64,000 nucleotides of DNA from positions 1 to 64,000 of the IMG/VR virus record IMGVR_UViG_3300032093_000068; one strand, written 5' to 3'. Below, piece after piece: positions 1 through 64,000 of this stretch. The notes under the pieces are model-generated. The model did not search any database. It saw only the letters and a list, made by a program, of their open reading frames with translations, and was not told where the DNA came from. Position 1 is the first letter of the stretch. Each line of letters begins with the position of its first letter. The position numbers were made by a program, and so were the translations under genes. The stretch comes from a virus.

Positions 1-33
1 TCACAAAGATTTGGCTGTTTGAAAAAACTTTTG

Positions 34-41
34 TAATTTTG
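34..41 (+). promoter_or_regulatory. Bacteroidota-type -7 promoter element TAnnTTTG upstream of the tRNA array
   Basis: TAATTTTG at 34-41 with TTTG about 20 nt upstream. The same motif occurs at 1337, 2242, 3341, 10656, 10744, 10874 and 16787 (+) and at 13080-13087, 37008-37015 and 38164-38171 (-). Confidence 0.7.
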
Positions 42-86
42 TGAAAGATTAATGATTGTTCATTGACATTGTGGGTATAATAAAAT

Positions 87-160
87 GGTGAGATAATTCA
101 GTTGGTTAGAATACATGTCTTATACACATGCAGTCGTGGGTTCAAGTCCCACTCTCACTA
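87..160 (+). tRNA. tRNA-Ile(TAT)
   Basis: Acceptor GGTGAGA/TCTCACT; anticodon arm CATGT-ctTATac-ACATG; T-loop TTCAAGT. Confidence 0.9.
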
Positions 161-166
161 CATAAT

Positions 167-241
167 CTTCAGGTAGTTCAGTTGGTTTAGAATTTTTGTC
201 TGATACACAAAGGGTCGGCGGTTCGAGTCCGCCCCTGAAGA
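167..241 (+). tRNA. tRNA-Ile(GAT)
   Basis: CTTCAGG/CCTGAAG; TTTGT-ctGATac-ACAAA; GGTTCGAGTCC. Confidence 0.92.
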
Positions 242-247
242 CACAAA

Positions 248-319
248 GAGCGGTTGGTCGAGCGATTAGGCACCTCCCTGCAAAGGAGAATAACGTGGGT
301 TTGAATCCCTCACCGCTCT
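248..319 (+). tRNA. tRNA-Cys(GCA)
   Basis: GAGCGGT/ACCGCTC with U discriminator; anticodon loop ctGCAaa; atypical T-arm (GTTTGAATC). Confidence 0.8.
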
Positions 320-325
320 CGATAC

Positions 326-398
326 GTACCTCTGGTGAAATGGTTTATCATAAACGGTTCCAACCCGTTTGTTCAGGGTTCGAATCCTTGGAGGTATG
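326..398 (+). tRNA. tRNA-Trp(CCA)
   Basis: GTACCTC/GAGGTAT with G73; AACGG-ttCCAac-CCGTT; GGTTCGAATCC. Confidence 0.85.
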
Positions 399-403
399 CG
401 AAC

Positions 404-477
404 ACCCCCTTAACTCAGTGGTTTAGAGTGATTGTTTTACAAGCAATATGTCCTAAGTTCGATTCTTAGAGGGGGTA
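404..477 (+). tRNA. tRNA-Val(TAC)
   Basis: ACCCCCT/AGGGGGT; ATTGT-ttTACaa-GCAAT. Confidence 0.9.
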
Positions 478-480
478 CAA

Positions 481-573
481 TAGGTTGATTGGGGAATACC
501 ATTTTGGTGGAGGTGATCTAAGTAACGCCAATCATAAAAATAGATGTCCACGCACCCATCTTCTATTTTCCTA
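481..573 (+). ncRNA. Unassigned structured RNA between tRNAs (three-way junction with possible pseudoknot)
   Basis: TAGG/CCTA closing stem, TGATTGG/CCAATCA, AAAATAGATG/CATC..CTATTTT; loop TCCAC (547-551) is complementary to GTGGA (507-511). Confidence 0.5.
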
Positions 574-577
574 TTTC

Positions 578-665
578 GGGTAGGTTACCGTAGCGGCGAA
601 CGGCTCTGACTGTAAATCAGAGGTCATACGACTAAACATCGGGGGTTCGAGTCCCTCCTTACCCA
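578..665 (+). tRNA. tRNA-Tyr(GTA)
   Basis: GGGTAGG/CTTACCC; TCTGA-ctGTAaa-TCAGA; long variable arm. Confidence 0.92.
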
Positions 666-668
666 CTA

Positions 669-856
669 TGAGTAAGAGATACTCAACAGTCTTTTGTCCA
701 AGACTCATTTAACAATGGACTAGCAGAATGTCTACGGCTAGAGTGAGACATCGTGGGATAAAGAGACTGACACAATCTCTCCCAGTAGTGTTGGCTGTTT
801 TTATGGGGGACGCCCCGCAGGTTTTTAAGATAATAGAAAACCGAATTAACTACTCA
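669..856 (+). ncRNA. Unassigned multi-pseudoknot structured RNA (about 190 nt)
   Basis: TGAGTA/TACTCA closing stem; CAGTCTTT/AGAGACTG; GTCCA/TGGAC; TAGC/GCTA; crossing pairings ATGTCT/AGACAT, ACTC/GAGT, TGGGA/TCCCA, AGAGAT/ATCTCT. Confidence 0.6.
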
Positions 857-881
857 CCTATAATCTCAAGGTGGGGAACAT

Positions 882-1000
882 GGTCAGGTGGCGGAATTGG
901 TTAGACGCTGCCGTGGGGCGACACCACTCTATAAAAACAGCATAAGCTCTCGCAATTAGGCGCCAGTTGCGAGGTGCAGGTTCGAGTCCTGTCCTGACTG
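882..1000 (+). ncRNA. tRNA-like RNA without a canonical anticodon arm
   Basis: Acceptor GGTCAGG/CCTGACT, Leu/Ser-type D-arm and T-arm GCAGG-TTCGAGT-CCTGT; the anticodon/variable region is replaced by about 65 nt containing two hairpins. Confidence 0.7.
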
Positions 1001-1009
1001 CATATTTTA

Positions 1010-1087
1010 TGATGAGCTTTCCTACACCCAGGGTTAGTGAATTTTTTAAAGGGGAACATACGGTACACAAGCCCGTAGGCTCATCAA
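1010..1087 (+). ncRNA. Unassigned structured RNA between tRNAs
   Basis: TGATGAGC/GCTCATCA closing stem, TTCCT/AGGGG(AA), TACGG/CCGTA. Confidence 0.45.
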
Positions 1088-1090
1088 AAT

Positions 1091-1163
1091 TGTCCTGTGG
1101 TGGAATTGGCAACACGTCTGATTTTGAGTCAGAAGATTTCAGGTTCGAGGCCTGACGGGACAA
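1091..1163 (+). tRNA. tRNA-Gln(TTG)
   Basis: TGTCCTG/CGGGACA; TCTGA-ttTTGag-TCAGA. Confidence 0.9.
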
Positions 1164-1171
1164 CTTTTTAA

Positions 1172-1246
1172 GCATCATTAGCTCAGAGGCAGAGCGCTAG
1201 TCTTCCAAACTAGAGGTCGAGATTTCAAAATTCTCATGGTGCTCCA
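1172..1246 (+). tRNA. tRNA-Gly(TCC) with encoded CCA
   Basis: GCATCAT/ATGGTGC-T-CCA; CTAGT-ctTCCaa-ACTAG; atypical T-loop. Confidence 0.88.
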
Positions 1247-1249
1247 AAT

Positions 1250-1322
1250 GCCGCCATAGTGAAACGGTTCATCACGGAACTCTCATAAGGTTTAATTACA
1301 AGTTCGATTCTTGTTGGCGGTA
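1250..1322 (+). tRNA. tRNA-CAT (Met, or lysidine-modified Ile2)
   Basis: GCCGCCA/TGGCGGT; GAACT-ctCATaa-GGTTT. Confidence 0.85.
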
Positions 1323-1354
1323 CGAAATATATTTTGTATATTTGTATAAATTAT

Positions 1355-1427
1355 GGAACAGTAGCCTAGTTGGTCAAGGCACTCGCCTGAAGAGCGAGCA
1401 ATAAAAGTTCGATTCTTTTCTGTTCCA
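1355..1427 (+). tRNA. tRNA-Phe(GAA)
   Basis: GGAACAG/CTGTTCC; CTCGC-ctGAAga-GCGAG. Confidence 0.9.
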
Positions 1428-1436
1428 CATAAATAC

Positions 1437-1523
1437 GGAGGTGGTCCGAATGGACGAGGAAGCTATCTTGAAAATAGTTGGTCGGAGAAATCTGGCCTGG
1501 GGGTTCGATTCCCTTCTCCTCCG
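1437..1523 (+). tRNA. tRNA-Ser(TGA)
   Basis: GGAGGTG/CTCCTCC with G73; GCTAT-ctTGAaa-ATAGT; long variable arm. Confidence 0.9.
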
Positions 1524-1531
1524 CTAAATAT

Positions 1532-1606
1532 GGTGTTGTTAGTTCAGTTGGCGAGAACGTCTGATTGTGGTTCAGAAGGTCATGAGTTCGAATCTCATAC
1601 GACACC
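1532..1606 (+). tRNA. tRNA-His(GTG)
   Basis: G-1 plus GTGTTGT/ACGACAC-C; TCTGA-ttGTGgt-TCAGA. Confidence 0.92.
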
Positions 1607-1614
1607 CTAATAAT

Positions 1615-1697
1615 GAGTAAGTGGCGAAACTGGTAGTACGCGCCGTCCTTAGAAGCCGGTGGATAATTCCGTGTAGGTTCGAATCCTACCTTACTCA
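1615..1697 (+). tRNA. tRNA-Leu(TAG)
   Basis: GAGTAAG/CTTACTC-A; anticodon loop ctTAGaa; variable arm. Confidence 0.9.
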
Positions 1698-1729
1698 CAA
1701 AAAAATTATACTCACATCTAAAAAAAATT

Positions 1730-2026
1730 ATGGATTTTTTTGAAAAAAACAAAGTAAAAACTTTTGATGATTTGGTTTTTAAACCACATGGAAATTATTG
1801 GAATGTTGGAGCAGTCCAGGCGGTAATGGAGTTCCCTAATGGTCATTGTATTTCTGTTGTCGGAGCAGGTCAAGGACTTTACGGCGATGGCGTGAATACT
1901 TTTGAAGTTTGGGCTAGTTGGCAAGAAGATGTCCAAGGATATCTTACAAAAGACGAAGTTACCGAAGTTATGCTTGAAACTCAATCAAAATCAAAGCATG
2001 TTCCAACTGTGGGTTATTCAGTTTAG
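1730..2026 (+). CDS. Hypothetical phage protein inside the tRNA array
   Basis: 98-aa ORF with A-rich leader and plausible composition. Confidence 0.75.
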   Translation: MDFFEKNKVKTFDDLVFKPHGNYWNVGAVQAVMEFPNGHCISVVGAGQGLYGDGVNTFEVWASWQEDVQGYLTKDEVTEVMLETQSKSKHVPTVGYSV

Positions 2027-2036
2027 AAAATAAAAA

Positions 2037-2109
2037 AGTCCCTTAGCTCAACGGAAGAGCACTTGAATACGGATCAAGAGGTTTGTGAGTTCGAATCTCA
2101 CAGGGACTT
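2037..2109 (+). tRNA. tRNA-Arg(ACG)
   Basis: AGTCCCT/AGGGACT; CTTGA-atACGga-TCAAG. Confidence 0.88.
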
Positions 2110-2115
2110 CAAAAC

Positions 2116-2200
2116 GGAGAATTAACCCTGATGGCGATGGGGTCTTCCTGCTAAGAATGACGTACATTTTTTGTATGAGGTTCGATTCCTCAATTCTCCG
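2116..2200 (+). tRNA. tRNA-Ser(GCT)
   Basis: GGAGAAT/ATTCTCC-G; loop ctGCTaa; variable arm; imperfect anticodon stem. Confidence 0.8.
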
Positions 2201-2286
2201 CTAAAATAGCAATTGGCAATTTTTTAATCAAAAAATGTTCTTATATTTGTCAAATGACAATTTACACACAATTAAAAAAATCCATT

Positions 2287-2397
2287 ATGGAAAAATTAGT
2301 AAGTATAAAAATTTTAAGACCGATAACATTACCAATTATAGGTGTGTTTCTTATTACATATATTATCATATCATATGTGTTTGGTTTGGATATGTAA
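2287..2397 (+). CDS. Small single-TM membrane protein (36 aa; not in the ORF track)
   Basis: MEKLVSIKILRPITLPIIGVFLITYIIISYVFGLDM, downstream of promoter TATATTTG at 2242. Confidence 0.55.
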   Translation: MEKLVSIKILRPITLPIIGVFLITYIIISYVFGLDM

Positions 2398-2431
2398 TAA
2401 TGAATTTTTTACACTTATAAAATGTGTAATT

Positions 2432-2527
2432 ACTTATAACGTTTGGGTGTATGAGAAGGTTTGCTTAGATGAACTTTCAAATTACCACAAAACTTTATAG
2501 AAAACTTTCTTATACACCTTGTTATGT
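2432..2527 (+). repeat. attC-like imperfect palindrome
   Basis: Ends ..TATAAC (2435-2440) and GTTATGT (2521-2527) enclose a 17-bp stem 2446-2462/2502-2518. Confidence 0.5.
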
Positions 2528-2557
2528 GTAGGTTTAAAAAGAAATAAAACGAAAATT

Positions 2558-2812
2558 ATGTATATAGAAAGATTTTTTAATCCAGTAATTTCATCACAAG
2601 AAATAGTTTTGTATGATAAAGAAAAAGCGTTAGAACATTGTATGAAGTACTTTACATACATAAGACAATTCTCTTTCAGAGGTGATGAATACATTAAAAA
2701 CAATGGTAAAACCTTGGTTTGGAATGATGGTAGTAAAGTTGATGTTGATAAACTACCTAATGATGGGTGGGGTAAATATTTTTCTGAAATACATAATTTG
2801 TGTTCTTTTTAA
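2558..2812 (+). CDS. Hypothetical protein flanked by 23-bp inverted repeats (gene-cassette-like)
   Basis: ORF from MYIERFF; inverted repeats at 2521-2543 and 2803-2825. Confidence 0.65.
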   Translation: MYIERFFNPVISSQEIVLYDKEKALEHCMKYFTYIRQFSFRGDEYIKNNGKTLVWNDGSKVDVDKLPNDGWGKYFSEIHNLCSF

Positions 2813-2908
2813 ACTTACACATAACTATTATATATACACACCTCACCCCAATATCAATAAAATCAATCAATTACAATCGCTTAATCTTAAATTTTATTAA
2901 ATTTTTTT

Positions 2909-3316
2909 ATGAAAACATATCTTTTCTTGGACGATTTCAGAAATCCTGATCATTGCGTTTCATATATGAGGTTAAGAACCGAGGATTCTGCAATGTACAC
3001 CAGGGAAAAATGGATTGTAGTTAAAAACTACGATGAATTTGTTAACTACATATCAACAAATGGATTACCTTATTTAATTTCATTTGATCACGATCTTGCT
3101 GACGAACATTATGATCAATCATTGTATTTGACAAATTATGATGACATGTCAAAATCTTTTAAAGAAAAAACAGGTTTGGATTGCGCCAAATGGTTGGTTG
3201 ATTATTGCTTAGATAATAGTTTAAAATTACCAAAATTTGCCGTCCATTCAATGAATCCGGTAGGAGCTGAAAATATTTCATCATACTTAAAATCATTTGA
3301 ACAATTTCAATGGTGA
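2909..3316 (+). CDS. Cyclic-phosphate-processing receiver-domain protein
   Basis: LFLDDxR, ISFDHDL, TGLDCAKWL and HSMNPVG motifs. Confidence 0.8.
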   Translation: MKTYLFLDDFRNPDHCVSYMRLRTEDSAMYTREKWIVVKNYDEFVNYISTNGLPYLISFDHDLADEHYDQSLYLTNYDDMSKSFKEKTGLDCAKWLVDYCLDNSLKLPKFAVHSMNPVGAENISSYLKSFEQFQW

Positions 3317-3354
3317 TTTTGTTTTTTTAAATTTTTTTTATACCTTTGTAATCT

Positions 3355-4023
3355 ATGAGCAGTATTAAAATAGAACTATCAAGTTCATCTCAAAATATTT
3401 GGATCACCTCAGATACCCATTATGGGCACAAAAATATTTGTCGTGGAGTTACAGATTGGAGGCTAGACGATGGATCAATTCCTATTGATCAGACTAGAGA
3501 TTTTAAATCCATAGATAGTATGAATGCATCTATTATCAATAATATTAATGAATTTGTCAATCAAGATGATATTCTGTTCCATCTTGGTGACTGGTCTTTT
3601 GGAGGTTTTGAGAACATTCGTAATTTTTGGGATAGAATTGTTTGTAAAAACATACATTTGGTTTTAGGTAATCACGATCATCACATTGAAAGAAATAGAG
3701 GTGGATGTAAAGGATTATTTAAAAGCGTAAATGATTATGTTGAATTATCTGTTGGTGGTAAGAAATTTGTTTTAATGCACTACCCCCTCTCATCTTGGAA
3801 TGGTTTAAATAAAGGTGTAATCCATCTTCACGGGCATGTTCATTTACCAAACCACAAAAAATTTGGTAAAGGTCGCAAAATGGATGTCGGAATTGATGGT
3901 TCCACAGAATTTAGACCTTATAATTTAATTAAAGAGATTATTCCGATTATGATTAAACGTAATATCATTTCAGATATGGAGTTTGATCACCATACTGATG
4001 AATTAAAAAATGTTGTTGGTTAA
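3355..4023 (+). CDS. Calcineurin-like metallophosphoesterase
   Basis: SDTHYGH, HLGD, GNHD, HYP, HGHVH. Confidence 0.9.
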   Translation: MSSIKIELSSSSQNIWITSDTHYGHKNICRGVTDWRLDDGSIPIDQTRDFKSIDSMNASIINNINEFVNQDDILFHLGDWSFGGFENIRNFWDRIVCKNIHLVLGNHDHHIERNRGGCKGLFKSVNDYVELSVGGKKFVLMHYPLSSWNGLNKGVIHLHGHVHLPNHKKFGKGRKMDVGIDGSTEFRPYNLIKEIIPIMIKRNIISDMEFDHHTDELKNVVG

Positions 4024-4024
4024 C

Positions 4025-4246
4025 ATGGAAAATATATCAAAAAGACAAAATTTCATATCTGTTGATAATAACACAGCTATAAATTCATATGGTAATATTT
4101 TTACCGTAGGAGAAGTTGTAAGACATGAAGATAAAGAAGCTGGTTTTGCAACAATTTTGAGTTTTGAGCCTAGAATTGATGAAAATGAAATTACAGTTCA
4201 TACAAATAAAGGTTTTGCACATATTGACTTTTTGGTAAAGTTTTAG
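4025..4246 (+). CDS. Hypothetical protein
   Basis: ORF in operon; ATG at 4025. Confidence 0.6.
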   Translation: MENISKRQNFISVDNNTAINSYGNIFTVGEVVRHEDKEAGFATILSFEPRIDENEITVHTNKGFAHIDFLVKF

Positions 4247-4260
4247 ATTTTTGTAAAAAA

Positions 4261-4506
4261 ATGCTCGGTTTGAAAAAAAACTCAATATTTGTTATAGTTT
4301 CAATTGTTCTAATATTTGCGATGAATTTTATTTTTAATACAAATATAAGTTCAAACAAGACTTATTATGAAATAACTTCAAACGAAATAGGAAGGTGTTA
4401 TCAGGCAAAAAACATTATCAAACAAGAAAGTGGTTGTATTTTCTTTAATGATATATTTGATAATGAACAAATTGTTTGTGGAAATTATTCAGTTACAAAA
4501 TACTAA
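4261..4506 (+). CDS. Hypothetical membrane-anchored protein
   Basis: N-terminal hydrophobic helix. Confidence 0.6.
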   Translation: MLGLKKNSIFVIVSIVLIFAMNFIFNTNISSNKTYYEITSNEIGRCYQAKNIIKQESGCIFFNDIFDNEQIVCGNYSVTKY

Positions 4507-4643
4507 TGGGTAAAACGTATCGTAATCAGAAAGGTGATATGCCGAAATCTAAGAGTTCAAACGGTAATCACAACAAAAACAAGTCAAACAAAAAAAATCA
4601 GGACAAAAAAGGAAAATTCCGTTCAGATGATTTTGATAATTAG
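4506..4643 (+). CDS. Small basic protein (45 aa; not in the ORF track)
   Basis: MGKTYRNQKGDMPKSKSSNGNHNKNKSNKKNQDKKGKFRSDDFDN; TAATG overlap with the previous stop. Confidence 0.55.
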   Translation: MGKTYRNQKGDMPKSKSSNGNHNKNKSNKKNQDKKGKFRSDDFDN

Positions 4644-4725
4644 AAATTATCAATTAATTTTATATAACCCCACCGAAAAACCGACAAATATTTAGTTTGT
4701 GGGATGAAAATCGATTTTTTATAAA

Positions 4726-5100
4726 ATGTTTAAAGTAGTTAAATATTGCTCAGAACAAATTGAATATATTCAATTTGAATTATCGGCATTGGTTGATAAT
4801 GATGGTAATTTTTATAATCGTTCTTTTAATTGCGTCAATCGTAAGAACTCTAATGGTGGTTTTTCATATGAATTTATTTGGGATAATGCTAAATGGTTGT
4901 TGAATGAGTTTTATCCTGTTTTAAAACATGCGGTAAAAGATAATATTAATCTATATGACTTAAAACCCGAATGGTTTGATGACATTGATATTGAAAAAGA
5001 AGGTGAGCTTGAAATTTTGAAATATGAACTATTTTATAAAGATATCTTAGAGATGTTTGATTTGGCAATAAAAGATGGTTTATTTACTGAAAAAATTTAA
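4726..5100 (+). CDS. Hypothetical protein
   Basis: 124-aa ORF. Confidence 0.65.
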   Translation: MFKVVKYCSEQIEYIQFELSALVDNDGNFYNRSFNCVNRKNSNGGFSYEFIWDNAKWLLNEFYPVLKHAVKDNINLYDLKPEWFDDIDIEKEGELEILKYELFYKDILEMFDLAIKDGLFTEKI

Positions 5101-5105
5101 AAAAA

Positions 5106-5858
5106 ATGGAAAGAAAATTAGCAAGTATTAGAATTATATCTGATTTGCGCCCAATTGAGGGTGCTGATAAAATAGAATTGGCCATCGTTGATGGATGGAA
5201 AGTAGTTGTTGCAAAAGATGTAGGTCACAAAGTTGGTGACAAAGTTATTTATTGTGAGATTGACTCATTTTTACCTATTAAACCTGAATTCGAATTTTTG
5301 CGAAAATCATCATATAAAAAGATGGCCGACGGTTCTGAAGGTTTTCGTTTGAGAACCGTAAAACTTCGCGGACAGGTTAGTCAAGGTTTGATTTTACCTT
5401 TATCGTTAATTAATTACACTAACTTAGATTTTAAGGTTGGTATGGATGTAACTATGATGTTGGGGATTAATAAATACGAGCCTCCAATTCCGGCAGAACT
5501 TGCTGGTAAGGTAAAAGGTTTGTTTCCATCGTTTATACCTAAAACCGACGAGGTGAGATGTTTATCTGAAGAAACCGAATTAATAACTGAAGATGGTATT
5601 AAAACAATCAAAGAAATTTGTGAAACTAAATATATTGGTAAAGTTTTGAGTTTTAATGTTTTTGAAAACAAAAACGAAATGAACACCATAAATTCTCACT
5701 CAGTACAAAAAAATAATAATGATTGGTATGAAATTGAATTAATTTCAGGTAAAATTCTTAAACTAACAGGTAACCATAGAATTTGGTTACCAGAACTTAA
5801 TTGTTATAGAGAAGTTAAAGAACTTTTAGGTGATGAAGTTGTAAAAATAACGGATTAA
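5106..5858 (+). CDS. RNA ligase (DRB0094-type) N-extein fused to N-half of a split intein
   Basis: RKLASI..I.PIEGADKIE, RLRTVKLRGQVSQGL, FPSFIPKTDEVR, then intein block A CLSEETELITEDG (Cys at nt 5559) and block B LKLTGNHRIW; stops after about 99 aa of intein. Confidence 0.9.
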   Translation: MERKLASIRIISDLRPIEGADKIELAIVDGWKVVVAKDVGHKVGDKVIYCEIDSFLPIKPEFEFLRKSSYKKMADGSEGFRLRTVKLRGQVSQGLILPLSLINYTNLDFKVGMDVTMMLGINKYEPPIPAELAGKVKGLFPSFIPKTDEVRCLSEETELITEDGIKTIKEICETKYIGKVLSFNVFENKNEMNTINSHSVQKNNNDWYEIELISGKILKLTGNHRIWLPELNCYREVKELLGDEVVKITD

Positions 5859-5907
5859 GTTCTGTTTTTTATATAAAGTTAGATATTTATATGTAAATAA
5901 ATATGTT

Positions 5908-6876
5908 ATGGAATGTCTAATTTGTAAAAAAGAGTTTATAAAAAAAAATCATTTAAAAATACATATTAATCATCATCACCCTAATAATAAGCTTGAAAAT
6001 GAGGTTCTATATTTAAAATCATTAGAAACCAAAATACCTATTAATTTGATCGATATTAAAAATATGTATTTGGATGGGAGTACTATTGATGATATCAAAA
6101 AAAAATATGGTGTTAGTGTTGGTAATTATATTTTATTATTGGGTATTAAACGAACTGCTAGCGAAAGTAAAAAAACTAAACAATATAAAGACAAATTTGA
6201 AAAAACTTTAATTGATCGCTACGGTGTTAAAAATCCTTCTCAATCCGAAGATGTGAAATTAAAAAAGAAAAACACATTTTTTAAAAACTATGGATATGAA
6301 AACAATTTTAATAATGAAACAATAAGAAAATATGCAATTTCAAAAATTAACTACACCGAAGTATTGAAAAAAAGTAAAGAAACTTTAAAGTTAAGATATG
6401 GCGATAATATAATTAATCCAGCTCAACTAGGTTGGGTTAAAGAAAAAATATCAAAATCTCAAAAAGATAGATTATCTAAACTATCAACAGATGAATTAAG
6501 ATCTTTAACTGAAAAGGCCAGAGGTAATTTAAAATATGTTAGTAAACAAGAATTAAGGATACAATCAATTCTAAATGAATTAAATATTACTTATACGGCA
6601 AATGGTTTTTTATATAGTTATAATTGGGATTTAATTTTTAAAAATAAAATCATAATTGAAGTTCAGGGGGACTTCTGGCATGGTAGCCCTAAATTATATA
6701 AAGAATCTGATATTTTACTAAATGGGTTAACCGTTAAGGATGTTTGGGAAAAAGATAAAAAAAAACTTAAATTAATCGAATCAAAAGGCTATAAGGTTTA
6801 TTATCTTTGGGAAAGTGATATTAATCATATGAGTGACTTTGAATTGTTAAATGCATTAAAAGAAATATTATGTTAG
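5908..6876 (+). mobile_element. Free-standing Vsr/DUF559-like (PD-(D/E)xK) putative homing endonuclease gene inside the split intein
   Basis: N-terminal C2H2 finger, three YGxxN-type repeats, C-terminal WDL..IIEVQGDFWHG..D.KK..GYKVYYLWE; own TATTTAT motif at 5884. Confidence 0.8.
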
Positions 6877-7538
6877 ATAAGATTAAAACAATAAAAAAAA
6901 TAAAAAATAAATCTAAGCGTTACGATGTTGGGGTTGAAAATGTAAATAATTTTTACGCTAATGGTGTGCTTGTTCATAATTGTCAGAACTTATCTTCTGA
7001 GTATGAAGAAATGAAAAAACATACCTACTATGTTACAGAAAAACTTGATGGTTCCTCTGCAACATTTTATGTCAAAGATGGTGAGTTTGGTATATGTTCT
7101 CGTAATTTGGAACTTTTAGAAAGTGAAACCAACACATTTTGGAGAGTTGCAAGAATTTTGGATTTAGAAAATAAAATGAAAAGTTTGAATAAAAATATTT
7201 CATTTCAGGGTGAACTTATAGGTGAAGGTATACAAGGAAATCCATATAAAGTTATCGGTCAAACTGTTAAATTTTTTAATATATTTGATATTGATAATTT
7301 CAAATATTACGAATTCGCGGATTTTATTTATGTTATGGCTTTTTTAGGTCTTAGTTACGTACCTGTATTATCTGAGGATTTCAAACTACCTGAAACTATT
7401 GATGAATTAATTAACTTTGCAGATGATAAATCACAATTAAATCAAAATTTTGATAGAGAAGGTATCGTTATTAGGTCTTATGACAAATCAGTTTCATTCA
7501 AAGTCATCTCAAACAAATTTTTACTTTCAGAAAAATGA
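6870..7538 (+). CDS. Split intein C-half (37 aa) fused to RNA ligase C-extein
   Basis: YDVGVENVNNFYANGVLVHN|C (junction 6980/6981); ligase motifs EKLDGSS, QGELIG, FNIFD, REGIVIR, FKVISNKFL. Confidence 0.92.
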   Translation: MLDKIKTIKKIKNKSKRYDVGVENVNNFYANGVLVHNCQNLSSEYEEMKKHTYYVTEKLDGSSATFYVKDGEFGICSRNLELLESETNTFWRVARILDLENKMKSLNKNISFQGELIGEGIQGNPYKVIGQTVKFFNIFDIDNFKYYEFADFIYVMAFLGLSYVPVLSEDFKLPETIDELINFADDKSQLNQNFDREGIVIRSYDKSVSFKVISNKFLLSEK

Positions 7539-8149
7539 TAGATAATATAGTTGCAATAAAAGATTTACTAACTTTTGAATCTGAGGATGATTTTTATCAT
7601 CTTCAGATTTTGAAACGCAAAAAAGAAAATCCTGAGCTTGGATCAAATTCTTATGTGGTCAAAACATATTACATCAATTCAATAGAATATTTGGATTCAA
7701 AAATTGATGAAATTATTCATCTTTGTAATTTCCATAATGCGAGGGCTTGTATAAATCTTAATCGTAGGTCATATGAAAAAATCGCTTTTCATACCTTAAA
7801 AAAGGTTACTGATCAAATTATGAATAAGGATTTTAAATCGGTTAGAAAGGCTTACGAATCTATCTGCGGTTCATTTTCAAATGAAAAAGATAAAAAATGG
7901 ATTATTGATATTGACCATAAAGATTTTGATTTGAGCGAGGTTAAAAGACATGTATTTTACAATAATTTAATTTCAAACATCCAAAGTTTAATTTTTCAAA
8001 CCGGTAAAGATGATACTATAACCACAATTCCGACCAAAAATGGTTTTCACCTAATCACAAGACCTTTCAATTTAGAAGAATTTAGAAAAATGCACGGTGA
8101 AAAAATTGCGGTTCAAAAAGATAATCCCACCCTTTTGTATATGTCATAA
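7535..8149 (+). CDS. Hypothetical protein with archaeo-eukaryotic primase (AEP)-like motifs
   Basis: hhhDhD (WIIDID) and PTKNGFHLIT resemble AEP motifs I and II. Confidence 0.5.
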   Translation: MIDNIVAIKDLLTFESEDDFYHLQILKRKKENPELGSNSYVVKTYYINSIEYLDSKIDEIIHLCNFHNARACINLNRRSYEKIAFHTLKKVTDQIMNKDFKSVRKAYESICGSFSNEKDKKWIIDIDHKDFDLSEVKRHVFYNNLISNIQSLIFQTGKDDTITTIPTKNGFHLITRPFNLEEFRKMHGEKIAVQKDNPTLLYMS

Positions 8150-8169
8150 TTTTTTTGTAATTTAGCAAA

Positions 8170-9231
8170 ATGTTAGAAACCTTAGAGAAATATTATAACG
8201 AGGGATTACTTTATAAACAAGTACATCCAACTTTACCATTAACTATATGGAACTATAATGAAAAGGTTCAATATGAAAATCTGTGGGACGATATTACTCT
8301 AATGTGCCGTGGTTTGGTAACTGATGACAATGGGAATGTTGTTGCTCGCCCGTTTAAAAAATTTTTTAATCTTAGTGAACAAAAACACTCCGCAACCGAA
8401 AAGTTTGATGTGTATGATAAATTAGACGGCTCACTTGGTATTTTTTTCTATTATAACGGTGGTTGGATTATGGCAACTCGCGGATCATTTACTTCTGATC
8501 AAGCGGTTAAGGGGTATGAAATGATGTTTAAATATGATTTCGCGTCCTTACATAAGGATTATACTTATTTGTTTGAAATCATATACAAACAAAATAGAAT
8601 AGTGTGCCAATATGATTTTGAAGATGTCATTCTACTTGGTATGATAAACACCAAAACCGGTCAAGAAGTTGATTTATACTCAGACAATTATGACGTTAGA
8701 TTTTCTAATATGATAAAAAATTTGGGGTTCAAATTGGCCAAAAAATACGATGGAATCAAGGACTACAAAGAACTTAAATCTATGATAAAAGATAATGAGG
8801 AAGGTTTTGTTGTTAAGTTTTCTAACGGAGATAGAATAAAAATAAAAGGTGATGAATATTTGAGATTACATAAAATAATGACACAAATATCGACCACCTC
8901 AATATGGGAATGTCTTAAAAATGGAGATGATATAGAATCTTTACTTAAAGATGTTCCTGACGAATTTTATAAAAAAATAAAATTATATGTTGGAAATCTA
9001 AAATATCATCATTTTCAAATATCTGAATATTGTGGTAAAATGCACGATTATTTCAGATATGGAAAATATAATGATGTCGATCCTGAACCAACCAAATCTG
9101 AATTTGCAAAGTTCGTTCAAACTAATATTAATAAAAGAGAATTACATTCTGTAATGTTTGCAATGTGGGATAGAAAAGATTATAGTCAAATAATATGGAA
9201 ATTAATTAAACCAAAATATGAAAAACTTTAA
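8170..9231 (+). CDS. rnlA: T4 RnlA/Rnl1-type RNA ligase
   Basis: CRGLV, RPFKKFFN, KLDGSLG, ATRGSF, FEII, EGFVV, KIKGDEY. Confidence 0.88.
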   Translation: MLETLEKYYNEGLLYKQVHPTLPLTIWNYNEKVQYENLWDDITLMCRGLVTDDNGNVVARPFKKFFNLSEQKHSATEKFDVYDKLDGSLGIFFYYNGGWIMATRGSFTSDQAVKGYEMMFKYDFASLHKDYTYLFEIIYKQNRIVCQYDFEDVILLGMINTKTGQEVDLYSDNYDVRFSNMIKNLGFKLAKKYDGIKDYKELKSMIKDNEEGFVVKFSNGDRIKIKGDEYLRLHKIMTQISTTSIWECLKNGDDIESLLKDVPDEFYKKIKLYVGNLKYHHFQISEYCGKMHDYFRYGKYNDVDPEPTKSEFAKFVQTNINKRELHSVMFAMWDRKDYSQIIWKLIKPKYEKL

Positions 9232-9511
9232 ATTATTTTTAATATCATTAATAATTGGTCTGAGTATTTGTCAAATCGGCAAATCTCAGGCCATTTTATA
9301 CCAAAAAAAGTTAAAGTCTTCAACTTTTATGATATCGGCTGGAACTATGATGTTAGGAGCTTCCATGTTTGACTATAATTTTTACGGTCCTTATCCAACC
9401 ATATATTATAGACCAAATTTTTTTAGAACTTATCCGAGAAATTTATTTTTCGGAGTAGGTGTAGGACTTGCAGTTTCAGGAGGAGTAATAACCTACAGGT
9501 TTTTACGTTAA
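9218..9511 (+). CDS. Hypothetical membrane or secreted protein
   Basis: Signal-like N-terminus and C-terminal hydrophobic segment. Confidence 0.6.
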   Translation: MKNFKLFLISLIIGLSICQIGKSQAILYQKKLKSSTFMISAGTMMLGASMFDYNFYGPYPTIYYRPNFFRTYPRNLFFGVGVGLAVSGGVITYRFLR

Positions 9512-10324
9512 TTTATCGTTTATTTTGAGTATTGTTTGTCTTTTTCTTTGTAATGTATGCCCATACGCGCCTTTACTTAAAAAATCATCAAAATGAAAAT
9601 CGTAGATATCATTTATAAAACATTTATCCCAAAAGTCTTCATCAATTGAGCCTACCTCCAAATGATTTGAATTATAATCCATATCAAGTGTAATTATTGC
9701 TGGATAATTTGTACTTAAAAAAGGTTGGTCTGAAATGTCTTTACCTTCCGACATATATTCTTCGGCAATAGTTAATAAATTTAAATCATAAGAAATATAG
9801 GAAGTTACAGTAATTTCGGGAACATTTACATCATCATCAATCGTTCCATCGCCTTTACAGGTATCACAATCATCTGAACCATTTCCGCCACATTCATCAC
9901 AAGATTCATGTCCAGAACCATCACAGTATTCACAATCTTCTTCACCTTCATCGCCTTCAATAGTCCCGTCACCACCGCATTGATTACAAGATTCATAACC
10001 TGACCCACCGCAATTACCGCAGTTTTCATATCCATTTCCATTACAGTCAGGACAATTTATCTCAGCAGGATACCTACCAAAACAAATTTTATCAATGACA
10101 TATAAATTATTATTTATAGACCAATCAACTGTTTTTCTATCAAGACCTCTTTTTATTGCGTCCAAATAAAAGGTCAATTTTAAATTTTGTTCTATTGATA
10201 ATTGGCCTGTCAATTGTTTGAAAGTATTATTCAATAATATATAACCATATATTTTATTTAATTTAAGATCATCTGGTAGTAGTCTTACTAATCTTTTAGC
10301 GACATTATATAAATCAATATTCAT
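9503..10324 (-). CDS. Protein with DnaJ-type zinc-finger repeats (6x CxxCxGxG) and no J-domain
   Basis: CPDCNGNG, CGNCGGSG, CNQCGGDG, CEYCDGSG, CDECGGNG, CDTCKGDG; no HPD motif; TATTTAT motif 5 nt upstream of ATG 10324. Confidence 0.75.
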   Translation of the reverse strand: MNIDLYNVAKRLVRLLPDDLKLNKIYGYILLNNTFKQLTGQLSIEQNLKLTFYLDAIKRGLDRKTVDWSINNNLYVIDKICFGRYPAEINCPDCNGNGYENCGNCGGSGYESCNQCGGDGTIEGDEGEEDCEYCDGSGHESCDECGGNGSDDCDTCKGDGTIDDDVNVPEITVTSYISYDLNLLTIAEEYMSEGKDISDQPFLSTNYPAIITLDMDYNSNHLEVGSIDEDFWDKCFINDIYDFHFDDFLSKGAYGHTLQRKRQTILKINDKLT

Positions 10325-10345
10325 ACAGATAAATACATTAAAAAA

Positions 10346-10378
10346 CAAAAAACCCCACTTATTAGGTGAGGTTTTAAA
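10346..10378. terminator. Putative intrinsic terminator (AAAACC(C/T)CA..TGAGGTTTT family)
   Basis: Hairpin with A and T tails; related copies at 12646-12678 and 14856-14892. Confidence 0.6.
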
Positions 10379-10394
10379 AATTCTAGATAAAAAA

Positions 10395-10562
10395 TTATTT
10401 AACCGAATCTTTTTTGATTACTGCTGATACAGTATCTACAATTGTGGTATCAACTTTAGAACTATCAACTGAAGTTGAGTCAGTTTGAGTGGTTTCACTT
10501 TGAGAACCACCGCAAGATGATAGTCCTACAACCACCACCAAAGAATAAATTAGTTTTTTCAT
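10395..10562 (-). CDS. Small lipoprotein (55 aa; not in the ORF track)
   Basis: MKKLIYSLVVVVGLSS|CGGSQSETTQTDSTSVDSSKVDTTIVDTVSAVIKKDSVK; lipobox LSSC. Confidence 0.75.
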   Translation of the reverse strand: MKKLIYSLVVVVGLSSCGGSQSETTQTDSTSVDSSKVDTTIVDTVSAVIKKDSVK

Positions 10563-10887
10563 ATATTAAGTTTGTTTATTTGTGAGTTTAATGATAATTA
10601 ACATTTTTTAACAAGTCAATATGATTTTTAAATTGATTTGTTTGCTTGAATTCACTAATTTTGTCAAACATTAGTTCTTTAAATGAAAAACAATTTCTCC
10701 AATTTTTTTTTAAAAATAATTTGGCAAATTAAAAAAGTTGTTTTATCTTTGTAAAAGATTTAGATGTCACCCCACCCTATCAGTTTTTAGGTTATTTAAT
10801 TTGAGTTCGATAGGGTGGGGGGAACGAGTGAAAAAAAAATTTAAAAAAAACTTGACAAGTGAAAAAAATTTCGTAACTTTGTCAAAC

Positions 10888-10973
10888 AATTCGAAAAGGA
10901 GGTCTGGTGTGAACCCGACTAAATAGTGTGAGGAAACTCACCATTTACGCGAGTCGGTAGCATGTTTCGAATT
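10888..10973 (+). ncRNA. Structured leader or small RNA downstream of promoter 10874
   Basis: AATTCGAAA/TTTCGAATT, CCGACT/AGTCGG, GTGAG-GAAA-CTCAC. Confidence 0.45.
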
Positions 10974-10987
10974 ATGTTCTTTAAAAT

Positions 10988-11862
10988 AATGGATTATCCA
11001 TCAAGTGAAAGTAGTCCTTCGGGATGATGATAACTTGTAAACGATAATGGGCTGTGTATAGTCCTTAAATAAACCACGAAAGTGGGATAAAGTGAATCCT
11101 CAAGTGTAAGGGGTTTGCGGTTTGAAATAACTTCGGTTGTTTTGAACTCGAGTACACAAACGGGATATCAATAAACCTGTAGTACCGAGGATAACTTCGT
11201 AGGGAAATGGATTATTGATGGGGCGATGTGGGTCGTCCTGTTGAGGTGGGAACACCAATAAGAATAACCCGTAGGGATTTTGTAAAAAATGTTATTATCC
11301 GATAATATTATTACGAGTTCCAATATGAAAGGATACTTAAAACCGAAGGGGCAACCTCAAAGGTATGATAAAGAACGAGTGGTGTCGCTATTATCCTTAA
11401 AGATGACTTACCAAAGTCTCTTTTTGAAGTAATCTTAAAATATGGAGGTGGGGACACTTCAAGGAGTAGTTTGATATTTGGTAATTCAAAAGATTACTAA
11501 GTCGGTGGCGGACCACTACTTCTATAATCCACAACACGTAACTTCGATTTAAAATTCAACTTTTAAAAAAGAGCAAAAGTGTCCGTCAGGTATTAGTGAA
11601 AGGTGACTACATAGTAATGAGCCGTTCATTGCCTCTGATAACCGCAAGTTTGATGAGATTTTTATGAAATACCTCTAATCTCGCAAGGATTAACTGGGGA
11701 GGCATTCTCGGGGAGAGTTGAGTAATAAAAGAGTAACTAGTACCTCAAGGAGTGGTTAGTCTAACTAACCGTCACTGGAAATTACCATTCAAAAGATGGT
11801 GGATACATAGGGAACCCATAATCCTATAAAAGATTTCCAATAAAACGTGTAATCTCAGCGTA
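10988..11862 (+). ncRNA. Large ornate ncRNA, about 870 nt, probably GOLLD-like
   Basis: No ORF, raised GC, many GNRA/UUCG-capped hairpins (GTCC-TTCG-GGAT, CCAC-GAAA-GTGG, TAAC-TTCG-GTTG, GGTG-GGAA-CACC, CGCAAG loops), long-range TGAGATT/AATCTCA pairing; size and adjacent tRNA fit GOLLD; family not confirmed. Confidence 0.6.
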
Positions 11863-11870
11863 AGCCATAT

Positions 11871-11945
11871 TGCGGGCGGGCAGGTCGGATCTGCGGGTGT
11901 CTCATAAGCACTCCATAAATTTGGTTCAACTCCAGAGCGACGCAA
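11871..11945 (+). tRNA. Atypical or degenerate tRNA-CAT (Met-like)
   Basis: GGTGT-ctCATaa-GCACT and T-arm TTTGG-TTCAACT-CCAGA; mismatched acceptor stem and odd D-arm. Confidence 0.55.
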
Positions 11946-11947
11946 CT

Positions 11948-12300
11948 AGTGACCCTTTTACGGTGGAATCGGATGAAGCCACCTAATTTTTAGGGAGAAA
12001 AAAAAACAAAAAAAATAATGTGTCCGGGGGTGTTTTGTTTAAGTTCTAGGTTCTTGTTATTAGTTTCATACCCCTGACCAATGTAAACCAAAAAAATAGA
12101 CCACCTTTTGTTAGTGTGTGCAGATGTGATAACCACACTTTTCGTTTGGGGTTCAGCAAAACGAAAAAAAGAAAGGTTAGCTACCTTTTTAACACATCCG
12201 TCGAGTGGTCGAACGTCTCGAGTTAATTACTCACTATAATTAAACTTGGGTTTATTGGAAACCCAACCACAAAACCAATAGCCAAATAAGGGTTGTCACT
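11948..12300 (+). ncRNA. Unassigned structured RNA, about 350 nt
   Basis: Closing AGTGACCCTT/AAGGGTTGTCACT; GGTGG/CCACC; TTTTCGTTTG/CAAAACGAAAA; AAAGGT/ACCTTT; TTGGGTTT/AAACCCAA; long-range GACCAC/GTGGTC and CGGATG/CATCCG. Confidence 0.55.
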
Positions 12301-12320
12301 TCGGTGATGACCCTTTTTTA
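12287..12320 (+). terminator. Intrinsic terminator ending the ncRNA operon
   Basis: AAGGGTTGTCAC-TTCG-GTGATGACCCTT followed by a T-tract. Confidence 0.8.
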
Positions 12321-12340
12321 TTTTCAGTATATTTATGTGT

Positions 12341-12646
12341 ATGAACCTACAAGAAAACATACAAAGGATAAGAGAAATGATGGGGATAAGTGAAGATTAT
12401 GATCCTTGGTTTAGAAGAAGATTTAATGAAGAAGAATTAGATTCTATCATGGATGACATTGAGGAATTGATAGAATATGGAGCTGATCCATATACCGCAA
12501 TGTATGATGCGGTGAGAGAATTTATCAAAAGTAAAAATTTTCCTGATATTGACGAACATGGTAATGAACAATCATATTGGGAATCGTATTTAAAATACGA
12601 AAAACCTTTAATTGATTATTTTACTAAACGAATATCTAATAATTAA
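12341..12646 (+). CDS. Hypothetical late protein
   Basis: MNLQENIQRIREMMG; TATTTAT at 12330. Confidence 0.7.
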   Translation: MNLQENIQRIREMMGISEDYDPWFRRRFNEEELDSIMDDIEELIEYGADPYTAMYDAVREFIKSKNFPDIDEHGNEQSYWESYLKYEKPLIDYFTKRISNN

Positions 12647-12680
12647 AAAACCCCACTCCGATAAGGAATGAGGTTTTAGT

Positions 12681-13051
12681 TGGTGGAGATGCGGGGTGCC
12701 GCCCCCCGGTCTTGTTCACTTTGATAATTAAGGACTACGTAAATAGTACAACATTATTTCTTAATGTTCCGAAATATTAGCTTTCTAACTCAGAAAACCA
12801 CAAACGAGTTTTGTTTCTTTTAGGATAGAAACCACACCCTACAAGTACTTCTGTTCCAAGGTTAAATGTACGCCGACCCGTTGTAGGTTTGCCTTAGGCT
12901 ACTGCTACTTTTTCAGAAGTACGAACAAGTCCTACAGCTGAAAGTTTGTTGATAACGTTTCCGTCTAATTGATAAGTCAGTTTTACAAGGTTAACTCAGC
13001 CTCGTTACGCCCCTAATTAGCAACCGTGCCAATCAATGCTATGTCATCCCC
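12681..13051 (-). ncRNA. ssrA: tmRNA (one-piece)
   Basis: 5' GGGGATG and 3' CATCTCC-ACCA with G3.U70 pair; tag ORF GNVINKLSAVGLVRTSEKVAVA-stop; promoter TATATTTG at 13080-13087 (-). Confidence 0.9.
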
Positions 13052-13137
13052 AATATTTTAAAGAACTTGTTTTCTTTTACAAATATACGTAAATTTTATG
13101 AAAAACCAAAAAAATATAATATTTATCAATAAAAAAT

Positions 13138-14481
13138 ATGACAAGTGAAGAACTAGATGAAGGAAGAAAAATTATTATTGAGACAGATCAATATATTTTT
13201 ATGGAAGTTCTAAATGAGAATGTTGCAAAATATTATGGAGGAAAGAATTACTCGGGTTATGATTGGTCGTCTAATTATAGAAACGGTAACTTATATTTTA
13301 TAATTAATAAAACTGATAATTTAGAATCTGTATCAGTTCATATTATAACAACTTCAAATGTTGAGGTTAAATTTATTTCGTCAGAAAAATCTTTATCGTT
13401 AGTTGAACTTTTTAAAAAATATCCAAATGTTGAGAAATTTATAATGGAACAGGTTGATCCTTTCAACATGGGTGCGTATTTCGCTCTAAAATCAATTGCG
13501 TCGGGTATTCCACCAAGAACTGATTGGACTATGGAACTTGCTGATGTTATGATTGGTAAATTTAAATATTTAGAAAAAAATCCAAGAAACTCTATTGTTA
13601 CATTGCAATTTAATGATTTGGATGATTATTTTAAAACTTTTGAAATGAGCGATGATTCACTATGGGTAATTAGAGTTGTTTTGGATAGTTATGGAAATGG
13701 TTTTGAGTTTACTGATAGTTCTGATGATTATTATTGGCAAGAAGGTATTTTTCTTACAAGTTATTTAAACGATTCTAATCAAGAAAAGATTAATGAAATT
13801 TTAAAATATATTTCACCAGGTTTAGAACTTAGCGAACATGATAGTGAGAATATTCCTATTGCCAAAATTTTTGATCAATTTTACCCTGAATTAGGTGATA
13901 CTATGAATTTTGAATATCATAATTTGGAAAATATATCAAGAAATGCTGCGGCAAGAAAAGAACTAAAAGAAGAATTTTGTGATATATATGAAAAATATAA
14001 TATTTTTAGAAAGTCATGTTATTATCAATATAATACTCCAGTATGGAATTTAATTAAATTATATGAAAATAATAATGCAAAAGATTTAAGTTTATATGAA
14101 TTAATTAAACTTGTAGGTCATAAATTTTCTGTTGGAGATTATTATGACGGTATATATGAAACTTATGGTGAAGAATTCGACGATGAATATTATCAAAGGG
14201 AAATTTCAAATGTTTTGGACAAAATCTTAGATAAGATAGAAGAAGACAGTGTTAATTTTCAAGAAATAATAAATTTATATGATGAAATATCAAAAAAATA
14301 TAAATTCAATAGATGGTATACTTTTCCAGCAGATCCAAATAAACAATTTTTAATAGATAAAATTGATATAGAAACAGGAAAATTGGTGGTTAATATGATT
14401 GGTAAAAATTTCCCATCAGGAAAAAGAAAAATGAGTTTAGAAGATTTTTATCAAACTATTCACAATCCATCATTATTCTAG
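13138..14481 (+). CDS. Hypothetical protein (447 aa)
   Basis: Long ORF; TATTTAT at 13120. Confidence 0.75.
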   Translation: MTSEELDEGRKIIIETDQYIFMEVLNENVAKYYGGKNYSGYDWSSNYRNGNLYFIINKTDNLESVSVHIITTSNVEVKFISSEKSLSLVELFKKYPNVEKFIMEQVDPFNMGAYFALKSIASGIPPRTDWTMELADVMIGKFKYLEKNPRNSIVTLQFNDLDDYFKTFEMSDDSLWVIRVVLDSYGNGFEFTDSSDDYYWQEGIFLTSYLNDSNQEKINEILKYISPGLELSEHDSENIPIAKIFDQFYPELGDTMNFEYHNLENISRNAAARKELKEEFCDIYEKYNIFRKSCYYQYNTPVWNLIKLYENNNAKDLSLYELIKLVGHKFSVGDYYDGIYETYGEEFDDEYYQREISNVLDKILDKIEEDSVNFQEIINLYDEISKKYKFNRWYTFPADPNKQFLIDKIDIETGKLVVNMIGKNFPSGKRKMSLEDFYQTIHNPSLF

Positions 14482-14539
14482 TATATTATAATTAATCCTT
14501 GTGATTGAAATCCTTGTGTCATTTGGTCTGAATCTAACT

Positions 14540-14833
14540 GGAAATATTGGAGCAATAACAACCAATAGTTCGTATAATACTAGTACGTTTAGTGATAAAA
14601 TTGAAACGGGAACAGTGGAAAAAGGTTCATATAGCGATCAATCATTTAGTTTTTCAGACAAATAATTTGAATTTTTTTATTGTACAAAATCGTATTGGAA
14701 AATATTACCCATATCTGAAAAAGTATATTCGTCAAAGGATTTGAAAAAATATTGTCCCGAATGCGGTTCAACAATAAAAAAAACATCTTGGAAATTTTGT
14801 CCATCATACGGAGAGGACTTACAATTCAGCTAA
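14540..14833 (+). pseudogene. Remnant of a zinc-ribbon protein
   Basis: Frame reads ..KIETGTVEKGSYSDQSFSFSDK*FEFFYCTKSYWKILPISEK..YCPECG..KFCPSYG..; internal TAA at 14663; no start codon; second CxxC changed to CPSY. Confidence 0.6.
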
Positions 14834-14923
14834 AATAAATTTATCACAAGGATATAAAACCTCATCTTTTTTATTAATAGGTGAGGTTTTTTCAATTTGA
14901 ATATATTTATTTAAAAAAATATT

Positions 14924-15553
14924 ATGAAAAATACATACAACTCAATTAATGAAAATGAGAAAAAAAGAATTTTAGAAATGCATAAAAATAAGGGGTATAA
15001 AACTATAATTTCTGAAGCTCCGATGGATTCTATGTTTTATCCTGGTGGTGATTATACAAAAGATATGGGCAACACATTAACCGATTTATTAAAAGATTTT
15101 AAAAATAAAATTGAATCTATAAGTGTGTCAGATATTGTTAGTATACCAAATTCGGACAAGATTATTGATAACGTGAAAAATTTTTTTGGTGGGGATGTGT
15201 TAACAATGTCAAAAGATGAAATTGAATCTAAAATTGAAAATGAACTCCGAACTGAATCAATTAAAGAAGGTTTTTGGAGTGATTTTTTTAAAAAGGATTG
15301 GTCATCAGATAATGAGACAATGGATACTCCTATATCTAAAGTTAAAGGTGGCTTAGTTCAAAAAATAGGAGCTTTATTAGAGAAAATATTTCAAGTGAAT
15401 GTTTTAAGTTTTGGATTGATTGGATCAGTTCTAACTAATTTTTTATTGAATCTGAATGTTTCACCTTCAATATCATTGATATCATCAATGGTTGGCTTTT
15501 TGGTAGTTTATATTATTAGAAAATTAATACGTTTTACTAAAGAAAGAAAGTAA
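14924..15553 (+). CDS. Hypothetical late protein with C-terminal TM helices
   Basis: INENEKKRILEMH leader; TATTTAT at 14904. Confidence 0.75.
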   Translation: MKNTYNSINENEKKRILEMHKNKGYKTIISEAPMDSMFYPGGDYTKDMGNTLTDLLKDFKNKIESISVSDIVSIPNSDKIIDNVKNFFGGDVLTMSKDEIESKIENELRTESIKEGFWSDFFKKDWSSDNETMDTPISKVKGGLVQKIGALLEKIFQVNVLSFGLIGSVLTNFLLNLNVSPSISLISSMVGFLVVYIIRKLIRFTKERK

Positions 15554-15560
15554 TAAAAAA

Positions 15561-16733
15561 ATGACTTTAATTATTTCTGAATCCGAAAAAAAACATATTT
15601 TGGGTCTTTATGGGTTATTAGAACAACAAGTTAAGTCAAATAATCCAGATCAAAAAATTTTACCAACAAATAAAGGTAAATATGATGATTATAAACCAAC
15701 CAAGGCAGATTTTGATATTTTTAAATATTACGATTTCCCTCCTTTTAAGGTAAAAACAAGATCGGATTGGGTTGAACAGGCATCAATTTATTTAGGGTAT
15801 CAATTAGAGGTTTTTAAATATCAAAAGGGATTTGGTAGTCAACCATGTAACGCTTGTTCAACAACAATAACTGGAAGTTTATCCAAAGATATTCAAAACA
15901 AAAACCTTTGCGTAAATAATAATTTATTAGCAAAAAAGTGGAAATGTCCTGAGGGATCTAGTTTTTATTCTGTGATGGCCAGGGACTATAATACAGTGGA
16001 GTACCCCAAAATGTATAACTTGGTAAAAACTGCGCCTAAGTATAAGGACGAATTGGATAGATTTGTTGAAAAAATTAGGAAAGAAGGTTGGAACTTCGTT
16101 TTTGACTCAATAAGAGAATCTATGACATCTGCAGGAGGAGCCACTACACAAGTTGTAGTTGATTTATTAGGTGGAGGTGTTGCCGTAGAAATTGTTTGGG
16201 GAGTATTGTTATCGTGGGACGCATATCAATCTCAAAAAGGTGATTTTAATATAATTAATTTACTAACTGATTTAGCGGGTGTCATAACTTTTGGTCCTGG
16301 AGGTAAATACCTTTGGGATTTATTTAAAAAATCACCAATTCCAAAAAATGCAACAATAGAAATGTTATCTTCATGGTTACAAAAAAATCCTAAAGTTATT
16401 GAATTTTTTTCAAAATTTAATTTCGAATCTGCTTTGAAAAATACAATAGGAAAAGTTATAACTTTTTTGGAAAAGAACACAATTTTTGCCGAGCTAATAG
16501 TTTCATTGAAGAGTCTTTATACAAAATTTTTGAGTTATCTTGAGGTTCTTTCTGGTAAGACTCTTACCAAAGTGGCTGAGAAAGGATCAGAAAGTTATGC
16601 GGTAGAAAAGGGTTCCGAAGAAGTTGAAAAACGTGTAACTAATTTAGCAGATAGAACTAGTTCTGAATTAGGAAAAAGTATTAAACTAATGAACAAAACA
16701 TCTAAGTTAGTCAAGTCTTTAGCCCCATCCTAA
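15561..16733 (+). CDS. Hypothetical late protein
   Basis: IISESEKKHILGLY leader; central hydrophobic helices. Confidence 0.75.
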   Translation: MTLIISESEKKHILGLYGLLEQQVKSNNPDQKILPTNKGKYDDYKPTKADFDIFKYYDFPPFKVKTRSDWVEQASIYLGYQLEVFKYQKGFGSQPCNACSTTITGSLSKDIQNKNLCVNNNLLAKKWKCPEGSSFYSVMARDYNTVEYPKMYNLVKTAPKYKDELDRFVEKIRKEGWNFVFDSIRESMTSAGGATTQVVVDLLGGGVAVEIVWGVLLSWDAYQSQKGDFNIINLLTDLAGVITFGPGGKYLWDLFKKSPIPKNATIEMLSSWLQKNPKVIEFFSKFNFESALKNTIGKVITFLEKNTIFAELIVSLKSLYTKFLSYLEVLSGKTLTKVAEKGSESYAVEKGSEEVEKRVTNLADRTSSELGKSIKLMNKTSKLVKSLAPS

Positions 16734-16798
16734 TAATAAGTAACATTTACGAATAATTATAATTTTGTTTTGTCTCAAATATTTACTATATTTGTGAC

Positions 16799-17632
16799 AT
16801 GGAAAGGAATTATCAGTTATTAAAAGATGTTTTGTCGGTACCAACAAAAACCTATAAAGAGGAGAAAATGGTACAGTTTATTGTGGATTGGTTAAAAACC
16901 AACAATATAGATTACCAAGTTGATGAATATTATAATGTTTATGCTACAAAATCTTCAGGTGAGGTTTCGGACGACTTTTATTACCCTTGTGTGGTATCTC
17001 ACACCGATACTGTTCATAACTTAGATACTATTAATGTAGTTGAGGAACAAAAACTTAACGCTCAGGGTGAATATAAGTTATCGTTAAAAGCATATAACAA
17101 TGAAGGTGAGCCAACTGGTATTGGTGGAGATGACAAGTGTGGTGTTTATGCGTGTTTAGAATTACTCAAAGAATTACCATTTTTGAAGGCGGCGTTTTTT
17201 GTGTCAGAAGAAACTGGCTGTCACGGTTCTCGTAAAGCTGATAAGTCGTTTTTCTCAAATGTAGGATATGCAATTCAGTTTGACGCTCCTGAGAATTGGA
17301 TGATCACAGAAAGATGTTTTGGTACAGTCCTTTTTGAAAGAGATTCAGATTTTTTTTCAAAATGTAATAATGTATTGGTTGAATCATTTCCGTCTAAGTT
17401 AACTTATTTTTCACACCCATATACTGATGTGTACGCACTGAAGGAATTATTTGATTTTTCTTGTATAAATATTTCTATAGGATATTATGATTATCATACT
17501 AAAAATGAATATGTTGTTGTAGAGGATGTATATAACGGTATTGATGTCGGAAAAAAAATGATAGATAAGCTAGGTTATCAAAAATATAGATTAGAAGTTG
17601 AAAAACCTGATAAGTATTACAATCCGTTTTAG
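16799..17632 (+). CDS. M20/M28-family zinc peptidase
   Basis: SHTDTV, GGDDKCGV, EETG, QFD and YHTKNE metal-ligand motifs. Confidence 0.8.
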   Translation: MERNYQLLKDVLSVPTKTYKEEKMVQFIVDWLKTNNIDYQVDEYYNVYATKSSGEVSDDFYYPCVVSHTDTVHNLDTINVVEEQKLNAQGEYKLSLKAYNNEGEPTGIGGDDKCGVYACLELLKELPFLKAAFFVSEETGCHGSRKADKSFFSNVGYAIQFDAPENWMITERCFGTVLFERDSDFFSKCNNVLVESFPSKLTYFSHPYTDVYALKELFDFSCINISIGYYDYHTKNEYVVVEDVYNGIDVGKKMIDKLGYQKYRLEVEKPDKYYNPF

Positions 17633-17796
17633 AACATGTTGTAAAGTATCAAATATTTCGTATATTAGTATAACAAAAATCCGATGGATCGTTAAGGTTT
17701 TAAAATCAAAACGACTGGGTGGTTAAAGTTATGTGTTATTTTCCACTGAGTTATGAACACTTCTTACGAGATTACGATCTTGCATGGTAGAAAGGA

Positions 17797-17826
17797 AAAG
17801 GAGGGTTATTCACCCTCCTTTTTTGA
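17797..17826. terminator. Bidirectional terminator
   Basis: AAAAGGAGGGT-tattc-ACCCTCCTTTT. Confidence 0.7.
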
Positions 17827-19845
17827 TTTACCCCTTTTTGGTTTTTTTTCTTCAATGATTATTATTTCATCATCTTCAGATTTAACAAGATATTGGATAT
17901 CTGTTAAAATATTTCCTTTTAAAACCTCTTCTGAAATATAATCCTCAATTTTATCTTGTATTGCTCTTTTTAGAGGCCGAGCACCATACATTTCATCAAA
18001 ACCAATTTTTGATATCATATCAATAATTGTATCATCAAATGATAGGTTGTATTTTATCTTGGATAATCTACTTTTTAATTTTTCTATTTCAATTTTGACA
18101 ATTTCTTTGACGTGTTCTTCTTTTAACGTGTTAAATACGATAATATCATCAATACGGTTTAAAAATTCAGGTGCAAAGAATTTCTGTAATTCTTTTTTTA
18201 GCGTGTCCCTTTTTTGTTCTTCAACAATATAATCCTTTTTTTGAAAACCTATACCTGTTCCAAAATCTTGTATTTTTTTAACACCAAGATTGGATGTCAT
18301 AATTATCAAACAATTTTTGAAATTAATTTTTCTACCCAATCCGTCTGTAAGATGTCCATCGTCTAAAACTTGTAGTAAAGTTGAGAACACGTCTTTATTT
18401 GCTTTCTCAATTTCATCAAATAAAATTACGGAGTATGGTTTATTTTTAACTTGCTCAGTTAATTGACCACCTTCATCATATCCAACATAACCTGGAGGTG
18501 ACCCTATTAATCTTGATATTGAATGCTTTTCTTGAAATTCTGACATATCAACTCTAATCAATGAATCTTCGCTTCCGAAAATTTCTCGTGCCAATTGTTT
18601 TGCTAAATGTGTTTTTCCTACTCCAGTACTTCCTAAGAAGATAAAAGAACCAATTGGTCTATTTGGATCTTTAATTCCCAATCTATTTCTTCTAATAGCT
18701 TTTGAGATTTTGCTCACCGCTTCAGTTTGACCAATAACTTTACTTTCAATCATTGATTCCAAATTAATAAGTGATTTGGTGTCATCAATGTTTAATTTTC
18801 CAACAGGAATTTTTGTCATATTGGAAACCACTTCATAAACTAATTCTATTTGAACATTTTTTTTGTTTATGTTCATTTCCTCTTCAAACTTTTGTTTCTC
18901 AATAGTTAGTCTATTTAAAACCTTTTTTTCTTTGTCTCTCAATTCTGCGGCTTGTTCGTAATTTTGTCTTTTGACAACATCTATTTTTAATTGTTTGATA
19001 TCTGCAGCCTCTTGTTTTAATTTTTCTATAGATTCTGGCATTTTGACATCAACTTGACTTCTTGCTCCAACTTCGTCAATAATATCAAAAGCTTTATCAG
19101 GAAATTCTCTATCTGTAATATATCTATCTGCCAAATCAACACAAGTGGTTAAAACTTCATCAGAGAAAATTACTTTGTGATAATCCTCATATTTTGATTT
19201 TGAATTTCGTAGAATTTGTAATGTTTCTTCTTTTGTTGATGGGTCAACCACAACTTTTTGAAATCTTCTTTCTAATGCACCATCTTTTTCAAAGTTTTTT
19301 CTATATTCATCTAATGTGGTGGCTCCGATGCACTGTATTTCACCTCTTGCCAATGCCGGTTTAAATATGTTTGATGCGTCCATAGATCCTGAAGAATTTC
19401 CAGCGCCTACTATGGTATGAATTTCATCAATGAAAACAATTATATTCGGATGAGATTGCAATTCTTCAATAATGACTTTCATTCTTTCCTCAAATTGACC
19501 TCGATATTTTGTTCCAGCAACTATTGATGTCATATCAAGTAAAACTATTCGTTTATCCAAAAGATTTCTCGGACATTCCCCCTGTTGAATTTTCATGGCT
19601 AAACCCTCTACAATTGCAGTTTTTCCGCATCCAGGCTCACCAATTATAATAGGATTGTTTTTCTTCCTACGAGAAAGAATTTGCGCAATTCTCAAAATTT
19701 CTTTATCTCTTCCAATTACAGGATCTAATTTACCTTCTTCTGCATATTTTATAAGGTCTTTTGAAAAGTTATCTAGTACAGGAGTACCGTGATCGCTTTC
19801 AGATTTTTTTCTTTGTGACGGTCCGTCATCCATTGTCTCGCTCAT
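17806..19845 (-). CDS. clpC: ClpC-like AAA+ ATPase lacking the N-terminal Clp_N domain
   Basis: GKLDPVIGR, Walker A GEPGCGKT and [11 protein letters not shown]-like middle domain ([11 protein letters not shown]), IGF ClpP-docking loop, YGARPLKR. Confidence 0.9.
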
Positions 19846-19894
19846 AATTACAATTTTTTATAAAATATAGTAATATGATTTATAAATTCAACAG

Positions 19895-19956
19895 TGTCAA
19901 TTTGTCAGGTTATATATGACATTTTGTCAGTTTTTAATTTTGGCACAGATATTGCT
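19895..19956 (+). promoter_or_regulatory. Sigma54-type promoter with upstream TGACA/TGTCA repeats
   Basis: TGGCAC-N5-TTGCT at 19941-19956; TGACA-TTT-TGTCA at 19917-19929; TGTCA-ATT-TGTCA at 19895-19907. Confidence 0.7.
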
Positions 19957-19996
19957 AATCGGTCTATCAAAATAAACTTTTAAATTATTATAAAAT

Positions 19997-20380
19997 ATGT
20001 TTAACACAATTTCTTTATTCACACCAACAACTTTTGAGGATTTATCAAAAGAATTTTTTGAATCGACACGTAAAAATTATTTTTCTACGGATTATGAATT
20101 TTATAAAACAGAAGATGGTTTTTATCAAATTTTTGAAGTACCAGGTTTTAACAAATCAAATCTTAAAGTAGAGGTTGAGGGTTCTAAACTCACAATTGAC
20201 GGAAAAAGGGTTTATAAGACATCAAATGGTGAAAGGTCTAAGGTTTTCCATAAAATTTATGATTTAGGAAATAAAGTTGATACTTCTAAACTTGAAGCAA
20301 CAATTGAGGACGGTATTTTAGCCATTTTTATACCGACACCAAGTGAAAAGGAAGTCCGAAAGAAAATTTCTTTACTTTAA
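19997..20380 (+). CDS. Small heat-shock protein (Hsp20/alpha-crystallin)
   Basis: EVPGFNKSNLKVEVEGSKLTIDG and LEATIEDGILAIFIP. Confidence 0.88.
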   Translation: MFNTISLFTPTTFEDLSKEFFESTRKNYFSTDYEFYKTEDGFYQIFEVPGFNKSNLKVEVEGSKLTIDGKRVYKTSNGERSKVFHKIYDLGNKVDTSKLEATIEDGILAIFIPTPSEKEVRKKISLL

Positions 20381-20464
20381 AACTTTAAAACTTTAAAACA
20401 AGACCCCTCCCCCAAAAGAGGGGTTTTCTTTTTTAGTTCAATATTTATTTTAAAGGTAAAAGTT

Positions 20465-20707
20465 ATGGCAATCATTAAAGAAGAAATAAAAGGAACCAAA
20501 ATTATAAACGATATACAATCGTCAAATATTAAACATACTGAGTATGACACTGAAACCAAATTGTTAGAGGTTACATTCAATAATGATTTAAAATATATCT
20601 ATGAAAATGTGCCACATCAAATATACACTCAGTTTAGAATGTCTGAATCTCAAGGAAAATTCTTTAGTTCAAAAATAGCAAAATCATATCCTTATAAAAA
20701 ATCATAA
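20465..20707 (+). CDS. KTSC-domain protein
   Basis: SSNI..TEYD...LLEVTF...Y.YENVP....F..SESQGKFF. Confidence 0.85.
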   Translation: MAIIKEEIKGTKIINDIQSSNIKHTEYDTETKLLEVTFNNDLKYIYENVPHQIYTQFRMSESQGKFFSSKIAKSYPYKKS

Positions 20708-20727
20708 ATAAAGGATATTTACTATTA

Positions 20728-22692
20728 ATGGAAACTAGTAATATTCTTAAAAGTTTTGAGTTACAAGATAATTTAAATTCAAAGATTTGGAAAAAAACGG
20801 CTGAAAATAGTTATGTTTTATCTGCAAAGGTTAGAGAAAAACTTTTGGAGATCGCATATGAATTTATTCAGTTTTTAAAAGTTGATATAATTGTTTCTGA
20901 TGTTCATTTAACAGGTTCTTTAGCCAACTATAATTGGTCGGAATATTCAGATTTTGATTTACATATAATAGCAGATTTTAATCAATTTTCAAAAAAACAA
21001 CTTGATTTATATAAAGAACTTTTCACATTAAAAAAAACAATATTTAATTCAGACCAGAATATTAAAATTTATGGTTATGATGTCGAACTTTATGTTCAAG
21101 ATATAAATGAAGAACATACATCAAGTGGTGTTTATTCTCTAATAAAAAATGAATGGCTAGAAAAACCAAAAAAAGAAAAATTTGAAGTTAATAAATCAAT
21201 TTTGAAAACTAAAATTGACCAATGGACAACAAAAATAGATACTGTTTTAAAGGATGCGAACGAAGAAGAAGACCTTCAAAAATCAAAGAAAATTATTGAT
21301 AAATTAAAGGATAAATTAAAGCAATATCGCAAATCAGGTTTAGAAAAAAAGGGTGAGATGTCATATGAAAATCTTGTATTCAAATACTTGAGAAGAAGTG
21401 GGCATATTGAGAAATTGTTTGATTTCAAAACAAAAAAGGTCGATAAAGAATTATCATTATCAGAAAGCTCATCACAATTAAGATCAACACTAGATAATTT
21501 AGGGTATGAAGAAAAAGGATCTGAAATAACCAGTGGTGGTGAAATAAGTAAGGAAATATCAACAGCTGTTTCTGAGATATTGACCGCTTTTAAACAAGTA
21601 AGTCCAAATGCCAAGGTTAGAGTAACGGGTGGTAATGATAAATACCACCAAGGAATGAATAGCAAACATCCTAAAGGGTTGGCAATTGACTTAACTGTGG
21701 ATCCTCAATCAGAAAGAAATAAATTTATTAAAGTGATGGATGAATACAAGAAAAAAAATTCAGAATTTACTTATATAGACGAATATTCAAGACCTTCAAA
21801 ACACGCAACCGCACCACACTTCCATTTACAAATAGGTAAAGGAAGTACAGTTAGTTCAAGTCAAGGAATTCAATCAGACAAGTTACAAAAATTAATGGAT
21901 CAAGCGGAAAGATCCAAATTTATGAATGAATTCAAAGACATTGCAAACTCAACAAAACAATTTAAATACGAAAAATTACAAGGAAAAAAAATCCCTTATC
22001 AACCTGAGGTTGAAAAATTACAGATAGCTTTACAATTTTTGGGGTATTCATTACCAAGATGGGGTGTTGACGGATTGTTCGGGCCAGAAACGCAAAGAGC
22101 GGTTAAAGCATTTCAAGAAGATAACAATATTTCGGCAACTGGCGTTGCTGCACCTGATGACTTAAAAAAATTGTATGTCTTGTTACTTTTGAAAGGTTTT
22201 GAGCAAAGTGATCTATCTCAAATAGAATATGAAGAGGAAATTGATTATAGTGAAATCCCTCAAACAGGTCCTATAAATTCTAATCAAGTCATTTCCTTTT
22301 TCGTTAAAAAAGGATTAACTAAAGAACATTCTGCGGCAATTGCTGGAAATTTGTTTCAGGAATCAAATCTAAATCCATCAGCGGTAAATAAAAGGTCGAA
22401 AGCTTTCGGACTCGCTCAATGGTATAAAACACGTTTTGATAGTTTGAAACAATTTATGCAATCAAAAGGGTATGAATTATCAAATCCAATTGGTCAATTG
22501 GAATTTATTTGGGAGGAATTACAAACTACCGAAAAAAGAGCATATAATGATTTTATAAATCAAGATAATCTTAAAGATATGGTTAAAACATTTGCGAGAA
22601 AATATGAACGTATGGGTATATTTGAAGCTAATATGCCAAAAAGAATAAGGTATGCTAAACAATTTTTGGATCAATATAATAGTACTACGTAA
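20728..22692 (+). CDS. Multidomain protein: Pol-beta-like nucleotidyltransferase, M15-like peptidase, peptidoglycan-binding domain, phage tail lysozyme
   Basis: TGSLANYNWSEYSDFDLH..VELY; RVTGGND.YH..SKH..GLAIDL..HFH; LQIALQFLGY..GVDGLFGPETQRAVKAFQ; AAIAGNLFQES..GLAQW. Confidence 0.75.
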   Translation: METSNILKSFELQDNLNSKIWKKTAENSYVLSAKVREKLLEIAYEFIQFLKVDIIVSDVHLTGSLANYNWSEYSDFDLHIIADFNQFSKKQLDLYKELFTLKKTIFNSDQNIKIYGYDVELYVQDINEEHTSSGVYSLIKNEWLEKPKKEKFEVNKSILKTKIDQWTTKIDTVLKDANEEEDLQKSKKIIDKLKDKLKQYRKSGLEKKGEMSYENLVFKYLRRSGHIEKLFDFKTKKVDKELSLSESSSQLRSTLDNLGYEEKGSEITSGGEISKEISTAVSEILTAFKQVSPNAKVRVTGGNDKYHQGMNSKHPKGLAIDLTVDPQSERNKFIKVMDEYKKKNSEFTYIDEYSRPSKHATAPHFHLQIGKGSTVSSSQGIQSDKLQKLMDQAERSKFMNEFKDIANSTKQFKYEKLQGKKIPYQPEVEKLQIALQFLGYSLPRWGVDGLFGPETQRAVKAFQEDNNISATGVAAPDDLKKLYVLLLLKGFEQSDLSQIEYEEEIDYSEIPQTGPINSNQVISFFVKKGLTKEHSAAIAGNLFQESNLNPSAVNKRSKAFGLAQWYKTRFDSLKQFMQSKGYELSNPIGQLEFIWEELQTTEKRAYNDFINQDNLKDMVKTFARKYERMGIFEANMPKRIRYAKQFLDQYNSTT

Positions 22693-22764
22693 CAATTGTC
22701 AATAACGATATATTTATAAAATAAAAATCTAAAAGATTATCAACTTTTTTTAAAAAAAAACAAA

Positions 22765-24168
22765 ATGGGAAAATTAAAACCAATAGGAAGTGAAAAATTA
22801 GAGGGTCAAGATAAAATCTCTCGTATTTTGGAAATCTCCAATTACAAATTTGTTGAACCAAATTCTGTAAATGAAAACACTTCAAATGAATATAATATTC
22901 AATTATCTGATGGTAACACATATCACATTGACAAAGAAAAAAATGGTTATGTTATCAAAAGAACTATAAGTGAAGGTGTTACAGAATATTTAGAACCTAT
23001 GAAAAATAGGAAATTTTATTCGTCATATTCACAAGCATTTAAAAGATTAAATCTTATAGCTAAAGAAATTAACACGGCAACAGGTAATGATGGTGGTATT
23101 TCATTATTTGGAGAGCAAAAAAAATTCGTTCTCAAAACACCAAAACAAGAAATGCCGGTAGAACCACCTGCAGCTCCTGAACCAGTTCCCGCACCCGCCC
23201 CTTCACCTGAACCGGCACCTTCTGATATGGACACTGAAATGCCGCCAATGGATGATCAAATGGAGGAACCACCATCAGAAGAAATGCCATCGGATGATAT
23301 GTCTATTGATGAACCTGAAATGGATTCTCAACCAGAAGATGACACTGATGGAGAAGGAACTGTTACCTTTAAAACAATTCAAAAATTAACAGGAAAATTA
23401 GCACAAAAATTAAGAAAATTAAATCAGGGTGAAGAGCCAATATCTGCAGATGATACAAAATATGTTATAAATTCTGTATTATCTGCAGTTGATCTATCTG
23501 TATTGTCTGATGAAGATATGGAAGAAATTATCGGTAGATTAGAAGATTCTGAAATGCAATCTGATGAAGAGCCTGAAATGGAAGAACCATCAGATGATAT
23601 GGAAATTGACCAACCTGAAGATGAATTGGAAGGGTCTGAGGAACAATTACCTGAAATGGAAATGTATGAAGATGACACTGAAGAGCAATACGAAGGTTTA
23701 ATTGGTGGTAAATATGATTTAGGATTTAGTGATAAACCAAAATCAGAAACAAAAGAGATGAATTTCAACAACTATGTTAAAAGAAGGTTTTCAAATGAAA
23801 TCAAAAATAAGATGGGTGAAATGATGGAAGAAGATGAGATTGAAGGATTAGGTGGTGTATTTGATGACATTTTTTCAGAATCAAAAGTTGATAGTATTAT
23901 AAAATCTTATTTTGTTGAAACTGAATCGGAAAAAAAATATTTGCAAGAACAAAATAAAAGAAAATTTTTAACCGAAAAAGCAAAAAAAATTAAAACGATG
24001 AAAGAAGTTAAAAATCTTTCAGAAACCTATATTCAAGAATCAACATCATCCAAATTTTTAGACAGATATTCAAAAGCTTCATTTGTCGGAAAAACAAATA
24101 AGAAAAATTTGGTTTTTGAAGTTAATGGAAAACAATATAAAATAACACCTGACGGAGCGATTCTATGA
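22765..24168 (+). CDS. Acidic, Pro-rich hypothetical head-associated protein
   Basis: 467-aa ORF at the start of the head operon; TATTTAT at 22711. Confidence 0.75.
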   Translation: MGKLKPIGSEKLEGQDKISRILEISNYKFVEPNSVNENTSNEYNIQLSDGNTYHIDKEKNGYVIKRTISEGVTEYLEPMKNRKFYSSYSQAFKRLNLIAKEINTATGNDGGISLFGEQKKFVLKTPKQEMPVEPPAAPEPVPAPAPSPEPAPSDMDTEMPPMDDQMEEPPSEEMPSDDMSIDEPEMDSQPEDDTDGEGTVTFKTIQKLTGKLAQKLRKLNQGEEPISADDTKYVINSVLSAVDLSVLSDEDMEEIIGRLEDSEMQSDEEPEMEEPSDDMEIDQPEDELEGSEEQLPEMEMYEDDTEEQYEGLIGGKYDLGFSDKPKSETKEMNFNNYVKRRFSNEIKNKMGEMMEEDEIEGLGGVFDDIFSESKVDSIIKSYFVETESEKKYLQEQNKRKFLTEKAKKIKTMKEVKNLSETYIQESTSSKFLDRYSKASFVGKTNKKNLVFEVNGKQYKITPDGAIL

Positions 24169-24578
24169 GTTATCTAATTTATGTCAATGGTTTAGGTCCG
24201 AATTATAAAGGGGATAATATATACGAATTTATTTTTTCCGATGTAAAAAATGAAATTTGGGGAGAAGGGTGGGAATCAAAACCATCAAACGGAAATCCTT
24301 TACCTCCTGACATAGAACTTATTAGAAAGGTTGGAGTTTTAAAAAATGATGAGATTAAATTAACCTTAATTCAAGAATCAGATTTTTTTTCTATGACCGA
24401 CGCTTTGGATGACGTGATCGCATTGGCTTGGGAAAGTGAAGATTCCGATGTTAATTTTGACATTGAAAAAAGATTAGTATTCAGGTTTGGTGAGGATGAA
24501 AAAACAATAAAAAATAAACTATATGAAAGAGATATAGTATTAGAATTTGATAAACAAGTTGTTTATGAAAAAGAATAA
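24165..24578 (+). CDS. Hypothetical protein
   Basis: ATGA overlap with the previous stop. Confidence 0.75.
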   Translation: MSYLIYVNGLGPNYKGDNIYEFIFSDVKNEIWGEGWESKPSNGNPLPPDIELIRKVGVLKNDEIKLTLIQESDFFSMTDALDDVIALAWESEDSDVNFDIEKRLVFRFGEDEKTIKNKLYERDIVLEFDKQVVYEKE

Positions 24579-25353
24579 ATTAGCATTTAAATTAATTGAC
24601 ATGGGACTTAAAGCAGAAACATTAGCAAATTTAACTGAATCTCAATTAAGATTGTTATATAATAAACTAAACGAGGGGAAAAAAGAACCTAAGGAGCAAG
24701 TGACTCAAATAACGGAGCCATCAAAACCTTCATATAAAGTCGGTCCAAAAGGAGGAAATCTACCACCATCACCTAAAGGGTATTCGATGACAAAAAATAC
24801 TGATGGTACTATGTCGGCAACGCCAAATGAGGGGGAAATGAAAGAAGGGAAAAAAAAGTCAAAAAAATACAACCCTTGGGCGATTTGCACCGCATCTGTA
24901 GGTAGAGAGGATAAGAAAAAATATGAAAAATGCGTTATGGACGTAAAAAAATCCATTAAAGAAGGAAAAGATCCTGTGAATTTGTTTTTGGAAGAAAAAA
25001 TTGTATCTTTGCTTGAAAAGCATATACAACCAAAAATATCCAAAAAAGAATTTTTACAAATGATATCCGAAACTGAAACCGCTCCTGCAAAACCAAAAGA
25101 AAAGGAAAAAGAAAAGGTTAAACCAAAAACACCTTTCAGTCCTAAACCTGGTGTCAAACCAAATCCAAAGGCTAAGTCAAAAAGGGAAACAAACGAGCAG
25201 GAAACTGCAGATCCGATAGTAAAACCAAAAACACCAACTACTAAACCTAAAACACCATTTAGTCCAAAACCAGGTGTGAACCCAAGACCTAAAGCGGGAA
25301 AAAAATCAGTACCGACATGGTTAAAGTGGGATAATCTTGGTCTTAATTTTTAA
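24565..25353 (+). CDS. Lys/Pro-rich hypothetical protein with duplicated KPKTPFSPKPGV motif
   Basis: Two internal repeats; NPWAICTASVG motif. Confidence 0.7.
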   Translation: MKKNKLAFKLIDMGLKAETLANLTESQLRLLYNKLNEGKKEPKEQVTQITEPSKPSYKVGPKGGNLPPSPKGYSMTKNTDGTMSATPNEGEMKEGKKKSKKYNPWAICTASVGREDKKKYEKCVMDVKKSIKEGKDPVNLFLEEKIVSLLEKHIQPKISKKEFLQMISETETAPAKPKEKEKEKVKPKTPFSPKPGVKPNPKAKSKRETNEQETADPIVKPKTPTTKPKTPFSPKPGVNPRPKAGKKSVPTWLKWDNLGLNF

Positions 25354-25362
25354 TTAATAGTT

Positions 25363-26598
25363 ATGGCAAAATATAGAACAATCAAAGAAGCACCAATTGA
25401 TTACGAAGGTCCAGAGAGAATGGATCCAAGTATAGAAAGAAAAATTACATCTAAAACTACTCCTTACGCAGGTCACCCTGGACTTCCTAAATTAGACAGA
25501 GATGTTGTTGAGTTAATTTCCTCTCAGAGGTTTAAACAATCTGTAGAAAATGTAAGAAGATTTATGGGTGATACATCATCAATACAAGGACCTCCACAAA
25601 GAGTTCTCATGGGATTGATGCAATCTGCAATGAGATTATTTCCAAAAATATCTCAAATTGAATCCAATAATAAAGAATTTTTGGAAAATTTGGCGGTAGA
25701 ACTTGTTAAAAAGGAATTAGCAATACCTGAAGGATCTTTACAATTTGACGCACAATTAGTTTCAGGGATGATGGGAGCATCTGAAGGTATGCAAGGGTCA
25801 CCTGAAGAACCTTCACCTGAAGAAGTTAAGGACGCTTTTGCAAGTGCTAACGAAAACGCTGACGAATTAGAGGCCTTTATGGATGCTATGGAACAATTTG
25901 ACCAACAAAAAGCAAAAAGAAGGTTTATTAACGCTTTAATTGGTGGAGCATCAAAAAAGGGTCACTATATGTATCAATTAGTAGCGGATGAATTAAATAG
26001 AATTCATCCTGAGCTAATTAGATTATACGGTATGTCTCAATCAATTTTAGACCACCTTTACTGGATTTATCCTGAAGATATGTCATCTATGATGGCCGCA
26101 GGTGGTTCAGGACAAGCGGGACAATCTGAAATAGACACAGAAACTGATCCACCGACTGTTATAGCTAGAGGTATTTCTTTTCCAATTTTACTACATGAAT
26201 TAGTTAAAGGTGTTTTTGAAGTGTTAGGAACTCACGGACTACCTGATGATCCTCGTCAAGCTGAAATGGTAATTGCGTCACAAGATACATTACCTGCAGA
26301 AATTTGGGATTTAAGATTAGGTCCGATTTTTTGGGAAAAATTCACCGCCGCTTATCCTGACGAATTATTTGAAGAGGATAAAAAATACATTCAACATTAT
26401 CTATTCCAAAGATTTTCAGCCTTGGATCCAAAAAAGTTTTTCAAACTAACTCAATTTATTTTATCTGATAATCCTAAAGGTAAACAAGCTTTACAATTTA
26501 TGGTTGATGAAATTGTTGAGGAGCTTAAAGAACAAAATAAGAAAGGAATGTTTGGTGACGAAGACTATGATGAGGATGAGGATGAACCGACAGTTTAA
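25363..26598 (+). CDS. Hypothetical protein upstream of terminase
   Basis: 411-aa ORF in operon. Confidence 0.75.
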   Translation: MAKYRTIKEAPIDYEGPERMDPSIERKITSKTTPYAGHPGLPKLDRDVVELISSQRFKQSVENVRRFMGDTSSIQGPPQRVLMGLMQSAMRLFPKISQIESNNKEFLENLAVELVKKELAIPEGSLQFDAQLVSGMMGASEGMQGSPEEPSPEEVKDAFASANENADELEAFMDAMEQFDQQKAKRRFINALIGGASKKGHYMYQLVADELNRIHPELIRLYGMSQSILDHLYWIYPEDMSSMMAAGGSGQAGQSEIDTETDPPTVIARGISFPILLHELVKGVFEVLGTHGLPDDPRQAEMVIASQDTLPAEIWDLRLGPIFWEKFTAAYPDELFEEDKKYIQHYLFQRFSALDPKKFFKLTQFILSDNPKGKQALQFMVDEIVEELKEQNKKGMFGDEDYDEDEDEPTV

Positions 26599-26601
26599 TT
26601 A

Positions 26602-28377
26602 ATGTCATACACAAAAGAACAAGTATTAATTGAATATGTGAAGTGCGTAAAGGATACCCCTTACGCACTTCGCACATATTTACAAACCTACGATAATACT
26701 GTTTCAAAATATGTTCCGTTAGAATTATTTCCTGATCAAGTTTCCTTACTTGATGATTACGAAAACTACAACGAAAATATTGCATTAAAATATCGTCAAG
26801 CTGGAGTTTCAACAGTAACAGCAGCTTGGGCGTCCAAAAAATTGGCTTTTGCTAAAAAACAAAAACCCGAAAAAATATTGATTATTGCAAACAAACTTGA
26901 CACTGCGCAAGAAATGGCAAATAAAATAAGGGCTTTTGTTGAACAATGGCCTTCGTGGGTTGATATTGGATTTACAAAAGAAAAAAACTCACAAAGACAT
27001 TATAAATTAACAAACGGGTGTGAGGTAAAAGCGGTCGCAACATCAAAGGATGCTTTACGTGGATATACACCAACAATATTAATTTTTGACGAAGCCGCTT
27101 ATATTGAAGCGGATTCCGATTTTTGGTCGGCTTGTATGGCGTCTTTATCTACAGGTGGTAAAGTTATCGTTATTTCAACACCTAACGGTCACGATCCGAT
27201 TTATTATGAAATTTATGATCAGGCAAATCGTGGTATGAACGATTTTAAAATCTCTGAGATGTATTGGTATAAAGATCCAAGATACACCAAAGATTTATAT
27301 TTTGTTAAAACTGAAGATATAATTGATTATTTTTTAAATAAACAAAATTATAAGCCAAACCAAGTAATACAATTTGATGATTATGATGTTACAAATTTAG
27401 AACATCAGCAAAAAATCAAAGATTATATTCACGATGGATTCAAACCTAGCTCAACTTGGTTTGAATCTATGGTTAAAAAATTAAAATACGATAAAAGAAA
27501 AGTTAGCCAGGAATTAGAAACAAACTTTCTTGGTTCAGGTGACAACGTATTTGATTCAAAAATACTTCAAAAAATAAAAGAAAATTTTATTGCTGAACCT
27601 GAAAATAGAATGATGTCCAACTCTTTATGGATATGGAAAGAACCTGTTATGGGACATAAATACGTGATGGGTGTTGATGTTAGTAGAGGGGATAGTGAAG
27701 ATTATTCTACATTTGAAATAATAGATTTTGACGCAAGGGAACAAGTTGCGGAGTATGTTGGAAAAATACCTCCAGATGTTATGGCTGAAATTTGTTTTAA
27801 ATGGGCAAATATGTATTCTGCGTTTGTTGTAATTGATATTACTGGAGGAATGGGTGTATCTACATCAAGAAAAATGCAAGAATTGGGTTATAAAAATTTA
27901 TACGTTGATGGTGTTGATTATCAAAATAAATGGAAATACGATCCAAAACAAGCGGAAAAAATACCAGGTATTAATTTTAATTCAAAAAGAGTTCAAATTA
28001 TTGCATCATTTGAAGAAGCTATTAGACATGAGTTTGTAATTAAAAGTACAAGATTGTGGGGTGAGATGAATAATTTTGTTTATGTAAATGGAAGACCTGA
28101 CCATCAAAAGGGGGGTCATGACGACTTAATTATGTCAATTGCTATGGCGATGTATGTTGCTGAATCATCATTTAGTCAATTAACCAAAGTTACAGAACAG
28201 ACCAAAGCTATGATTAATTCTTGGACAGTTCAAGTGGATGATACACCATCAAAAACAATCGCATTTAATCCACAATCACCAAACATACCATCACGATATC
28301 AAGATCCAAATTTTAATTCAGGACCATCAAGAGAAGATTACGTCAAATATGGTTGGCTTTTTGGTGGTATGAGGTGA
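26602..28377 (+). CDS. Terminase large subunit (T4 gp17-like)
   Basis: KYRQAGVST, LRG..LIFDEAA, ISTPNG, GVDVSRG, GHDDLIM. Confidence 0.95.
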   Translation: MSYTKEQVLIEYVKCVKDTPYALRTYLQTYDNTVSKYVPLELFPDQVSLLDDYENYNENIALKYRQAGVSTVTAAWASKKLAFAKKQKPEKILIIANKLDTAQEMANKIRAFVEQWPSWVDIGFTKEKNSQRHYKLTNGCEVKAVATSKDALRGYTPTILIFDEAAYIEADSDFWSACMASLSTGGKVIVISTPNGHDPIYYEIYDQANRGMNDFKISEMYWYKDPRYTKDLYFVKTEDIIDYFLNKQNYKPNQVIQFDDYDVTNLEHQQKIKDYIHDGFKPSSTWFESMVKKLKYDKRKVSQELETNFLGSGDNVFDSKILQKIKENFIAEPENRMMSNSLWIWKEPVMGHKYVMGVDVSRGDSEDYSTFEIIDFDAREQVAEYVGKIPPDVMAEICFKWANMYSAFVVIDITGGMGVSTSRKMQELGYKNLYVDGVDYQNKWKYDPKQAEKIPGINFNSKRVQIIASFEEAIRHEFVIKSTRLWGEMNNFVYVNGRPDHQKGGHDDLIMSIAMAMYVAESSFSQLTKVTEQTKAMINSWTVQVDDTPSKTIAFNPQSPNIPSRYQDPNFNSGPSREDYVKYGWLFGGMR

Positions 28378-28439
28378 TATTTATTTTTTAGCTACAAAAT
28401 AGATGTTTATCTATTTATTGTTGTAGTTAATATTATATT

Positions 28440-30263
28440 ATGGAAAATAATAAAAATCTTACAGTTTGGCAAAGATTAACCCAAACATTTGGTCCCTATT
28501 CTTTATTGGGTCAAGATTATCCAACATACCAATACGATAAAAAGGAATTATTAAAAACAACTTCTAAAGATCAATTTGAAAAAGAGAAGTTGCAAGCTCA
28601 GCAAACTTATTATCTTGCCAATCAATGGACAAAAATTGAAAACAATTTATATACCCAAGCAACATATTATGAACCAACAAGGTTGGCGTCATTTTATGAT
28701 TTCGAATCTATGGAGTATACCCCCGAGATATCGGCAGCTCTTGACATATACGGTGAAGAATCAACAACAGTAAATCAAGATGGGTTAATGGTTCAGGTTT
28801 ATTCTGATTCGCAAAGAATTAAATCTATATTATCAGATTTATTTAACAATGCCCTTGATGTTAATACCAACTTACCTATGTGGACTCGTAATACATGTAA
28901 GTATGGTGATAATTTCGTTTATTTGAAACTTGATCCCGAAAAGGGTGTTGTTGGATGTATGCAATTACCAAATATTGAAATTGAAAGGTTGGAAATGGGT
29001 ATGGCTTCTAAAACTTACAACAAAGAAACTGATCCAAGAAACACGGGTTTGAAATTTACTTGGAAAGCTCGTGATATGGAATTTAATTCTTGGGAAATTG
29101 CACATTTCAGATTGTTAGGTGACGATAGAAAACTTCCTTATGGTACGTCAATGTTGGAAAAAGCAAGACGTATTTGGAAACAATTAATTTTGGCCGAAGA
29201 TGCGATGTTAATTTACCGTACATCAAGAGCACCCGAAAGAAGAATCTTTAAAGTCTTTGTGGGGAATATGGATGATCAAGATGTTGAAGCTTATGTTAAT
29301 CGTGTTGCAAACAAATTCAAACGCCAACAAGTGGTTGATCACAAGACAGGAAATGTTGATATGAGATTTAATCAAATGGCAGTTGATCAAGATTATTTTG
29401 TTCCTGTTAGAGATCCGGCTCAAGCGAGTCCAATAGAAACTTTACCCGGAGCTCAAAACTTAGCAGAAATTGCCGACATCGAGTATATTCAAAAGAAATT
29501 ATTAACCGCGCTTCGGGTACCAAAAGCGTTTTTAGGTTTTGAGGAACCAGTCGGTGATGGCAAAAATTTATCTTTAATGGATATTCGTTTCGCAAGAACA
29601 ATAAATAGGATTCAAAAAAGTATGTTATCTGAAATGAATAAAATTGCAATTATTCATTTATTTTTATTGGGATTTGAAGATGAATTAAGTAATTTTACGT
29701 TGGGATTAAATAATCCTTCAAAACAAGCAGATTTATTAGGTATTGATGTTTGGAAGGAAAAAATGTTGCTTTATAAAGATGCGGTTGCCGCTATTGAAGG
29801 AATTGCCCCTGTATCAGTTTCGTGGGCTAAAAAACATATTTTAGGATTTTCGGATGAAGAAATCAAACTTGATCTACAACAGCAAAGAATTGAAAAAGCG
29901 GTTGGTGCTGAATTAACAAATACGGCAACAATTATAGTTCATACAGGAATATTTGACAATGTTGATAAATTATATGGTCAGCAGACAGGAACAACTGCCG
30001 CTGCCGGTACCGCTCCACCACCGCCGCCTGGTGGTATGGAAGATATGGGAGGATTGGGATCTGAAGCTCCACCACCTCCACCACCATCACCTGAACCAGG
30101 TGGTGAAGCGGGTGTAACGCCAGAATCAAAAATAAGAGATAATATGAACATTTTGCTTGAACGAAATGATATGTTAAGTGACGATGATTTTATTGATTTG
30201 TCAAAGGCAAGAAATTCTTTGGGTGATATTGGCGATGAACTTGATAGATTATTAAATGATTGA
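28440..30263 (+). CDS. Portal protein (T4 gp20-like)
   Basis: EDAMLIYRTSRAPERRIF, DYFVPVR, IETLPG, ALRVPK. Confidence 0.95.
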   Translation: MENNKNLTVWQRLTQTFGPYSLLGQDYPTYQYDKKELLKTTSKDQFEKEKLQAQQTYYLANQWTKIENNLYTQATYYEPTRLASFYDFESMEYTPEISAALDIYGEESTTVNQDGLMVQVYSDSQRIKSILSDLFNNALDVNTNLPMWTRNTCKYGDNFVYLKLDPEKGVVGCMQLPNIEIERLEMGMASKTYNKETDPRNTGLKFTWKARDMEFNSWEIAHFRLLGDDRKLPYGTSMLEKARRIWKQLILAEDAMLIYRTSRAPERRIFKVFVGNMDDQDVEAYVNRVANKFKRQQVVDHKTGNVDMRFNQMAVDQDYFVPVRDPAQASPIETLPGAQNLAEIADIEYIQKKLLTALRVPKAFLGFEEPVGDGKNLSLMDIRFARTINRIQKSMLSEMNKIAIIHLFLLGFEDELSNFTLGLNNPSKQADLLGIDVWKEKMLLYKDAVAAIEGIAPVSVSWAKKHILGFSDEEIKLDLQQQRIEKAVGAELTNTATIIVHTGIFDNVDKLYGQQTGTTAAAGTAPPPPPGGMEDMGGLGSEAPPPPPPSPEPGGEAGVTPESKIRDNMNILLERNDMLSDDDFIDLSKARNSLGDIGDELDRLLND

Positions 30264-30286
30264 TATTTATATTAAAACAGAAAAAA

Positions 30287-31012
30287 ATGAAAATAGGTGT
30301 ATTAAAATCAAAAGTTGAAAAATTATTATCTGAAGCTTACACAAAAGGCACTTTTAAAGAAGAAATAAAAAATTTTAACAAGAATGTTTTATCAAATAAA
30401 AACATATCAAAACTATTTTATCTATATGATGAATTATCATCAAACAAAGGATATGATAAAAATGTTGCAGAAGATTTTGTTTTTGAATCAATAACTATGT
30501 TTGAAAACATATCAAACAAAATAGATAGAAGTGATTTGGATAGAATAAGAAAATGGACAATTGGAATTAATTCGCATAATCAATATATCACAATTGATAA
30601 TTTATTTTATAATTCATATGATGTTGCATTTTTGGAAAATAAAGTTAAAAGCAAACATGCTATAGTTGAGACATTAACGAAAAAAGAGATAATTGAGGAA
30701 AAAACTCCAATTTATCTTCCGATATCTTCTATGGTTAAGATCGCAAATAAAACAATTGACGATTTTATTTCAACTTTGAATGAGTCAGAAAAAAAAGAAC
30801 TTACATCGTTATTAAACGAAAGTGATCAGGTTTTAATGGAAAAATATAATTCTTTTAAAGATGAGGCTGTTGTTAAACTTGTTGTTGCTATGGAAAATGA
30901 AGATGACCAAAATGTTAAAAATACAATTTCAGAAACAATAGACACCATCAAAAGAAAAAAATATGATCGTTTAGAATATTTCCGATTGAAAAACTTGGTT
31001 AATAACATATAA
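30287..31012 (+). CDS. Hypothetical head-module protein
   Basis: ORF between portal and protease; TATTTAT at 30264. Confidence 0.75.
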   Translation: MKIGVLKSKVEKLLSEAYTKGTFKEEIKNFNKNVLSNKNISKLFYLYDELSSNKGYDKNVAEDFVFESITMFENISNKIDRSDLDRIRKWTIGINSHNQYITIDNLFYNSYDVAFLENKVKSKHAIVETLTKKEIIEEKTPIYLPISSMVKIANKTIDDFISTLNESEKKELTSLLNESDQVLMEKYNSFKDEAVVKLVVAMENEDDQNVKNTISETIDTIKRKKYDRLEYFRLKNLVNNI

Positions 31013-31078
31013 TTTTGACAATTTGATAATAATCATCTAATTTTTTTTCATAACAATAAACATGGAAAAAATGAGAGA

Positions 31079-31537
31079 ATGAAAAAAGGAAAAACCGCAA
31101 AAATAAGCGGGTTTAGATCATCAAAAGTTAATTATGGTACAGTAGATTCAAAAAGTTTAAAATCAATTTACATAAACATTCAAACATGGGTAGAACCAAA
31201 AGACGATTTTAATAATTGGACGAGGGTTGTGTTAAATATGTCAAGATCAGTGAAACATTCAGTTTATAACTGTATTGACAAAAGTTTATTTGACGAAAAA
31301 TTTATTGTTGATTTAGATTTACGAACAAGTGGAATACAATACAAAAAAAGGTCATTTATGAATTTAGAGATTAATCTATATCTTTTAGAGGAAATGGATT
31401 TTAAATCAACAACTCTTAAAAAATCTGTTAAAAAAATAGTAAGCTGTATTCATCAAGAAATATTCAAAAATAACGATTATTTCAATTTTCATATTACCAA
31501 AAAAGATAAATCACAATTGGTTGAGGTAGAAATATAA
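31079..31537 (+). CDS. Hypothetical protein
   Basis: 152-aa ORF. Confidence 0.75.
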   Translation: MKKGKTAKISGFRSSKVNYGTVDSKSLKSIYINIQTWVEPKDDFNNWTRVVLNMSRSVKHSVYNCIDKSLFDEKFIVDLDLRTSGIQYKKRSFMNLEINLYLLEEMDFKSTTLKKSVKKIVSCIHQEIFKNNDYFNFHITKKDKSQLVEVEI

Positions 31538-31567
31538 AGTTCAAAGTATTTATATAAAAATATAAAA

Positions 31568-32296
31568 ATGAAAGAACTTAAAATTTTAAAAGCCTACGAA
31601 TCAGGTAAGGGTATTCTGATTGAGGAAGATGCAGGATATGTGTCTCCTAAAGAATTTGGAAATCAGAACTTTTTGATGGAATCAAAAAATTTTTTGGATT
31701 ATAGTAAACCATTTGAGTTTTATGCTGTATTACAAAAATACAACACTCCAAATAGAAACGGTAGAATTTATCCTGAAAAGATTTTAAAAAGAGAAGCTGA
31801 AAATTATAAGAAAATAATAAATAAAGGCGTTTCATTATCTGAGTTAAATCATCCAGAATCTTCATTAATTGATTTGGACAGAGTATCTCACATTATAACT
31901 GATGTATGGTGGGATGGAAAAATTTTAATGGGAAAACTTAGATTATTAACTTCACCAGGATTTCACGAAAGAGGTGTGTGTACAACAAAGGGTGATTTAG
32001 CCGCAAATTATTTAAGACAAGGTGTAACTTTGGGAATTTCATCAAGGGGTGTCGGATCTTTAAAAAAAATTGGAGAACAAAATGAAGTTCAGGATGATTT
32101 TGAACTTATTTGTTTTGACTTAGTTTCTTCTCCATCAACACCTGGAGCTTATTTATTTTTAAATCCTGAAGATAAAAGTAACTTTGAAGAGAATTTGGAA
32201 GAAGAGAAACAAATTCAAAGGGAAAGGCAGGTTGGACCTGAAGCGAACAAGTCATTAGATTTAATGAAACGTTTGAACACTTATTTAAATAAATAA
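31568..32296 (+). CDS. Prohead protease (T4 gp21-like)
   Basis: NRNGRIYP, ELNHP, GISSRGVGS, FDLVSSPSTPGA. Confidence 0.93.
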   Translation: MKELKILKAYESGKGILIEEDAGYVSPKEFGNQNFLMESKNFLDYSKPFEFYAVLQKYNTPNRNGRIYPEKILKREAENYKKIINKGVSLSELNHPESSLIDLDRVSHIITDVWWDGKILMGKLRLLTSPGFHERGVCTTKGDLAANYLRQGVTLGISSRGVGSLKKIGEQNEVQDDFELICFDLVSSPSTPGAYLFLNPEDKSNFEENLEEEKQIQRERQVGPEANKSLDLMKRLNTYLNK

Positions 32297-32345
32297 AACT
32301 TGATTTTTTAAAAAGAAAATATCATATTTTATTAAAACTTAATTT

Positions 32346-32561
32346 ATGGACGAAAAATATTTTATCGCAAAACTTTATTATGAATTTCCTGATCAAGAAA
32401 CTGGAAAAATAAAAAAAGTAAAAGAAGAAAAGCTTGTCAAGGGTTATAATCCTACCGATATTGAAGCGAAAATTACAAAAAGATATCAAGATTTAACATT
32501 TGATTGGAGAATTACTTCAATTGCTGAAAGTAAAATTGACGAAGTTATAGAAGTCATTTAA
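32346..32561 (+). CDS. Hypothetical protein
   Basis: 71-aa ORF followed by terminator. Confidence 0.7.
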   Translation: MDEKYFIAKLYYEFPDQETGKIKKVKEEKLVKGYNPTDIEAKITKRYQDLTFDWRITSIAESKIDEVIEVI

Positions 32562-32586
32562 TTATATTAATTAATTTTTTCTATGA

Positions 32587-32616
32587 AAAAGGGAACCCAA
32601 AAGGTTCCCTTTTTTT
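32587..32616 (+). terminator. Intrinsic terminator
   Basis: AAAAGGGAACC-caaaa-GGTTCCCTTTTTTT. Confidence 0.8.
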
Positions 32617-32707
32617 ATTTATTTAAGTTTTTTTTAGCAAAAACGTATTAAAAATGGTTTTTTTTCAAAATAGCAATATTTATATGAAAAAATAAAACAT
32701 TTTTAAA

Positions 32708-34225
32708 ATGGCAAAAGAAAAAAATTTAGTCGAAGACGCTCTTATACAAATGAGGAATTTGGAAGAAGCAGTAGCCGAAAACGCAAAAGGAATACTTGCA
32801 TCAACAATGAAGCAAGAAATCAAAGATTTAGTAAAAGAATCGATCGTATCTGAACAAGATGACGAGGAGATTGAAACAGATGATGAAGTAGAAATTGACA
32901 CTGATTCTGATGAAGAAGAAATAGATATGGATATTGATTCCAATGAGGATGAAATGGATATGGATGTTGATTCTGATGAAGAAGAAATGGATTTTGATAT
33001 GGATTCTGATATTGAAGATACCACAATGTCTGATGATGAAGATGTAATAGATTTATCAGGTTCTGAAATTTCTGATGAAGACCTATTAAAGGTTTTCTTA
33101 GCAATGGATGAGAATGATGGTGTTATAGTAAAAAAAGACAACAACATGGTTAATTTAAAAGACGAAAACACTGATAAGGAATATATGATCCAAATGGAAT
33201 CCGAAGAAGAAATGGATGAAATGTACGACGAGATGGAAGAATCCGAAGAAGAAATGGACGAAACATACGACGAAGTGGATGAATCCGAAGAAGAAATGGA
33301 CGAAACATACGACGAGATGGAAGAATCCTATCAAGAAGAAGATGAAACAATGACGATGGACGAAGAAGAAATGGATATCGACTCTATTGTTAATCAAGTT
33401 TTTGGTTCTGATTCCGAAAAAATGGAAGAATCATATGATGACGAGGTAGTTTATGAGATTGAAATTGATGAAGAAGAGGATGAAGAAGATGAAGGTTACC
33501 AAATGGAATCCACAAAACCAAAAATTGGAAAAGGAGCTAAAATCGGAAAACCTAAATTCTCATATAAAAAACCATCAGGTGGATTCAAAGAAAAAATGAA
33601 ACAAGGAACAAAAGGTGTTGGTATTGGCAAAGGTCCGAAATTCGAATTCAAAGAAGGTAAAAAAGATATTTCCAATGCAGTTAAAAAGGAAATGACACCT
33701 TTCAAGAAAAAAGAAGAAACTAAGGAAGCTGCTCGTACACTAGGTATGGGAAGTAAATTTAGAAAAGGAGGTTTACCAAAACCAAGAGCTCACTCAAAAT
33801 CCAATATTAACATTGACGAACAAAAATACGAACAACAAATTCAAGTTCTTAGAGAGAAAAATGAAGAATATCGCAAAGCTTTAAATGTTTTTAGAGATAA
33901 ACTTAATGAAGTTGCAGTTTTCAATTCTAATCTAGCTTACGCTACAAGATTATTCACTGAACACTCAACATCAAAACAAGAAAAAATTAACATTTTAAGA
34001 AGATTTGACGATGTTGAAACTATCAAAGAATCTAAAAATTTGTATCGTACAATCAAAAATGAACTTTCACCTTCTCAAACAAAAGGTTCGATAAGTGAAT
34101 CGATTGAAGGTAAAATTGACAGATCACCATCATCGGGATCTGCAACCAATTTAATCGAGTCAAAAACTTATGAAAATCCTCAGTTTTTGAGAATGAAAGA
34201 TATCATGTCAAAAATAACAAAATAA
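32708..34225 (+). CDS. Prohead scaffold/core protein (gp22-like position)
   Basis: Very acidic, C-terminal coiled coil, directly upstream of the major capsid gene. Confidence 0.75.
   Translation: MAKEKNLVEDALIQMRNLEEAVAENAKGILASTMKQEIKDLVKESIVSEQDDEEIETDDEVEIDTDSDEEEIDMDIDSNEDEMDMDVDSDEEEMDFDMDSDIEDTTMSDDEDVIDLSGSEISDEDLLKVFLAMDENDGVIVKKDNNMVNLKDENTDKEYMIQMESEEEMDEMYDEMEESEEEMDETYDEVDESEEEMDETYDEMEESYQEEDETMTMDEEEMDIDSIVNQVFGSDSEKMEESYDDEVVYEIEIDEEEDEEDEGYQMESTKPKIGKGAKIGKPKFSYKKPSGGFKEKMKQGTKGVGIGKGPKFEFKEGKKDISNAVKKEMTPFKKKEETKEAARTLGMGSKFRKGGLPKPRAHSKSNINIDEQKYEQQIQVLREKNEEYRKALNVFRDKLNEVAVFNSNLAYATRLFTEHSTSKQEKINILRRFDDVETIKESKNLYRTIKNELSPSQTKGSISESIEGKIDRSPSSGSATNLIESKTYENPQFLRMKDIMSKITK
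33197..33328 (+). repeat. In-frame 42-bp tandem repeat, three copies (ESEEEMDExYDExx)
   Basis: Units start at 33197, 33239 and 33281. Confidence 0.9.
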
Positions 34226-34258
34226 AAAAATAAACTAAAAAATAAAATCCAATAAAAA

Positions 34259-36139
34259 ATGGGAGCATTATTAGAATCAGGTCTTGTTGGTAACATCGGG
34301 TTGAAACACCTTAAAGTTATCAAAGAAGACACAATCAACAAATGGGACAAATTAGGGTTCCTTGAAGGCCTAAAAGGTCACCTAAAAGAAAATGTGGCGC
34401 AGCTTTACGAAAACCAAGCGTCATTTTTAATAAACGAAGCAACTTCTGACTCATCTTCAGGTTCTTTTGAAACTGTTGTATTTCCTATCGTTAGACGTGT
34501 GTTCTCTAAATTGTTAGCGAACGAAATCGTATCAGTACAAGCAATGAACTTACCAATCGGTAAATTGTTCTACTTTGTACCTAAAATTCAGGGATACTCA
34601 GGTGGAACAGTAGTTAATGGTGTAAATATTACATCAGGAGATCACTACGCACCTGTTGGTTCACCTGGAAATTATCCTGGAGATCCTAACGCAGGATACA
34701 AATCAGGTACTGGTTCTTATAATTCTACATATGCTAGAAATCTTTACGATTTGTTCTATGAAGGTACTGAACCAGGTTTAAATCCTGGTGGTCTTTTTGA
34801 TTATTCAAAAGGTCGTTTTGTAACAATTACTGCTAACACACAAACTGTACAATGGACAAACGGTGTGTTAGTAACAGCAGCATTATCGTCTGGAGAGTAT
34901 AGAAAAATTATTGTGACTCTTTCAGGGTTTTCAAATGCTGGTGTAGGAAAATTAATTGGACCTGACGGTCAAGAAGTTGATACCGAATCATTTCTATCGA
35001 ATTTAGTTCTTTATACCGCAGATGCTACAGTAGCAGGGCAATTGGGTATAAGTGGCGCAACATCAAATGGTACTTACACACCTCTTTTATTTAGAGTGGT
35101 GACTCAGAGATACGGTAAAGGAATCGTAGCACCTACATACACATCTACCCCAGCTCCTTTTAATACTGATAGATCAGGTGGTAATGGTGGTTATTATGAT
35201 AACGTATGTAACCAAGACGGTATTATTTATTTGGAAATTGATGCTCAAGTACCTGTTTGCGTTTCTTGTGGTCAATCAACTCCAGATGGTTATTCAGGAG
35301 CAACAATTACCGCATCAGCTTGGTCAGGTACTGCTGAAAATGCACCAATCAAAGCGGCTTTCAGACGTTATGAAGAACTTGAATTTGAAGATAAAATCGG
35401 TGAAGTATCATTTGATCTTGAATCAGTAACAGTTTCTGTGACTGAAAGAAAATTAAGAGCACAATGGTCACCTGAATTAGCACAAGACGTTGCGGCATTC
35501 CATAACATCGACGCTGAAGCTGAATTGACAGCATTGTTGTCAGAACAAGTTGCGGCAGAAATCGACCGTGAAATCCTTCGTGACTTACGTAAAGGCGCGG
35601 CTTGGAACCTACGTTGGGATTACAACGGATGGAAGAGATTATCTTCAGGTACTACTCCATACACTCAAAAAGACTGGAATCAAACATTGATTACTGCGAT
35701 TAACCAAATTTCAGCTCAAATCCACAAATCAACACTTCGTGGTGGTGCTAACTGGATTATCGTTTCATCTGAAATTTCAGCAATTTTTGATGACTTGGAA
35801 TATTTCCACGTATCAAACGCATCACCTGAACAAGATCAGTACAACATGGGTATTGAAAGAGTTGGAACGTTAGCTGGTCGTTACCAAGTATATCGTGATC
35901 CATACTTCCCAGCAAACACTGTGTTGATTGGTCACAAAGGTACTTCGTTACTTGATACAGGTTACATCTACGCACCGTATGTACCACTTCAATTAACTCC
36001 AACAATGTACAATCCGTTTAACTTCACACCAATTAAAGGGATTATGACACGTTACGCGAAAAAAATGGTAAATAACAGGTTCTATGGCCGCATTACTGTT
36101 GATGGTGTTCGTACATTTGATTTGAACGAATTGAGATAA
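34259..36139 (+). CDS. Major capsid protein (T4 gp23-like)
   Basis: FPIVRRVF..VSVQAMNLP, RKLRAQWSPELAQD, EIDREIL, YAPYVPLQ, GIMTRY. Confidence 0.97.
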   Translation: MGALLESGLVGNIGLKHLKVIKEDTINKWDKLGFLEGLKGHLKENVAQLYENQASFLINEATSDSSSGSFETVVFPIVRRVFSKLLANEIVSVQAMNLPIGKLFYFVPKIQGYSGGTVVNGVNITSGDHYAPVGSPGNYPGDPNAGYKSGTGSYNSTYARNLYDLFYEGTEPGLNPGGLFDYSKGRFVTITANTQTVQWTNGVLVTAALSSGEYRKIIVTLSGFSNAGVGKLIGPDGQEVDTESFLSNLVLYTADATVAGQLGISGATSNGTYTPLLFRVVTQRYGKGIVAPTYTSTPAPFNTDRSGGNGGYYDNVCNQDGIIYLEIDAQVPVCVSCGQSTPDGYSGATITASAWSGTAENAPIKAAFRRYEELEFEDKIGEVSFDLESVTVSVTERKLRAQWSPELAQDVAAFHNIDAEAELTALLSEQVAAEIDREILRDLRKGAAWNLRWDYNGWKRLSSGTTPYTQKDWNQTLITAINQISAQIHKSTLRGGANWIIVSSEISAIFDDLEYFHVSNASPEQDQYNMGIERVGTLAGRYQVYRDPYFPANTVLIGHKGTSLLDTGYIYAPYVPLQLTPTMYNPFNFTPIKGIMTRYAKKMVNNRFYGRITVDGVRTFDLNELR

Positions 36140-36159
36140 TCAATTTAATTTTTAAATAC

Positions 36160-36191
36160 GAAAAGGGACAAGAAATTGTCCCTTTTTTTTT
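36160..36191 (+). terminator. Intrinsic terminator after the major capsid gene
   Basis: AAAAGGGACAA-gaaa-TTGTCCCTTTTTTTTT. Confidence 0.85.
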
Positions 36192-36263
36192 GGTGTAAAA
36201 TCAAATGTTGATGTTGCTTGTTTTTTTCCTCTTTTTAAGATATTTATTGTAAAAGTAAATATT

Positions 36264-36644
36264 ATGGCACTAAGAGTAATGAGCGGAACCACATGTGGTT
36301 CAAATTCACCAATAACATTAGTAGCGGATGACGCAATAGCGTCTACAGCTTCAAGGGCATATCAACTTGATTCGGGTTTATGTGTTAATATAACCTTTAT
36401 TTCTACCGCAACTACTACAAGTGCTGCGACCGCTAACGTAGCTTATGGCCCATATACATCATGTACTCAGTGTATAACTCCTGCTAACTCAGGAGGTGTT
36501 ACTGCTAGAGATTGTAAAGATTGTGGGACAGGCTCATTCACCTCAACCACTTTTAACCAAGCTATCTATACAAACGGTCAAAATAGGGCGATTAGACAAA
36601 ATAATACAGTTGCTTTAGGTGGATTTAACGGTCTCAATAATTAA
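36264..36644 (+). CDS. Small Thr/Ala/Cys-rich putative virion protein
   Basis: Composition, CxxC pairs, TATTTAT at 36241. Confidence 0.65.
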   Translation: MALRVMSGTTCGSNSPITLVADDAIASTASRAYQLDSGLCVNITFISTATTTSAATANVAYGPYTSCTQCITPANSGGVTARDCKDCGTGSFTSTTFNQAIYTNGQNRAIRQNNTVALGGFNGLNN

Positions 36645-36853
36645 CTTTCTTTAGAAAGTAATCTTATACATTTAGACAACACTTCGGTTTCACCTATATT
36701 ATAAACACCCCTCTCAAAAGCGTGTTTCACAGCATGAATCAAAAGTACTGATGCAATACTTTTGTCCATAGTTTGCAAAATAGTTTCTAATTGTTCTTCA
36801 GAATTAATTTCTAATCTGTTAAATAGTACGGCTAGAGGTTGGTTGTTTTCCAT
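36641..36853 (-). CDS. Hypothetical protein
   Basis: 70-aa ORF. Confidence 0.6.
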   Translation of the reverse strand: MENNQPLAVLFNRLEINSEEQLETILQTMDKSIASVLLIHAVKHAFERGVYNIGETEVLSKCIRLLSKES

Positions 36854-36980
36854 TTTGTTTTGATTTCAAAAATAAAATCATTTCTTGATTTAAATCTTTA
36901 ACATATTGATAGTTATCTAAAACCACTTTACTGAATTGTTCAGACAAATTAGAAGGTGGATTTATATTTTTATTTTTCAT
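36819..36980 (-). CDS. Small hypothetical protein (53 aa; not in the ORF track)
   Basis: MKNKNINPPSNLSEQFSKVV.., downstream of TATATTTG at 37008-37015 (-). Confidence 0.4.
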   Translation of the reverse strand: MKNKNINPPSNLSEQFSKVVLDNYQYVKDLNQEMILFLKSKQNGKQPTSSRTI

Positions 36981-37030
36981 TTTTATATGTTTTTAGATAT
37001 TTATATGCAAATATAAACAATTTTTTTTAA

Positions 37031-37738
37031 ATGACAAATAAAATTAATGAAGCCACAGGCTCACTTTCTTCAGGAAAATATTCAAACGTTCCTTTAGTTC
37101 CAGGAGAAAGATTGTTTAATAAACAGCAAATGCAACCATTTTATATACCGACTTCAAAATATGATAGCGCTGAATTGGCATATGATAGTTACGATAAGAA
37201 AATGAGCACACCAAAAAAAGAAATTGAAAAGAAAGAGAAAATGGCAAGAAGAATATCAAAATACATAAAAAATCATCCAATACAAAGTGATGATGATGGT
37301 AATATTTTAACCGGTCCTATTCAGACAAATGAAGGTTGGATTGAGATTGATCAAAACACTGATGTTGATTTATTAACTGAGGATTTGGCCGTTTGGTTTG
37401 GCACAAAGAAAAAACCAAAAGGGTCTAAACAACCAAAGGGGCCTTGGGTTAACATTTGTAGAAAAAAGGAAGGTGGTGGTCACCCCCCTTGTGGAAGACC
37501 TGACGCATCATCTAAAGGGTATCCTAAATGTAGAGCTGCTGGAGTTGCTGCTAAAATGACTGATTCTCAAAAAAGATCGGCGTGTCAACAAAAAAGAAAA
37601 GCGGAAAAATCAAAACCTAAAACAGGAACGGGTAACAAACCAACAATGGTTTCGTATAAACCCAAAAAAAAGACCTCCAAAAATGAAGGTCTTAGGTTAT
37701 TAATTAAAAATATTCTTAACGAAGTTAAATCTTCTTGA
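37031..37738 (+). CDS. Hypothetical late protein with basic Cys-containing C-terminal domain
   Basis: EDLAVWF..GPWVNIC..PCGR..YPKCR; TATTTAT at 36998. Confidence 0.75.
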   Translation: MTNKINEATGSLSSGKYSNVPLVPGERLFNKQQMQPFYIPTSKYDSAELAYDSYDKKMSTPKKEIEKKEKMARRISKYIKNHPIQSDDDGNILTGPIQTNEGWIEIDQNTDVDLLTEDLAVWFGTKKKPKGSKQPKGPWVNICRKKEGGGHPPCGRPDASSKGYPKCRAAGVAAKMTDSQKRSACQQKRKAEKSKPKTGTGNKPTMVSYKPKKKTSKNEGLRLLIKNILNEVKSS

Positions 37739-38144
37739 GAATATCTGTTAAAGAGCAGGTAATTTGAGAATGTATTACCGTCTCATAAGATTTTCTGCGT
37801 TTTTCTATCTCATTATTAAATAGATAATTAACCCTACTCCAAGTTCTCGCCGTCATAAGTATTGAATAATGATATACGTGATTTGTCACAAAAGCTTGCT
37901 GGTGTTGCAAAGTTACATACATACCCAACCTATCATTAATTATAATTTTCTTATCTGAGATGGGGGCGTAAATTAATTCCGAGTCGTTTTGTTTGAGTAG
38001 TTTTCTTGCGATATGAAAACAGGTCTTTTGATACCTATCCATATCGGGATCCATTTTTTGGTCAAGCGGTCTTCTATTTAACCAAATATTGTATTTGGTG
38101 ATTAACCGACTAATTTTTCTTTTAAAGAATTGATAGATTGTCAT
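37725..38144 (-). CDS. Hypothetical protein
   Basis: 139 aa; TACCTTTG promoter upstream. Confidence 0.7.
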   Translation of the reverse strand: MTIYQFFKRKISRLITKYNIWLNRRPLDQKMDPDMDRYQKTCFHIARKLLKQNDSELIYAPISDKKIIINDRLGMYVTLQHQQAFVTNHVYHYSILMTARTWSRVNYLFNNEIEKRRKSYETVIHSQITCSLTDILKKI

Positions 38145-38186
38145 ACCTTGAATTTTGGAAATACAAAGGTATGGAAAATTTTTTAT

Positions 38187-38675
38187 TTAACAATAAGGTG
38201 GGGAACATTTTTTATTTCCGCTAGCGTCTGGCATTTTTCCTTTACAAACTTGTACAGCATAACCATTTGCATAAGCTGAGGGGTAGACCTTAAATTTAGC
38301 TTTAGCCGCCGATTTACCTCTTGCACAAAGTTTTGTACCTGTTTTTTTCTTCCCTTCTTCCATCATACCCACAAAAGATTTGTCCTCAATTTCTTGAGTT
38401 CCATCGCCTTTTGTATGGTTCATAATAAAATCAAATACTTGATCCATATTATTTTTTGCTTCGGCAATGTGGTCTTGAGCCCAATCGTGACCATCATCCA
38501 AAATTTGCTCAACCATATCTTGGTCTAATTCTAATAACATATCACATTGTCTTCTCATTTGTTCTAAATTTGAAAAGAACATATATCTATCTGAACGATC
38601 TTCATGCGATTCTTGTAAAACTCTTTTTACAATACTTTGTATATCTTGTTCTGTTAATTTGATAATTTTTTTCAT
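38187..38675 (-). CDS. Hypothetical late protein
   Basis: KKIIKLTEQDI leader; KLCARGK..KFKVYPSAYAN motif. Confidence 0.75.
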   Translation of the reverse strand: MKKIIKLTEQDIQSIVKRVLQESHEDRSDRYMFFSNLEQMRRQCDMLLELDQDMVEQILDDGHDWAQDHIAEAKNNMDQVFDFIMNHTKGDGTQEIEDKSFVGMMEEGKKKTGTKLCARGKSAAKAKFKVYPSAYANGYAVQVCKGKMPDASGNKKCSPPYC

Positions 38676-40165
38676 TTTTTATTAACAATTTGAAATTTAA
38701 TTTGTCTTTTATAAGTATTAACTTCACCATTTATTTCTAATTTTATATCAATGAAATATTCGTTTGGTATTTTATCTCTTGTGTCAAAAATAAAATAGTA
38801 TTCGGTTGGCGTTTTATTAATTTGTGTCCAATCTTGAACTTGAACCTCTGTTTGACCCTCCCTAACATAAACTCTATAAAATGCCCTGATTTTATTTAAA
38901 GGTTGGTTTGATGTATATTCTTTTTTTATTATAACACCAACTTTTCTGATATCCGTGTTAAGAATTTTTTCATCTTGTTTAATACCATAATAATCAAAAC
39001 CATAAACTGAAGGATCATTGGTTGATGTTCCAATTGAAATTGACGACGAATAAGGTCTTATAATCAATTCATTTTCTACGTTTGGTAATGGGACGCCATT
39101 TAACGAGATTCCGCTCCATACATCATTAAACGTGCAAGGAGACTTATACCCCAATATGGCGGGTATTATAACTTCATATACTCCTTTTGTTTTTCTGCAA
39201 GTTGTAAGTGAAGTTAATCCTGAAATCGGGTCACCCGAACTATCAAAAATTGTAACATAAGGATTTGAATCCAAATTAACCGGATTTCCATCATCATAAA
39301 CATAAAGATATAACTTATTTGCTTTTCCTAATGCAAATAAATCTCTATCATCTTGTATTAAATCATCATACGATGTTAGCAAATATGGTTCATAAAAAGT
39401 TTGAGTGTGGCGTGTAAAAAATTCAACCGAATAATAATTTGTGGTTGCGGTGAAATTCTCAATATTTGGGGTGTATGCAATTCCCCAACCTGTTACACCT
39501 GTAATTGTTCCATTTAAAATTCCGTTTATTTCATCTGTCATATCAAATGAAATGTTCTCATTTCCGAATTCAAAGTGCTGATGATCAATGATTGTAAGGG
39601 CTGAATAATTTAAACCAGTTTGAGCGGTCAAAGAATTTGAATTATCATAAATTCCCGGATTTGACCAACTATATGTTGTTTTTCTTGCAAACCAATTTGA
39701 TGGATTTATAGAATAGTTAGATAAATCATTATCCAATAAATTCAAATCAACTTGCGTTTCTAAGTTTATATTTTTTCCAATACCTTCGTCCCAAGTTTGG
39801 GGGTCTCCTGTATCTCCTGAAGATAGGGGTATTCTAAATAAAAACAAATCAAATGAGGTTGCTCTTGTTAGATAATCAAAAAACCTTTTTTGATTTATAA
39901 GGTCTTTTTCAAAAGTTGCGGTATTTGTTATTATCAATGTGTGTGTCATTGAACTTGTGCAACCTGTCTGAATTAGACCGTCATTTATTTTAGATTTTAA
40001 CAAATCTAAATTAATATCAAAAATAAACCTTGAGTACGTATATCTCGGTTCATTTAAATTTTCTAACCCATATACAAGTTCTGCTATGGGTTCTTGACCT
40101 GCATTTACAAATGAATTAAGAAAAATTGTATTATTTTTACTGAAATAAGAATTATTTATAGACAT
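38672..40165 (-). CDS. Putative virion structural protein
   Basis: 497 aa, beta-rich; TATTTAT at 40181-40187 (-). Confidence 0.7.
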   Translation of the reverse strand: MSINNSYFSKNNTIFLNSFVNAGQEPIAELVYGLENLNEPRYTYSRFIFDINLDLLKSKINDGLIQTGCTSSMTHTLIITNTATFEKDLINQKRFFDYLTRATSFDLFLFRIPLSSGDTGDPQTWDEGIGKNINLETQVDLNLLDNDLSNYSINPSNWFARKTTYSWSNPGIYDNSNSLTAQTGLNYSALTIIDHQHFEFGNENISFDMTDEINGILNGTITGVTGWGIAYTPNIENFTATTNYYSVEFFTRHTQTFYEPYLLTSYDDLIQDDRDLFALGKANKLYLYVYDDGNPVNLDSNPYVTIFDSSGDPISGLTSLTTCRKTKGVYEVIIPAILGYKSPCTFNDVWSGISLNGVPLPNVENELIIRPYSSSISIGTSTNDPSVYGFDYYGIKQDEKILNTDIRKVGVIIKKEYTSNQPLNKIRAFYRVYVREGQTEVQVQDWTQINKTPTEYYFIFDTRDKIPNEYFIDIKLEINGEVNTYKRQIKFQIVNKK

Positions 40166-40202
40166 TTCAAAAGTTTATCTATAAATATCATTTAAACACG
40201 AA

Positions 40203-41777
40203 TTAATTAATTCTTATTTGCTGATTTAAAATTGTGTTTGGAGCGTCCAAAAGTTTTTGTAAAATTTGAGCAGATTGGGTTCCATCTTGACCTACAGGAA
40301 CTGCAGCCAATCCGTGATATGGATGAACGTGAGATAATAAAAACTTAACGATTAATTCTATCAAATCCATCATTTTTTCACCTCTAATTAAAGGTTCGGT
40401 TTTTGATTCAATATCTAAATAGACATCTGGCGATATTCCATAAATTGTATCTTTTAAATTTATTTTAAGATCACCAATTTGAGTATCGTGAGATAGTAGA
40501 TAAAGTTTTTGGGCTCCTAATGACCCAATTGTTATATTTTGATTTGAATCTATAATGGGGGTTACTTTTTCTGTTTTAATTTTAAGTAAAGGTCCTAATG
40601 TATCTTTTGCAGAAACAATACCAAATCCAAAAGAATTTGATCCTTCAATTAATCCAACTTTTTGATAAATTGAGTATAGGTTATTTGACTCAACTGGTCC
40701 TCCTGCAGCATCCACCATTTTATTATAAAAATTTGGGTGGGGTCTATATGCAAACGGAAACTGTTTTCCTGATTCTGGTCTGAAAGGAATTGTTGTAAAT
40801 CCAGGGATATCAATTAACCCATTATTTAGTCCTCTAACATATTCGTTAATTAACTTAACTACCTCAACTGATGATTTAGCTTGGAAGAAAATACTGGCCG
40901 GTAATTTAACCCCTTTCCAATTTTCAACATCAGTATCAACTTTGAAATCTTTTGAGTTAACAGTTTCAGGTAAACCTTTTTTATTTATGTTGTATAAGTA
41001 TATATTTCCTGTAAAGGAGTCAGCTTGATTTTCAGGGTTTATGATATCATACTCAATTAGTAATATGAGTTTTTGAACGTCAGTTATAATTCTTGTTTGA
41101 GATGTTTGTTCTCCTTTTGTTTTTGTTGTTGTAAATCTGGCCAAGTCCAAAAACGCTCTTTTTTCATTTGATGTTGGTAAAGTCGTGGTTGGTCCGACCA
41201 AATCATTTGTTTTACCCGCCCTTAGTAAAGATCTATCTTGTTGTAAAATTAAATCAGCAGTTCCTCTACCCAAAATAGCATTATCTTCAGGTTCAGGAAA
41301 AACCCCAAAAGTTTCTTTTGGTATTTGACCACCAACTTCTTTTAAGAATTTTTGAGTTTTATAATTTTCACCACCTGATGAATTTGTTTTAGTTTGGGTT
41401 TCCGATTCAAAAATTGTGGATAACGGAGTGGATGGCGACGCTGGTAAATAAAACCTATTTCTATCAGAAAGATATCTTGACTGAGATGAAGGGTCTTGAA
41501 CGTAAGGATAAAATATATAAACTAACTCATCCTTTTTTGGTGTAATATTTGTGTAAAACGGTAATAAAGGTAAAATTACAAATGGATCATTTTCTTTCCA
41601 TTGACAAATTTGTTTTACATTAGTTTCTACTTCTGTAATATCTTTACAACCGCTAGGTACAGATTCTTTGATATCATCAAGTAATTCGATTTTTGGTAAA
41701 ACTCTTAACCTACCTAATCTTAAAGGGTCATCACTATCTAATACCCTACCCTCAAATATTATTTTACCCTGCACCAT
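40203..41777 (-). CDS. Baseplate hub/spike protein (gp5/VgrG-like)
   Basis: N-terminal GRVLDSDDPLRLGRLRV (OB fold) and C-terminal HVH spike-tip motif. Confidence 0.65.
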   Translation of the reverse strand: MVQGKIIFEGRVLDSDDPLRLGRLRVLPKIELLDDIKESVPSGCKDITEVETNVKQICQWKENDPFVILPLLPFYTNITPKKDELVYIFYPYVQDPSSQSRYLSDRNRFYLPASPSTPLSTIFESETQTKTNSSGGENYKTQKFLKEVGGQIPKETFGVFPEPEDNAILGRGTADLILQQDRSLLRAGKTNDLVGPTTTLPTSNEKRAFLDLARFTTTKTKGEQTSQTRIITDVQKLILLIEYDIINPENQADSFTGNIYLYNINKKGLPETVNSKDFKVDTDVENWKGVKLPASIFFQAKSSVEVVKLINEYVRGLNNGLIDIPGFTTIPFRPESGKQFPFAYRPHPNFYNKMVDAAGGPVESNNLYSIYQKVGLIEGSNSFGFGIVSAKDTLGPLLKIKTEKVTPIIDSNQNITIGSLGAQKLYLLSHDTQIGDLKINLKDTIYGISPDVYLDIESKTEPLIRGEKMMDLIELIVKFLLSHVHPYHGLAAVPVGQDGTQSAQILQKLLDAPNTILNQQIRIN

Positions 41778-41964
41778 TTTGTCTTTTCTGATATTCCTTT
41801 AATATTTTATTATAGTTAGATTCTATATTATCTAAATGATGAGTTAAAGTTATTATACCATTTTTTGTTCTATCAAACTCTGAATTTAAATAATCCATAG
41901 CTTTAACCAAATCCTTATTTGATTTATTTTGATAATCTGATAGTATTTCTTCTAAGTTTTCCAT
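41764..41964 (-). CDS. Small coiled-coil protein
   Basis: 66 aa in operon. Confidence 0.65.
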   Translation of the reverse strand: MENLEEILSDYQNKSNKDLVKAMDYLNSEFDRTKNGIITLTHHLDNIESNYNKILKEYQKRQNGAG

Positions 41965-41966
41965 TT

Positions 41967-43853
41967 TTAAACAAATTTACTAGCCCATTGTTTTGGAAGA
42001 GTTGGTCCTGCCGCATTAATAAGTGGAGGAATTACTATTTCATTCTTACCGTTTGCCCATAATTCATTAGCTTGCCCTTTTAATTCGGCGTAATTAGCGA
42101 CAAGTCCTAAATTAGGGCTACCATCTGGTAATGGACCTGTTGGTAATCCCAATTTTTGTAATTCAGAAATACTATTGACAAATGCTCTTTCTACTGAATA
42201 ACCTGGCAATAACGGCGCCGCAAATAACAAAGGGGCCGGAATTAAATTACCTCCAATACCGGGTAATTTAAGTAAAGCAAGTATTTGATCTAAAATATTT
42301 TTACACTGTCTCCAGTCTTGTATTATTTTAATTATCTGAATTAAAATAGCCACCAAATTCAAAATCATCGCATATTTCTTTAAAGATTTTTCTCTTGATA
42401 AATCAGATGCAATACTTCTTATTAAAGTAACAATTTCTCTTTTGACTATTTTGAATAATTCTCTTATAAATAAACCTCCAATTTTTGAAACAATACCAAC
42501 AAAAAAACCTTTATATTTTTTGGTAAATTCTTCCATTGAATTAATATCTACTTCTGCTTGTAATGATTTTAACATTATCATAAATCCTAAAAATATTTTA
42601 GGTCCAAATATTGAAGTTATTAATGATATTGGGAGTTTAAATATTGCAGAAAAATCGAAACTTAATTTGAAAGAAGCGTTAAGTTGTAATCCAAATCCTG
42701 AATTTTCTGTAAATGTGTTTGTTATATTATCAAACGCCGAAATTAATTCATTATCATTATCCTCATCTATAAAATTTAATTGATCTATGGCTTCTACGAT
42801 TTGTAATGAATTCACAGGAAATTTAACATTATCACAACCTTCAAATTCAACCGCTCTATTTTGTATATTATATACTTCTTGATCAATCGCTAATAAATCA
42901 ACCTCATTAAATTCAAAAAAATCATCATCTAAATTGTCTAATTCACCTGTTTTGGCAACACCGCTAACATCAATTTCGTTTCTCGTGTCAAAACATAAAC
43001 CAAGAACTCTAGCCATTATTCTTCCGAATTTAGAATTATCTTTTGTACCATTAACACCTAAATTTAATTCTGCCGAAATACAACCCGTTATTGCGTTCAT
43101 AAGTTCGGAAATTACCACATTAAATTCAACAAAAGACATTCTTTTGTAATAATCTCTTAAAAAAAAAACAATTTTATTTGGTGCGTTTTGTCTATTGAAC
43201 AAAACTACTTTGAAAAAGTCGCCTGGTTGTCCTTGGTCGTCTTGCTGTTCGTAAGATATGTCAAATAAATCTTGACCTGAGGCTCCTTTAAATTTATAAG
43301 GAAGTCCTTGATCAAGTATTCTTTGACGTAATTGACGGTTCATTGGATATTTAAAATCACCAGTGTTAAGGTTTTTTTGTCTTTCGTATTTTGTTTTTCC
43401 TACTTTTGATTCGGGATCTATTTTAAGGTTACCTTTAAAATCTACGTTTTTTACCTTAATGTATAGTGTTCGATTGCCGTCATATGTTTGTTGTTGTGAG
43501 CAACCAAGTAATTTAACTATTTCATCAACGACTATTTGTTCAATATCTGGTTTTATTGTTTTGATTGATTTTAATAAAACTCCTTTTAAGTATTTTGTTG
43601 AAGATAAACCGCTACCCCTATTCGATAAAATAAGTTTTATTAATTGTTGGAATTGACCCTCAACTTCTTTTTGCAATCTGTTTTTTTGATCTTCAATACT
43701 TTTTAAACCGTTTGCGATGCCACTATTAGCAGGTTCCGTTGAGCTATTCGCTTTTGCGGACAAGGATTTTATGTCTCCTTTTATTTGGCGAAATGTTTTT
43801 AAACTGGATATTTGTGTTTGCGCGTCGCCATAACCTTTTGCTAAATCTGCCAT
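41967..43853 (-). CDS. Hypothetical, putatively structural protein
   Basis: 628-aa ORF. Confidence 0.75.
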   Translation of the reverse strand: MADLAKGYGDAQTQISSLKTFRQIKGDIKSLSAKANSSTEPANSGIANGLKSIEDQKNRLQKEVEGQFQQLIKLILSNRGSGLSSTKYLKGVLLKSIKTIKPDIEQIVVDEIVKLLGCSQQQTYDGNRTLYIKVKNVDFKGNLKIDPESKVGKTKYERQKNLNTGDFKYPMNRQLRQRILDQGLPYKFKGASGQDLFDISYEQQDDQGQPGDFFKVVLFNRQNAPNKIVFFLRDYYKRMSFVEFNVVISELMNAITGCISAELNLGVNGTKDNSKFGRIMARVLGLCFDTRNEIDVSGVAKTGELDNLDDDFFEFNEVDLLAIDQEVYNIQNRAVEFEGCDNVKFPVNSLQIVEAIDQLNFIDEDNDNELISAFDNITNTFTENSGFGLQLNASFKLSFDFSAIFKLPISLITSIFGPKIFLGFMIMLKSLQAEVDINSMEEFTKKYKGFFVGIVSKIGGLFIRELFKIVKREIVTLIRSIASDLSREKSLKKYAMILNLVAILIQIIKIIQDWRQCKNILDQILALLKLPGIGGNLIPAPLLFAAPLLPGYSVERAFVNSISELQKLGLPTGPLPDGSPNLGLVANYAELKGQANELWANGKNEIVIPPLINAAGPTLPKQWASKFV

Positions 43854-43854
43854 T

Positions 43855-44217
43855 TTACTTTAATTTAAATGTTTTGTTAGATTCAATATCCTTTTTTATC
43901 AAATTATCAATTAGGTCATCATCCATATCTGATATTGAGAAACTTTCTTCATTATTTGAAGATTTTTCCCAAATGGATGATTGCAACTTTGAAAGTTGAA
44001 GTTTTTTTTCTACACAGTCGTTGATGATTTTTTGTTGTTTTTCAATTACAGGACCGATCAGAGTCATATCTTCAGGATCTTTCATCATTGACAACATCTT
44101 ATTTTGAATTCTTAATGCTGTACTTCTTTGTTCAACAAGTTCGTTATAGATTTCTTGCATTAACGAGAGCATTGACTCTTTAGTTAATTCTATTTTCTTT
44201 TTTTGAGGTCTAGACAT
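43855..44217 (-). CDS. Hypothetical coiled-coil protein
   Basis: 120 aa; TATTTAT at 44222-44228 (-). Confidence 0.7.
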   Translation of the reverse strand: MSRPQKKKIELTKESMLSLMQEIYNELVEQRSTALRIQNKMLSMMKDPEDMTLIGPVIEKQQKIINDCVEKKLQLSKLQSSIWEKSSNNEESFSISDMDDDLIDNLIKKDIESNKTFKLK

Positions 44218-44230
44218 ATTTATAAATATC

Positions 44231-44974
44231 CTATTTAACTATATTTTGCAACAAATCGTTGTAAGCCTTTTTATATTTTTTAAGACAAATTCTTATTTCT
44301 TTTGTTGATAAATTTGTCATTTCTCTAAGTGAGAGTAAAATAACATTCTTATTAAATTTATTATTATCTGAACTAATAAAGATATTGTTGTAGTTTATGA
44401 ATATTTCATATAATGATTCACCCAACTTTTTTTCGTTGTCTGTTAAATTATTTTCTTGTAAGATTTCATATAACTTATCTAAAAAACCGTTTATAATATC
44501 CTCGATTTCTATGGTATCTGAATCAAGATAATAAATTAAATCCTCCCTTGCTTCATTTTCTAAATCACTTGAAATGTCTTCATATGATATTTTTCGGTTC
44601 ATATCCTTTTGGTCTTTTATAATTTGACCCATAAGATAATTTTTACATATTGTTCCGAAATACGAATACGCCTTTTTTTCTTTTGATGGTTTAAATTTTT
44701 CAATTTTTGTCATCAAAAAAGAATGGGTATCCGCATGAATTTCATTAAAATCCATATCTTTTCTGTATAATTTATATCGTCTTATAATTGACGATATCAT
44801 TTTGTCCAAAGGTTTTCTCAAAGATTGGTTATAAATTTTGTTTTTTTCTTCAAATGTTGAAGCTGACAAATATAACCTTACAGCGGATTCTTCTTTTTCG
44901 TCAAAATAGTTATCAGAATTTTTCTTTTTGGATTTTCTTTTTGTTTCATTGACCGTGTCTGCACTTAACGTCAT
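44231..44974 (-). CDS. gp55-like late sigma factor
   Basis: KFKPSKEKKAYSYFGTICKNYL resembles the gp55/sigma region-2 segment F.P....AF.YFT.I. Confidence 0.6.
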   Translation of the reverse strand: MTLSADTVNETKRKSKKKNSDNYFDEKEESAVRLYLSASTFEEKNKIYNQSLRKPLDKMISSIIRRYKLYRKDMDFNEIHADTHSFLMTKIEKFKPSKEKKAYSYFGTICKNYLMGQIIKDQKDMNRKISYEDISSDLENEAREDLIYYLDSDTIEIEDIINGFLDKLYEILQENNLTDNEKKLGESLYEIFINYNNIFISSDNNKFNKNVILLSLREMTNLSTKEIRICLKKYKKAYNDLLQNIVK

Positions 44975-45780
44975 TAAACAGTTTGTGGTTCATATTTTAT
45001 TTGTCTATCAACAGTGAATAAATATTCTTTCTTTGCCGAATCAATCCAAAATTTGATTTCATCGGGAACCATTACTTCAGTTCCATTTTTATAATTCCAA
45101 AAAATTGATCCTTCTCTGAGATTAACATGTTTATATCCGATTTTCGGAATAGACATAATCTTTATTGAATTATGTGTCATTCTTAACATAAATTCATAAA
45201 CAAATGTCAATTTGAATGATGGTTTAAATTTGCCATATCTTTCAAATACAGATTTTTTAATTACCATACCTGATGATTGAAAGTTTTGATAATTCTGTAG
45301 AATTTCATTATTTAAAATTCCAATATCTGATGTAAAGTTTGTGGCAAATGTCGCTTCGTTTGTAAATCCGGCAAATACACCTTTGTTATCGATGTCAACA
45401 ACAATTGGTAAAAATGCGTCAACATCTTTATATGCGTTAACATATACTGCGACATTTTTGAACCATATACTTGAATACTCATCATCAAATTCAAAAAATG
45501 ATACCCACTCTGAACTAGAATTCTCAACTCCAAAATTTATTTGAGCAGCATAATTTGGTTCATTAGTCCATACAAGTTTTTTAACATTAATTTCACCAAA
45601 ATCATATCCTTCAATTGCGCTGACCAAAGTATCCTCGTCTGTATGAACTATGATAAGTTCGTTAAATGGTAATTTTTGTGTTTTTAAAGATGTAATCGCT
45701 TTGTCAAAAAGTTCGGAAAAATCTTTAACTCTTGCAGATTTGATCGGCAATATAACCGATAAATTTAATTTTTGATCCAT
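44974..45780 (-). CDS. GT2 (GT-A) glycosyltransferase
   Basis: LSVILP..ELIIV..INFGV..WVSFFEFDD. Confidence 0.75.
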   Translation of the reverse strand: MDQKLNLSVILPIKSARVKDFSELFDKAITSLKTQKLPFNELIIVHTDEDTLVSAIEGYDFGEINVKKLVWTNEPNYAAQINFGVENSSSEWVSFFEFDDEYSSIWFKNVAVYVNAYKDVDAFLPIVVDIDNKGVFAGFTNEATFATNFTSDIGILNNEILQNYQNFQSSGMVIKKSVFERYGKFKPSFKLTFVYEFMLRMTHNSIKIMSIPKIGYKHVNLREGSIFWNYKNGTEVMVPDEIKFWIDSAKKEYLFTVDRQIKYEPQTV

Positions 45781-45783
45781 ATT

Positions 45784-46842
45784 TTAAGTCGTTTCAATTT
45801 TAGTTAATTGTTCTTGGAATGGTTCCAATCTTGTTTGAATATATTTTGAGAATAATTCTATAATATCGTTTTCGTATTTTGCATAATCTGAATATTTGCT
45901 TGCAGTTTTTTCAATGTTCTGATAAAGCTCCTCACTTATATTATCTTCAAGCCAGTTATGCAAAAAGTCAGAAACAAAATCAACAATTTGATTATGGTCT
46001 CTGAGCCAAACTCCGTTATCTTCATTCATCCATTCAGGAAATAAGTTTGGTATTTTACCGATAACAGGAATTCCAACTTTCATAGATTCAAGTGGAAATG
46101 TTCCAAATCCACTTGTCGGGTCAATCCATACAGATAAAAAGCAGTCCTTCAAAGCACTTGCAAATTCTTTCTCAGATAGACCTCTCATATCTCGAAACGT
46201 TACCCAACGATATTGGGGGTATTTTAAATAAAAAGTTTTAATGAGGGTCATAGTATCACGCTGATCTCTTGTGTGAATTGCAATTATTGGTTTTGCCGGC
46301 AATTCTTGTTTTACGAAAACATCAGAAATAACAGGAGATAAAATATCAAAAGATATTCCTTTCATAATTGATGAAACATATTGCTTTTGATCCTCGGATG
46401 TTGTAATACATTTTGTAAAACCAAATTGAGACCAAGTTTGACCTGGCTGCAAAGTTTCCAAAACGTGGTCATAAGCTTGACATAAAACAATTTTTGCGCA
46501 AGGCAAATTTGTTAACTGAGGCATCACAAAGCCATATAATTCAGGAATTATAATAAAATCTTCGGGTGATACTTCCAAATTTTGACCTTCAATCGCTCGG
46601 TGGGGAAGTTCTTCCATAAATTCGTTACCTAACCAATTAGCCACGCCAGAATAATCAGGTTTCTCATGCAAAATAATAGGATTAAATCCGTTATTTTTTA
46701 ATGTATAGGCTATTCTATAAATGTTTGCAATAGAAGCCCTCGCATTTCCTTTGGTGTCTTGCACCATAAAATAAATCCTTGCCGATTTATTTTTCAAGTT
46801 CTCAATGGATTTTTCTAATTTTTGAATTTGTTCTTGAGTCAT
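45784..46842 (-). CDS. GT-B (GT4-like) glycosyltransferase
   Basis: SGFGTFPLESMKVGIPVIG. Confidence 0.7.
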   Translation of the reverse strand: MTQEQIQKLEKSIENLKNKSARIYFMVQDTKGNARASIANIYRIAYTLKNNGFNPIILHEKPDYSGVANWLGNEFMEELPHRAIEGQNLEVSPEDFIIIPELYGFVMPQLTNLPCAKIVLCQAYDHVLETLQPGQTWSQFGFTKCITTSEDQKQYVSSIMKGISFDILSPVISDVFVKQELPAKPIIAIHTRDQRDTMTLIKTFYLKYPQYRWVTFRDMRGLSEKEFASALKDCFLSVWIDPTSGFGTFPLESMKVGIPVIGKIPNLFPEWMNEDNGVWLRDHNQIVDFVSDFLHNWLEDNISEELYQNIEKTASKYSDYAKYENDIIELFSKYIQTRLEPFQEQLTKIETT

Positions 46843-46844
46843 GT

Positions 46845-47108
46845 TTAATATTTATTTATTAGTTTTTTATTCAATAGCGAATTAAACGCCAATTTAAAAG
46901 GTATTGTAAGACCATTTCCTCCTTTTAAACCCAATGATTCATCAATTTCTTCATCTTCGGTCATCAAAACTTCCAACATCATTTTAACCGATTCATATTT
47001 TATAACATTGATATGAACATCGGAATCTCCACTTGATGAGGTTATATTGATGTACTTTTCAACCTGATCAATGTCAATGTAATAATTTTCATTAAAAATT
47101 TTAAACAT
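46845..47108 (-). CDS. Hypothetical protein
   Basis: 87 aa in operon. Confidence 0.7.
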   Translation of the reverse strand: MFKIFNENYYIDIDQVEKYINITSSSGDSDVHINVIKYESVKMMLEVLMTEDEEIDESLGLKGGNGLTIPFKLAFNSLLNKKLINKY

Positions 47109-47112
47109 ATTA

Positions 47113-47775
47113 TTATTGTTTTAAAATTTCTTCCAATATAGGGTCAAACTCTTTTAAAGTACTTATTGTATATTGTGAAGAAATGTGTTTATTATAGTTT
47201 GTTTCGTACTTTATTACAATTTTATTTTTAGGATAATTTAATAATAAGTCAGGATTTGCTGTAAGTAAAATATCAATTTCATTCCACATAGAATTAAGTG
47301 TTGTTTGAGAATAAAATTTTATTTTTTCTATCTGACAACCAAATTTTGATATAAAAAAAAGTGATGCGGGTTTTGATTTTCCTATTTCATCTGAAACAAT
47401 CATTATCTCATTATCTTTTCTATATTTAAAATATATGTCTTGCAAATCGTGGAATGTTGAATATTCTGAAGATGATGCGTGTCCAAAAATTGACATCGCG
47501 TGCTCTTCATACATAAATTCATAAAGATTTTCGTTTGATGGAAAAGAGAAATGGTCAAGCAAATTAAGTGACGTTACATCACTTTTGATTTCATATTTGA
47601 AATCATTTGAAATAATATCATCTGTAATTTCATCAAAATTATCTCCATCAGAGTTTGATTCATAAAGTTTTTGTGGTGTGAGTTCGGCCTGCTCAACCAT
47701 AAGTTTTTCATAAACTTGTTTGAACTTTCCTACCGTATCTCTTAAAACTCCGTTTAATTCAATTGCAATTCTCAT
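47113..47775 (-). CDS. HAD-fold 5'(3')-deoxyribonucleotidase-like protein with altered catalytic motif
   Basis: MRIAIELNGVLRD instead of IxIDxDGVL; C-terminal YN. Confidence 0.55.
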   Translation of the reverse strand: MRIAIELNGVLRDTVGKFKQVYEKLMVEQAELTPQKLYESNSDGDNFDEITDDIISNDFKYEIKSDVTSLNLLDHFSFPSNENLYEFMYEEHAMSIFGHASSSEYSTFHDLQDIYFKYRKDNEIMIVSDEIGKSKPASLFFISKFGCQIEKIKFYSQTTLNSMWNEIDILLTANPDLLLNYPKNKIVIKYETNYNKHISSQYTISTLKEFDPILEEILKQ

Positions 47776-48500
47776 TCTTCGTATCTTTTTAGAAGTTTGC
47801 TAATTAATGGATTTCTAACAACATCTTTATCTGAAAATTCAAAAACACCAACATCATCAACATTTTTAAATCTTTGAAGTGCGTCCCACAGTCCTGATTG
47901 ACGTTTGTCTTTATATCTATCGGTCTGCTCTAAATCTCCTGAAATGAAAAATTTTGAGTTATATCCAATACGTGTTAATAACAGTTTCATTTGGTTTGGA
48001 GTTGCGTTTTGCGCCTCCTCAAAAATCAAAATTGTATTATCTATGTTCATTCCTCGCATGTAGGCTAAAGCGAATACCTCAATAATTTCAGCTTCTTTTA
48101 ATTTTTCTCTCGCTTCTTTACCTACTATTTTATTAAGTAAGTAATAGGAGGGAAAGATATATGGGTCAAGTTTCTCTTCGACATTGCCAGGAAGCGAGCC
48201 TAGTTTTTCTTCAGCTTCAACCGCCGGTCTTACAATTACAAGTTTTTCATATGAATTATTTGAATCTAAAAGTAGATCAACGGCAGCCTTCATAGAAATA
48301 TAACTTTTTCCAACACCAGCTGGACCTGAACATAAAACAATTTGGTTATTAGTTAATAACTCATAATATTCTTTTTGACTTTCTGTCAAAAATTTATTTC
48401 TTATTTTTTTTGTTACTAAGGAATTTATATATTCCTTTTTTGATAGTTTTCTATCTACCTGTTCAGGTTTTGGCGAATTCTGCTTTTTTCTTTGAGTCAT
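47772..48500 (-). CDS. phoH: PhoH-family protein
   Basis: GPAGVGKS, RPAVEAEEKLGSLPG, YMRG, EEAQN, GDLEQTD, VVRNPLI. Confidence 0.93.
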   Translation of the reverse strand: MTQRKKQNSPKPEQVDRKLSKKEYINSLVTKKIRNKFLTESQKEYYELLTNNQIVLCSGPAGVGKSYISMKAAVDLLLDSNNSYEKLVIVRPAVEAEEKLGSLPGNVEEKLDPYIFPSYYLLNKIVGKEAREKLKEAEIIEVFALAYMRGMNIDNTILIFEEAQNATPNQMKLLLTRIGYNSKFFISGDLEQTDRYKDKRQSGLWDALQRFKNVDDVGVFEFSDKDVVRNPLISKLLKRYEE

Positions 48501-49530
48501 TTTTATTTACATTACTATTAATCCATTGATACGTTTTTTCCAATCCATAGATCAATGGTTGTGAAACCGACCAACCTATTTTTTCTTTATATAATTTATT
48601 ATCAGAATTTCTGCCTTTAACCCCAACAGGGCATTTAAATCCGTATTTTTGTATAAATTCATCTCCTGATATATTACTTATTTTAATATTTTTTCCTGAA
48701 ATATCAATAGCCATTTGAGCCAATTGATTTATAGTGACCATTTCTTCGGAACCTATGTTCACAGGACCTTTAAAATCACTATTCATTAACCTTAATACCG
48801 ATTCAACACACTCGTCAATATATAAAAATGACCTTGTTTGTAACCCATCACCCCAAACTTCTATTTCACCACCATCAGGTGTTTCAGAAACTTTTCTACA
48901 CATAGCGGCTGGCGCTTTTTCTTTACCTCCGGTCCAAGTCCCATAAGGTCCAAAAATGTTATGAAATCTGGCCACTATTACATCTAACCCATAGTTTCTA
49001 TTAAATGCGAAATACAGTCTTTCACTAAAAAGTTTTTCCCAACCATATTCAGAATCAGGGTTTGCAGGATAAGCGGATGATTCCTCACAATTTGGATTGT
49101 TGGGATCTAATTGATTATGTTCAGGATACATACAAGCGGATGATGAATAGAATATTTTCTTAACATTCATCATAGTTGCATAATACGAAACATTTAAATT
49201 GATGAGTGCGGAATTGTGCATCACATCGGCGTCGTTTTCTCCTGTAAAAATATAACCAGCACCTCCCATATCTGCAGCTAATTGATATACTTCATCAAAA
49301 CTATTTTTTTTATCATCTGGTGACTTTTGATTTGGACCGAACATTATGTTACTAACAAAATTGGGGTCTTTCAAATCTCCTACTATGAATTGAGTGCAGA
49401 ATTCATTCTCACTAAAATATTCATGTTTTTTTATATCAACAACTCTGACGAAGTTTCCCTCGATAAATAATTTTTTTGCTAAATGACCTCCAATGAATCC
49501 ACCCCCACCAAGTATTAGTATGTTTTTCAT
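48463..49530 (-). CDS. NAD-dependent epimerase, GDP-mannose 3,5-epimerase-like
   Basis: GGGGFIGGH, QLAADMGGAGYI, YSSSACMYP, YGWEKL, RFHNIFGP, GGKEKAPAA, GVKGRNSDN. Confidence 0.88.
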   Translation of the reverse strand: MKNILILGGGGFIGGHLAKKLFIEGNFVRVVDIKKHEYFSENEFCTQFIVGDLKDPNFVSNIMFGPNQKSPDDKKNSFDEVYQLAADMGGAGYIFTGENDADVMHNSALINLNVSYYATMMNVKKIFYSSSACMYPEHNQLDPNNPNCEESSAYPANPDSEYGWEKLFSERLYFAFNRNYGLDVIVARFHNIFGPYGTWTGGKEKAPAAMCRKVSETPDGGEIEVWGDGLQTRSFLYIDECVESVLRLMNSDFKGPVNIGSEEMVTINQLAQMAIDISGKNIKISNISGDEFIQKYGFKCPVGVKGRNSDNKLYKEKIGWSVSQPLIYGLEKTYQWINSNVNKNDSKKKAEFAKT

Positions 49531-49539
49531 AATCTTTAT

Positions 49540-50151
49540 TTAATTTTTATTTTTTGGGTAGATATAAATTAACCCAGAATCAACACAATCAATTTCAGAC
49601 GTGTAGTGATATTCATATTCATTATTATATATAATATCTAATTTATTTTTTATATAGTCAATATTCAGAATTACATCTCCATAAACATCATAACCAAATT
49701 TTGACCCTGACCCGTCATAAACTATTTTATACCCATTGTTAGACTTTATTTTATTACCGTAAGGTACAAAAAAGTCATGAATAATTATTAAAGGATTATT
49801 GGTAAATTTTGCAATAATTTCTAGTTCTTTTAATAGTGGAAGATCATTCCAATGAGCATCCAAAAAAAACATAGAATTTTCTTCACCATCAGAAATGATT
49901 TCGGGTAACTTAATCCTGCTATCACCTAAATGTAGGTTTACATTTTCAAAATTTTTTAATTTATCTTTAGCAAGATTATAAAAATTTAAATTGATTTCTA
50001 TAGTTTCAATTTGTAAACCCAATTCTATCAATTTTAGTGTTGACCACCCTTTGTATGTTCCAGTCTCATAAATTTTAGTAACTCCGAATCTATTTACCAA
50101 TCTTGATAATTCTTGGAATGCAAATTTATCATCTAACGCACCGTATTCCAT
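49540..50151 (-). CDS. Class I SAM-dependent methyltransferase-like protein
   Basis: ETGT.KG, TIEI, GDS, FFLDAHW, IIIHD. Confidence 0.7.
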   Translation of the reverse strand: MEYGALDDKFAFQELSRLVNRFGVTKIYETGTYKGWSTLKLIELGLQIETIEINLNFYNLAKDKLKNFENVNLHLGDSRIKLPEIISDGEENSMFFLDAHWNDLPLLKELEIIAKFTNNPLIIIHDFFVPYGNKIKSNNGYKIVYDGSGSKFGYDVYGDVILNIDYIKNKLDIIYNNEYEYHYTSEIDCVDSGLIYIYPKNKN

Positions 50152-50152
50152 A

Positions 50153-50701
50153 CTAGAAAATTTTAGAACCTAGGTAGATTACTAATCTATCGTCTTTAAT
50201 GACTTTTTGTATAACTCTATCCTTTAATGTTGATATTACTTTTTCCTCGGTTATATCAGTCCAATCCTCATTTAAATTAGTTCCAAATAATCTAAAATCA
50301 TCAATAATAATTATTGATTCGTATAAGAAATAATCATAAATCGATTTCAGTTCCTCAATTAATGGGCAGTCTTTGTCTCCTTGAGCGGTATCTCCACTCG
50401 AATAATGACCGTCTAAAAAGAATATAGTTCGATTATGGATTTTTTTTATTATTTCAGGTAATACTTGACTACTATCTCCTAAATAAAGATTTATGTTTTT
50501 ATCATTAATAAATTTGTTTTTTGCTCTGAGGTAAAATGATTCACTCAATTCGATTGTATGAATTTCATTAAATGATTTTGACATATTTATTACAGTGTTA
50601 CCGTAATGGGTTCCGGTTTCTACGAATACCTTAAAAATTTTATCATCAAAAGGTGATTGTTGTATAAAATATTCAACTTCAATGTATTTTATGCTGGGCA
50701 T
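50153..50701 (-). CDS. Class I SAM-dependent methyltransferase-like protein (paralog of the neighbour)
   Basis: FVETGTHYG, TIELS, GDSS, FFLDGHYS, IIIDD. Confidence 0.72.
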   Translation of the reverse strand: MPSIKYIEVEYFIQQSPFDDKIFKVFVETGTHYGNTVINMSKSFNEIHTIELSESFYLRAKNKFINDKNINLYLGDSSQVLPEIIKKIHNRTIFFLDGHYSSGDTAQGDKDCPLIEELKSIYDYFLYESIIIIDDFRLFGTNLNEDWTDITEEKVISTLKDRVIQKVIKDDRLVIYLGSKIF

Positions 50702-50712
50702 GTTTTAATTTT

Positions 50713-51927
50713 TTATTTTTTTATGTCTACCAACCAAGGGTTGATAACTATTTTATTTTTTAAATCTTTTTCTTTAAAATCTTTAGTAATATGAGTTATG
50801 ACAATAACATCAGAATGTTCGATAAATAATTCTAATTTATTAGAATATTTGGAGGTAATTAATTTATCATAAAAAATTACATCGTACTTTTCACTTAAAA
50901 GACGTTCGTAGAGTATATTACCTGGAGATTCTGTAGTAACATATGTATCTGGTTTGAACGACAATCCATAAATACCTATTTTTTTATCTTTATATTGTTT
51001 TATTTTATCATATAATAATAGGTTTTGGTCTTCGTTTATTTTTTGAGTAGATTTGATATGTATTGCGTCTAATCCCACATTTTCTGACATTTTAATGAAT
51101 GCCCAAGTATCTCTTGGGAAGCAAGTACCTCCAAAAGATAAACCACTACTTAAATAAAATGGGGATATTCGTTTATCATAACCCAATGCTTTAGTTATGT
51201 TTTTAGGATTGCAATTAAATTTTTCAGATAGATTACCGATAAAATTAGCAAAACTAATTTTCATAGTTACATACGCATTTAAACTAACCTTTGTGATTTC
51301 GCTTTCAATTAACGACATCCTAACAATAGGTGAGTTATTTTTAATTATTTTTCGGTACAAATTTTCTGCAATATCCCCATATTTTTTATTTGATTCGCCT
51401 AATATTTGTAAATCAGGATTCTCAAAATCACTAATTACAGTTCCAATCGCAACCAAATCCGGAGCATAAACAAAACCAAAATCAACATTTATTTTTTTAC
51501 CTGAAACATCCTCAACCCTTTTTATTAAATTGTCATGACTACCAGGCATCACTGTGGAACTTAAAATAATTAAAAAATCTTTTTTATCTGAATTTTTTAA
51601 ATTTTTTGAAATATTATCTAAAACATCATGGATGAAGTTGTTTGAAAACTCGCCCGAGATGTTAGATGGTGTATTAACTAATACTATTGCGATATCAAAA
51701 TCGCTTATTGAGTAATTATATGGTGTTTCAAAACTAATATTTTTAAAATATGATACTAAATACTCCTCCATTTTTGGTTCATAAAAAGGAGTTAATCCAG
51801 ATTGTAATTTTTTTATTTTTTCCTCATCGGTATCTATACCAATAACATTAGTTTCTTTGGCTAAAACTAAACTCAGCGGTAATCCCAATTTACCCAAACC
51901 AAATAATGCAATTTTTTCTACATTCAT
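50713..51927 (-). CDS. UDP-glucose/GDP-mannose dehydrogenase family protein
   Basis: GLGKLGLP, VNTP, SSTVMPG, FGGTCFPRD, GLSFKPDT. Confidence 0.9.
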   Translation of the reverse strand: MNVEKIALFGLGKLGLPLSLVLAKETNVIGIDTDEEKIKKLQSGLTPFYEPKMEEYLVSYFKNISFETPYNYSISDFDIAIVLVNTPSNISGEFSNNFIHDVLDNISKNLKNSDKKDFLIILSSTVMPGSHDNLIKRVEDVSGKKINVDFGFVYAPDLVAIGTVISDFENPDLQILGESNKKYGDIAENLYRKIIKNNSPIVRMSLIESEITKVSLNAYVTMKISFANFIGNLSEKFNCNPKNITKALGYDKRISPFYLSSGLSFGGTCFPRDTWAFIKMSENVGLDAIHIKSTQKINEDQNLLLYDKIKQYKDKKIGIYGLSFKPDTYVTTESPGNILYERLLSEKYDVIFYDKLITSKYSNKLELFIEHSDVIVITHITKDFKEKDLKNKIVINPWLVDIKK

Positions 51928-53027
51928 AATTTTTCATCTATATGTTTTAATGAATTAAACACTGTGTTATTATCATCTTTATTGCCACATGCAATTCGTA
52001 AAAAAGTGTCATCTAAGTCTAGTTTATCATTTAATATCCTAGTGTAAATATTTTTTTCAAATAAAAGTTCTGAAAAAACTTTATTTATATTTTTTTTACA
52101 ATCTAATATGAAGAAATTAGCGTGAGATTCATACACCTCAATATTTTTAAGTTTTTTCAAATCATTATAAAAATCTTTTCTATTATTTAGATATTTATTC
52201 CTTGCAACTTGATATTTTCTTTGGAATTCTTCGTCTGAAAATAACTCTAAAAAGAATTGGGCTAATCCGTTTATGTTCCAACAAAGGCCATATTTAGAAA
52301 ATATTTTTTCATTTATCTTAGGGTCGCATACGGAATATCCCAATCTCAATCCCGCAATACCAAAATCCTTTGACAAACTCCTTATTACGATTAGGTTTTT
52401 GTTAGTATAAACATCTTTTTCAACACTATGATTTTTATCAAAAAAATCAATAAAACTTTCATCTACAATAATTGATGTTTTATTTAATTGTTTAATAATA
52501 TATTTTATATCTTCCTTTAATAAAATTGTTCCGGTTGGGTTGTTGGGGTTAACTATAATTAATACCTCAACATTATTTTTTTTACAGAATTCAACCAATT
52601 CTTTTTTATCAACATTAAAATTATTCTCCTTGTAGGTTTTAAAAAAAACTATATTTTCCATATCATACTCGTAATATGATGAAAATGTAGGGGTAATAAC
52701 ACATTTTTTTTTACCTTCGAATTCCCTCATTATTAATTCAATTAATTGGATCGCCCCGTTACCTAGTAGTATGTATTCAGGATTTATATTCAAAGTTTTT
52801 GATAAAATTTCCGAAAGAATTTTATTCTGTGGTGGGTAGTATTTGATATAATCTGTTATGTCGTGAGATTTAAAATTCTCCATAAATAATTCAAAAGCAT
52901 ATGGATTACATAAAAAACACGCATCAACTTCTATATTCAAGTTTAAAAATTTTTTTATTTCAAAAACTGATGGAGAATGTAAACCTGAATTGGATTTTAA
53001 TTCTAAAAATTTTTCATAATTATTCAT
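51924..53027 (-). CDS. PLP-dependent aminotransferase class I/II (HisC/CobD-like)
   Basis: NPNNPTG, VDESFIDF, RSLSKDFGIAGLRLGY. Confidence 0.88.
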   Translation of the reverse strand: MNNYEKFLELKSNSGLHSPSVFEIKKFLNLNIEVDACFLCNPYAFELFMENFKSHDITDYIKYYPPQNKILSEILSKTLNINPEYILLGNGAIQLIELIMREFEGKKKCVITPTFSSYYEYDMENIVFFKTYKENNFNVDKKELVEFCKKNNVEVLIIVNPNNPTGTILLKEDIKYIIKQLNKTSIIVDESFIDFFDKNHSVEKDVYTNKNLIVIRSLSKDFGIAGLRLGYSVCDPKINEKIFSKYGLCWNINGLAQFFLELFSDEEFQRKYQVARNKYLNNRKDFYNDLKKLKNIEVYESHANFFILDCKKNINKVFSELLFEKNIYTRILNDKLDLDDTFLRIACGNKDDNNTVFNSLKHIDEKL

Positions 53028-54358
53028 ATTAACGATATGGTTTTTAATTTGTTGGATTTGATATCACGTTCCAATTGTTTAACTTTGATTATTTCTATCT
53101 TAACTCCGCCCAATCTATTTATCATCTCTTGACGTAATTTATTTTCAGTATCTGTGTTGAACTTTTCGTTGGGGATGATATAGAACATTAATGATTTATC
53201 TTCTTTTCTTTGTATTATTTGGAACATGTCCACTTCATCAATCTTAGACATGAACGAATAGAAGTTAACCGCCGGAACAAACGAATTTGAATCAGTAACA
53301 AGCATATCTCCATTTCTCCCTTCAATGTCCAATATACTTTTTGGGTATGGGTTATTTAACTCACAAGTATTATTAAACAATACTTTATCATTAGTTTTGT
53401 ACCTTATTAACGGCATTACTTCATTATAAAATCCGGTTCCAATTATTATTGAATTTTCATCATACTCATTTAATCCATATAATAAATTTTCTTTATAGAA
53501 ATCATTTTCATAATCTTGATGTGCAAATGATACTTTTTCTACTTGACCATAATGCATCTTAATTTCAATACCTAAATTATCTTTGATTTTTGTCCTCCAA
53601 TATGGTAAACATACTTCAGAAGCCCCGTGTAGATGGGTGACATGTTTCAAACGTAAACCATATTTATTACATAAAACAGAAAAATAAAATAGTGTTGATG
53701 GGTATGAGACCAATATTTCAGTTTTAGATAAATTAATATGGTTAACATAGTCATGGATAGTATTATCATTTAAATTAAATGCGGACATGTAACTACGATT
53801 AAGTTCAGGTTCATTAATGAAAATAGGGTCTTTAGGTCCAGGTGAATATCTTCTAATCCAAATTGAATGTTGGTCATATAGATTGGCACCGTGTTCATTG
53901 AATGCGTTGGTAATGAATGCAGCCTCAATTTTAAATAGGTCATCAGTTCCAAGTATCTCTAATCTTTTTCCTGTTGTACCAGATGAGTTCATTTTATATG
54001 TTTTACCATTAAAATTCTGGTTAATTAAAGAACTAAAGTTATCAATTATGATTTCTTTAGTTAAAATAGGTAACAAATTTAAATCATCAAGTTTTTTTAT
54101 TTTAAAATCGAATCCGTTTTCTTTGAAAAGATTTCTGTAGTATGGGACATTATCATTTGCGAGTTTTAAAACTTCTCTTGTTTTTTGTAATTGGTAGTTC
54201 TTGGCTTGGTCATAAGACCAACTCTTTGATTTTTTAATCAGTGATAAAAATTCTAAGTATTTTTTACCGTATCTATATTTAAATGGGATTATCCCATACA
54301 ATATATTACGTATTGGTTTTCTTTTATTTTTTATGTAATTTCCTATTGATGACCCCAT
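53024..54358 (-). CDS. CapK/phenylacetate-CoA ligase-like adenylating enzyme
   Basis: NVPYY, LPILTK, SSGTTG, HYGQVE, MPLIRYKTND, GR. Confidence 0.85.
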   Translation of the reverse strand: MGSSIGNYIKNKRKPIRNILYGIIPFKYRYGKKYLEFLSLIKKSKSWSYDQAKNYQLQKTREVLKLANDNVPYYRNLFKENGFDFKIKKLDDLNLLPILTKEIIIDNFSSLINQNFNGKTYKMNSSGTTGKRLEILGTDDLFKIEAAFITNAFNEHGANLYDQHSIWIRRYSPGPKDPIFINEPELNRSYMSAFNLNDNTIHDYVNHINLSKTEILVSYPSTLFYFSVLCNKYGLRLKHVTHLHGASEVCLPYWRTKIKDNLGIEIKMHYGQVEKVSFAHQDYENDFYKENLLYGLNEYDENSIIIGTGFYNEVMPLIRYKTNDKVLFNNTCELNNPYPKSILDIEGRNGDMLVTDSNSFVPAVNFYSFMSKIDEVDMFQIIQRKEDKSLMFYIIPNEKFNTDTENKLRQEMINRLGGVKIEIIKVKQLERDIKSNKLKTISLI

Positions 54359-54359
54359 T

Positions 54360-56180
54360 TTATTTTTTTTTAAAAATATAATTTTCTTTATCAAGAATAC
54401 ACACAATTCCATATCCTAATTCTGATAAAAAATTTACAATGTCTTTAAACGTATAGTTACGAGTCGCCAAAGCAATTTCAGATAGTTCAATACATATTGT
54501 TACATCATTGTTTTTTAGATAGGTTGACCCCCCAATTACAACTTCATAATCAAATCCATCAACATCTATCTTTAAAATAGTCGGACTTATTCCTGTACTC
54601 TCAGTATAGTCGTCAATTGTTGTGAATTCGTACTCACCCTCAAAAGGGGACATACCCCAAATCTTGTATATCTTTTCTTTTATTTTTCCTGACACAGATC
54701 CAAACGCTAATTTATGTAAATTAACATTTTTTATTTTATTATTTTCAATATTTGGTTTGAGTAAGTCATCATAGGTTTGTGTTGGTTCAAATGAATAAAC
54801 ATTTTTTGTTTTTTCGGAGAATAATATTGTGTACAATCCAATATGAGACCCAATGTCAAAAACAATATCATCTTCTTGTAAATTTTCTAAAAACCATTTT
54901 CTAGTTTGAGGTTCTACATTAACACCATTATTTGCATAATAAGAATCAAAAAAATCATAAAACTCAAAAGAAAAATTTTTATCATTAATATTAATAGTAG
55001 TTCTACCCATTTTTTCTAATTTTACTTTATTTAATTTACTTTCCCATTCTTGTAATGGTTTTATTTTCCACATTTTTTCAGGTAAATTTTGTAAAAACTT
55101 AACATCCAATTCAATAACATCATTATTTAAAATCATCTTACCTGATTTATTTATTAAAGATTCAGGCTTTCTACAAATATCATAATGAAATATTTTATAT
55201 TTATCCGCCCAATTAAAAACTTCCTTATATTCTTGATTCATTATATAAAACATGTAATTATCACAGGAAGGGGCGCTCCCGACAGGAATACCACACGGGA
55301 AAGAATTTTCAGTTAATTTCAACGGTGTCTTAAATACCCACGCATCGGCAAATTCACCTCTATCCCACGCTCCTTGGTCTATGAAAAAATAATTATCATT
55401 AATATACTCAGTTCTGGAAAGGGCTAAAGCACATTCATTACTTGTCGGGATAAAAAATTCTCTATCAACATTTTTCCATTCATCATTATCAGGAAAAAAA
55501 ATATCGAGATTAGTTACCGCTACAATCTCATTTTCTGATATAAATTTTTTACACATCTCGACAAAATTGTTAAAAAGAAATCTTTTATTTACGGGGTCTA
55601 ATACTAATGTAATTTTATCTGTTTTATATAATTTTTCAGTAAATAAATTTTTAAAGTACTCTTCGTTATAAGTAAAAGTTTGTTCATAACAAACCAAATA
55701 TATTTTTTTTATATTTTGATTATTTATATTTTTATTTATACAATAAACGTACTCATTAAGTCTTTCATTATTTGCCTCAAAAAATATTTCACAAAATAAA
55801 TTTATTTTTTTTTCATTCTCATATGGGTCGAATGATTTTAATAATAAGTTATTATTGAAAAATAACTCTGAATTTATTCCTTTATCATCTATAAAATGAT
55901 CCGAATTAAATTTAATTCCCGTTCTTAGTTGGTGAAACTTCAGTCCGAATTCAATCAATTGGTTATATGTTTGTTCGTACCAATTTTTTTTGGATACGCA
56001 CCCTCTTGCGGTTTCAACGATTATTTGATGACCATCATCAAATAATTTATTTATATAATTTACTCTATTTTTAAATGGTTTCGCGGATAGATAATCCCAA
56101 TTCCCATCTTCATTTTTTTTAGTATCACATATTGTATTATCCAAATCAAACACATATGTCAATTTTTTTTTAACATCCAT
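54360..56180 (-). CDS. Fusion of capsule-biosynthesis HAD phosphatase, GT-like domain and FkbM methyltransferase
   Basis: VFDLDNTIC..TARG..IDDKG; TNLDIFF..ALSR..DAWVF..CDN; FDIGSHIG..FEP..LKIDVDG. Confidence 0.8.
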   Translation of the reverse strand: MDVKKKLTYVFDLDNTICDTKKNEDGNWDYLSAKPFKNRVNYINKLFDDGHQIIVETARGCVSKKNWYEQTYNQLIEFGLKFHQLRTGIKFNSDHFIDDKGINSELFFNNNLLLKSFDPYENEKKINLFCEIFFEANNERLNEYVYCINKNINNQNIKKIYLVCYEQTFTYNEEYFKNLFTEKLYKTDKITLVLDPVNKRFLFNNFVEMCKKFISENEIVAVTNLDIFFPDNDEWKNVDREFFIPTSNECALALSRTEYINDNYFFIDQGAWDRGEFADAWVFKTPLKLTENSFPCGIPVGSAPSCDNYMFYIMNQEYKEVFNWADKYKIFHYDICRKPESLINKSGKMILNNDVIELDVKFLQNLPEKMWKIKPLQEWESKLNKVKLEKMGRTTININDKNFSFEFYDFFDSYYANNGVNVEPQTRKWFLENLQEDDIVFDIGSHIGLYTILFSEKTKNVYSFEPTQTYDDLLKPNIENNKIKNVNLHKLAFGSVSGKIKEKIYKIWGMSPFEGEYEFTTIDDYTESTGISPTILKIDVDGFDYEVVIGGSTYLKNNDVTICIELSEIALATRNYTFKDIVNFLSELGYGIVCILDKENYIFKKK

Positions 56181-57054
56181 AAACCGTCTTTAATGTATCA
56201 AACACTTTGAAATCAACATTATTATTAATGAATAGTGTTCCTATAAAAATATTACTACTACCACCCATAATATAGTCACACTTGGATAGTAATAAAGAGT
56301 CTGTTAATATTAAAAAATACTCCTCTTTAAGGGTTAGTTTCTTATCGACCCAATCGCTATTTAACGACTCCACCCTTTTATAATCAGTAAACAATACTTT
56401 TTCCTCACCGAACTTAGTTACCATTAAATCAATAAAATATTTAACATCGCACGCGACAAATATTTTATCATAATTATTTCTTTTAAACTCATCATCTATT
56501 TCATTTAAAATGATTTTGTAGTACTCATCAGGTGATATTCTATTTGAAATCGGTTCCCCTTCAGGTTTATTATACGTGTAATGTAATGGTATTCTAACCG
56601 TTACACCCAAATTTTTTTTTCCAAATTTACTTAGATATTTTGATACGTTATCATTAATTGTTTGTTTTATTTGTATTTTTTGATACGCTTTATTATATTC
56701 ATTTCTGATATTTTGAAAATATTCTTCTTTGAATATTTCAGGTTTACTCCAAAAATGACCGTTGTAATTTTTATAGTATGGCATAATAGTATTAATATCA
56801 CTATAGACATAGTTATTGTGATAAAATCTATAGTGAAATAATTTTTTAGTATCTTTATTATCCACAAATCCCATATTAGGTTGTTCAAAAAACAAATCCC
56901 ATAGATTATGATCTAAGGTGTTCTTACAAGTCCAATCAACATAAATATTTTCTTCATTATATATTGAGTTATGTATCCAGTCTAAAATTATTAGAAATTT
57001 AGAAAAAAAACCTCCAGGTAAAGAACCAGCACAATCATTTTCAATTATTATCAT
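56170..57054 (-). CDS. NodZ/GT23-like fucosyltransferase-fold protein
   Basis: GGFFS, LGVTVR, KIFVACD, LLSKCDYIMGGSSN. Confidence 0.6.
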   Translation of the reverse strand: MIIIENDCAGSLPGGFFSKFLIILDWIHNSIYNEENIYVDWTCKNTLDHNLWDLFFEQPNMGFVDNKDTKKLFHYRFYHNNYVYSDINTIMPYYKNYNGHFWSKPEIFKEEYFQNIRNEYNKAYQKIQIKQTINDNVSKYLSKFGKKNLGVTVRIPLHYTYNKPEGEPISNRISPDEYYKIILNEIDDEFKRNNYDKIFVACDVKYFIDLMVTKFGEEKVLFTDYKRVESLNSDWVDKKLTLKEEYFLILTDSLLLSKCDYIMGGSSNIFIGTLFINNNVDFKVFDTLKTVYGC

Positions 57055-57953
57055 AACACACAACTAATTAAATTATTTAAATTATTTTCATAAAAAAATT
57101 TATATAGATATTTTTTGTAAAAATATTCTTCAGAACCAATGCGATATATTGAATCAGTAAACACCTCGTAGTTTTTTTTCACGGATTCTATTTTTGATAT
57201 GTACAACTCCGGAGATAACTTATCGATTATTTGTAGTAATTCTTCAGTCGTGCTAAAAGTTATTATACCGTTCAAATCTAAGTTAAAAACTTTTTTTATT
57301 TGTTCATCATCATGGCTACCACCCCAATAAATTGGGATTGTTCCCGCCCAATAAGGCTCCATTATTTTTTCACTAAAATAATAGTCATAGTCATCATTTT
57401 CCACTATCAAAGTAAACATATAATCTTTATATGCTAGAACTCGTTCTAATTGAGGAAACGGACTGTTTGTTCCTGTTCCCATTTGATTGACTCTACCTCC
57501 TAAAATTTTACCTAATTCATGTCTGTAGTTGTGACCCTTTGTTGCTCTTTTGTTAGAGTACGCGAAACTTATTAATTTTTCTTTGTTTTCGTAAAAATTG
57601 ACATGTTCATCCGGAAAGTGCCTTCTCCAACTCGCAGGAATTACAAAGAGATATTTTTTTGGATTTTTTATGATTAAATTTTTATCATGTGTAAATATAT
57701 AATCATATTTTTTTTCAACTCCCTCCAAAAATGAAATGTCATAAGGGATTATCGATTTCGATTCACATAACCAAGCGATGTTTATTTTTGACCTAACATT
57801 ATCTACCATGTTATTTTTTACAAAATTGTCAGTATAAATCGTAATACCATCAAAATCCATTTGATTTTTGATATATCTGAAGTCAGTAGGTAAAAAATCG
57901 GATGATGATACCTGATGAGAAAAAACGTCATCAAATAAATTTATTGTGTTCAT
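57051..57953 (-). CDS. GT10 (alpha-1,3-fucosyltransferase-like) glycosyltransferase
   Basis: YMFTLIVEN...YFSEKI......GTIPIYWG. Confidence 0.8.
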   Translation of the reverse strand: MNTINLFDDVFSHQVSSSDFLPTDFRYIKNQMDFDGITIYTDNFVKNNMVDNVRSKINIAWLCESKSIIPYDISFLEGVEKKYDYIFTHDKNLIIKNPKKYLFVIPASWRRHFPDEHVNFYENKEKLISFAYSNKRATKGHNYRHELGKILGGRVNQMGTGTNSPFPQLERVLAYKDYMFTLIVENDDYDYYFSEKIMEPYWAGTIPIYWGGSHDDEQIKKVFNLDLNGIITFSTTEELLQIIDKLSPELYISKIESVKKNYEVFTDSIYRIGSEEYFYKKYLYKFFYENNLNNLISCVL

Positions 57954-57960
57954 ATTAATT

Positions 57961-58773
57961 TTAATTTGTTATCAATTCACCATTGTGGTGATAAACTTTT
58001 ATTAACTCCCAATCTTTTTCGAAAATATCTGCAAAGTAGTTTGGTCCACTTGGGCCAAACCAAATAGATGGGGCTACAACTCTTTTGTTTGCGTTTTTAT
58101 TCAAAAAAGCACCCCACCAAGAGAATGTTGAATTTGAAATTATGTTATGATTACAAAGACTCATAATCCATATCTCAATATAATCCTCCTCATTTACTAC
58201 TGTTGAGTTAGGTAGAGTTAAATTACTATTAACCCAATCTTTATCATCTGTAAAAATGAATATATGGGAAATATTCCCAAAAACAGAAAGAGACTTTTCA
58301 ATATATGATTTTGAAACTGACGGGTGGACATCAGGAAAATTTTTGTAGTCTCCCCTTCTGACGTGTAAAGACAGTGTATTACCTAAATTAATTTGAGGGT
58401 ATTTTTCAATTAAATAACTTTTAGTAATATCATCAACTTCAAATAAATTTTTTATTTCATTACTGTAATTCAAAAAATTTTTAGAACTTTGGTAATATCC
58501 GTAAAACTCTATTGGTTTATCCCAAATAATGGTCTTTTCTTCATAAAACCAATTAGGTTCTATATATGTTTTGTATCCAGATAGTTCACTTTTAAAAACT
58601 AACTTTCTAAAAATATTTGATACATAATGAGATGTATTTTTACCTTGGAGGTGTGTTGAGGAAACGGGCTTGAAAAAACAATCTATGTTTTCTTTCAAAG
58701 ATTGGGAATATGCGTTTGCGATTTGGAACATTTGGTTCCCTAACCCACCCATTAAATGCGCTGTTGTATACAT
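57961..58773 (-). CDS. GT11 alpha-1,2-fucosyltransferase-like protein
   Basis: GGLGNQMFQ, GYYQS, HVRRGDY, IISNSTFSWWGA. Confidence 0.92.
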   Translation of the reverse strand: MYTTAHLMGGLGNQMFQIANAYSQSLKENIDCFFKPVSSTHLQGKNTSHYVSNIFRKLVFKSELSGYKTYIEPNWFYEEKTIIWDKPIEFYGYYQSSKNFLNYSNEIKNLFEVDDITKSYLIEKYPQINLGNTLSLHVRRGDYKNFPDVHPSVSKSYIEKSLSVFGNISHIFIFTDDKDWVNSNLTLPNSTVVNEEDYIEIWIMSLCNHNIISNSTFSWWGAFLNKNANKRVVAPSIWFGPSGPNYFADIFEKDWELIKVYHHNGELITN

Positions 58774-58779
58774 ATGTTA

Positions 58780-59403
58780 TTATTTTATTAACCAATTATA
58801 ATCCATTATTGAATTTTGTATATCAGAATAAGTAACAATTTGAGATGTCAAGTTTGGGACACTTGAGTATGCGTTATATTTTCTTTGTAAATTAGCCATC
58901 ATAACATCATTTTCAGTTTCAAAATTTAATAGATTAAATATCAACTCTTCGAAAACATGTGACTTGAGTAAAACACAATGCGCTGAATAACTATTGTTTA
59001 GTTTTATACATTTCTCATTCACGGTTTTAGTTTTTTCGCCGATATGGTAATTATGATTGGCTCCAAAATACATCATATCCCAATCTTTTGGAACATTGAT
59101 CACGTAATTATGTAATTTTTCATTAAAACTTTCAACAAAAACACAATCATCCTCAATTATAATAATATCTTCCTTATTCTCATTTTTCCAATCTATATAA
59201 ATGTTGATGTATGTATTAATCAATCCAAACATGCCATCAGTAAGTTTTGTTGTATTTTTTAATTTCTTCCCATTTATTGCCTCAATAAATGTATAATTGA
59301 TACAATTAATTTTTTTTAATTCATTAACTATGTGTTTTTTTCTATCTGTTCTTTCTTTGAGGTTAATAACGTAAACTGAATCTGAAAGTTCGTTGAGTGT
59401 CAT
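58780..59403 (-). CDS. GT25 glycosyltransferase
   Basis: YVINLKERTDR, AING, IIEDD, WDMMYFG. Confidence 0.85.
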   Translation of the reverse strand: MTLNELSDSVYVINLKERTDRKKHIVNELKKINCINYTFIEAINGKKLKNTTKLTDGMFGLINTYINIYIDWKNENKEDIIIIEDDCVFVESFNEKLHNYVINVPKDWDMMYFGANHNYHIGEKTKTVNEKCIKLNNSYSAHCVLLKSHVFEELIFNLLNFETENDVMMANLQRKYNAYSSVPNLTSQIVTYSDIQNSIMDYNWLIK

Positions 59404-59618
59404 GAATTAACATTTTTAAAATTTTTATCCATTATTTTTTTATACAATTCCGATTGATTTTGATTGGCGGTTGTGGAAACGGTTCCATCTTTTTCATGGT
59501 GAAAATATGTAAAAAGTGGTTTTGGTATTCTAAATCCTTTATATCCATTTTTACCCATCCTTATCCATAAATCATAATCCTCCCAACCGAAAAGTGAAGT
59601 TAAAAAAATATTTTCCAT
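59400..59618 (-). pseudogene. C-terminal fragment of a GT2 glycosyltransferase
   Basis: GWEDYDLWIRM..G..IPKPLFTY; nucleotide-binding half absent. Confidence 0.65.
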
Positions 59619-60398
59619 TTAAATTTTTTTATATTTTTTCTGATGAGACCGAATATAATTCCCATACTTTATCGCATTTGATAAATTTTTATTATGCTCA
59701 TTGCTAGGTAATGTATTATTGTAATGATATAAAATTTCATCTAAAAAATATGATTTTTCATTTCCACACATTTCACAGAATGGAAATAAGTAAGCCGCAT
59801 CACCACAATATGTAAAATAAGAATTCGGGACAAACGGGTCTAATAAATCATTTGAATTTAATTTGTGAAATAGAAAAGATAAAGATGTTCTGAAATGTGA
59901 AACTGACCAATATTGTCTAGATTGGTAAATTATATTGTCATTTGGTAATTTTTTAGACTCACCTGGTTGACCATCATTTTTTTTATGTTGAGCCCAAACC
60001 ATCCATAAGTCTTTTTCTTTATATATTTTTTCAATTTTAGATACCGCATCACTATCTATCAAATAATCATCACCATCTACAACTCCAATAATTGAGTCTA
60101 AATTATTCACATAATTTATTACACTATCATATATATTCCCTACAGGGTATAATTTATTTTTATTTTTTATAAAAATAACATCTTTGTTTTTGAATTTAAA
60201 ATTCAATATATCTGAGTCTATACTAAAATAGTTTTTAATTATTTCAGTTGTTTCATCATTTGAAACATCATCCCTAATTATGACACCCAAATCACTATAC
60301 GATTGATTAAAAATTGAATCCAAACATTCAATTATAAGATTTTTTACATTATATAACGGAATTACTATTATAAATTTATTTGATAGTTTTTTCATCAA
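59619..60398 (-). CDS. GT2 glycosyltransferase
   Basis: IVIPLYN..ECLDSIFNQ..DDVS.D..VDGDD. Confidence 0.88.
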   Translation of the reverse strand: MMKKLSNKFIIVIPLYNVKNLIIECLDSIFNQSYSDLGVIIRDDVSNDETTEIIKNYFSIDSDILNFKFKNKDVIFIKNKNKLYPVGNIYDSVINYVNNLDSIIGVVDGDDYLIDSDAVSKIEKIYKEKDLWMVWAQHKKNDGQPGESKKLPNDNIIYQSRQYWSVSHFRTSLSFLFHKLNSNDLLDPFVPNSYFTYCGDAAYLFPFCEMCGNEKSYFLDEILYHYNNTLPSNEHNKNLSNAIKYGNYIRSHQKKYKKI

Positions 60399-62029
60399 TT
60401 TAATATTTTTATATATTCATCATTTATTTTACTGACCACATTTGATACATAAAACTTATCAATGTCAAGTGGAGGTGAAAATAATTTTTTTCCTAATATT
60501 TGTCCTTTATCATTCACATTGTAGATCCAACTTGGCTTACCACACATCCAACTTTCAATAGTCGTTCTTCCCAAAAGTATTCCGGCGGTTTCACTACATT
60601 CATGTATATATTTACTCACTTCTAACGTTGGTCCGAAATGTTTTACATGTTTGTTTAAAAGTATTTCATTTAAATAGTTCGATTTATTTTCACCGACTAA
60701 CCACAGTTCCTTTTTTTCTTTTTCTGAAGTAATAATCAAATCTCTAATTGTTTTCTCTCTAAGATAATCAATAGACCCTACAAATAAAATATAATTTTTA
60801 GATTTTATATTTTTATTATAAAACTTTGTTTCATCCACTGGATTGTAAATCACGTCAATTAGATTTTCATCTATTCCAAATTTACTAACGATTTGTTCTT
60901 TTATTTCAGGTCTAATCGCGACGTATTTTTTAATACTTGGGTGGATAACTGGATTTTCTAAGTCTATAACTTCTGAGTGAATTGTACAAATTTTATCTAC
61001 ATTCGGATATAACATATTTAGCACATCAACAATTGGTTTGTGTTGACAGTGGATAATATCAAAATTAACTTCCGACATTTTATAGTATTGGTTTGGTTTT
61101 GATAATTCTTGACCTCTTTCAGTTTTTAACGCCCATTTACCATCGCCCATTTTAAATCCTGGTGCATCTTTAATATTTTTAACTTTAACACCGTTTTTCT
61201 CGGCTAATCCAACCAAAGGTCCGTTAGTTTCCGCGGCGACAACTGTAACATCACAATTTAGTTTAACCAAATTTTTTGATAATTCATAAACATACATTTC
61301 TGAACCTGTAAATTTTTGGAAAAATAAACAACCTATTAAAACTTTTAATTTATCATTTTCAGTTATTTTAACTTTTATCGGCAATATATTTTTATATTTT
61401 TCCGCAAAAATTTGTCTATTATATTCCCACTTTTCATTTGTTATTCCAATCGATTTATGTGTAATTCTAATATTGAACATAACACCGATTTTAACATCTT
61501 CTAAGTGATTCTGAAAGGTAAATTCTACATCATAAAAATGGAATCCCTCAACTGTTTCGTCAAATCTTTTTTTGATTTTGTTTTTGTTAAACGAAATAAA
61601 TAAACCATCAACAATTGCGGTTTGTTTTATATCATTTTCCTCGTTTTGTGAATATTTTGATACCCATTTTTTTCCTTCATGTTCGTGATTTACCACACCA
61701 TACATTTTGGATCTATCTTCCCACCATTGTCCAGATGATGGCATATAAGTTGATCCCGCCACACCAAGAATTCCGTATTCGTTATTTTTTTCAAAAGTTT
61801 TCAAAAGTTTCTTACCCCAATTTTTGGTATCAAAATATATATCATCATGACATAATACAACAATATCATTTGATGATTGGTCAATTATCTCGTTATAAAC
61901 TTTTGATAACGACTTTTCTCCATTATTTACCTTCTCAATAACCTCCACGTTTTTCAATCCGCAAGATTGTTTGAGATATTCTTGAAATTTTGGATTTTCT
62001 TCTCTTGTGCTATATCCTATTGTAATCAT
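60395..62029 (-). CDS. Bifunctional glycosyltransferase (GT-A plus GT4-like)
   Basis: N-terminal YN..VLCHDD..GVAG..VDGLF..FHFYD; C-terminal TGSEMYVYEL..GRTTIESWMCGKP. Confidence 0.8.
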   Translation of the reverse strand: MITIGYSTREENPKFQEYLKQSCGLKNVEVIEKVNNGEKSLSKVYNEIIDQSSNDIVVLCHDDIYFDTKNWGKKLLKTFEKNNEYGILGVAGSTYMPSSGQWWEDRSKMYGVVNHEHEGKKWVSKYSQNEENDIKQTAIVDGLFISFNKNKIKKRFDETVEGFHFYDVEFTFQNHLEDVKIGVMFNIRITHKSIGITNEKWEYNRQIFAEKYKNILPIKVKITENDKLKVLIGCLFFQKFTGSEMYVYELSKNLVKLNCDVTVVAAETNGPLVGLAEKNGVKVKNIKDAPGFKMGDGKWALKTERGQELSKPNQYYKMSEVNFDIIHCQHKPIVDVLNMLYPNVDKICTIHSEVIDLENPVIHPSIKKYVAIRPEIKEQIVSKFGIDENLIDVIYNPVDETKFYNKNIKSKNYILFVGSIDYLREKTIRDLIITSEKEKKELWLVGENKSNYLNEILLNKHVKHFGPTLEVSKYIHECSETAGILLGRTTIESWMCGKPSWIYNVNDKGQILGKKLFSPPLDIDKFYVSNVVSKINDEYIKILN

Positions 62030-62032
62030 CTT

Positions 62033-62656
62033 TTAAAAAAGTCCTGTTGATCCAAATCCGTTTAGATTTCTATCTTTTTCTTTAATATCTGAAACTTCCT
62101 CAAACTCTATCATTGTTCCATTTGCAACGTAAGAAAATACGCCTTGTGCAACTTTCATTCCTTTCTTAATTATAACAGTTTCGTTTGTCGTATTAAATAG
62201 TATAACTTGAACTTCATTTGTATATCCGTTATCAACTGTGCCAGGTGAATTTAAAACCATAAGACCTTGTTTTAACGCCAAACCGCTTTTGCTTCTAACT
62301 TGAAGTTCTATATTTGAAGGTAAGTCAAATCTTAAACCGGTCGGAATAAGAGCTCTTCCAAACGGACCGATTTCAATTTCTTTTGTTGAATAAAAATCAA
62401 ATCCTGAATCAGTTGCGTAGTTATATGATGGTAATACTGCATCCTCATGTGTTTTATTTATCTTCACACTTATTGAAAATTTATCAGGTAACATTTCTTT
62501 TTCCATCTGCTCTAAATCTAAATCAAATGCATCTTTAACATATTGGTTCAACTCAGATTGATCTGAAAAATCTTCATCATCCTCAATTCCGAATGTTTTT
62601 TGAAGTTCTTTTAACGTTTCCTCAATTTTTTTTAAATCTTCCGGTTCGGTAATCAT
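62033..62656 (-). CDS. dut: Trimeric dUTPase with acidic N-terminal extension
   Basis: SGFDF, RSKSGLA, NSPGTVDNGY, AQG, RNLNGFGSTG. Confidence 0.93.
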   Translation of the reverse strand: MITEPEDLKKIEETLKELQKTFGIEDDEDFSDQSELNQYVKDAFDLDLEQMEKEMLPDKFSISVKINKTHEDAVLPSYNYATDSGFDFYSTKEIEIGPFGRALIPTGLRFDLPSNIELQVRSKSGLALKQGLMVLNSPGTVDNGYTNEVQVILFNTTNETVIIKKGMKVAQGVFSYVANGTMIEFEEVSDIKEKDRNLNGFGSTGLF

Positions 62657-63354
62657 TTTAATTCTTTAAATTTTTTTATAACATCAATTAATACTTTGAC
62701 ATCTTTTTCGCAGTATTCTGATATTTCTTTAAGTTTATTTTCTTTCCAAAATGCATGATGAACTTTTTTTCCCGTTACCTCACCATCTTTTGGTGATTCA
62801 ACTCCCATGCTTGCGCACATTAGATCAAGTGATCCGATTGCGGTATAAGCGCCAAATTGCCATAATTCCTTTGTGTCAATTGCTTTTATTTCCCAAGGTT
62901 TTGTATCATAATTTGGTAGAATCGCCGGTGGCATGATTCCATTTATAACCATTCGTTTTGATAACATCGGAATATCAAAGTTCTTTAAGTTATGACCACA
63001 TAAATAAAAACCCAATTTTCCGCATCTATCCAATAATTTTTGCGTTTCCTTTAAAACAACAGATTCGTCATGAGATGAAAATGTTTGAGATTTTATTTCT
63101 CCTTTGTCCGTTACAAAAGATACGCTAACGCAAATAACTTTTGCAAATTCGGGCACAAGCGCCGATCTTAACGAAAAGACATAATCAAATGATTGTCCTT
63201 GATCCTCAGGAAACCTTTTTTGAAACCAATCAAAATAGTTTGAGAATTGTTCTGCCAATCTTGGATACATTTCCTGCAATTGACTGTAATCGTATGTTAT
63301 TCCAACTGTTTCAATATCAAGAAACAGTATTTTGGATAAGGGAATATTGATCAT
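62653..63354 (-). CDS. PolB-related 3'-5' exonuclease (DEDD)
   Basis: FLDIET, GHNLKNFDIP, IDT, YCEKDV. Confidence 0.85.
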   Translation of the reverse strand: MINIPLSKILFLDIETVGITYDYSQLQEMYPRLAEQFSNYFDWFQKRFPEDQGQSFDYVFSLRSALVPEFAKVICVSVSFVTDKGEIKSQTFSSHDESVVLKETQKLLDRCGKLGFYLCGHNLKNFDIPMLSKRMVINGIMPPAILPNYDTKPWEIKAIDTKELWQFGAYTAIGSLDLMCASMGVESPKDGEVTGKKVHHAFWKENKLKEISEYCEKDVKVLIDVIKKFKELK

Positions 63355-64000
63355 TATGTTTTTTATTAACAATTTCTTTATACCACTGAGCTCTCTGTTC
63401 GGTTACTTTTCTAAGGTCGTATTTGTCTTTAACGGTCTCATATAAACGATTTCCCATATCTTCAATCATCGCCGGATTATCAACAAGTTTTTTGATGTTT
63501 TTAACCCAATCACTATGATTTCTTGAATCTGAAACAAGAAGCGCATTTCCATCAACAAACTGACCATTTTTAATCGCGTGTTTCAAATCAATTGTGTAAG
63601 GCCCAACCTCAGATGCGATTAATGCCTTTTTATAAAATCCTGCTTCAATAACTTTTAATTGAGACTTAACTTGATTAAATAAGTGATTTTTGATCGGAGC
63701 GATTGATATATCAAACTTGGAATAATTTCTCGCATATTGTGTGACATGCTTTGTCCATACCCTTCTGTAATTTTCATTAATTTCATTTTCAAAAGGTTCT
63801 TCAACAAATTTTTCCAAAAATTCTTTATATTCGGGCGATATGATTTGATAATTATTTGTGAATATCTGTTCATATTTTACCCAAACCGTTTCATGTGGTT
63901 TGATTGGTCGCTGTTTTTGTTCTCCCGTTTGTTTATTAATTTCCGTGATTGTTCCTCTAATATCAAAACCACATAACACGTATTGCAACTTGTCTTGCAA
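63317..64000 (-). CDS. GT-B glycosyltransferase, 5'-truncated by the window edge
   Basis: DISIAPI...FNQVKSQLKVIEAG...ALIAS. Confidence 0.75.
   Translation of the reverse strand: MQDKLQYVLCGFDIRGTITEINKQTGEQKQRPIKPHETVWVKYEQIFTNNYQIISPEYKEFLEKFVEEPFENEINENYRRVWTKHVTQYARNYSKFDISIAPIKNHLFNQVKSQLKVIEAGFYKKALIASEVGPYTIDLKHAIKNGQFVDGNALLVSDSRNHSDWVKNIKKLVDNPAMIEDMGNRLYETVKDKYDLRKVTEQRAQWYKEIVNKKHNDQYSLIQNTVS

Follow-up and report, generated by a model that had tools for sequence, protein, structure and literature searches.

How does a phage come to carry, among its tRNA genes, a gene for an RNA that has the body of a tRNA and no anticodon arm, and what might such an RNA do? The stretch of DNA analysed here (the window) comprises positions 1 to 64,000 of the IMG/VR record IMGVR_UViG_3300032093_000068, which is 85.5 kb long and, by CheckV's estimate, 28% complete, a figure that points to a jumbo phage of roughly 300 kb. 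The window opens with a tRNA array: ARAGORN finds 14 tRNAs, all between positions 87 and 2110 and none at 882-1000. At that position the Rfam tRNA model matches with its ends exactly at 882 and 1000, scoring 32.4 bits (cut-off 29), and its alignment takes in the acceptor, D and T arms only, skipping the anticodon arm and setting 63 nt against 18 model positions. A sequence-only reading had described intact acceptor stem, Leu/Ser-type D arm and T arm, with two hairpins and an A-rich linker in the place of the anticodon arm and no U33 turn in either loop; the arms can indeed be read directly from the sequence, the hairpins and linker are exact to the nucleotide, and the missing U33 was confirmed (Table 1).

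Table 1. The 882-1000 element, its parts, and other features of the window
Feature	Position	Strand	Description and basis
Conserved ~210-nt non-coding RNA	669-881	+	nhmmer; last base adjoins the 882-1000 element
Whole tRNA-framed RNA gene	882-1000	+	119 nt to discriminator, CCA not encoded; Rfam tRNA match
Acceptor stem, 5' strand GGTCAGG	882-888	+	pairs with 993-999; family consensus AGTCAGG
Leu-type D arm	891-908	+	3-bp stem GCG/CGC; A14, A15 and G18G19 in loop; Rfam D-arm alignment
Hairpin 1, anticodon-arm position	913-927	+	GTGG (913-916)-GGCGACA (917-923)-CCAC (924-927); 4-bp stem, 7-nt loop without U33
A-rich linker	928-948	+	AAAAACAGCATAAG core mostly conserved; possible 3-bp mini-hairpin (RNAfold structure)
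Hairpin 2, variable-arm position	949-973	+	CTCGCAATT (949-957)-AGGCGCC (958-964)-AGTTGCGAG (965-973); 9-bp stem, 7-nt loop
6-nt palindrome GGCGCC, loop 2	959-964	+	candidate intermolecular kissing/dimerisation site
T arm GCAGG-TTCGAGT-CCTGT	976-992	+	Rfam T-arm alignment; near-invariant in family
Acceptor stem, 3' strand CCTGACT, and discriminator G1000	993-1000	+	sequence
Cyclic-phosphate receiver domain	2909-3316		RNA-repair cluster
Metallophosphoesterase	3355-4023		RNA-repair cluster
RNA ligase	5106-7538		RNA-repair cluster; apparently interrupted by intein and homing-endonuclease-like ORF
Rnl1-like ligase	8170-9231		RNA-repair cluster
GOLLD RNA	11462-11861		Rfam, 330 bits
tmRNA	12681-13051	-	Rfam

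The element combines three tRNA arms with the elbow nucleotides U8, A14, G18G19 and the T-loop UUCGAnU, and the two motifs of the frame discussed below, 5' (A/G)GUCAGGUGGCGGAA and 3' CAGGUUCGAnUCCUGUCCUGAC, are both present with 0 mismatches on either side of a non-anticodon insert. Nothing in it has the form of an anticodon arm (5-bp stem, 7-nt loop, U33, purine 37), a U at loop position 2 being absent from both hairpin loops, and the discriminator is G1000 where leucine identity has A73. It resembles class II bacterial and phage tRNA-Leu (RF00005) in its 7-bp acceptor stem, 3-bp D stem, GGAAUUGGU(U)AGA loop and canonical T arm, and in having a hairpin at the variable-arm position; the family to which it belongs shares A73 with tRNA-Leu in 94% of its members. 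Unlike tRNA-Leu, the element itself has neither anticodon arm nor U33 and carries G73, its linker runs to 21 nt against 1-2 nt, and its 9-bp 'variable arm' ends in a palindromic loop. The nucleotide at position -1 is U, the first acceptor pair is G.U (G1.U72), and pair 3:70 is U:A rather than G3:U70; with Rfam and ARAGORN placing no tmRNA there either, a tmRNA identity was rejected. The RNAfold structure of the element shows a different, extended D helix, and the fold energy of 882-1000 alone is not unusual (z = -1.47; at least as stable in 19 of 200 shuffles). Two random 7-nt loops share at least four complementary bases by chance in about 5% of cases, and one or other of them holds a 6-nt palindrome in about 6%; loop complementarities in a single sequence are weak evidence, and it is the homologues, not this one sequence, that make the feature more than chance.

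Homologues of the insert were collected from one metagenome scan and two further IMG/VR scans. Of the early insert patterns, the first had given no matches and later ones 52, with a T-loop-like motif near one of these; the 5' frame was absent from all of them and they were set aside as chance. The window's insert is duplicated identically in one other locus (L242), and five other distinct homologues (L244, L245, L246, L247, which is identical to L248 and L249, and L250) bring the distinct sequences to six. Their flanks are unrelated, five contexts in all: another tRNA-like gene may precede the element, a protein gene may follow it, or a promoter-like TGnTATAAT may stand in front. In the alignment of the six (A4), the stem of hairpin 1 and its loop GGCGACA are invariant throughout (18 of the 20 columns of the junction plus hairpin 1), as are 14 of the 22 linker columns and six of the seven acceptor pairs, the AAAAACAGCATAAG core of the linker carrying one substitution each in two homologues. 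Hairpin 2 is conserved as a helix: just one of nine columns is invariant on each side of its stem, both sides have changed in seven of the nine pairs, and 96.3% of cells are paired, while controls in which the partner was slid by 1-3 columns give only one or two pairs changed on both sides. G.U pairs within the stem place this pairing in the RNA of the plus strand, not in a DNA palindrome.

The loop of hairpin 2 changes along with its stem and mostly keeps its symmetry. A 6-nt palindrome is found in five of the six homologues, as GGCGCC, GGTACC and, three times, TGTACA, the sixth (AGTACA) being reduced to its GTAC core; two of the three self-pairs show changes in both partners, pairing being retained in 17 of 18 cells (94.4%). 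Loop-loop duplex energies, computed for free strands only, are -14.7 (GGCGCC), -11.2 and -6.4 kcal/mol. An intermolecular loop-loop contact would predict the palindrome retention that is observed, and dimerisation, raised earlier as a possibility from the self-complementary GGCGCC, is supported by this covariation as a putative property of the RNA. The intramolecular kissing pair that had been proposed between loop 1 and loop 2 did not survive the alignment and was rejected: loop 1 stays constant while loop 2 changes, 69% of cells pair, a C:G pair is broken in three of four sequences, and there is no compensation. The discriminator of the six homologues reads G, G, A, C, A and A, a variation that makes a fixed amino-acid or synthetase identity unlikely for this subfamily.

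Beyond anything in the sequence-only reading, 882-1000 proved to belong to a very large family in which the frame is constant and the insert varies. The family came to light in 60 loci that encode relatives of the neighbouring phosphoesterase, where near-identical outer sequence, AGTCAGGTGGCGGAAT(T)GGTAGACGC ... (T)ACAGGTTCGAATCCTGTCCTGACTAC, encloses wholly different middles of about 30-130 nt. A frame-pattern scan found the near-invariant frame AGUCAGG...ACAGGUUCGAAUCCUGUCCUGACUA in at least 120 IMG/VR stretches, and 214 copies, 199 of them unique, were extracted from 181 sources; copies were recognised by their frame, so that its conservation is partly built in and more diverged members would be missed. 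Their inserts fall into about 151 similarity clusters, and the window copy initially formed a cluster of its own. A single copy is present in most loci, two are present in 28, and three loci have 5, 7 and 11 respectively; about 13 copies are packed into one 5-kb stretch within a tRNA cluster (L132). Three complete jumbo genomes (197-309 kb) carry two, three and seven copies, each set in a single strand orientation. Of 196 copies, 185 have A as discriminator, nine have G and two have T.

The constancy of the frame is best seen against the ordinary tRNAs of the same phages. In the 60 protein-selected loci, tRNAs of one anticodon share 65-72% identity and use 6-14 different acceptor 7-mers, whereas the family acceptor varies only by single transitions that keep the pairing. 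In many deposited phages, genes annotated as tRNA-Leu match the 5' half of a family member; the genuine tRNA-Leu genes of the family-bearing phages have other acceptor stems and normal anticodon loops. None of the 274 partially matching INPHARED records covers a family member to 80% or more, and window region 700-1100 has no match among deposited phages. A set of one genome for each of 185,579 prokaryotic species yielded the frame in only eight stretches, all of them on MAG contigs of scattered taxonomy and mostly from lake bins, with no isolate genome among them; these eight are probably mis-binned phage. By this census the frame is specific to phages, and a host tRNA as the template being mimicked was rejected, the frame being essentially absent from the prokaryotic set.

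The inserts, for all their diversity, are conserved one by one. Across the 11 insert clusters with at least three members, identity is 83% in the insert and 91-96% in the frames, against 36-37% in the 60-nt flanks, which are unalignable. Compensatory changes in insert helices occur in two other subfamilies as well, and inserts fold better than their dinucleotide shuffles (mean z = -0.61, n = 148, p about 1e-10). Judged by their conservation and folding, the inserts are not filler. They have no motif in common beyond D-arm remnants; GGCGCC and GUGUACA loops recur among unrelated inserts, and palindromic hairpin loops family-wide number 6 of 149 against a null of 3.3 +/- 1.8, an enrichment that is not significant. 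At the gathering threshold, Rfam returned 140 matches in 11 element-rich loci, all of them tRNA except two GOLLD, with no match to inserts or spacers.

We read the element, at about even confidence, as a natural 'tRNA scaffold': a tRNA-framed RNA that does not decode, is processed, and does its work through the insert. The frame of acceptor stem, Leu-type D arm and T arm would fold into the tRNA L-shape, and host tRNA enzymes would excise the element from a polycistronic tRNA/ncRNA transcript, an RNase P cut at 881/882 also finishing the 3' end of the upstream 210-nt RNA; the 3' end would then be trimmed and CCA added after G1000. The tRNA fold would keep the RNA stable, and the decoding arm would have been swapped for an insert with a specific task. 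Hairpin 1 and the largely conserved linker (GUGG-GGCGACA-CCAC...AAAAACAGCAUAAG) would presumably bind a partner, and the palindromic loop of the 9-bp hairpin 2 would let two molecules pair loop to loop. The phage lineage would employ one frame for about 150 different inserts. The surroundings of these genes fit such processing. A tRNA or a further copy is found within 500 nt of 126 of 211 copies, and each of the 126 has its nearest such neighbour on its own strand; family leaders tend to end in AAAT and trailers to start with CAAA. The element itself has U at -1 and directly follows the 210-nt RNA, which in other loci abuts other tRNAs or family members, and the assembly of one RNA library (run X19) includes a contig over 729-962 that is identical to the window. 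We favour a scaffold with a payload because it accounts together for the constant frame, the individually conserved inserts, the sequence-invariant half of this insert and the placement among tRNAs, and also because it matches an engineered design that works in bacteria (PMC3753655). In that design, the tRNA scaffold of Ponchon and Dardel as outlined in the same source, an acceptor stem with T and D arms carries an insert in place of the anticodon stem-loop and is processed and protected in E. coli, the aim being, as it would be here, to have the cell's tRNA enzymes process the RNA and to shield it from decay. The engineered scaffold is man-made; 882-1000 is natural and phage-encoded, its insert also replaces the variable arm, and its processing and stability are predicted.

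Several observations count against such a scaffold. Its inserts are without a common motif, palindromic loops are not enriched across the family, and no antisense partner was found. The best complementary match to the insert in the 85-kb record is 12 nt long and lies at 11376, a short way upstream of GOLLD; a match of that length is reached in 19 of 100 shuffles. In the five homologue-bearing fragment records the invariant stretch has no second complementary site, the single match in each being assumed to be its own opposite strand. Antisense targeting was therefore rejected as being at chance level, although the homologue-bearing records are fragments. The RNA evidence consists of assembled contigs, from which neither ends nor levels can be read and in which lack of cover over a part does not show that the part is absent. 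In a lake metatranscriptome run (X20) contig depth is about 360 over 685-912 and 0 over 913-1026. Cover otherwise lies at about 440-876 in X20 and only at about 2493-2825 in runs X17 and X18. Structured tRNA-like RNAs are poorly captured by ordinary libraries.

The weak point of the scaffold reading lies elsewhere, in the frame. Processing alone needs no invariant frame, ordinary tRNAs being processed with many different stems, and this keeps alive the idea that the frame is the target of a reader. On that account the frame would itself be the working part, a decoy (as the sequence-only reading had suggested, for tRNA-targeting nucleases or synthetases) or sponge for some factor that grips the acceptor/T/D body, such as a defence toxin of the host that acts at the acceptor end of tRNAs, a synthetase, EF-Tu or a tRNA-binding protein encoded by the phage, and the insert would merely plug the gap left by the anticodon arm. 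The near-invariance of the frame in phages whose ordinary tRNAs differ widely speaks for it, as do the several copies per genome and the RNA-repair genes downstream. So does leucylation: as outlined for bacterial LeuRS, the anticodon arm is dispensable for charging, and what is needed, A73, U8-A14, G18-U55 and G19-C56 (PMC2377443), is all present in the family. In the same source, an A73G change cost Aquifex LeuRS 143-fold in leucylation (PMC2377443), and 882-1000 has G73 together with G1.U72, in a subfamily whose discriminator varies. A mere plug, moreover, needs neither an invariant loop and linker nor a palindrome kept by compensatory change, and still less some 150 types of insert, each conserved between phages. 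Domains of a class I synthetase, a CCA-adding enzyme or an L/F-transferase were not found in the 85-kb fragment, which at 28% completeness says little. We think it rather doubtful that the frame is the sole working part.

The two ideas may also be joined. A freshwater, GOLLD-bearing lineage of jumbo phages could use an invariant tRNA-Leu-derived chassis as a cassette to express, process and stabilise about 150 or more small RNA payloads, with the frame held fixed by a dedicated reader that the phage itself probably encodes. The payload of 882-1000 would consist of an invariant hairpin for binding and a palindromic kissing loop, so that the RNA could act as a dimer of tRNA-shaped molecules or could join other members with the same palindrome. 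We offer this combined scheme tentatively, as a whole that is rather improbable.

A further possibility, which we regard as unlikely, is that the element serves in cis as punctuation, an RNase P/RNase Z signal that frees the neighbouring RNAs (669-881 upstream and 1001-1090 downstream) in the way that mitochondrial tRNAs do. Its surroundings lend this some appeal. The ~210-nt RNA at 669-881, in a region (470-900) for which Rfam gave nothing credible, abuts the element without a gap; nhmmer finds it in 16 loci, in 15 of them over its full length, and tRNAs or family members, interchangeably, almost always flank it within a few bases. Spacers between tRNA and family genes likewise form conserved families, the largest clusters having 15, 12, 9 and 9 members, with the 1001-1090 spacer in the largest. 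Punctuation leaves the conserved, covarying insert and its palindromic loop unexplained, as well as why an ordinary tRNA would not suffice, and many copies adjoin protein genes or stand alone. It is compatible with the scaffold reading as a second role, and is likely to be at least a side effect.

Decay of a tRNA-Leu or tRNA-Ser into a pseudogene, or interruption of such a gene by an intron, would fit the location in a tRNA array, the low Rfam score and the missing ARAGORN call (at a lowered threshold with introns, ARAGORN draws a poor 'tRNA-Asn(att)' with a 38-nt intron), but it is very improbable, since the damage is limited to one region and the frame is intact, six distinct homologues in unrelated flanks keep the insert with its compensated helix, an exhaustive deletion test found no segment whose removal gives a canonical anticodon arm (0 ways, null mean 0.23), ARAGORN allowing introns of 0-90 nt reports 0 genes at its default threshold, and by a strict test only one of 196 family copies, a Lys-UUU in another locus (L078; shuffle mean 0.5), has such an arm. 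With the intron-containing tRNA rejected and decay excluded, 882-1000 is a functional non-decoding tRNA-shaped RNA, as had been proposed in preference to a decayed tRNA.

An RNA-repair gene cluster lies just downstream of the tRNA array, 2 kb from the element. GOLLD is present in all three complete family-bearing genomes, 1-5 kb from copies; it also occurs in one record in which no copies were detected and is absent from one record with copies, and these counts cannot separate lineage from function in the link between the two. DNA near-identical to the window was found in 16 public DNA runs, eight from freshwater or lake water (2017-2025) and eight labelled fungus metagenome (2019).

Among known RNAs, HIV-1 DIS is a palindromic kissing-loop dimerisation hairpin and phi29 pRNA pairs by intermolecular loop contacts. 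Hairpin 2 is like these in having a loop with a purine-flanked, 6-nt self-complementary sequence, and in that the palindrome differs by lineage; it is unlike them in being part of a tRNA-shaped phage RNA and in that one homologue keeps only 4 nt, and the dimer of 882-1000 is putative. In YrlA it is an internal part that is tRNA-like, and the 5' and 3' ends pair in the Ro-binding stem, whereas in 882-1000 the ends form a normal acceptor stem. YrlA and other Y RNA-like mimics (RF02553) are, as outlined in PMC4201824, similarly non-decoding, with a tRNA-like elbow, and sometimes phage-encoded; that identity was rejected for the element, a cmscan of 840-1040 with E up to 10 giving no RF02553 match. 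T4 RNAC and RNAD, which the account in PMC3014915 gives as small stable RNAs from the T4 tRNA region without an assigned role, can be likened to it by description only, as small non-tRNA RNAs inside a phage tRNA cluster.

No description of a tRNA-like family with the AGUCAGG frame was found in the literature. Passages of a 2023 survey of structured RNAs in IMG/VR name five tRNA-like candidates, none of them Leu-framed, and its supplementary tables might list members (PMC10690425); a recent preprint about tRNA mimics of bacteria deals, in the text available, with other motifs. New here are the size of the family, its design of constant frame and variable insert, the covariation of the insert, the result on the palindromic loop and the rejection of the intramolecular kiss. 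The known tRNA mimics (tmRNA, YrlA and the tRNA-like ends of plant viruses) have each essentially one design and one job, whereas here one tRNA frame is reused for very many different, individually conserved inserts, several per genome, in the tRNA/ncRNA islands of uncultured jumbo phages, beside GOLLD RNA, phage tmRNA and RNA-repair genes. If the scaffold reading is right, the family would offer a rich store of phage small RNAs, as yet unexplored and each with a partner of its own, and would be nature's forerunner of a trick now widely used in RNA expression; if instead the frame is the active part, it would point to a factor that reads tRNA bodies sequence-specifically during infection. In practice, annotation misses or misnames such genes: ARAGORN labels 53 of the 199 unique copies, with 38 different and mostly meaningless 'anticodons'.

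The element belongs to a phage family of tRNA-like RNAs that share one frame. Of the genes on this frame, the 72-nt E028 of viral locus L078 is the sole one whose anticodon arm is fully canonical (CCGAT-CTTTTAA-ATCGG, Lys UUU); its variable loop is short, and the gene may encode a functional tRNA-Lys that uses the family frame. A frame relative found in three loci has a body of normal length and an anticodon-like loop of 8 nt; ARAGORN gives it a four-base anticodon, gaaa. Other copies carry extra hairpins within the D loop, or a second T-arm-like hairpin within the insert, and in these the acceptor and T arms are unchanged even where the D arm is altered.

Three inserts unrelated to that of the element (L077 E026, L095 E051 and L170 E181) contain hairpins with the loops AAGGCGCCA, GTGTACA and CAATGTACACA. 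Their loop palindromes match those of the element's own subfamily, so that different family members could, judging by these common loop motifs, pair with each other. Counted across the whole family, palindromic hairpin loops were not above chance.

Features of the window and of related viral loci
Feature	Location	Strand	Remark
Conserved non-coding RNA, ~210 nt	window 669-881	+	recurrence across related loci
Spacer, element to tRNA-Gln	window 1001-1090	+	conserved-spacer clustering across loci
RNA-repair gene cluster	window 2909-9231	+	adjoins tRNA array
GOLLD RNA	window 11462-11861	+	330 bits
Phage tmRNA	window 12681-13051	-	
Frame relative, 73 nt, GGTCAGG...CCTGACT	L029:4871-4947		further examples in L032, L055
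Family copies with additional hairpins	L046:13424-13589, L132:11140-11229, L179:3009-3130		

The conserved RNA directly upstream of the element is present in 16 related loci, 15 of which have it at full length; tRNA or family genes nearly always flank it within a few bases, and it is without a match in Rfam. Over positions 685-912, RNA-library contigs of one lake metatranscriptome attain depths of ~360. On the other side of the element, the spacer preceding tRNA-Gln, which contains the long-range stem ATGATGAGC/GCTCATCA, falls in the biggest cluster of conserved inter-tRNA spacers (15 members, across loci); other spacer families have 12, 9, 9 and 8 members.

GOLLD RNA was found in all three complete jumbo-phage genomes that bear the family, 1-5 kb from family copies. 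One record had GOLLD without detected copies, and one had copies with GOLLD absent. The repair cluster encodes a cREC_REC cyclic-phosphate receiver domain, a metallophosphoesterase, an Rnl1-like ligase and a further RNA ligase. The latter consists of an OB-fold half (5106-5858) and a ligase half (6870-7538), with intein-splicing signatures in these halves around a homing-endonuclease-like ORF (5908-6876).

RNA-library contigs also covered window positions 440-603 and 2493-2825. In run X20, contigs spanned the 100 nt that separate tRNA-Val from tRNA-Tyr, with a maximum depth of 92, and a region of small ORFs was covered in X17 (depth 13) and X18 (depth 8).

Follow-up and report, generated by a model that had tools for sequence, protein, structure and literature searches.

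A split-intein cassette with a free-standing Vsr-like endonuclease gene inside a predicted Rnl5-type RNA ligase gene of a freshwater jumbo phage

Organisation of the locus

The window, i.e. the whole stretch of 64,000 nucleotides of viral DNA that was analysed, contains a freshwater jumbo phage locus in which three genes follow each other on the same strand: the N-half of a ligase (250 aa), an endonuclease (322 aa) and the C-half of the ligase (222 aa). The positions of their parts are given in Table 1. The stop codon of the endonuclease gene and the ATG of the C-half share 7 nt, ATGTTAG (6870-6876), and this overlap suggests translational coupling of the two genes. Read by eye, no clear Shine-Dalgarno sequence stands upstream of either the endonuclease start or the C-half start, and a promoter/terminator scan was uninformative, with 30 promoter-like sites observed for 34.3 expected. 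An intact second RNA ligase, of the Rnl1 type, is encoded at 8170-9231, 630 bases downstream of the split ligase, and a tRNA array adjoins the split RNA-repair ligase.

Table 1. Features of the split ligase locus, in window coordinates
Feature	Position	Strand	Remarks
Ligase N-extein, aa 1-151	5106..5558	+	OB domain and first NTase element, ending KTDEVR; PF21189, phrog_968
Intein N-piece, 99 aa	5559..5855	+	Cys1 codon 5559-5561; block B TGNH; net charge -6
TAA stop closing the N-half	5856..5858	+	Same in contigs of 4/4 runs
AT-rich spacer, 49 nt, upstream of the endonuclease gene	5859..5907	+	
Free-standing homing endonuclease, 322 aa	5908..6876	+	Probable N-terminal C2H2 zinc finger, DUF7487 region, Vsr-like nuclease domain (EDxHD family) at the C-terminus
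Intein C-piece, 37 aa, ending ..LVHN	6870..6980	+	Net charge +5; PF14890 positions 120-155
Ligase C-extein, 185 aa and stop	6981..7538	+	Cys+1 6981-6983; motif I EKLDG; remaining NTase motifs; PF09414, phrog_968

The ligase halves and the position of the cut

On the N-half the OB domain PF21189 is found at aa 5-99 (E 6e-36), and aa 1-162 match positions 6-181 of the 398 of the RNA ligase profile phrog_968. The C-half carries PF09414 (RNA_ligase) at aa 52-213 (E 1.7e-23) and covers positions 169-393 of the same phrog_968 profile, with EKLDG at aa 57-61, the lysine nucleophile being aa 58 of the C-half ORF (codon 7041-7043). The Rnl5 architecture, an N-terminal OB domain (PF21189) followed by an adenylyltransferase domain with KxDG, is present across the two halves. 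By these matches the split gene is classed as a Rnl5-type (DRB0094/NgrRnl-like) RNA ligase, and nick sealing is its predicted activity.

At the junction, the N-half reads ..KTDEVR and then CLSEETELI.., and the C-half ..NGVLVHN and then CQNL... An earlier note on this DNA had proposed joining aa 1-151 of the first ORF to aa 38-222 of the last and had given the family pattern as KTDE.R.QNL. Joined in this way, the extein parts (151 + 185) sum to 336 aa compared to 336-342 aa in the uninterrupted relatives, and the alignment with intein-less relatives is colinear, the junction neither lacking nor gaining a residue. The pattern holds as well, as KTDExR[I/V/L]QN is read in 144/144 full-length intein-less relatives; the syntenic intein-less ligases L007 and L009 read KTDEERVQN. 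At extein position -2 the window has Val, compared to Glu in 17/18 site-a alleles.

The alignment of L007 with the solved structure 5COT (NgrRnl) extends over 337 residues (E 6e-75) and brings KTDEER, KLDG and the later motifs into register. NgrRnl residues were mapped through this alignment by counting back from Lys170 and with the help of PMC7261155, and KTDEVR of the window corresponds to K144-R149. Hence the cut point is located directly after the equivalent of Arg149, 20 residues ahead of the catalytic lysine. According to that paper, T145 of NgrRnl touches the ribose and R149 the gamma-phosphate of ATP (PMC7261155). Some apparently long matches proved to be uninterrupted ligases without intein, namely those in the Xanthomonas phages X1 and BUDD (92% coverage), where the ligase has 388 aa, and those of loci L009 and L010.

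The two pieces of a class 1 intein

The intein N-piece opens with Cys1 at aa 152 of the first ORF (5106), and Cys is found there in 18/18 site-a and 3/3 site-b alleles. Block B, TGNH, lies at aa 221-224, its Asn and His being present in 18/18 site-a alleles; among 148 members of the intein lineage, Cys1 and the Thr and His of block B are kept in at least 90%. On the C-piece, M1, I11, S15, Y18, D19, F28, A30, N31, L34, H36 and N37 are invariant in 22/22 alleles, D19 being the block F residue and H36-N37 forming block G. At the residue that follows, 18/18 site-a C-halves have Cys+1; the four remaining hosts have Ser or Cys there. The pieces thereby display the set of residues of a class 1 intein: a nucleophile at position 1, TxxH in block B, and a terminal His-Asn followed by Cys at +1.

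The domain matches fall where the two pieces lie. PF14890 aligns with the N-half at aa 162-245 (profile positions 5-91 of 155; 20.5 bits, below the cut-off of 35.8) and with the C-half at aa 2-37 (profile positions 120-155); the latter match scores 27.3 bits, below the gathering cut-off of 35.8, on the C-half protein and 36 bits, above it, in the six-frame genome search. The N- and C-pieces are found on separate ORFs, with the break at the endonuclease-insertion loop, as expected of a split intein. Furthermore, two relatives, P0121 and P0122, have a contiguous intein, and the 99 and 37 aa of the window pieces are colinear with the 136-aa intein that occupies the same insertion site in P0121. 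The window pieces are of opposite net charge (Table 1).

In order of Foldseek matches, the AlphaFold model of P0121 retrieves ligases and then the Npu DnaE, Npu DnaB, NrdJ-1 and Ssp DnaE inteins. These intein matches (E 2e-4 to 5e-4; TM 0.40-0.46 by target) concern a part of the model with low pLDDT, which ranges from 36 to 83 per 10-residue block and is below 50 at residues 152-176 and 287-313; the matches are modest because the model is weak over the intein. By sequence, the closest solved intein is NrdJ-1 at E 0.11.

The pieces could also act as a clasp that does not splice and holds the halves together as a non-covalent two-chain ligase, a situation with which the unusual Val at -2, seen in 1/18 alleles, would be compatible. 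However, all the class 1 catalytic residues, Cys+1 included, are kept across 18-22 diverged alleles. Moreover, Cys+1 is kept only where the intein is present, since it is found in 0/144 intein-less ligases. Given this conservation, we regard a non-splicing assembly as improbable.

The endonuclease and its upstream region

The product of the middle ORF matches phrog_3339 (homing endonuclease, E 3.8e-12) and DUF7487 (34.9 bits), together with zf-C2H2 (E 0.028) and a weak match to Vsr. Its closest solved relative is 3R3P (I-Bth0305I), found at E 1.8e-4 with the single sequence and at E 9.9e-7 with a profile of 8 cassette endonucleases, which also reaches Vsr (1CW0) at E 0.036. In 8/8 of these cassette endonucleases D241, E251, G254, H258, D268, W280 and D283 are invariant. 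On the strength of the phrog_3339 match and of the 3R3P profile match, the intervening gene is assigned to the Vsr-like (EDxHD) homing endonucleases, with DNA cleavage as its predicted activity. Among annotated phages, the sole matches of the protein were 3 records of uncultured megaphages (28-29% identity).

A hairpin in the 49-nt spacer upstream of the gene is not above chance (RNA fold z -0.63; 46/200 shuffles fold as well or better). In relatives, the upstream hairpin has a z of -2.43 in L041, where TATAAATA lies nearby, of -1.40 in L052 and of -1.49 in L048.

Conservation in relatives and independent recovery of the stretch

The same three genes are intact in L041, a 319-kb phage contig, at 54-62% identity (62% for the endonuclease). 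All three are present in 5/12 analysed related loci (L041, L052, L047, L048 and L051); in the remaining 7/12 the contig ends before all three genes are covered. The 3' end of the endonuclease gene overlaps the start of the C-half in 6/6 complete loci, the window counted. Between the window and L041, pN is 0.21 for the intein N-piece, 0.14 for the intein C-piece, 0.24 for the endonuclease and 0.28-0.29 for the extein, and pS is 0.77-1.0; only pN and pS are given, without dN/dS, because the synonymous sites are saturated.

The nearest exteins are intein-less, at 88-90% identity, compared to at most 79% for the intein-bearing alleles, and identity is in some cases higher between the inteins than between the host proteins, e.g. 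87% vs 77% for P0003. We infer from this contrast between intein and host identity that the cassette is probably mobile. Searched against annotated phages, the cassette DNA has no close relative and 1 weak match, and for the intein-N protein the sole match is to Bacillus phage SP-15 (2 records, E 5e-4). One candidate for an intein-less allele, the joint 5553->7026 in X11, was set aside as too weak, one side being only 20 letters long.

Close relatives without intein, together with the intact Rnl1-type ligase 630 bases downstream, would also suit a decaying relic, in which the insertion has killed the ligase, the phage relies on the downstream enzyme and the halves are being lost. Such decay is at odds with the three ORFs being intact in both the window and L041 with synonymous change saturated and non-synonymous change low, and with the recovery of split N-halves in 46 clusters and of C-halves in 19 clusters, at full coverage and with the extein motifs intact. 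It is thus even less probable than the clasp.

Twelve samples other than the possible source samples also contain the stretch, and no RNA run is among those listed. Four independent runs, from lakes or freshwater, belonging to different studies and dating from 2016 to 2024, were compared with the window. In 4/4 runs contigs extend over the stop (5856-5858) as well as the overlap (6870-6876) and are identical to the window at both places, and in two of the runs (X9 and X10) one contig covers all 2433 bases with 6 substitutions and 0 indels each. It follows that an artefact of assembly or sequencing in a contiguous intein gene, an idea to which the contiguous relatives P0121 and P0122 lend some support, is hardly credible, as the stop and the overlap are the same in the four runs, with 0 indels, and the middle ORF of 322 aa, in another frame, keeps 62% identity in L041.

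An intein lineage found in ligases

The intein belongs to a lineage of 543 representatives at 50% identity, nearly all of them split, which is common in public metagenomes. Among the best 150 members, 147 are split, 119 are inserted at or just after the KxDG of motif I and 24 at the window site. The lineage is almost confined to ligases, and the site between KTDE(E/V)R and C is best described as a second insertion point beside motif I. A quick tree of 149 intein-N pieces, from which P0335 and P0352 were left out as long, unrelated-looking proteins, has only 2 strongly supported branches.

It is conceivable that this lineage of split inteins and endonucleases is specialised on the adenylylation pocket of ligases and hops among non-homologous families (Rnl5, T4 Rnl1-type, PF09414-type and ATP-dependent DNA ligase) with at least 3 cut points, the window site having arisen by an ectopic jump from motif I; we hold this wider proposal to be rather unlikely. 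The jump would have led from the motif I site, K-x-D-G-x-N before the cut, to K-T-D-E-E-R before the cut, which has the same spacing and shares K at -6 and D at -4, and its donor may have been the neighbouring Rnl1-type ligase. If true, this family of endonucleases would depend for its choice of target on a short coding pattern common to the sites, and hundreds of diverged pairs of natural split inteins could be drawn from the lineage.

A fractured RNA ligase gene and its probable assembly

Two genes end and begin with intein halves, and the ligase is therefore probably stitched together as a protein. We conclude, with a probability of roughly 0.85, that the locus is a genuine fractured gene, in which a mobile class 1 split-intein cassette with a free-standing Vsr-like endonuclease interrupts a Rnl5-type ligase whose halves would be joined by trans-splicing. 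This agrees with the earlier note, which had read the locus as a fractured gene of three ORFs with ligase and intein parts and had named errors of assembly at the stop and the frames among the findings that would refute that reading. The domain matches, the conserved splicing residues, the colinearity with both the intein-less and the contiguous-intein relatives and the independent contigs all support the fractured gene; the contigs, identical in 4/4 runs at the places in question, also dispose of the assembly errors.

After translation, the intein pieces would associate through their complementary charge into one HINT domain. Splicing would then proceed by an N-S acyl shift at Cys1, trans-thioesterification to Cys+1, cyclisation of the Asn of the terminal HN and an S-N shift, giving a 336-aa ligase ..KTDEVR-CQNL.. 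in which Cys in place of Ile/Val at the junction would be the sole difference from the uninterrupted relatives. Single halves should not adenylylate, because the nucleophile and the ATP contacts of the OB domain and Arg149 lie on different polypeptides. As for the spread of the cassette, the endonuclease would cut intein-less ligase alleles in co-infecting phages and repair would copy the cassette, Cys+1 codon included, into the cut allele.

An RNA-repair enzyme, cut inside its ATP-binding element, thereby joins the short list of genes fractured by split inteins, with this cassette forming a branch within a large lineage of natural split inteins that is nearly restricted to ligases. A ligase beside a tRNA array is predicted to be active only after protein splicing, and this need could couple ligase activity to mobile-element expression. 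Protein ligation tools are built from natural split inteins; the lineage is far in sequence from the inteins in use, which makes it a plausible source of new pairs.

Comparison with known systems

The window enzyme shares the OB domain and the C-terminal adenylyltransferase domain with NgrRnl of Naegleria gruberi (5COT, 6VT0-6VTG) and with DraRnl of Deinococcus radiodurans. Both of these are single chains without intein, whereas the window enzyme needs assembly from two chains, and the spliced ligase would carry Cys where NgrRnl has Val150.

The endonuclease resembles I-Bth0305I, the prototype of the EDxHD homing endonucleases (PMC3239194), in its related C-terminal nuclease domain with conserved acidic and His residues, and both enzymes are multidomain, with DNA binding placed in the N-terminal part. 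A recA group I intron encodes I-Bth0305I (PMC3239194), whereas the window enzyme is free-standing between the intein halves and, unlike I-Bth0305I, carries a DUF7487 region besides its probable C2H2 finger.

With NrdJ-1 and Npu DnaE (8UBS, 4KL5) the window intein has in common the class 1 chemistry (Cys1, TxxH, HN and Cys+1) and the same canonical split position, which leaves a long N-piece and about 36 aa for the C-piece. A fold likeness is seen in the P0121 model, the similarity in sequence not being significant. The window host differs, as do the flanks, with R at -1 and CQN after the splice site.

Dassa et al. 2009 (PMC2677866) describe fractured genes with the inteins gp41-1, gp41-8, NrdJ-1, IMPDH-1 and NrdA-2. 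A single phage locus from Lake Gatun with a fractured DNA ligase is also among them, whose intein may be of the same lineage as that of L051. The novelty suggested by the earlier note, a new insertion site in an RNA ligase, is thus reduced to the host family with its KTDE(E/V)R-to-C site, as a fractured DNA ligase has been known since 2009 and the lineage is common at ligase motif I. Our search of the literature brought up no publication that describes an ATP-dependent RNA ligase with an intein. Hence, the fractured layout has been known since 2009 and a Rnl5 ligase host with this cut point appears to be undescribed.

The 2009 loci place a hairpin and/or a late-promoter element upstream of the endonuclease (PMC2677866), whereas the window hairpin is not above chance. 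They share with the window the layout of adjacent halves on one strand with a Vsr-like endonuclease between them, the overlap of the downstream coding regions, the phage origin, the freshwater setting and intein pieces of opposite charge (PMC2677866). The window host is an ATP-dependent Rnl5 RNA ligase, and the term 'RNA ligase' occurs 0 times in the available text of Dassa et al. 2009 (PMC2677866); the cut in the window ligase lies after the equivalent of Arg149 and not at motif I.

Organisation of the fractured RNA ligase gene

The earlier note had read the first ORF of the cassette as the N-terminal part of an RNA ligase followed by an intein N-fragment, the last one as an intein C-fragment followed by the ligase remainder with EKLDG, and the one between them as an endonuclease gene. 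Profile searches bear out each of these assignments (see table), and both the observation and the reading were right. In the N-half, the ligase part ends with KTDEVR and is followed by CLSEETELI.., an intein N-part matching the Pfam splicing domain at 20.5 bits, under the cut-off. The N-terminus of the C-half matches the last 36 positions of the intein profile, at 27.3 bits alone and at 36 bits, above the cut-off, in a six-frame genome search, and the intein/extein junction reads ..NGVLVHN then CQNL... The best solved relative of the endonuclease is I-Bth0305I (3R3P), and the endonuclease stop overlaps the C-half start in ATGTTAG. Public source names for the halves are 'RNA ligase (TIGR02306 family)', 'tRNA-binding EMAP/Myf-like protein' or 'hypothetical protein'. 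Trans-splicing of the ligase halves is a predicted activity.

Features of the window and of other ligase loci hosting the cassette
Feature	Position	Remarks
14-tRNA gene cluster	87-2110	immediately precedes the run of RNA-repair genes
Metallophosphoesterase	3355-4023	same strand as the cassette ORFs
N-half, 250 aa	5106-5858	PF21189 OB domain aa 5-99; phrog_968 (RNA ligase) profile positions 6-181
Endonuclease ORF, 322 aa	5908-6876	other frame; phrog_3339 phage homing-endonuclease family, E 3.8e-12
C-half, 222 aa	6870-7538	PF09414; phrog_968 positions 169-393; EKLDG aa 57-61
phrog_14949 protein	7535-8149	same strand as the cassette ORFs
T4 Rnl1-like RNA ligase	8170-9231	same strand; phrog_562 E 1.7e-67; motif DKLDG; uninterrupted
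T4 Rnl1-type RNA ligase host	L047:3671-6221; L045:346-954	cut EKVDG/C, motif I
PF09414 RNA ligase host with HNH N-terminus	L048:420-2825	cut EKMDGEN/C, motif I
ATP-dependent DNA ligase host	L051:432-3080	cut RKMDG/C, motif I

The split layout is real DNA and no assembly slip. The stretch is present in 20 runs from 20 studies, of which 8 may be the source sample and 12 are freshwater or lake metagenomes (2016-2024); four of these 12 were compared with the window. In runs X9 and X10 all 2433 bases lie in one contig each, with 6 substitutions and no indels in each, while in X11 and X14 separate pieces cover positions 5856-5858 (stop) and 6870-6876 (overlap) with no differences. Hence, all four compared runs agree with the window at the stop and frames for which the earlier note had proposed a check for assembly error; as contigs were compared, rare variants could still exist. 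A 495-base contig of X11, with 6 mismatches, joins 5553 to 7026, skipping the intein and endonuclease region; it may represent an intein-less relative from the same lake, but with a mere 20 letters on one side it is too weak to be counted as one.

The window covers the first 64 kb of a viral contig of 85.5 kb, ~28% complete according to CheckV; G+C is ~0.30. The gene order phosphoesterase, Rnl5-type ligase, Rnl1-type ligase is kept in related contigs of 195-320 kb; therefore, the carrier is a large, probably jumbo, freshwater phage. The Rnl1-type ligase follows 630 bases after the fractured one, and relatives of the window intein occupy motif I (KxDG with the nucleophile Lys) of Rnl1-type ligases in other phages.

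Position of the cut in the enzyme

A syntenic uninterrupted ligase (L007) aligns to the Naegleria gruberi RNA ligase (5COT) with an E of 6e-75, and its KTDQER/VQN corresponds to K144-R149/V150 of that enzyme, counted back from the Lys170 nucleophile. In this enzyme, the ATP ribose is held by a hydrogen bond from Thr145 and the gamma-phosphate by a bidentate contact from Arg149, and the R149A mutant keeps 15% of nick sealing (PMC7261155). The cassette therefore lies inside the ATP-binding element, 20 residues ahead of the nucleophile. The N-half carries the OB-domain ATP contacts and Arg149, and the C-half the Lys and motifs III, IV and V. After splicing, the junction would hold a Cys where relatives have Ile or Val: among 144 uninterrupted relatives, this residue is Ile in 101, Val in 42, Leu in one and never Cys, so that the junction Cys travels with the intein.

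Conservation of the split allele

Two near-length searches listed 234 proteins, of which 46 are N-halves cut at KTDExR/C (the window's own two clusters counted), 19 are C-halves beginning with the intein C-piece and 144 are uninterrupted ligases, the remaining 25 being others, including truncated proteins and halves cut at another point (site b). The N-halves share 55-79% identity with the window over the extein and 53-87% over the intein. A number of N-half clusters share their longest-contig value with C-half clusters (e.g. 65,014; 26,878), which suggests paired genes. With the intein N-piece as query 13 loci were retrieved, two on one contig, leaving 12 for analysis. The complete N-half, endonuclease and C-half layout was observed in five of the 12 (L041, L052, L047, L048 and L051), two (L044 and L046) stop inside or after the endonuclease gene and five stop earlier; none of the 12 has a contiguous intein. 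In the closest, L041 on a 319-kb contig, the three proteins are 58%, 62% and 54% identical to those of the window, and the 7-nt overlap is the same. In each of the six complete loci, the window among them, the endonuclease gene runs past the C-half start, the overlap being 7-38 nt. The split form is a conserved, diverged allele.

The predicted splicing machinery looks intact. At the window's cut site (site a), 18/18 N-halves have Cys1 together with Asn and His in block B (TGNH), and 18/18 C-halves have Cys at +1, while the block F Tyr-Asp and terminal His-Asn are found in 22/22 C-halves, four of these from other hosts. Between the window and L041, synonymous change has reached saturation (pS 0.77-1.0), and non-synonymous differences are 0.21 and 0.14 for the intein pieces and 0.24 for the endonuclease compared to 0.28-0.29 for the exteins; intein and endonuclease are thus constrained at least as much as the ligase.

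A contiguous relative at the same site, P0121, has an intein of 136 aa, exactly 99 + 37. The contiguous mini-inteins P0121, P0207 and P0361 keep a Met exactly at the C-half start of the split forms; the halves may have fused again once the endonuclease gene was lost, or the Met may already have been there and made splitting easier. The AlphaFold model of P0121 is good over the ligase domains and weak over the intein; with this model, Foldseek returned, after ligases, the Npu DnaE, Npu DnaB, NrdJ-1 and Ssp DnaE inteins (E 2e-4 to 5e-4, TM 0.40-0.46). By sequence alone, no solved intein was significantly similar to that of the window, the best being NrdJ-1 (E 0.11).

Mobility of the cassette

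The nearest exteins to those of the window are uninterrupted (N part 88-90% identity; P0049 89% and 83%); among intein-bearing alleles, extein identity is at most 79%. Some inteins resemble each other more closely than their hosts do (P0003, 87% vs 77%; P0005, 82% vs 67%); overall, intein and host identity correlate with r = 0.59 (45 pairs). This pattern would fit gain by homing, and would equally be consistent with recent intein loss in the relatives. The endonuclease seems to be active: a profile built from eight endonucleases of such cassettes matches 3R3P (E 9.9e-7) and Vsr (1CW0, E 0.036), and D241, E251, H258, D268 and D283 are invariant among the eight.

A wider ligase intein lineage

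With the 99-aa N-piece as query, a full HMMER search gave 543 representatives at E <= 1e-3, 228 of them at E <= 1e-10. In 147 of the best 150 of these 543, no more than 30 residues remain between the end of the match and the C-terminus, so these are split. The intein lies directly after K-x-[D/H/E]-G in 98 of the same 150, one or two residues past it (mostly KxDGxN) in 21, after K[T/S]DExR as in the window in 24 and elsewhere in seven, three of which are truncated or shifted motif I by eye. A Pfam scan of 148 lineage members found the Rnl5 OB domain in 64 hosts and the T4 Rnl1 domain in 20, and the same cassette of split intein and Vsr-like endonuclease recurs across the ligase hosts L047, L045, L048 and L051. 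Given the motif I majority and the several ligase hosts, the window site is thus a minority site of a ligase-specialised lineage. The window cassette is one branch of this large, undescribed split-intein lineage.

On a quick, poorly resolved tree of 149 N-pieces, site labels cluster (site a, 10 changes vs 23.4 in shuffles; 0/500 shuffles as low) and the window's small clade adjoins motif I inteins. P0335 (2114 aa), with 10 short matches to N-piece residues 51-71, was left out, being probably a repeat protein unrelated to inteins. The Rnl5 family also hosts contiguous mini-inteins and LAGLIDADG inteins (PF03161 in 18/112 longer relatives). Three aligned ones (P0123, P0126 and P0135) sit at motif I, EKxDG/C ... 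HN/S; these full-size inteins are a lineage distinct from the window's. In Bacillus phage SP-15 (L054:2327-5071, SP15_024 to SP15_026), a 158-aa ORF is followed by a 230-aa ORF and the large terminase. The end of the 158-aa ORF weakly resembles an intein N-piece (tblastn E 5e-4, Pfam E 0.0035); the locus, from a cultured phage, may represent a fractured terminase.

Comparison with known fractured genes

Fractured genes were defined by Dassa et al. 2009, whose available text lists gp41, IMPDH, DnaE, NrdA, NrdJ, terminase and one DNA ligase locus (PMC2677866). The earlier note had named gp41, NrdJ and IMPDH as known examples of the layout. The term 'RNA ligase' is absent from that text. In the available parts of intein surveys the hosts include RtcB-type ligases and an archaeal DNA ligase, and no ATP-dependent RNA ligases. 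Our literature search, whose reach excluded InBase and supplements, found no paper on an intein in such an enzyme. Use of the window split intein as an orthogonal tool is a prospect only.

A hairpin before the endonuclease start, a feature of the loci in the available text of Dassa et al. (PMC2677866), is not above chance at the window (z -0.63) but is stronger at L041 (z -2.43), with TATAAATA also nearby. The intein pieces have opposite net charges (-6 vs +5), as do the split inteins described in the same available text (PMC2677866). The window locus is a clean, well-supported fractured gene, of a kind already known; particular to it are the Rnl5 host and the second insertion point, at the Arg149 element.

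What the first reader, a model, noticed from the sequence alone, without database searches (positions are those of the whole stretch)
10988..11862. Giant ornate ncRNA (about 870 nt, GOLLD-like) heading a dedicated RNA operon
Seen: an ORF-free, GC-elevated stretch packed with tetraloop hairpins and long-range complementarity (TGAGATT near 11654 with AATCTCA near 11851), followed directly by a tRNA-like gene. Established: GOLLD RNAs are about 800 nt, phage-associated, usually next to tRNAs, and of unknown function. Inference: a GOLLD variant or a new large RNA class from a Bacteroidota phage.
Basis: partly seen in the sequence, partly recalled or inferred. Interest (0 to 1): 0.72.

Follow-up and report, generated by a model that had tools for sequence, protein, structure and literature searches.

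The report
GOLLD cage RNA in lake phage

Summary
The stretch is a GOLLD RNA. Rfam RF02032 matches 11462-11861 end to end at 330.5 bits (cut-off 150). The 5' half (10993-11461) is the standard GOLLD 5' domain. The window forms 107 of its 108 consensus pairs, and 73 of those pairs show compensatory changes among 44 distinct relatives.

It sits in a tailed-phage fragment with a tRNA array, RNA ligases and a convergent tmRNA. It follows a conserved promoter, a leader hairpin and a boxA-like 11-mer. That exact 11-mer recurs in the window only in the tmRNA leader.

Directly downstream lie a non-canonical tRNA(CAU)-like gene, a conserved RNA of about 300 nt, and a strong terminator. Freshwater metatranscriptome contigs identical to the window cover the GOLLD interior and the downstream RNA.

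Two close relatives keep the whole unit but lack GOLLD at this site. A different long-range helix is.

Window-specific features are a 13-nt extension of one invariant GAAA hairpin and an enlarged leader hairpin.

This scan has already reported GOLLD loci and a GOLLD-less allele of this operon on other DNA (e1-5391251). Verdict: a new member of a known kind, of modest interest.

The parts
10852..10881 (+). Promoter-like element: TTGACA, 16 nt, TAACTTTG
   Evidence: Pattern match, 2 in the window against 0.42 expected. The same element lies upstream of GOLLD in most relatives. The region 10832-10890 is 83-86% identical in many loci. It is also conserved in the GOLLD-less relatives L100 and L094. 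No transcription start was measured.
10888..10975 (+). Leader hairpin of about 85 nt. Most relatives have a hairpin of about 16 nt at this position.
   Evidence: The MFE fold closes through UUCGAAA/UUUCGAA, -24.1 kcal/mol, z -1.9. Relatives carry a small hairpin here. The large form is conserved in L100 and L094.
10976..10986 (+). boxA-like leader motif GTTCTTTAAAA
   Evidence: Nearly invariant at the 5' edge of all 44 aligned GOLLD loci. The exact 11-mer occurs twice in 64 kb (0.32 expected); the other copy is in the tmRNA leader at 13056-13066. Similar motifs sit 3-4 nt before the tmRNA in 5 of 7 loci. The first 8 bases (GTTCTTTA) are kept in GOLLD-less L100, and the whole 11-mer lies just after the promoter in L094. 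Its likeness to rrn boxA is recalled, not tested.
10993..11461 (+). GOLLD 5' domain: 22 consensus helices
   Evidence: Its conserved motif at 11063 was found in 90 IMG/VR contigs. Every locus with enough downstream sequence has a GOLLD 3' domain 373-427 nt after that motif. Of 108 pairs, 97.6% of cells pair and 73 pairs show compensatory change, against 39.1 in shuffles and 19-25 in slid controls. The window forms 107 of 108.
11346..11358 (+). Window-specific 13-nt insertion that lengthens the otherwise invariant CCGAAAGG hairpin (11342-11364)
   Evidence: Only the window row has letters in alignment columns 461-473; 0 of 43 relatives do. The insertion is present, with no differences, in contigs of three RNA runs and one DNA run. 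Equating this hairpin with P11a/L11a of the env-38 structure is inference from topology.
11462..11861 (+). GOLLD 3' domain
   Evidence: Rfam RF02032: 330.5 bits against a cut-off of 150, E 5.9e-94, model positions 1-416 of 416. The window forms 85 of 86 consensus pairs.
11524..11581 (+). Variable A/U-rich linker inside the 3' domain; it holds no tRNA here
   Evidence: Poorly aligned and of variable length among the 44 relatives. No tRNA was called there.
11602..11607 (+). 5' arm (GGUGAC) of a conserved long-range pseudoknot helix
   Evidence: Pairs with 11771-11776. 99.2% of cells pair, 4 of 6 pairs show compensatory changes, and slid controls pair in 16-60% of cells.
11771..11776 (+). 3' arm (GUCACU) of the same long-range helix
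   Evidence: the paired variants are listed.
11679..11689 (+). Hairpin whose loop carries the self-complementary GC dinucleotide. It fits the L21a symmetric kissing loop described in print.
   Evidence: The loop reads GC(AA) in 36 of 44 sequences including the window and CG(AA) in 8 of 44; none is non-palindromic. Kretsch et al. describe this GC/CG switch for bridge B8 (passages).
11868..11945 (+). Non-canonical tRNA(CAU)-like gene
   Evidence: ARAGORN calls it tRNA-Met(cat) only at a relaxed threshold. The MFE is a cloverleaf. There is no Rfam tRNA hit at E<=10. A pattern search found 14 viral contigs; aligned with the window that makes 15 sequences, of which ARAGORN default. The anticodon stem pairs 5/5 in 15/15 with 8 different stem sequences, the T stem pairs 5/5 in 13/15, and the acceptor is GCG:CGC, a 1x2 internal loop, then a covarying 2-bp helix.
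11962..11992 (+). Hairpin GGUGG...CCACC followed by a U run (weak terminator-like)
   Evidence: Fold -13 kcal/mol, z -2.1. Not picked up by the terminator scan. Conserved in L100 and L094.
11995..12287 (+). Downstream structured RNA of about 300 nt, family unassigned
   Evidence: No Rfam match. 86% mean column identity with L100 and L094. Contigs with no differences at 11978/11998-12283/12292 in three metatranscriptome runs.
12288..12321 (+). Intrinsic terminator that closes the non-coding unit
   Evidence: 12-bp stem, UUCG loop and a U run; z -3.2; nearly invariant (one stem base varies) in L100 and L094.
12681..13051 (-). Convergent phage tmRNA. Its leader motif is at 13056-13066 and a TATATTTG element at 13080-13087.
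   Evidence: Rfam RF00023: 73.5 bits against a cut-off of 47, full length. Tag frame GNVINKLSAVGLVRTSEKVAVA. Leader sequence. A tmRNA convergent with GOLLD occurs in 6 of 11 other loci.

Best explanation
The stretch 10993-11861 (+) is a complete gene for a GOLLD RNA, the known giant phage RNA.

Shown here:
- It has the family's conserved 3' domain and the common 5' domain.
- Nearly every consensus helix is intact.
- Identical sequence is present in freshwater RNA libraries.

Inferred:
- It is transcribed from the conserved promoter at 10852-10881, through a leader hairpin and a boxA-like motif. Such a motif may make the polymerase resist termination, as in rRNA operons (my odds about 0.5).
- Transcription would then continue through a non-canonical tRNA(CAU)-like gene and a roughly 300-nt RNA to the terminator at 12288-12321. 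RNase P/Z cuts at the tRNA-like element would release the pieces (odds about 0.4).
- By homology with the solved env-38 GOLLD, the RNA should self-assemble without protein into a closed two-shell cage. The 5' domains would form the caps and the 3' domains the rings. A 14-mer is likely, because the peripheral hairpins that the 12-mer form lacks are present here.

What the cage does is unknown in print. My best guess (odds about 0.25) is an optional helper of phage translation under host attack on tRNAs. The reasons are its position among a tRNA array, RNA-repair ligases, an odd tRNA and a tmRNA, and the fact that close relatives do without it.
For: Identity:
- Rfam GOLLD matches at 330.5 bits over the full model.
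- The 5'-domain motif occurs in 90 viral contigs. Of 93 sequences examined, 72 have the 3' domain 373-427 nt after it. The 21 without a hit hold 463 nt or less after the motif.
- RNAalifold on 44 distinct sequences gives 197 pairs, 136 of them with compensatory change.
- 5'-domain controls are. The window forms 107/108 and 85/86 consensus pairs.
- A pseudoknot helix covaries.
- The L21a-like loop keeps a palindromic GC.

Expression: RNA-run contigs with no differences cover 11069-11269 and 11241-11626. In the same three RNA runs, no contig was laid over the flanking ORF bins that a DNA run covers.

Transcription unit: promoter, leader and boxA-like motif are conserved. Terminator.

Context: terminase, portal, major head protein and Rnl1; 14 tRNAs.

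Cage assembly, tRNA-island context and ribosome pull-down come from Kretsch et al. 2025 (passages) and from PMC12990946 (passages).
Against:
- Contigs cannot show strand, ends or level, and part of the depth comes from related phages.
- No measured 5' or 3' end exists, and nothing shows co-transcription with the tRNA-like gene.
- The relatives were fished with a 5'-domain motif, so they are one GOLLD subtype by construction.
- L100 and L094 lack GOLLD at the same site, so it is dispensable at least in some phages.
- The boxA reading rests on a recalled consensus.
- The exact motif count is small: 2 found against 0.32 expected, and 3 of 100 shuffles reach 2.
Confidence: 0.9

Rival explanations
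1. A new class of large structured RNA that only resembles GOLLD.
For: The Rfam model covers only the 3' half (416 positions), so the 5' half has no catalogue match of its own.
Against: The 3' half is a full-length match at twice the cut-off. The 5' half aligns helix for helix with 43 other RNAs, each carrying a GOLLD 3' domain. All 11 sampled relatives score 277-328 bits.
Confidence: 0.01
2. A decaying, non-functional GOLLD remnant, on its way to the loss seen in L100 and L094.
For: Close relatives lack GOLLD at this site. The window carries a unique 13-nt insertion in an otherwise invariant hairpin.
Against: 107 of 108 and 85 of 86 consensus pairs are intact. The insertion extends the hairpin rather than breaking it. 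Identical sequence is found in RNA libraries.
Confidence: 0.03
3. GOLLD acts in cells mainly as a monomeric scaffold or precursor, for example as a carrier that controls release of the downstream tRNA-like RNA. On this view the cage is an in-vitro property.
For: A tRNA(CAU) or its odd variant lies 10-24 nt after GOLLD in 11 of 59 loci and in the window. The review PMC12990946 mentions 'inhibited storage' of tRNAs embedded in GOLLD (passages).
Against: Most loci have a terminator directly after GOLLD and no tRNA. Published mass photometry keeps the 14-mer at 12.5-50 nM (Kretsch passages). The palindromic kissing-loop dinucleotide is conserved.
Confidence: 0.06
4. The stretch hides a small protein gene or a self-splicing intron.
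For: Frames of 46-57 aa overlap it on both strands.
Against: There is no frame of 60 aa or more. No intron or other family reaches its threshold. The substitution pattern preserves base pairs, not codons.
Confidence: 0.01

Closest known systems
GOLLD RNA, env-38 type (Rfam RF02032; cryo-EM 14-mer, Kretsch et al. 2025, PMC12286853, passages read)
   Same: Full-length 3' domain match. A 5' domain of about 470 nt with a stem that encloses three hairpins. Two hairpins in the L21a/b region, with a palindromic GC. A variable internal linker. Phage-encoded, from lake water, beside tRNA genes. About 870 nt, against 833 nt.
   Different: A 13-nt extension of one invariant GAAA hairpin. An enlarged leader hairpin upstream. 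Followed by a non-canonical rather than an ordinary tRNA-Met. Oligomer state was not measured.
Streptococcus agalactiae GOLLD (12-mer; as summarised in PMC12990946, passages read)
   Same: Same family and same 3' domain.
   Different: That RNA is reported to lack P9, P11a-c and P21b. The window has counterparts of the three P11 hairpins and of both P21-region hairpins, so it is closer to env-38.
Mycobacterial GOLLD inside tRNA arrays (PMC6582537, passages read)
   Same: GOLLD set among horizontally moving tRNA genes, with a pseudo-tRNA associated with it.
   Different: There the tRNA or pseudo-tRNA lies inside the GOLLD linker. Here the linker is empty and the odd tRNA follows the 3' end.
ROOL and OLE RNAs
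   Same: Large ornate RNAs. ROOL is also phage-borne, lies near tRNAs and forms cages.
   Different: No Rfam match at the family cut-offs in the window, or at E<=1 in 10400-13300. Not members.
rRNA-operon boxA antitermination leaders (E. coli consensus recalled; PMC4807359 passages read, with no sequence seen)
   Same: A short U-rich single-stranded motif soon after the promoter of stable-RNA transcripts, preceded by a hairpin.
   Different: NusB/NusE binding is untested. The host is unknown. The likeness rests on a recalled consensus.
tRNA-Sec and allo-tRNAs (PMC5389517, abstract in search listing only; tRNA-Sec shape recalled)
   Same: The tRNA-like gene has a long D stem (5-6 bp) with a 3-4 nt loop, and an acceptor helix eight layers long.
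   Different: Anticodon CAU, a short variable region, and an internal loop in the acceptor stem. No evidence that it is charged.

Membership tests
GOLLD RNA (RF02032) | Conserved 3' domain scoring above the curated covariance-model cut-off | tested here: met
   330.5 bits against 150, model positions 1-416 of 416, at 11462-11861.
GOLLD RNA (RF02032) | A separate, less conserved 5' domain of about 400 nt joined to the 3' domain | tested here: met
   22 helices and 108 pairs. 97.6% of cells pair and 73 pairs show compensatory change. The window forms 107 of 108. The relatives were selected by a 5' motif, so they are one subtype.
GOLLD RNA (RF02032) | Length around or above 800 nt | tested here: met
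   10993-11861 is 869 nt.
GOLLD RNA (RF02032) | Encoded by phages or prophages, near tRNA genes | tested here: met
   Terminase, portal and major head protein are in the window. 14 tRNAs lie at 87-2110. A tRNA-like gene follows at 11868-11945.
GOLLD RNA (RF02032) | Variable linker inside the 3' domain | tested here: met
   11524-11581 is A/U-rich and unalignable among the 44 relatives.
GOLLD RNA (RF02032) | Self-complementary dinucleotide (GC or CG) in the L21a loop, used for a symmetric inter-subunit kissing contact | tested here: met
   GC in 36 of 44 sequences including the window, CG in 8 of 44, none otherwise. The published description was read. Assigning this hairpin to L21a is by position.
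GOLLD RNA (RF02032) | RNA-only homo-oligomeric cage | not testable with these tools
   No RNA 3D or assembly tool is available. Inferred from homology only.
GOLLD RNA (RF02032) | Expressed as RNA, reported to rise during phage lysis | tested here: inconclusive
   Identical contigs occur in three freshwater metatranscriptome runs, over GOLLD but not over the flanking ORF bins. Contigs give no strand, ends, level or timing.
ROOL / OLE / group I or II introns | Match to the Rfam covariance model | tested here: not met
   No such hit at the family cut-offs in the window, or at E<=1 in 10400-13300.
Canonical tRNA (RF00005), for 11868-11945 | Covariance-model or ARAGORN default detection, and a regular 7-bp acceptor stem | tested here: not met
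   No Rfam tRNA hit at E<=10. ARAGORN default finds none. The acceptor carries a 1x2 internal loop.
tRNA-like fold, for 11868-11945 | D, anticodon and T arms kept by compensatory change | tested here: met
   15 sequences. The anticodon stem pairs 5/5 in all, with 8 stem variants. The T stem pairs 5/5 in 13. The inner acceptor pairs covary. The D arm was fixed by the search pattern, so it is not an independent test.
boxA antitermination element, for 10976-10986 | Binding of NusB/NusE and read-through of terminators | not testable with these tools
   Only position and recurrence were tested: 2 exact copies, both in stable-RNA leaders, and 5 of 7 tmRNA leaders.

The most novel reading that the evidence does not exclude
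GOLLD is an optional cargo of a conserved phage stable-RNA operon that may be equipped for antitermination. The operon reads: promoter, hairpin, boxA-like motif, [GOLLD], odd tRNA(CAU)-like RNA, roughly 300-nt RNA. It converges on a phage tmRNA. Closely related phage contigs carry this operon with or without GOLLD. On this reading the cage is an accessory counter-defence or translation-rescue device that works together with the non-canonical tRNA-like RNA. It might hold it, or decoy host nucleases that attack initiator or elongator tRNA-Met. The window's lengthened GAAA hairpin, if it is L11a, would narrow the pore at each pole of the cage.
Probability: 0.15. Interest if true: 0.75.

Novelty: new member of a known kind. 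Interest (0 to 1): 0.33.

Why it matters
GOLLD has a solved and striking structure but no known function. This locus adds no new class, but it offers four handles for testing function:
- natural alleles of one operon with and without GOLLD in related phage contigs (the window's DNA is found in lake and freshwater samples);
- a shared leader motif that links GOLLD and tmRNA transcription;
- a tRNA(CAU)-like neighbour that standard tRNA finders miss;
- a natural variant of the one conserved loop reported to face the cage's pore.

Each can be tested with ordinary in-vitro assembly, processing and binding assays.

Tried and rejected

- I considered a 5'-3' closing helix between the GTTCTTTGA leader and UCAAGGAG in the 3' domain. 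RNAalifold with ribosum scoring proposed it. The five sequences with a changed leader base show no compensating change in the alignment, so I dropped it.

- At first I read the GTTCTTT motif as the 5' edge of GOLLD, and its presence in L100 as a deletion scar. The direction of the indel (gain or loss of GOLLD) is unresolved.

- TANNTTTG is not enriched (115 found, 112.5 expected). With one mismatch the boxA-like pattern is at chance (19 found, 18.7 expected). Neither count supports a host call or a regulon.

- ARAGORN finds no tmRNA in the window and only one in the loci (a script that stopped with an error after printing). Rfam was used instead.

- Host: the ClpB-like protein gives only a weak lean towards Bacteroidales.

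- Read laying: no RNA contig was laid on 10912-11025 or on 11824-11937. Depths were not used to rank anything. The DNA joint 11861>12676 has a 21-letter side and was ignored.

- Sequence search of phage records found only two huge uncultured phages (LR745206.1, LR756502.1; 73% identity) and short hits in Acinetobacter phages.

- Literature:
  - 'GOLLD'+'tmRNA' gave 6 papers. I read passages of one (PMC6582537), and it does not address GOLLD-tmRNA synteny. The other five I saw only as listing titles and abstracts, and none is about that synteny.
  - 'GOLLD'+'huge phages' gave 1 irrelevant paper.
  - 'allo-tRNA'+'phage' gave 8 papers, seen as listing only.
  - No boxA consensus sequence was found in the passages read.
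  - These searches cover only the held library.

- Supplementary files of Kretsch et al. (alignments, construct sequences) were closed. They would settle which hairpin is L11a.

- Weinberg et al. 2009 and Al-Shayeb et al. 2020 were not seen. Anything attributed to them is recalled or second-hand.
Full report
**Observation.** The stretch is as described.
- No ORF of 60 aa or more lies between 10563 and 12334.
- G+C rises to 0.38-0.43, against 0.22-0.30 in the flanks.
- The sequence is packed with short hairpins capped by GNRA and UUCG loops.

**Identity.** A scan of the whole window against Rfam 15 gives one dominant hit. GOLLD (RF02032) matches 11462-11861 on the + strand at 330.5 bits, against a gathering score of 150, with E 5.9e-94 over model positions 1-416 of 416 (repeated). 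The Rfam model describes only the conserved 3' domain. No ROOL, OLE or intron model reaches its cut-off in the window, or E<=1 in 10400-13300.

**The 5' half.**
- A motif from the 5' half (at 11063) was found by exact pattern in 90 IMG/VR viral contigs.
- An nhmmer search with the window's 3' domain hit 72 of the 93 sequences examined, always 373-427 nt after the motif. The 21 without a hit hold 463 nt or less after the motif.
- All 11 loci that I also gave to Rfam score 277-328 bits for GOLLD.
- From 59 full-length loci I kept 44 distinct sequences. L003 was left out because my 5' anchor was not found in it, and duplicates were merged. These were aligned.
- RNAalifold predicts 197 pairs, 136 of them with at least one compensatory change.
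- For the 5' domain alone there are 108 pairs in 22 helices. 97.6% of cells pair, against 87.1% in shuffles. 73 pairs show change on both sides, against 39.1 in shuffles (0 of 500 reach it) and 19-25 when partners are slid.
- The window forms 107 of 108 of these pairs, and 85 of 86 in the 3' domain.

Two caveats apply. The relatives were retrieved with a 5'-domain motif, so they represent one GOLLD subtype. The structure was derived from the same alignment on which it was counted.

**Long-range pairings.** There is no compensatory change, and pairing (52.3%) is no better than in shuffles (53.7%). Part of the left arm sits in a local covarying helix. A different long-range helix is well supported: 11602-11607 with 11771-11776. 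It pairs in 99.2% of cells, and 4 of 6 pairs show compensatory change. It crosses another helix, so it is a pseudoknot.

**Features that bear on assembly.** Passages of Kretsch et al. 2025 and of a 2026 review say the following.
- GOLLD env-38 forms a D7 14-mer cage. The 5' domains form the caps and the 3' domains the rings.
- A symmetric kissing contact at L21a covaries between GC and CG.
- L11a (GAAA) is the only conserved loop that makes no contact, and it faces the inner circle.
- The 12-mer GOLLD of S. agalactiae lacks P9, P11a-c and P21b.

In my alignment the hairpin at 11679-11689 has GC in 36 of 44 sequences, including the window, and CG in 8. One stem (11323-11338 with 11427-11443) encloses three hairpins. 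The first of them has an invariant GAAA loop in 43 of 44 sequences. The window alone has 13 extra bases there (11346-11358), which lengthen the hairpin. The insertion is present in DNA and RNA contigs with no differences. That this hairpin is P11a/L11a is my inference from topology. I could not open the paper's supplements to check.

**Transcription unit.** Upstream of most relatives lies the same promoter-like element (TTGACA, 16-17 nt, TAAnTTTG). It is followed by a small hairpin and then a nearly invariant GTTCTTTGAAA.

The window has the promoter at 10852-10881, a hairpin enlarged to about 85 nt, and GTTCTTTAAAA at 10976-10986. The exact 11-mer occurs only twice in 64 kb (0.32 expected). 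The second copy lies 4 nt before the 5' end of the convergent tmRNA. Similar motifs precede the tmRNA in 5 of 7 loci.

That fits its position and recurrence. The consensus is recalled, and binding is untested.

Downstream, most relatives have an intrinsic terminator within a few tens of bases of the GOLLD 3' end. 11 of 59 loci have a tRNA-Met(CAT) 10-24 nt after it. In the window the strong terminator is at 12288-12315. A weaker hairpin with a U run lies at 11962-11992.

**The tRNA-like gene.** The stretch 11868-11945 is not called by ARAGORN at default settings, or by the Rfam tRNA model at E<=10. At a relaxed threshold ARAGORN draws a tRNA-Met(cat) with a flawed acceptor stem, and the MFE is a cloverleaf.

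A pattern from its D and anticodon arms found 14 viral contigs; with the window that makes 15 sequences, of which ARAGORN default. Across these 15:
- the anticodon stem always pairs, with eight different stem sequences;
- the loop is CUCAUAA;
- the T stem pairs fully in 13;
- the acceptor is built as GCG:CGC (13 of 15), a 1x2 internal loop, and a 2-bp helix that covaries as GC:GC, GU:AC, AU:AU and GA:UU.

So it is a selected, structured RNA and not a decayed copy. Its long D stem and tiny D loop recall tRNA-Sec, which is a recalled comparison. Many copies sit in tRNA arrays directly after ordinary tRNAs.

**GOLLD-less relatives.** L100 (a 58.8-kb contig) and L094 (40.8 kb) match the window at 78-88% identity across the following:
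- the upstream hairpin RNA;
- the promoter and the leader hairpin;
- the tRNA-like gene;
- the roughly 300-nt downstream RNA and the terminator;
- and, in L100, the tmRNA.

Both contigs jump from the leader to the tRNA-like gene without GOLLD. No GOLLD is found anywhere in the held parts of their records, which are fragments estimated at 20% and 14% complete.

This agrees with an earlier report of this scan on other DNA (e1-5391251, 'GOLLD-less allele'). I cannot tell whether GOLLD was gained or lost. The junctions share short similar words, as expected for an indel between short repeats (compared by eye).

**Expression.** Sampled words of 10700-12400 occur in runs of 24 studies, mostly labelled freshwater or lake water (some 'fungus metagenome'), six of them metatranscriptomes.

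I laid three RNA runs from three studies and one DNA run on 10000-13400. Contigs with no differences from the RNA runs cover 11069-11269, 11241-11626 and 11978/11998-12283/12292. The DNA run has depth in all 30 bins. The RNA runs have none over the ORF-bearing bins 10000-10683, 12394-12735 and 13078-13400.

I read this as presence of GOLLD and of the downstream RNA in RNA pools. It says nothing about strand, ends or amounts.

**Context.**
- The record is an 85.5-kb viral fragment estimated at 28% complete.
- It carries large terminase, portal, major head protein, a ClpB-like ATPase and an Rnl1-type RNA ligase.
- 14 tRNAs lie at 87-2110.
- A tmRNA lies at 12681-13051 on the opposite strand, with a plausible tag frame.
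- A tmRNA convergent with GOLLD is present in 6 of 11 diverse related loci.
- The host is not established.

**Mechanism.**
- Shown: family membership, intact structure, and presence in RNA libraries.
- Inferred from the solved homologue: assembly into a protein-free cage, probably a 14-mer.
- Inferred from layout: one leader-driven non-coding unit, whose parts could be separated by tRNA-processing enzymes.
- Speculative: a helper role for phage translation under attack. This rests on its neighbours and on its optional presence.

**Novelty and score.** This is a new member of a known kind. The family, its phage and tRNA context, and its cage are all in print. This scan has also met GOLLD loci many times. 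The points that may be new are the small structural variant, the odd tRNA-like family, the shared leader motif and the synteny with tmRNA. For GOLLD-tmRNA synteny, and for GOLLD in huge phages, my searches of the held library found nothing. The tRNA-like family got only one related search (allo-tRNA with phage), and I ran no literature search for the shared leader motif or the structural variant. Interest is 0.33.

Noticed in passing
window 11995-12320 (+): A non-coding RNA of about 300 nt lies between the tRNA-like gene and the strong terminator. It has no Rfam match. Mean column identity with L100 and L094 is 86%. Identical contigs in three metatranscriptome runs end at the terminator stem.
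   Followed up: partly
window 11868-11945; L047:7939-8017; L094-L106: A recurrent family of tRNA(CAU)-like genes that ARAGORN default misses in 13 of 15 (Rfam tRNA gave no hit in the two checked, the window and L047). They have an acceptor stem broken by a 1x2 internal loop, and a 5-6 bp D stem with a 3-4 nt loop. Most copies sit in phage tRNA arrays.
   Followed up: partly
window 12681-13051 (-), leader to 13087: Phage tmRNA (73.5 bits) that ARAGORN does not call. Its tag frame is GNVINKLSAVGLVRTSEKVAVA. A tmRNA convergent with GOLLD occurs in 6 of 11 related loci.
   Followed up: partly
window 10721-10830 (+): A second promoter-like copy (TTGGCA, 17 nt, TATCTTTG) is followed by a very stable 12-bp GC-rich hairpin (z -4.8) and an A run. 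It is conserved in L100 and L094. It may be a small RNA gene.
   Followed up: no
window 10656-10684 (+) and 34-68 (+): Two more pairs of a TAATTTTG element with a boxA-like motif (GTTCTTTAAAT, GTTCATTGACA). The second lies just before the tRNA array.
   Followed up: no
L006:8253-8474 and L047:6002-6189: Group I intron matches (96.2 and 61.3 bits) in related phage loci. The one in L006 overlaps the 3' end of the tmRNA hit at 7880-8277.
   Followed up: no
L002 (LR745206.1, 635 kb), L003 (LR756502.1, 642 kb), L005: Huge uncultured phages carry the same GOLLD subtype. A tRNA-shaped gene follows it at once; it has a long insertion in the D-loop region or an unreadable anticodon.
   Followed up: no
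L094:170-316: In one GOLLD-less relative, a different stretch of about 150 nt sits between the promoter and the leader hairpin. It begins with the boxA-like motif.
   Followed up: no
window 882-1000 (+) and 1436-1524 (+): The tRNA finders disagree. Rfam gives a weak, 119-nt-long tRNA hit at 882-1000 that ARAGORN omits. ARAGORN calls a tRNA-Ser at 1436-1524 that is absent from the Rfam list.
   Followed up: no
upstream of GOLLD in L017, L044, L092, L033 (listing): Some relatives replace the usual promoter and small hairpin with a different structured element that holds repeated GTTGTAAAGATTCC-like words.
   Followed up: no
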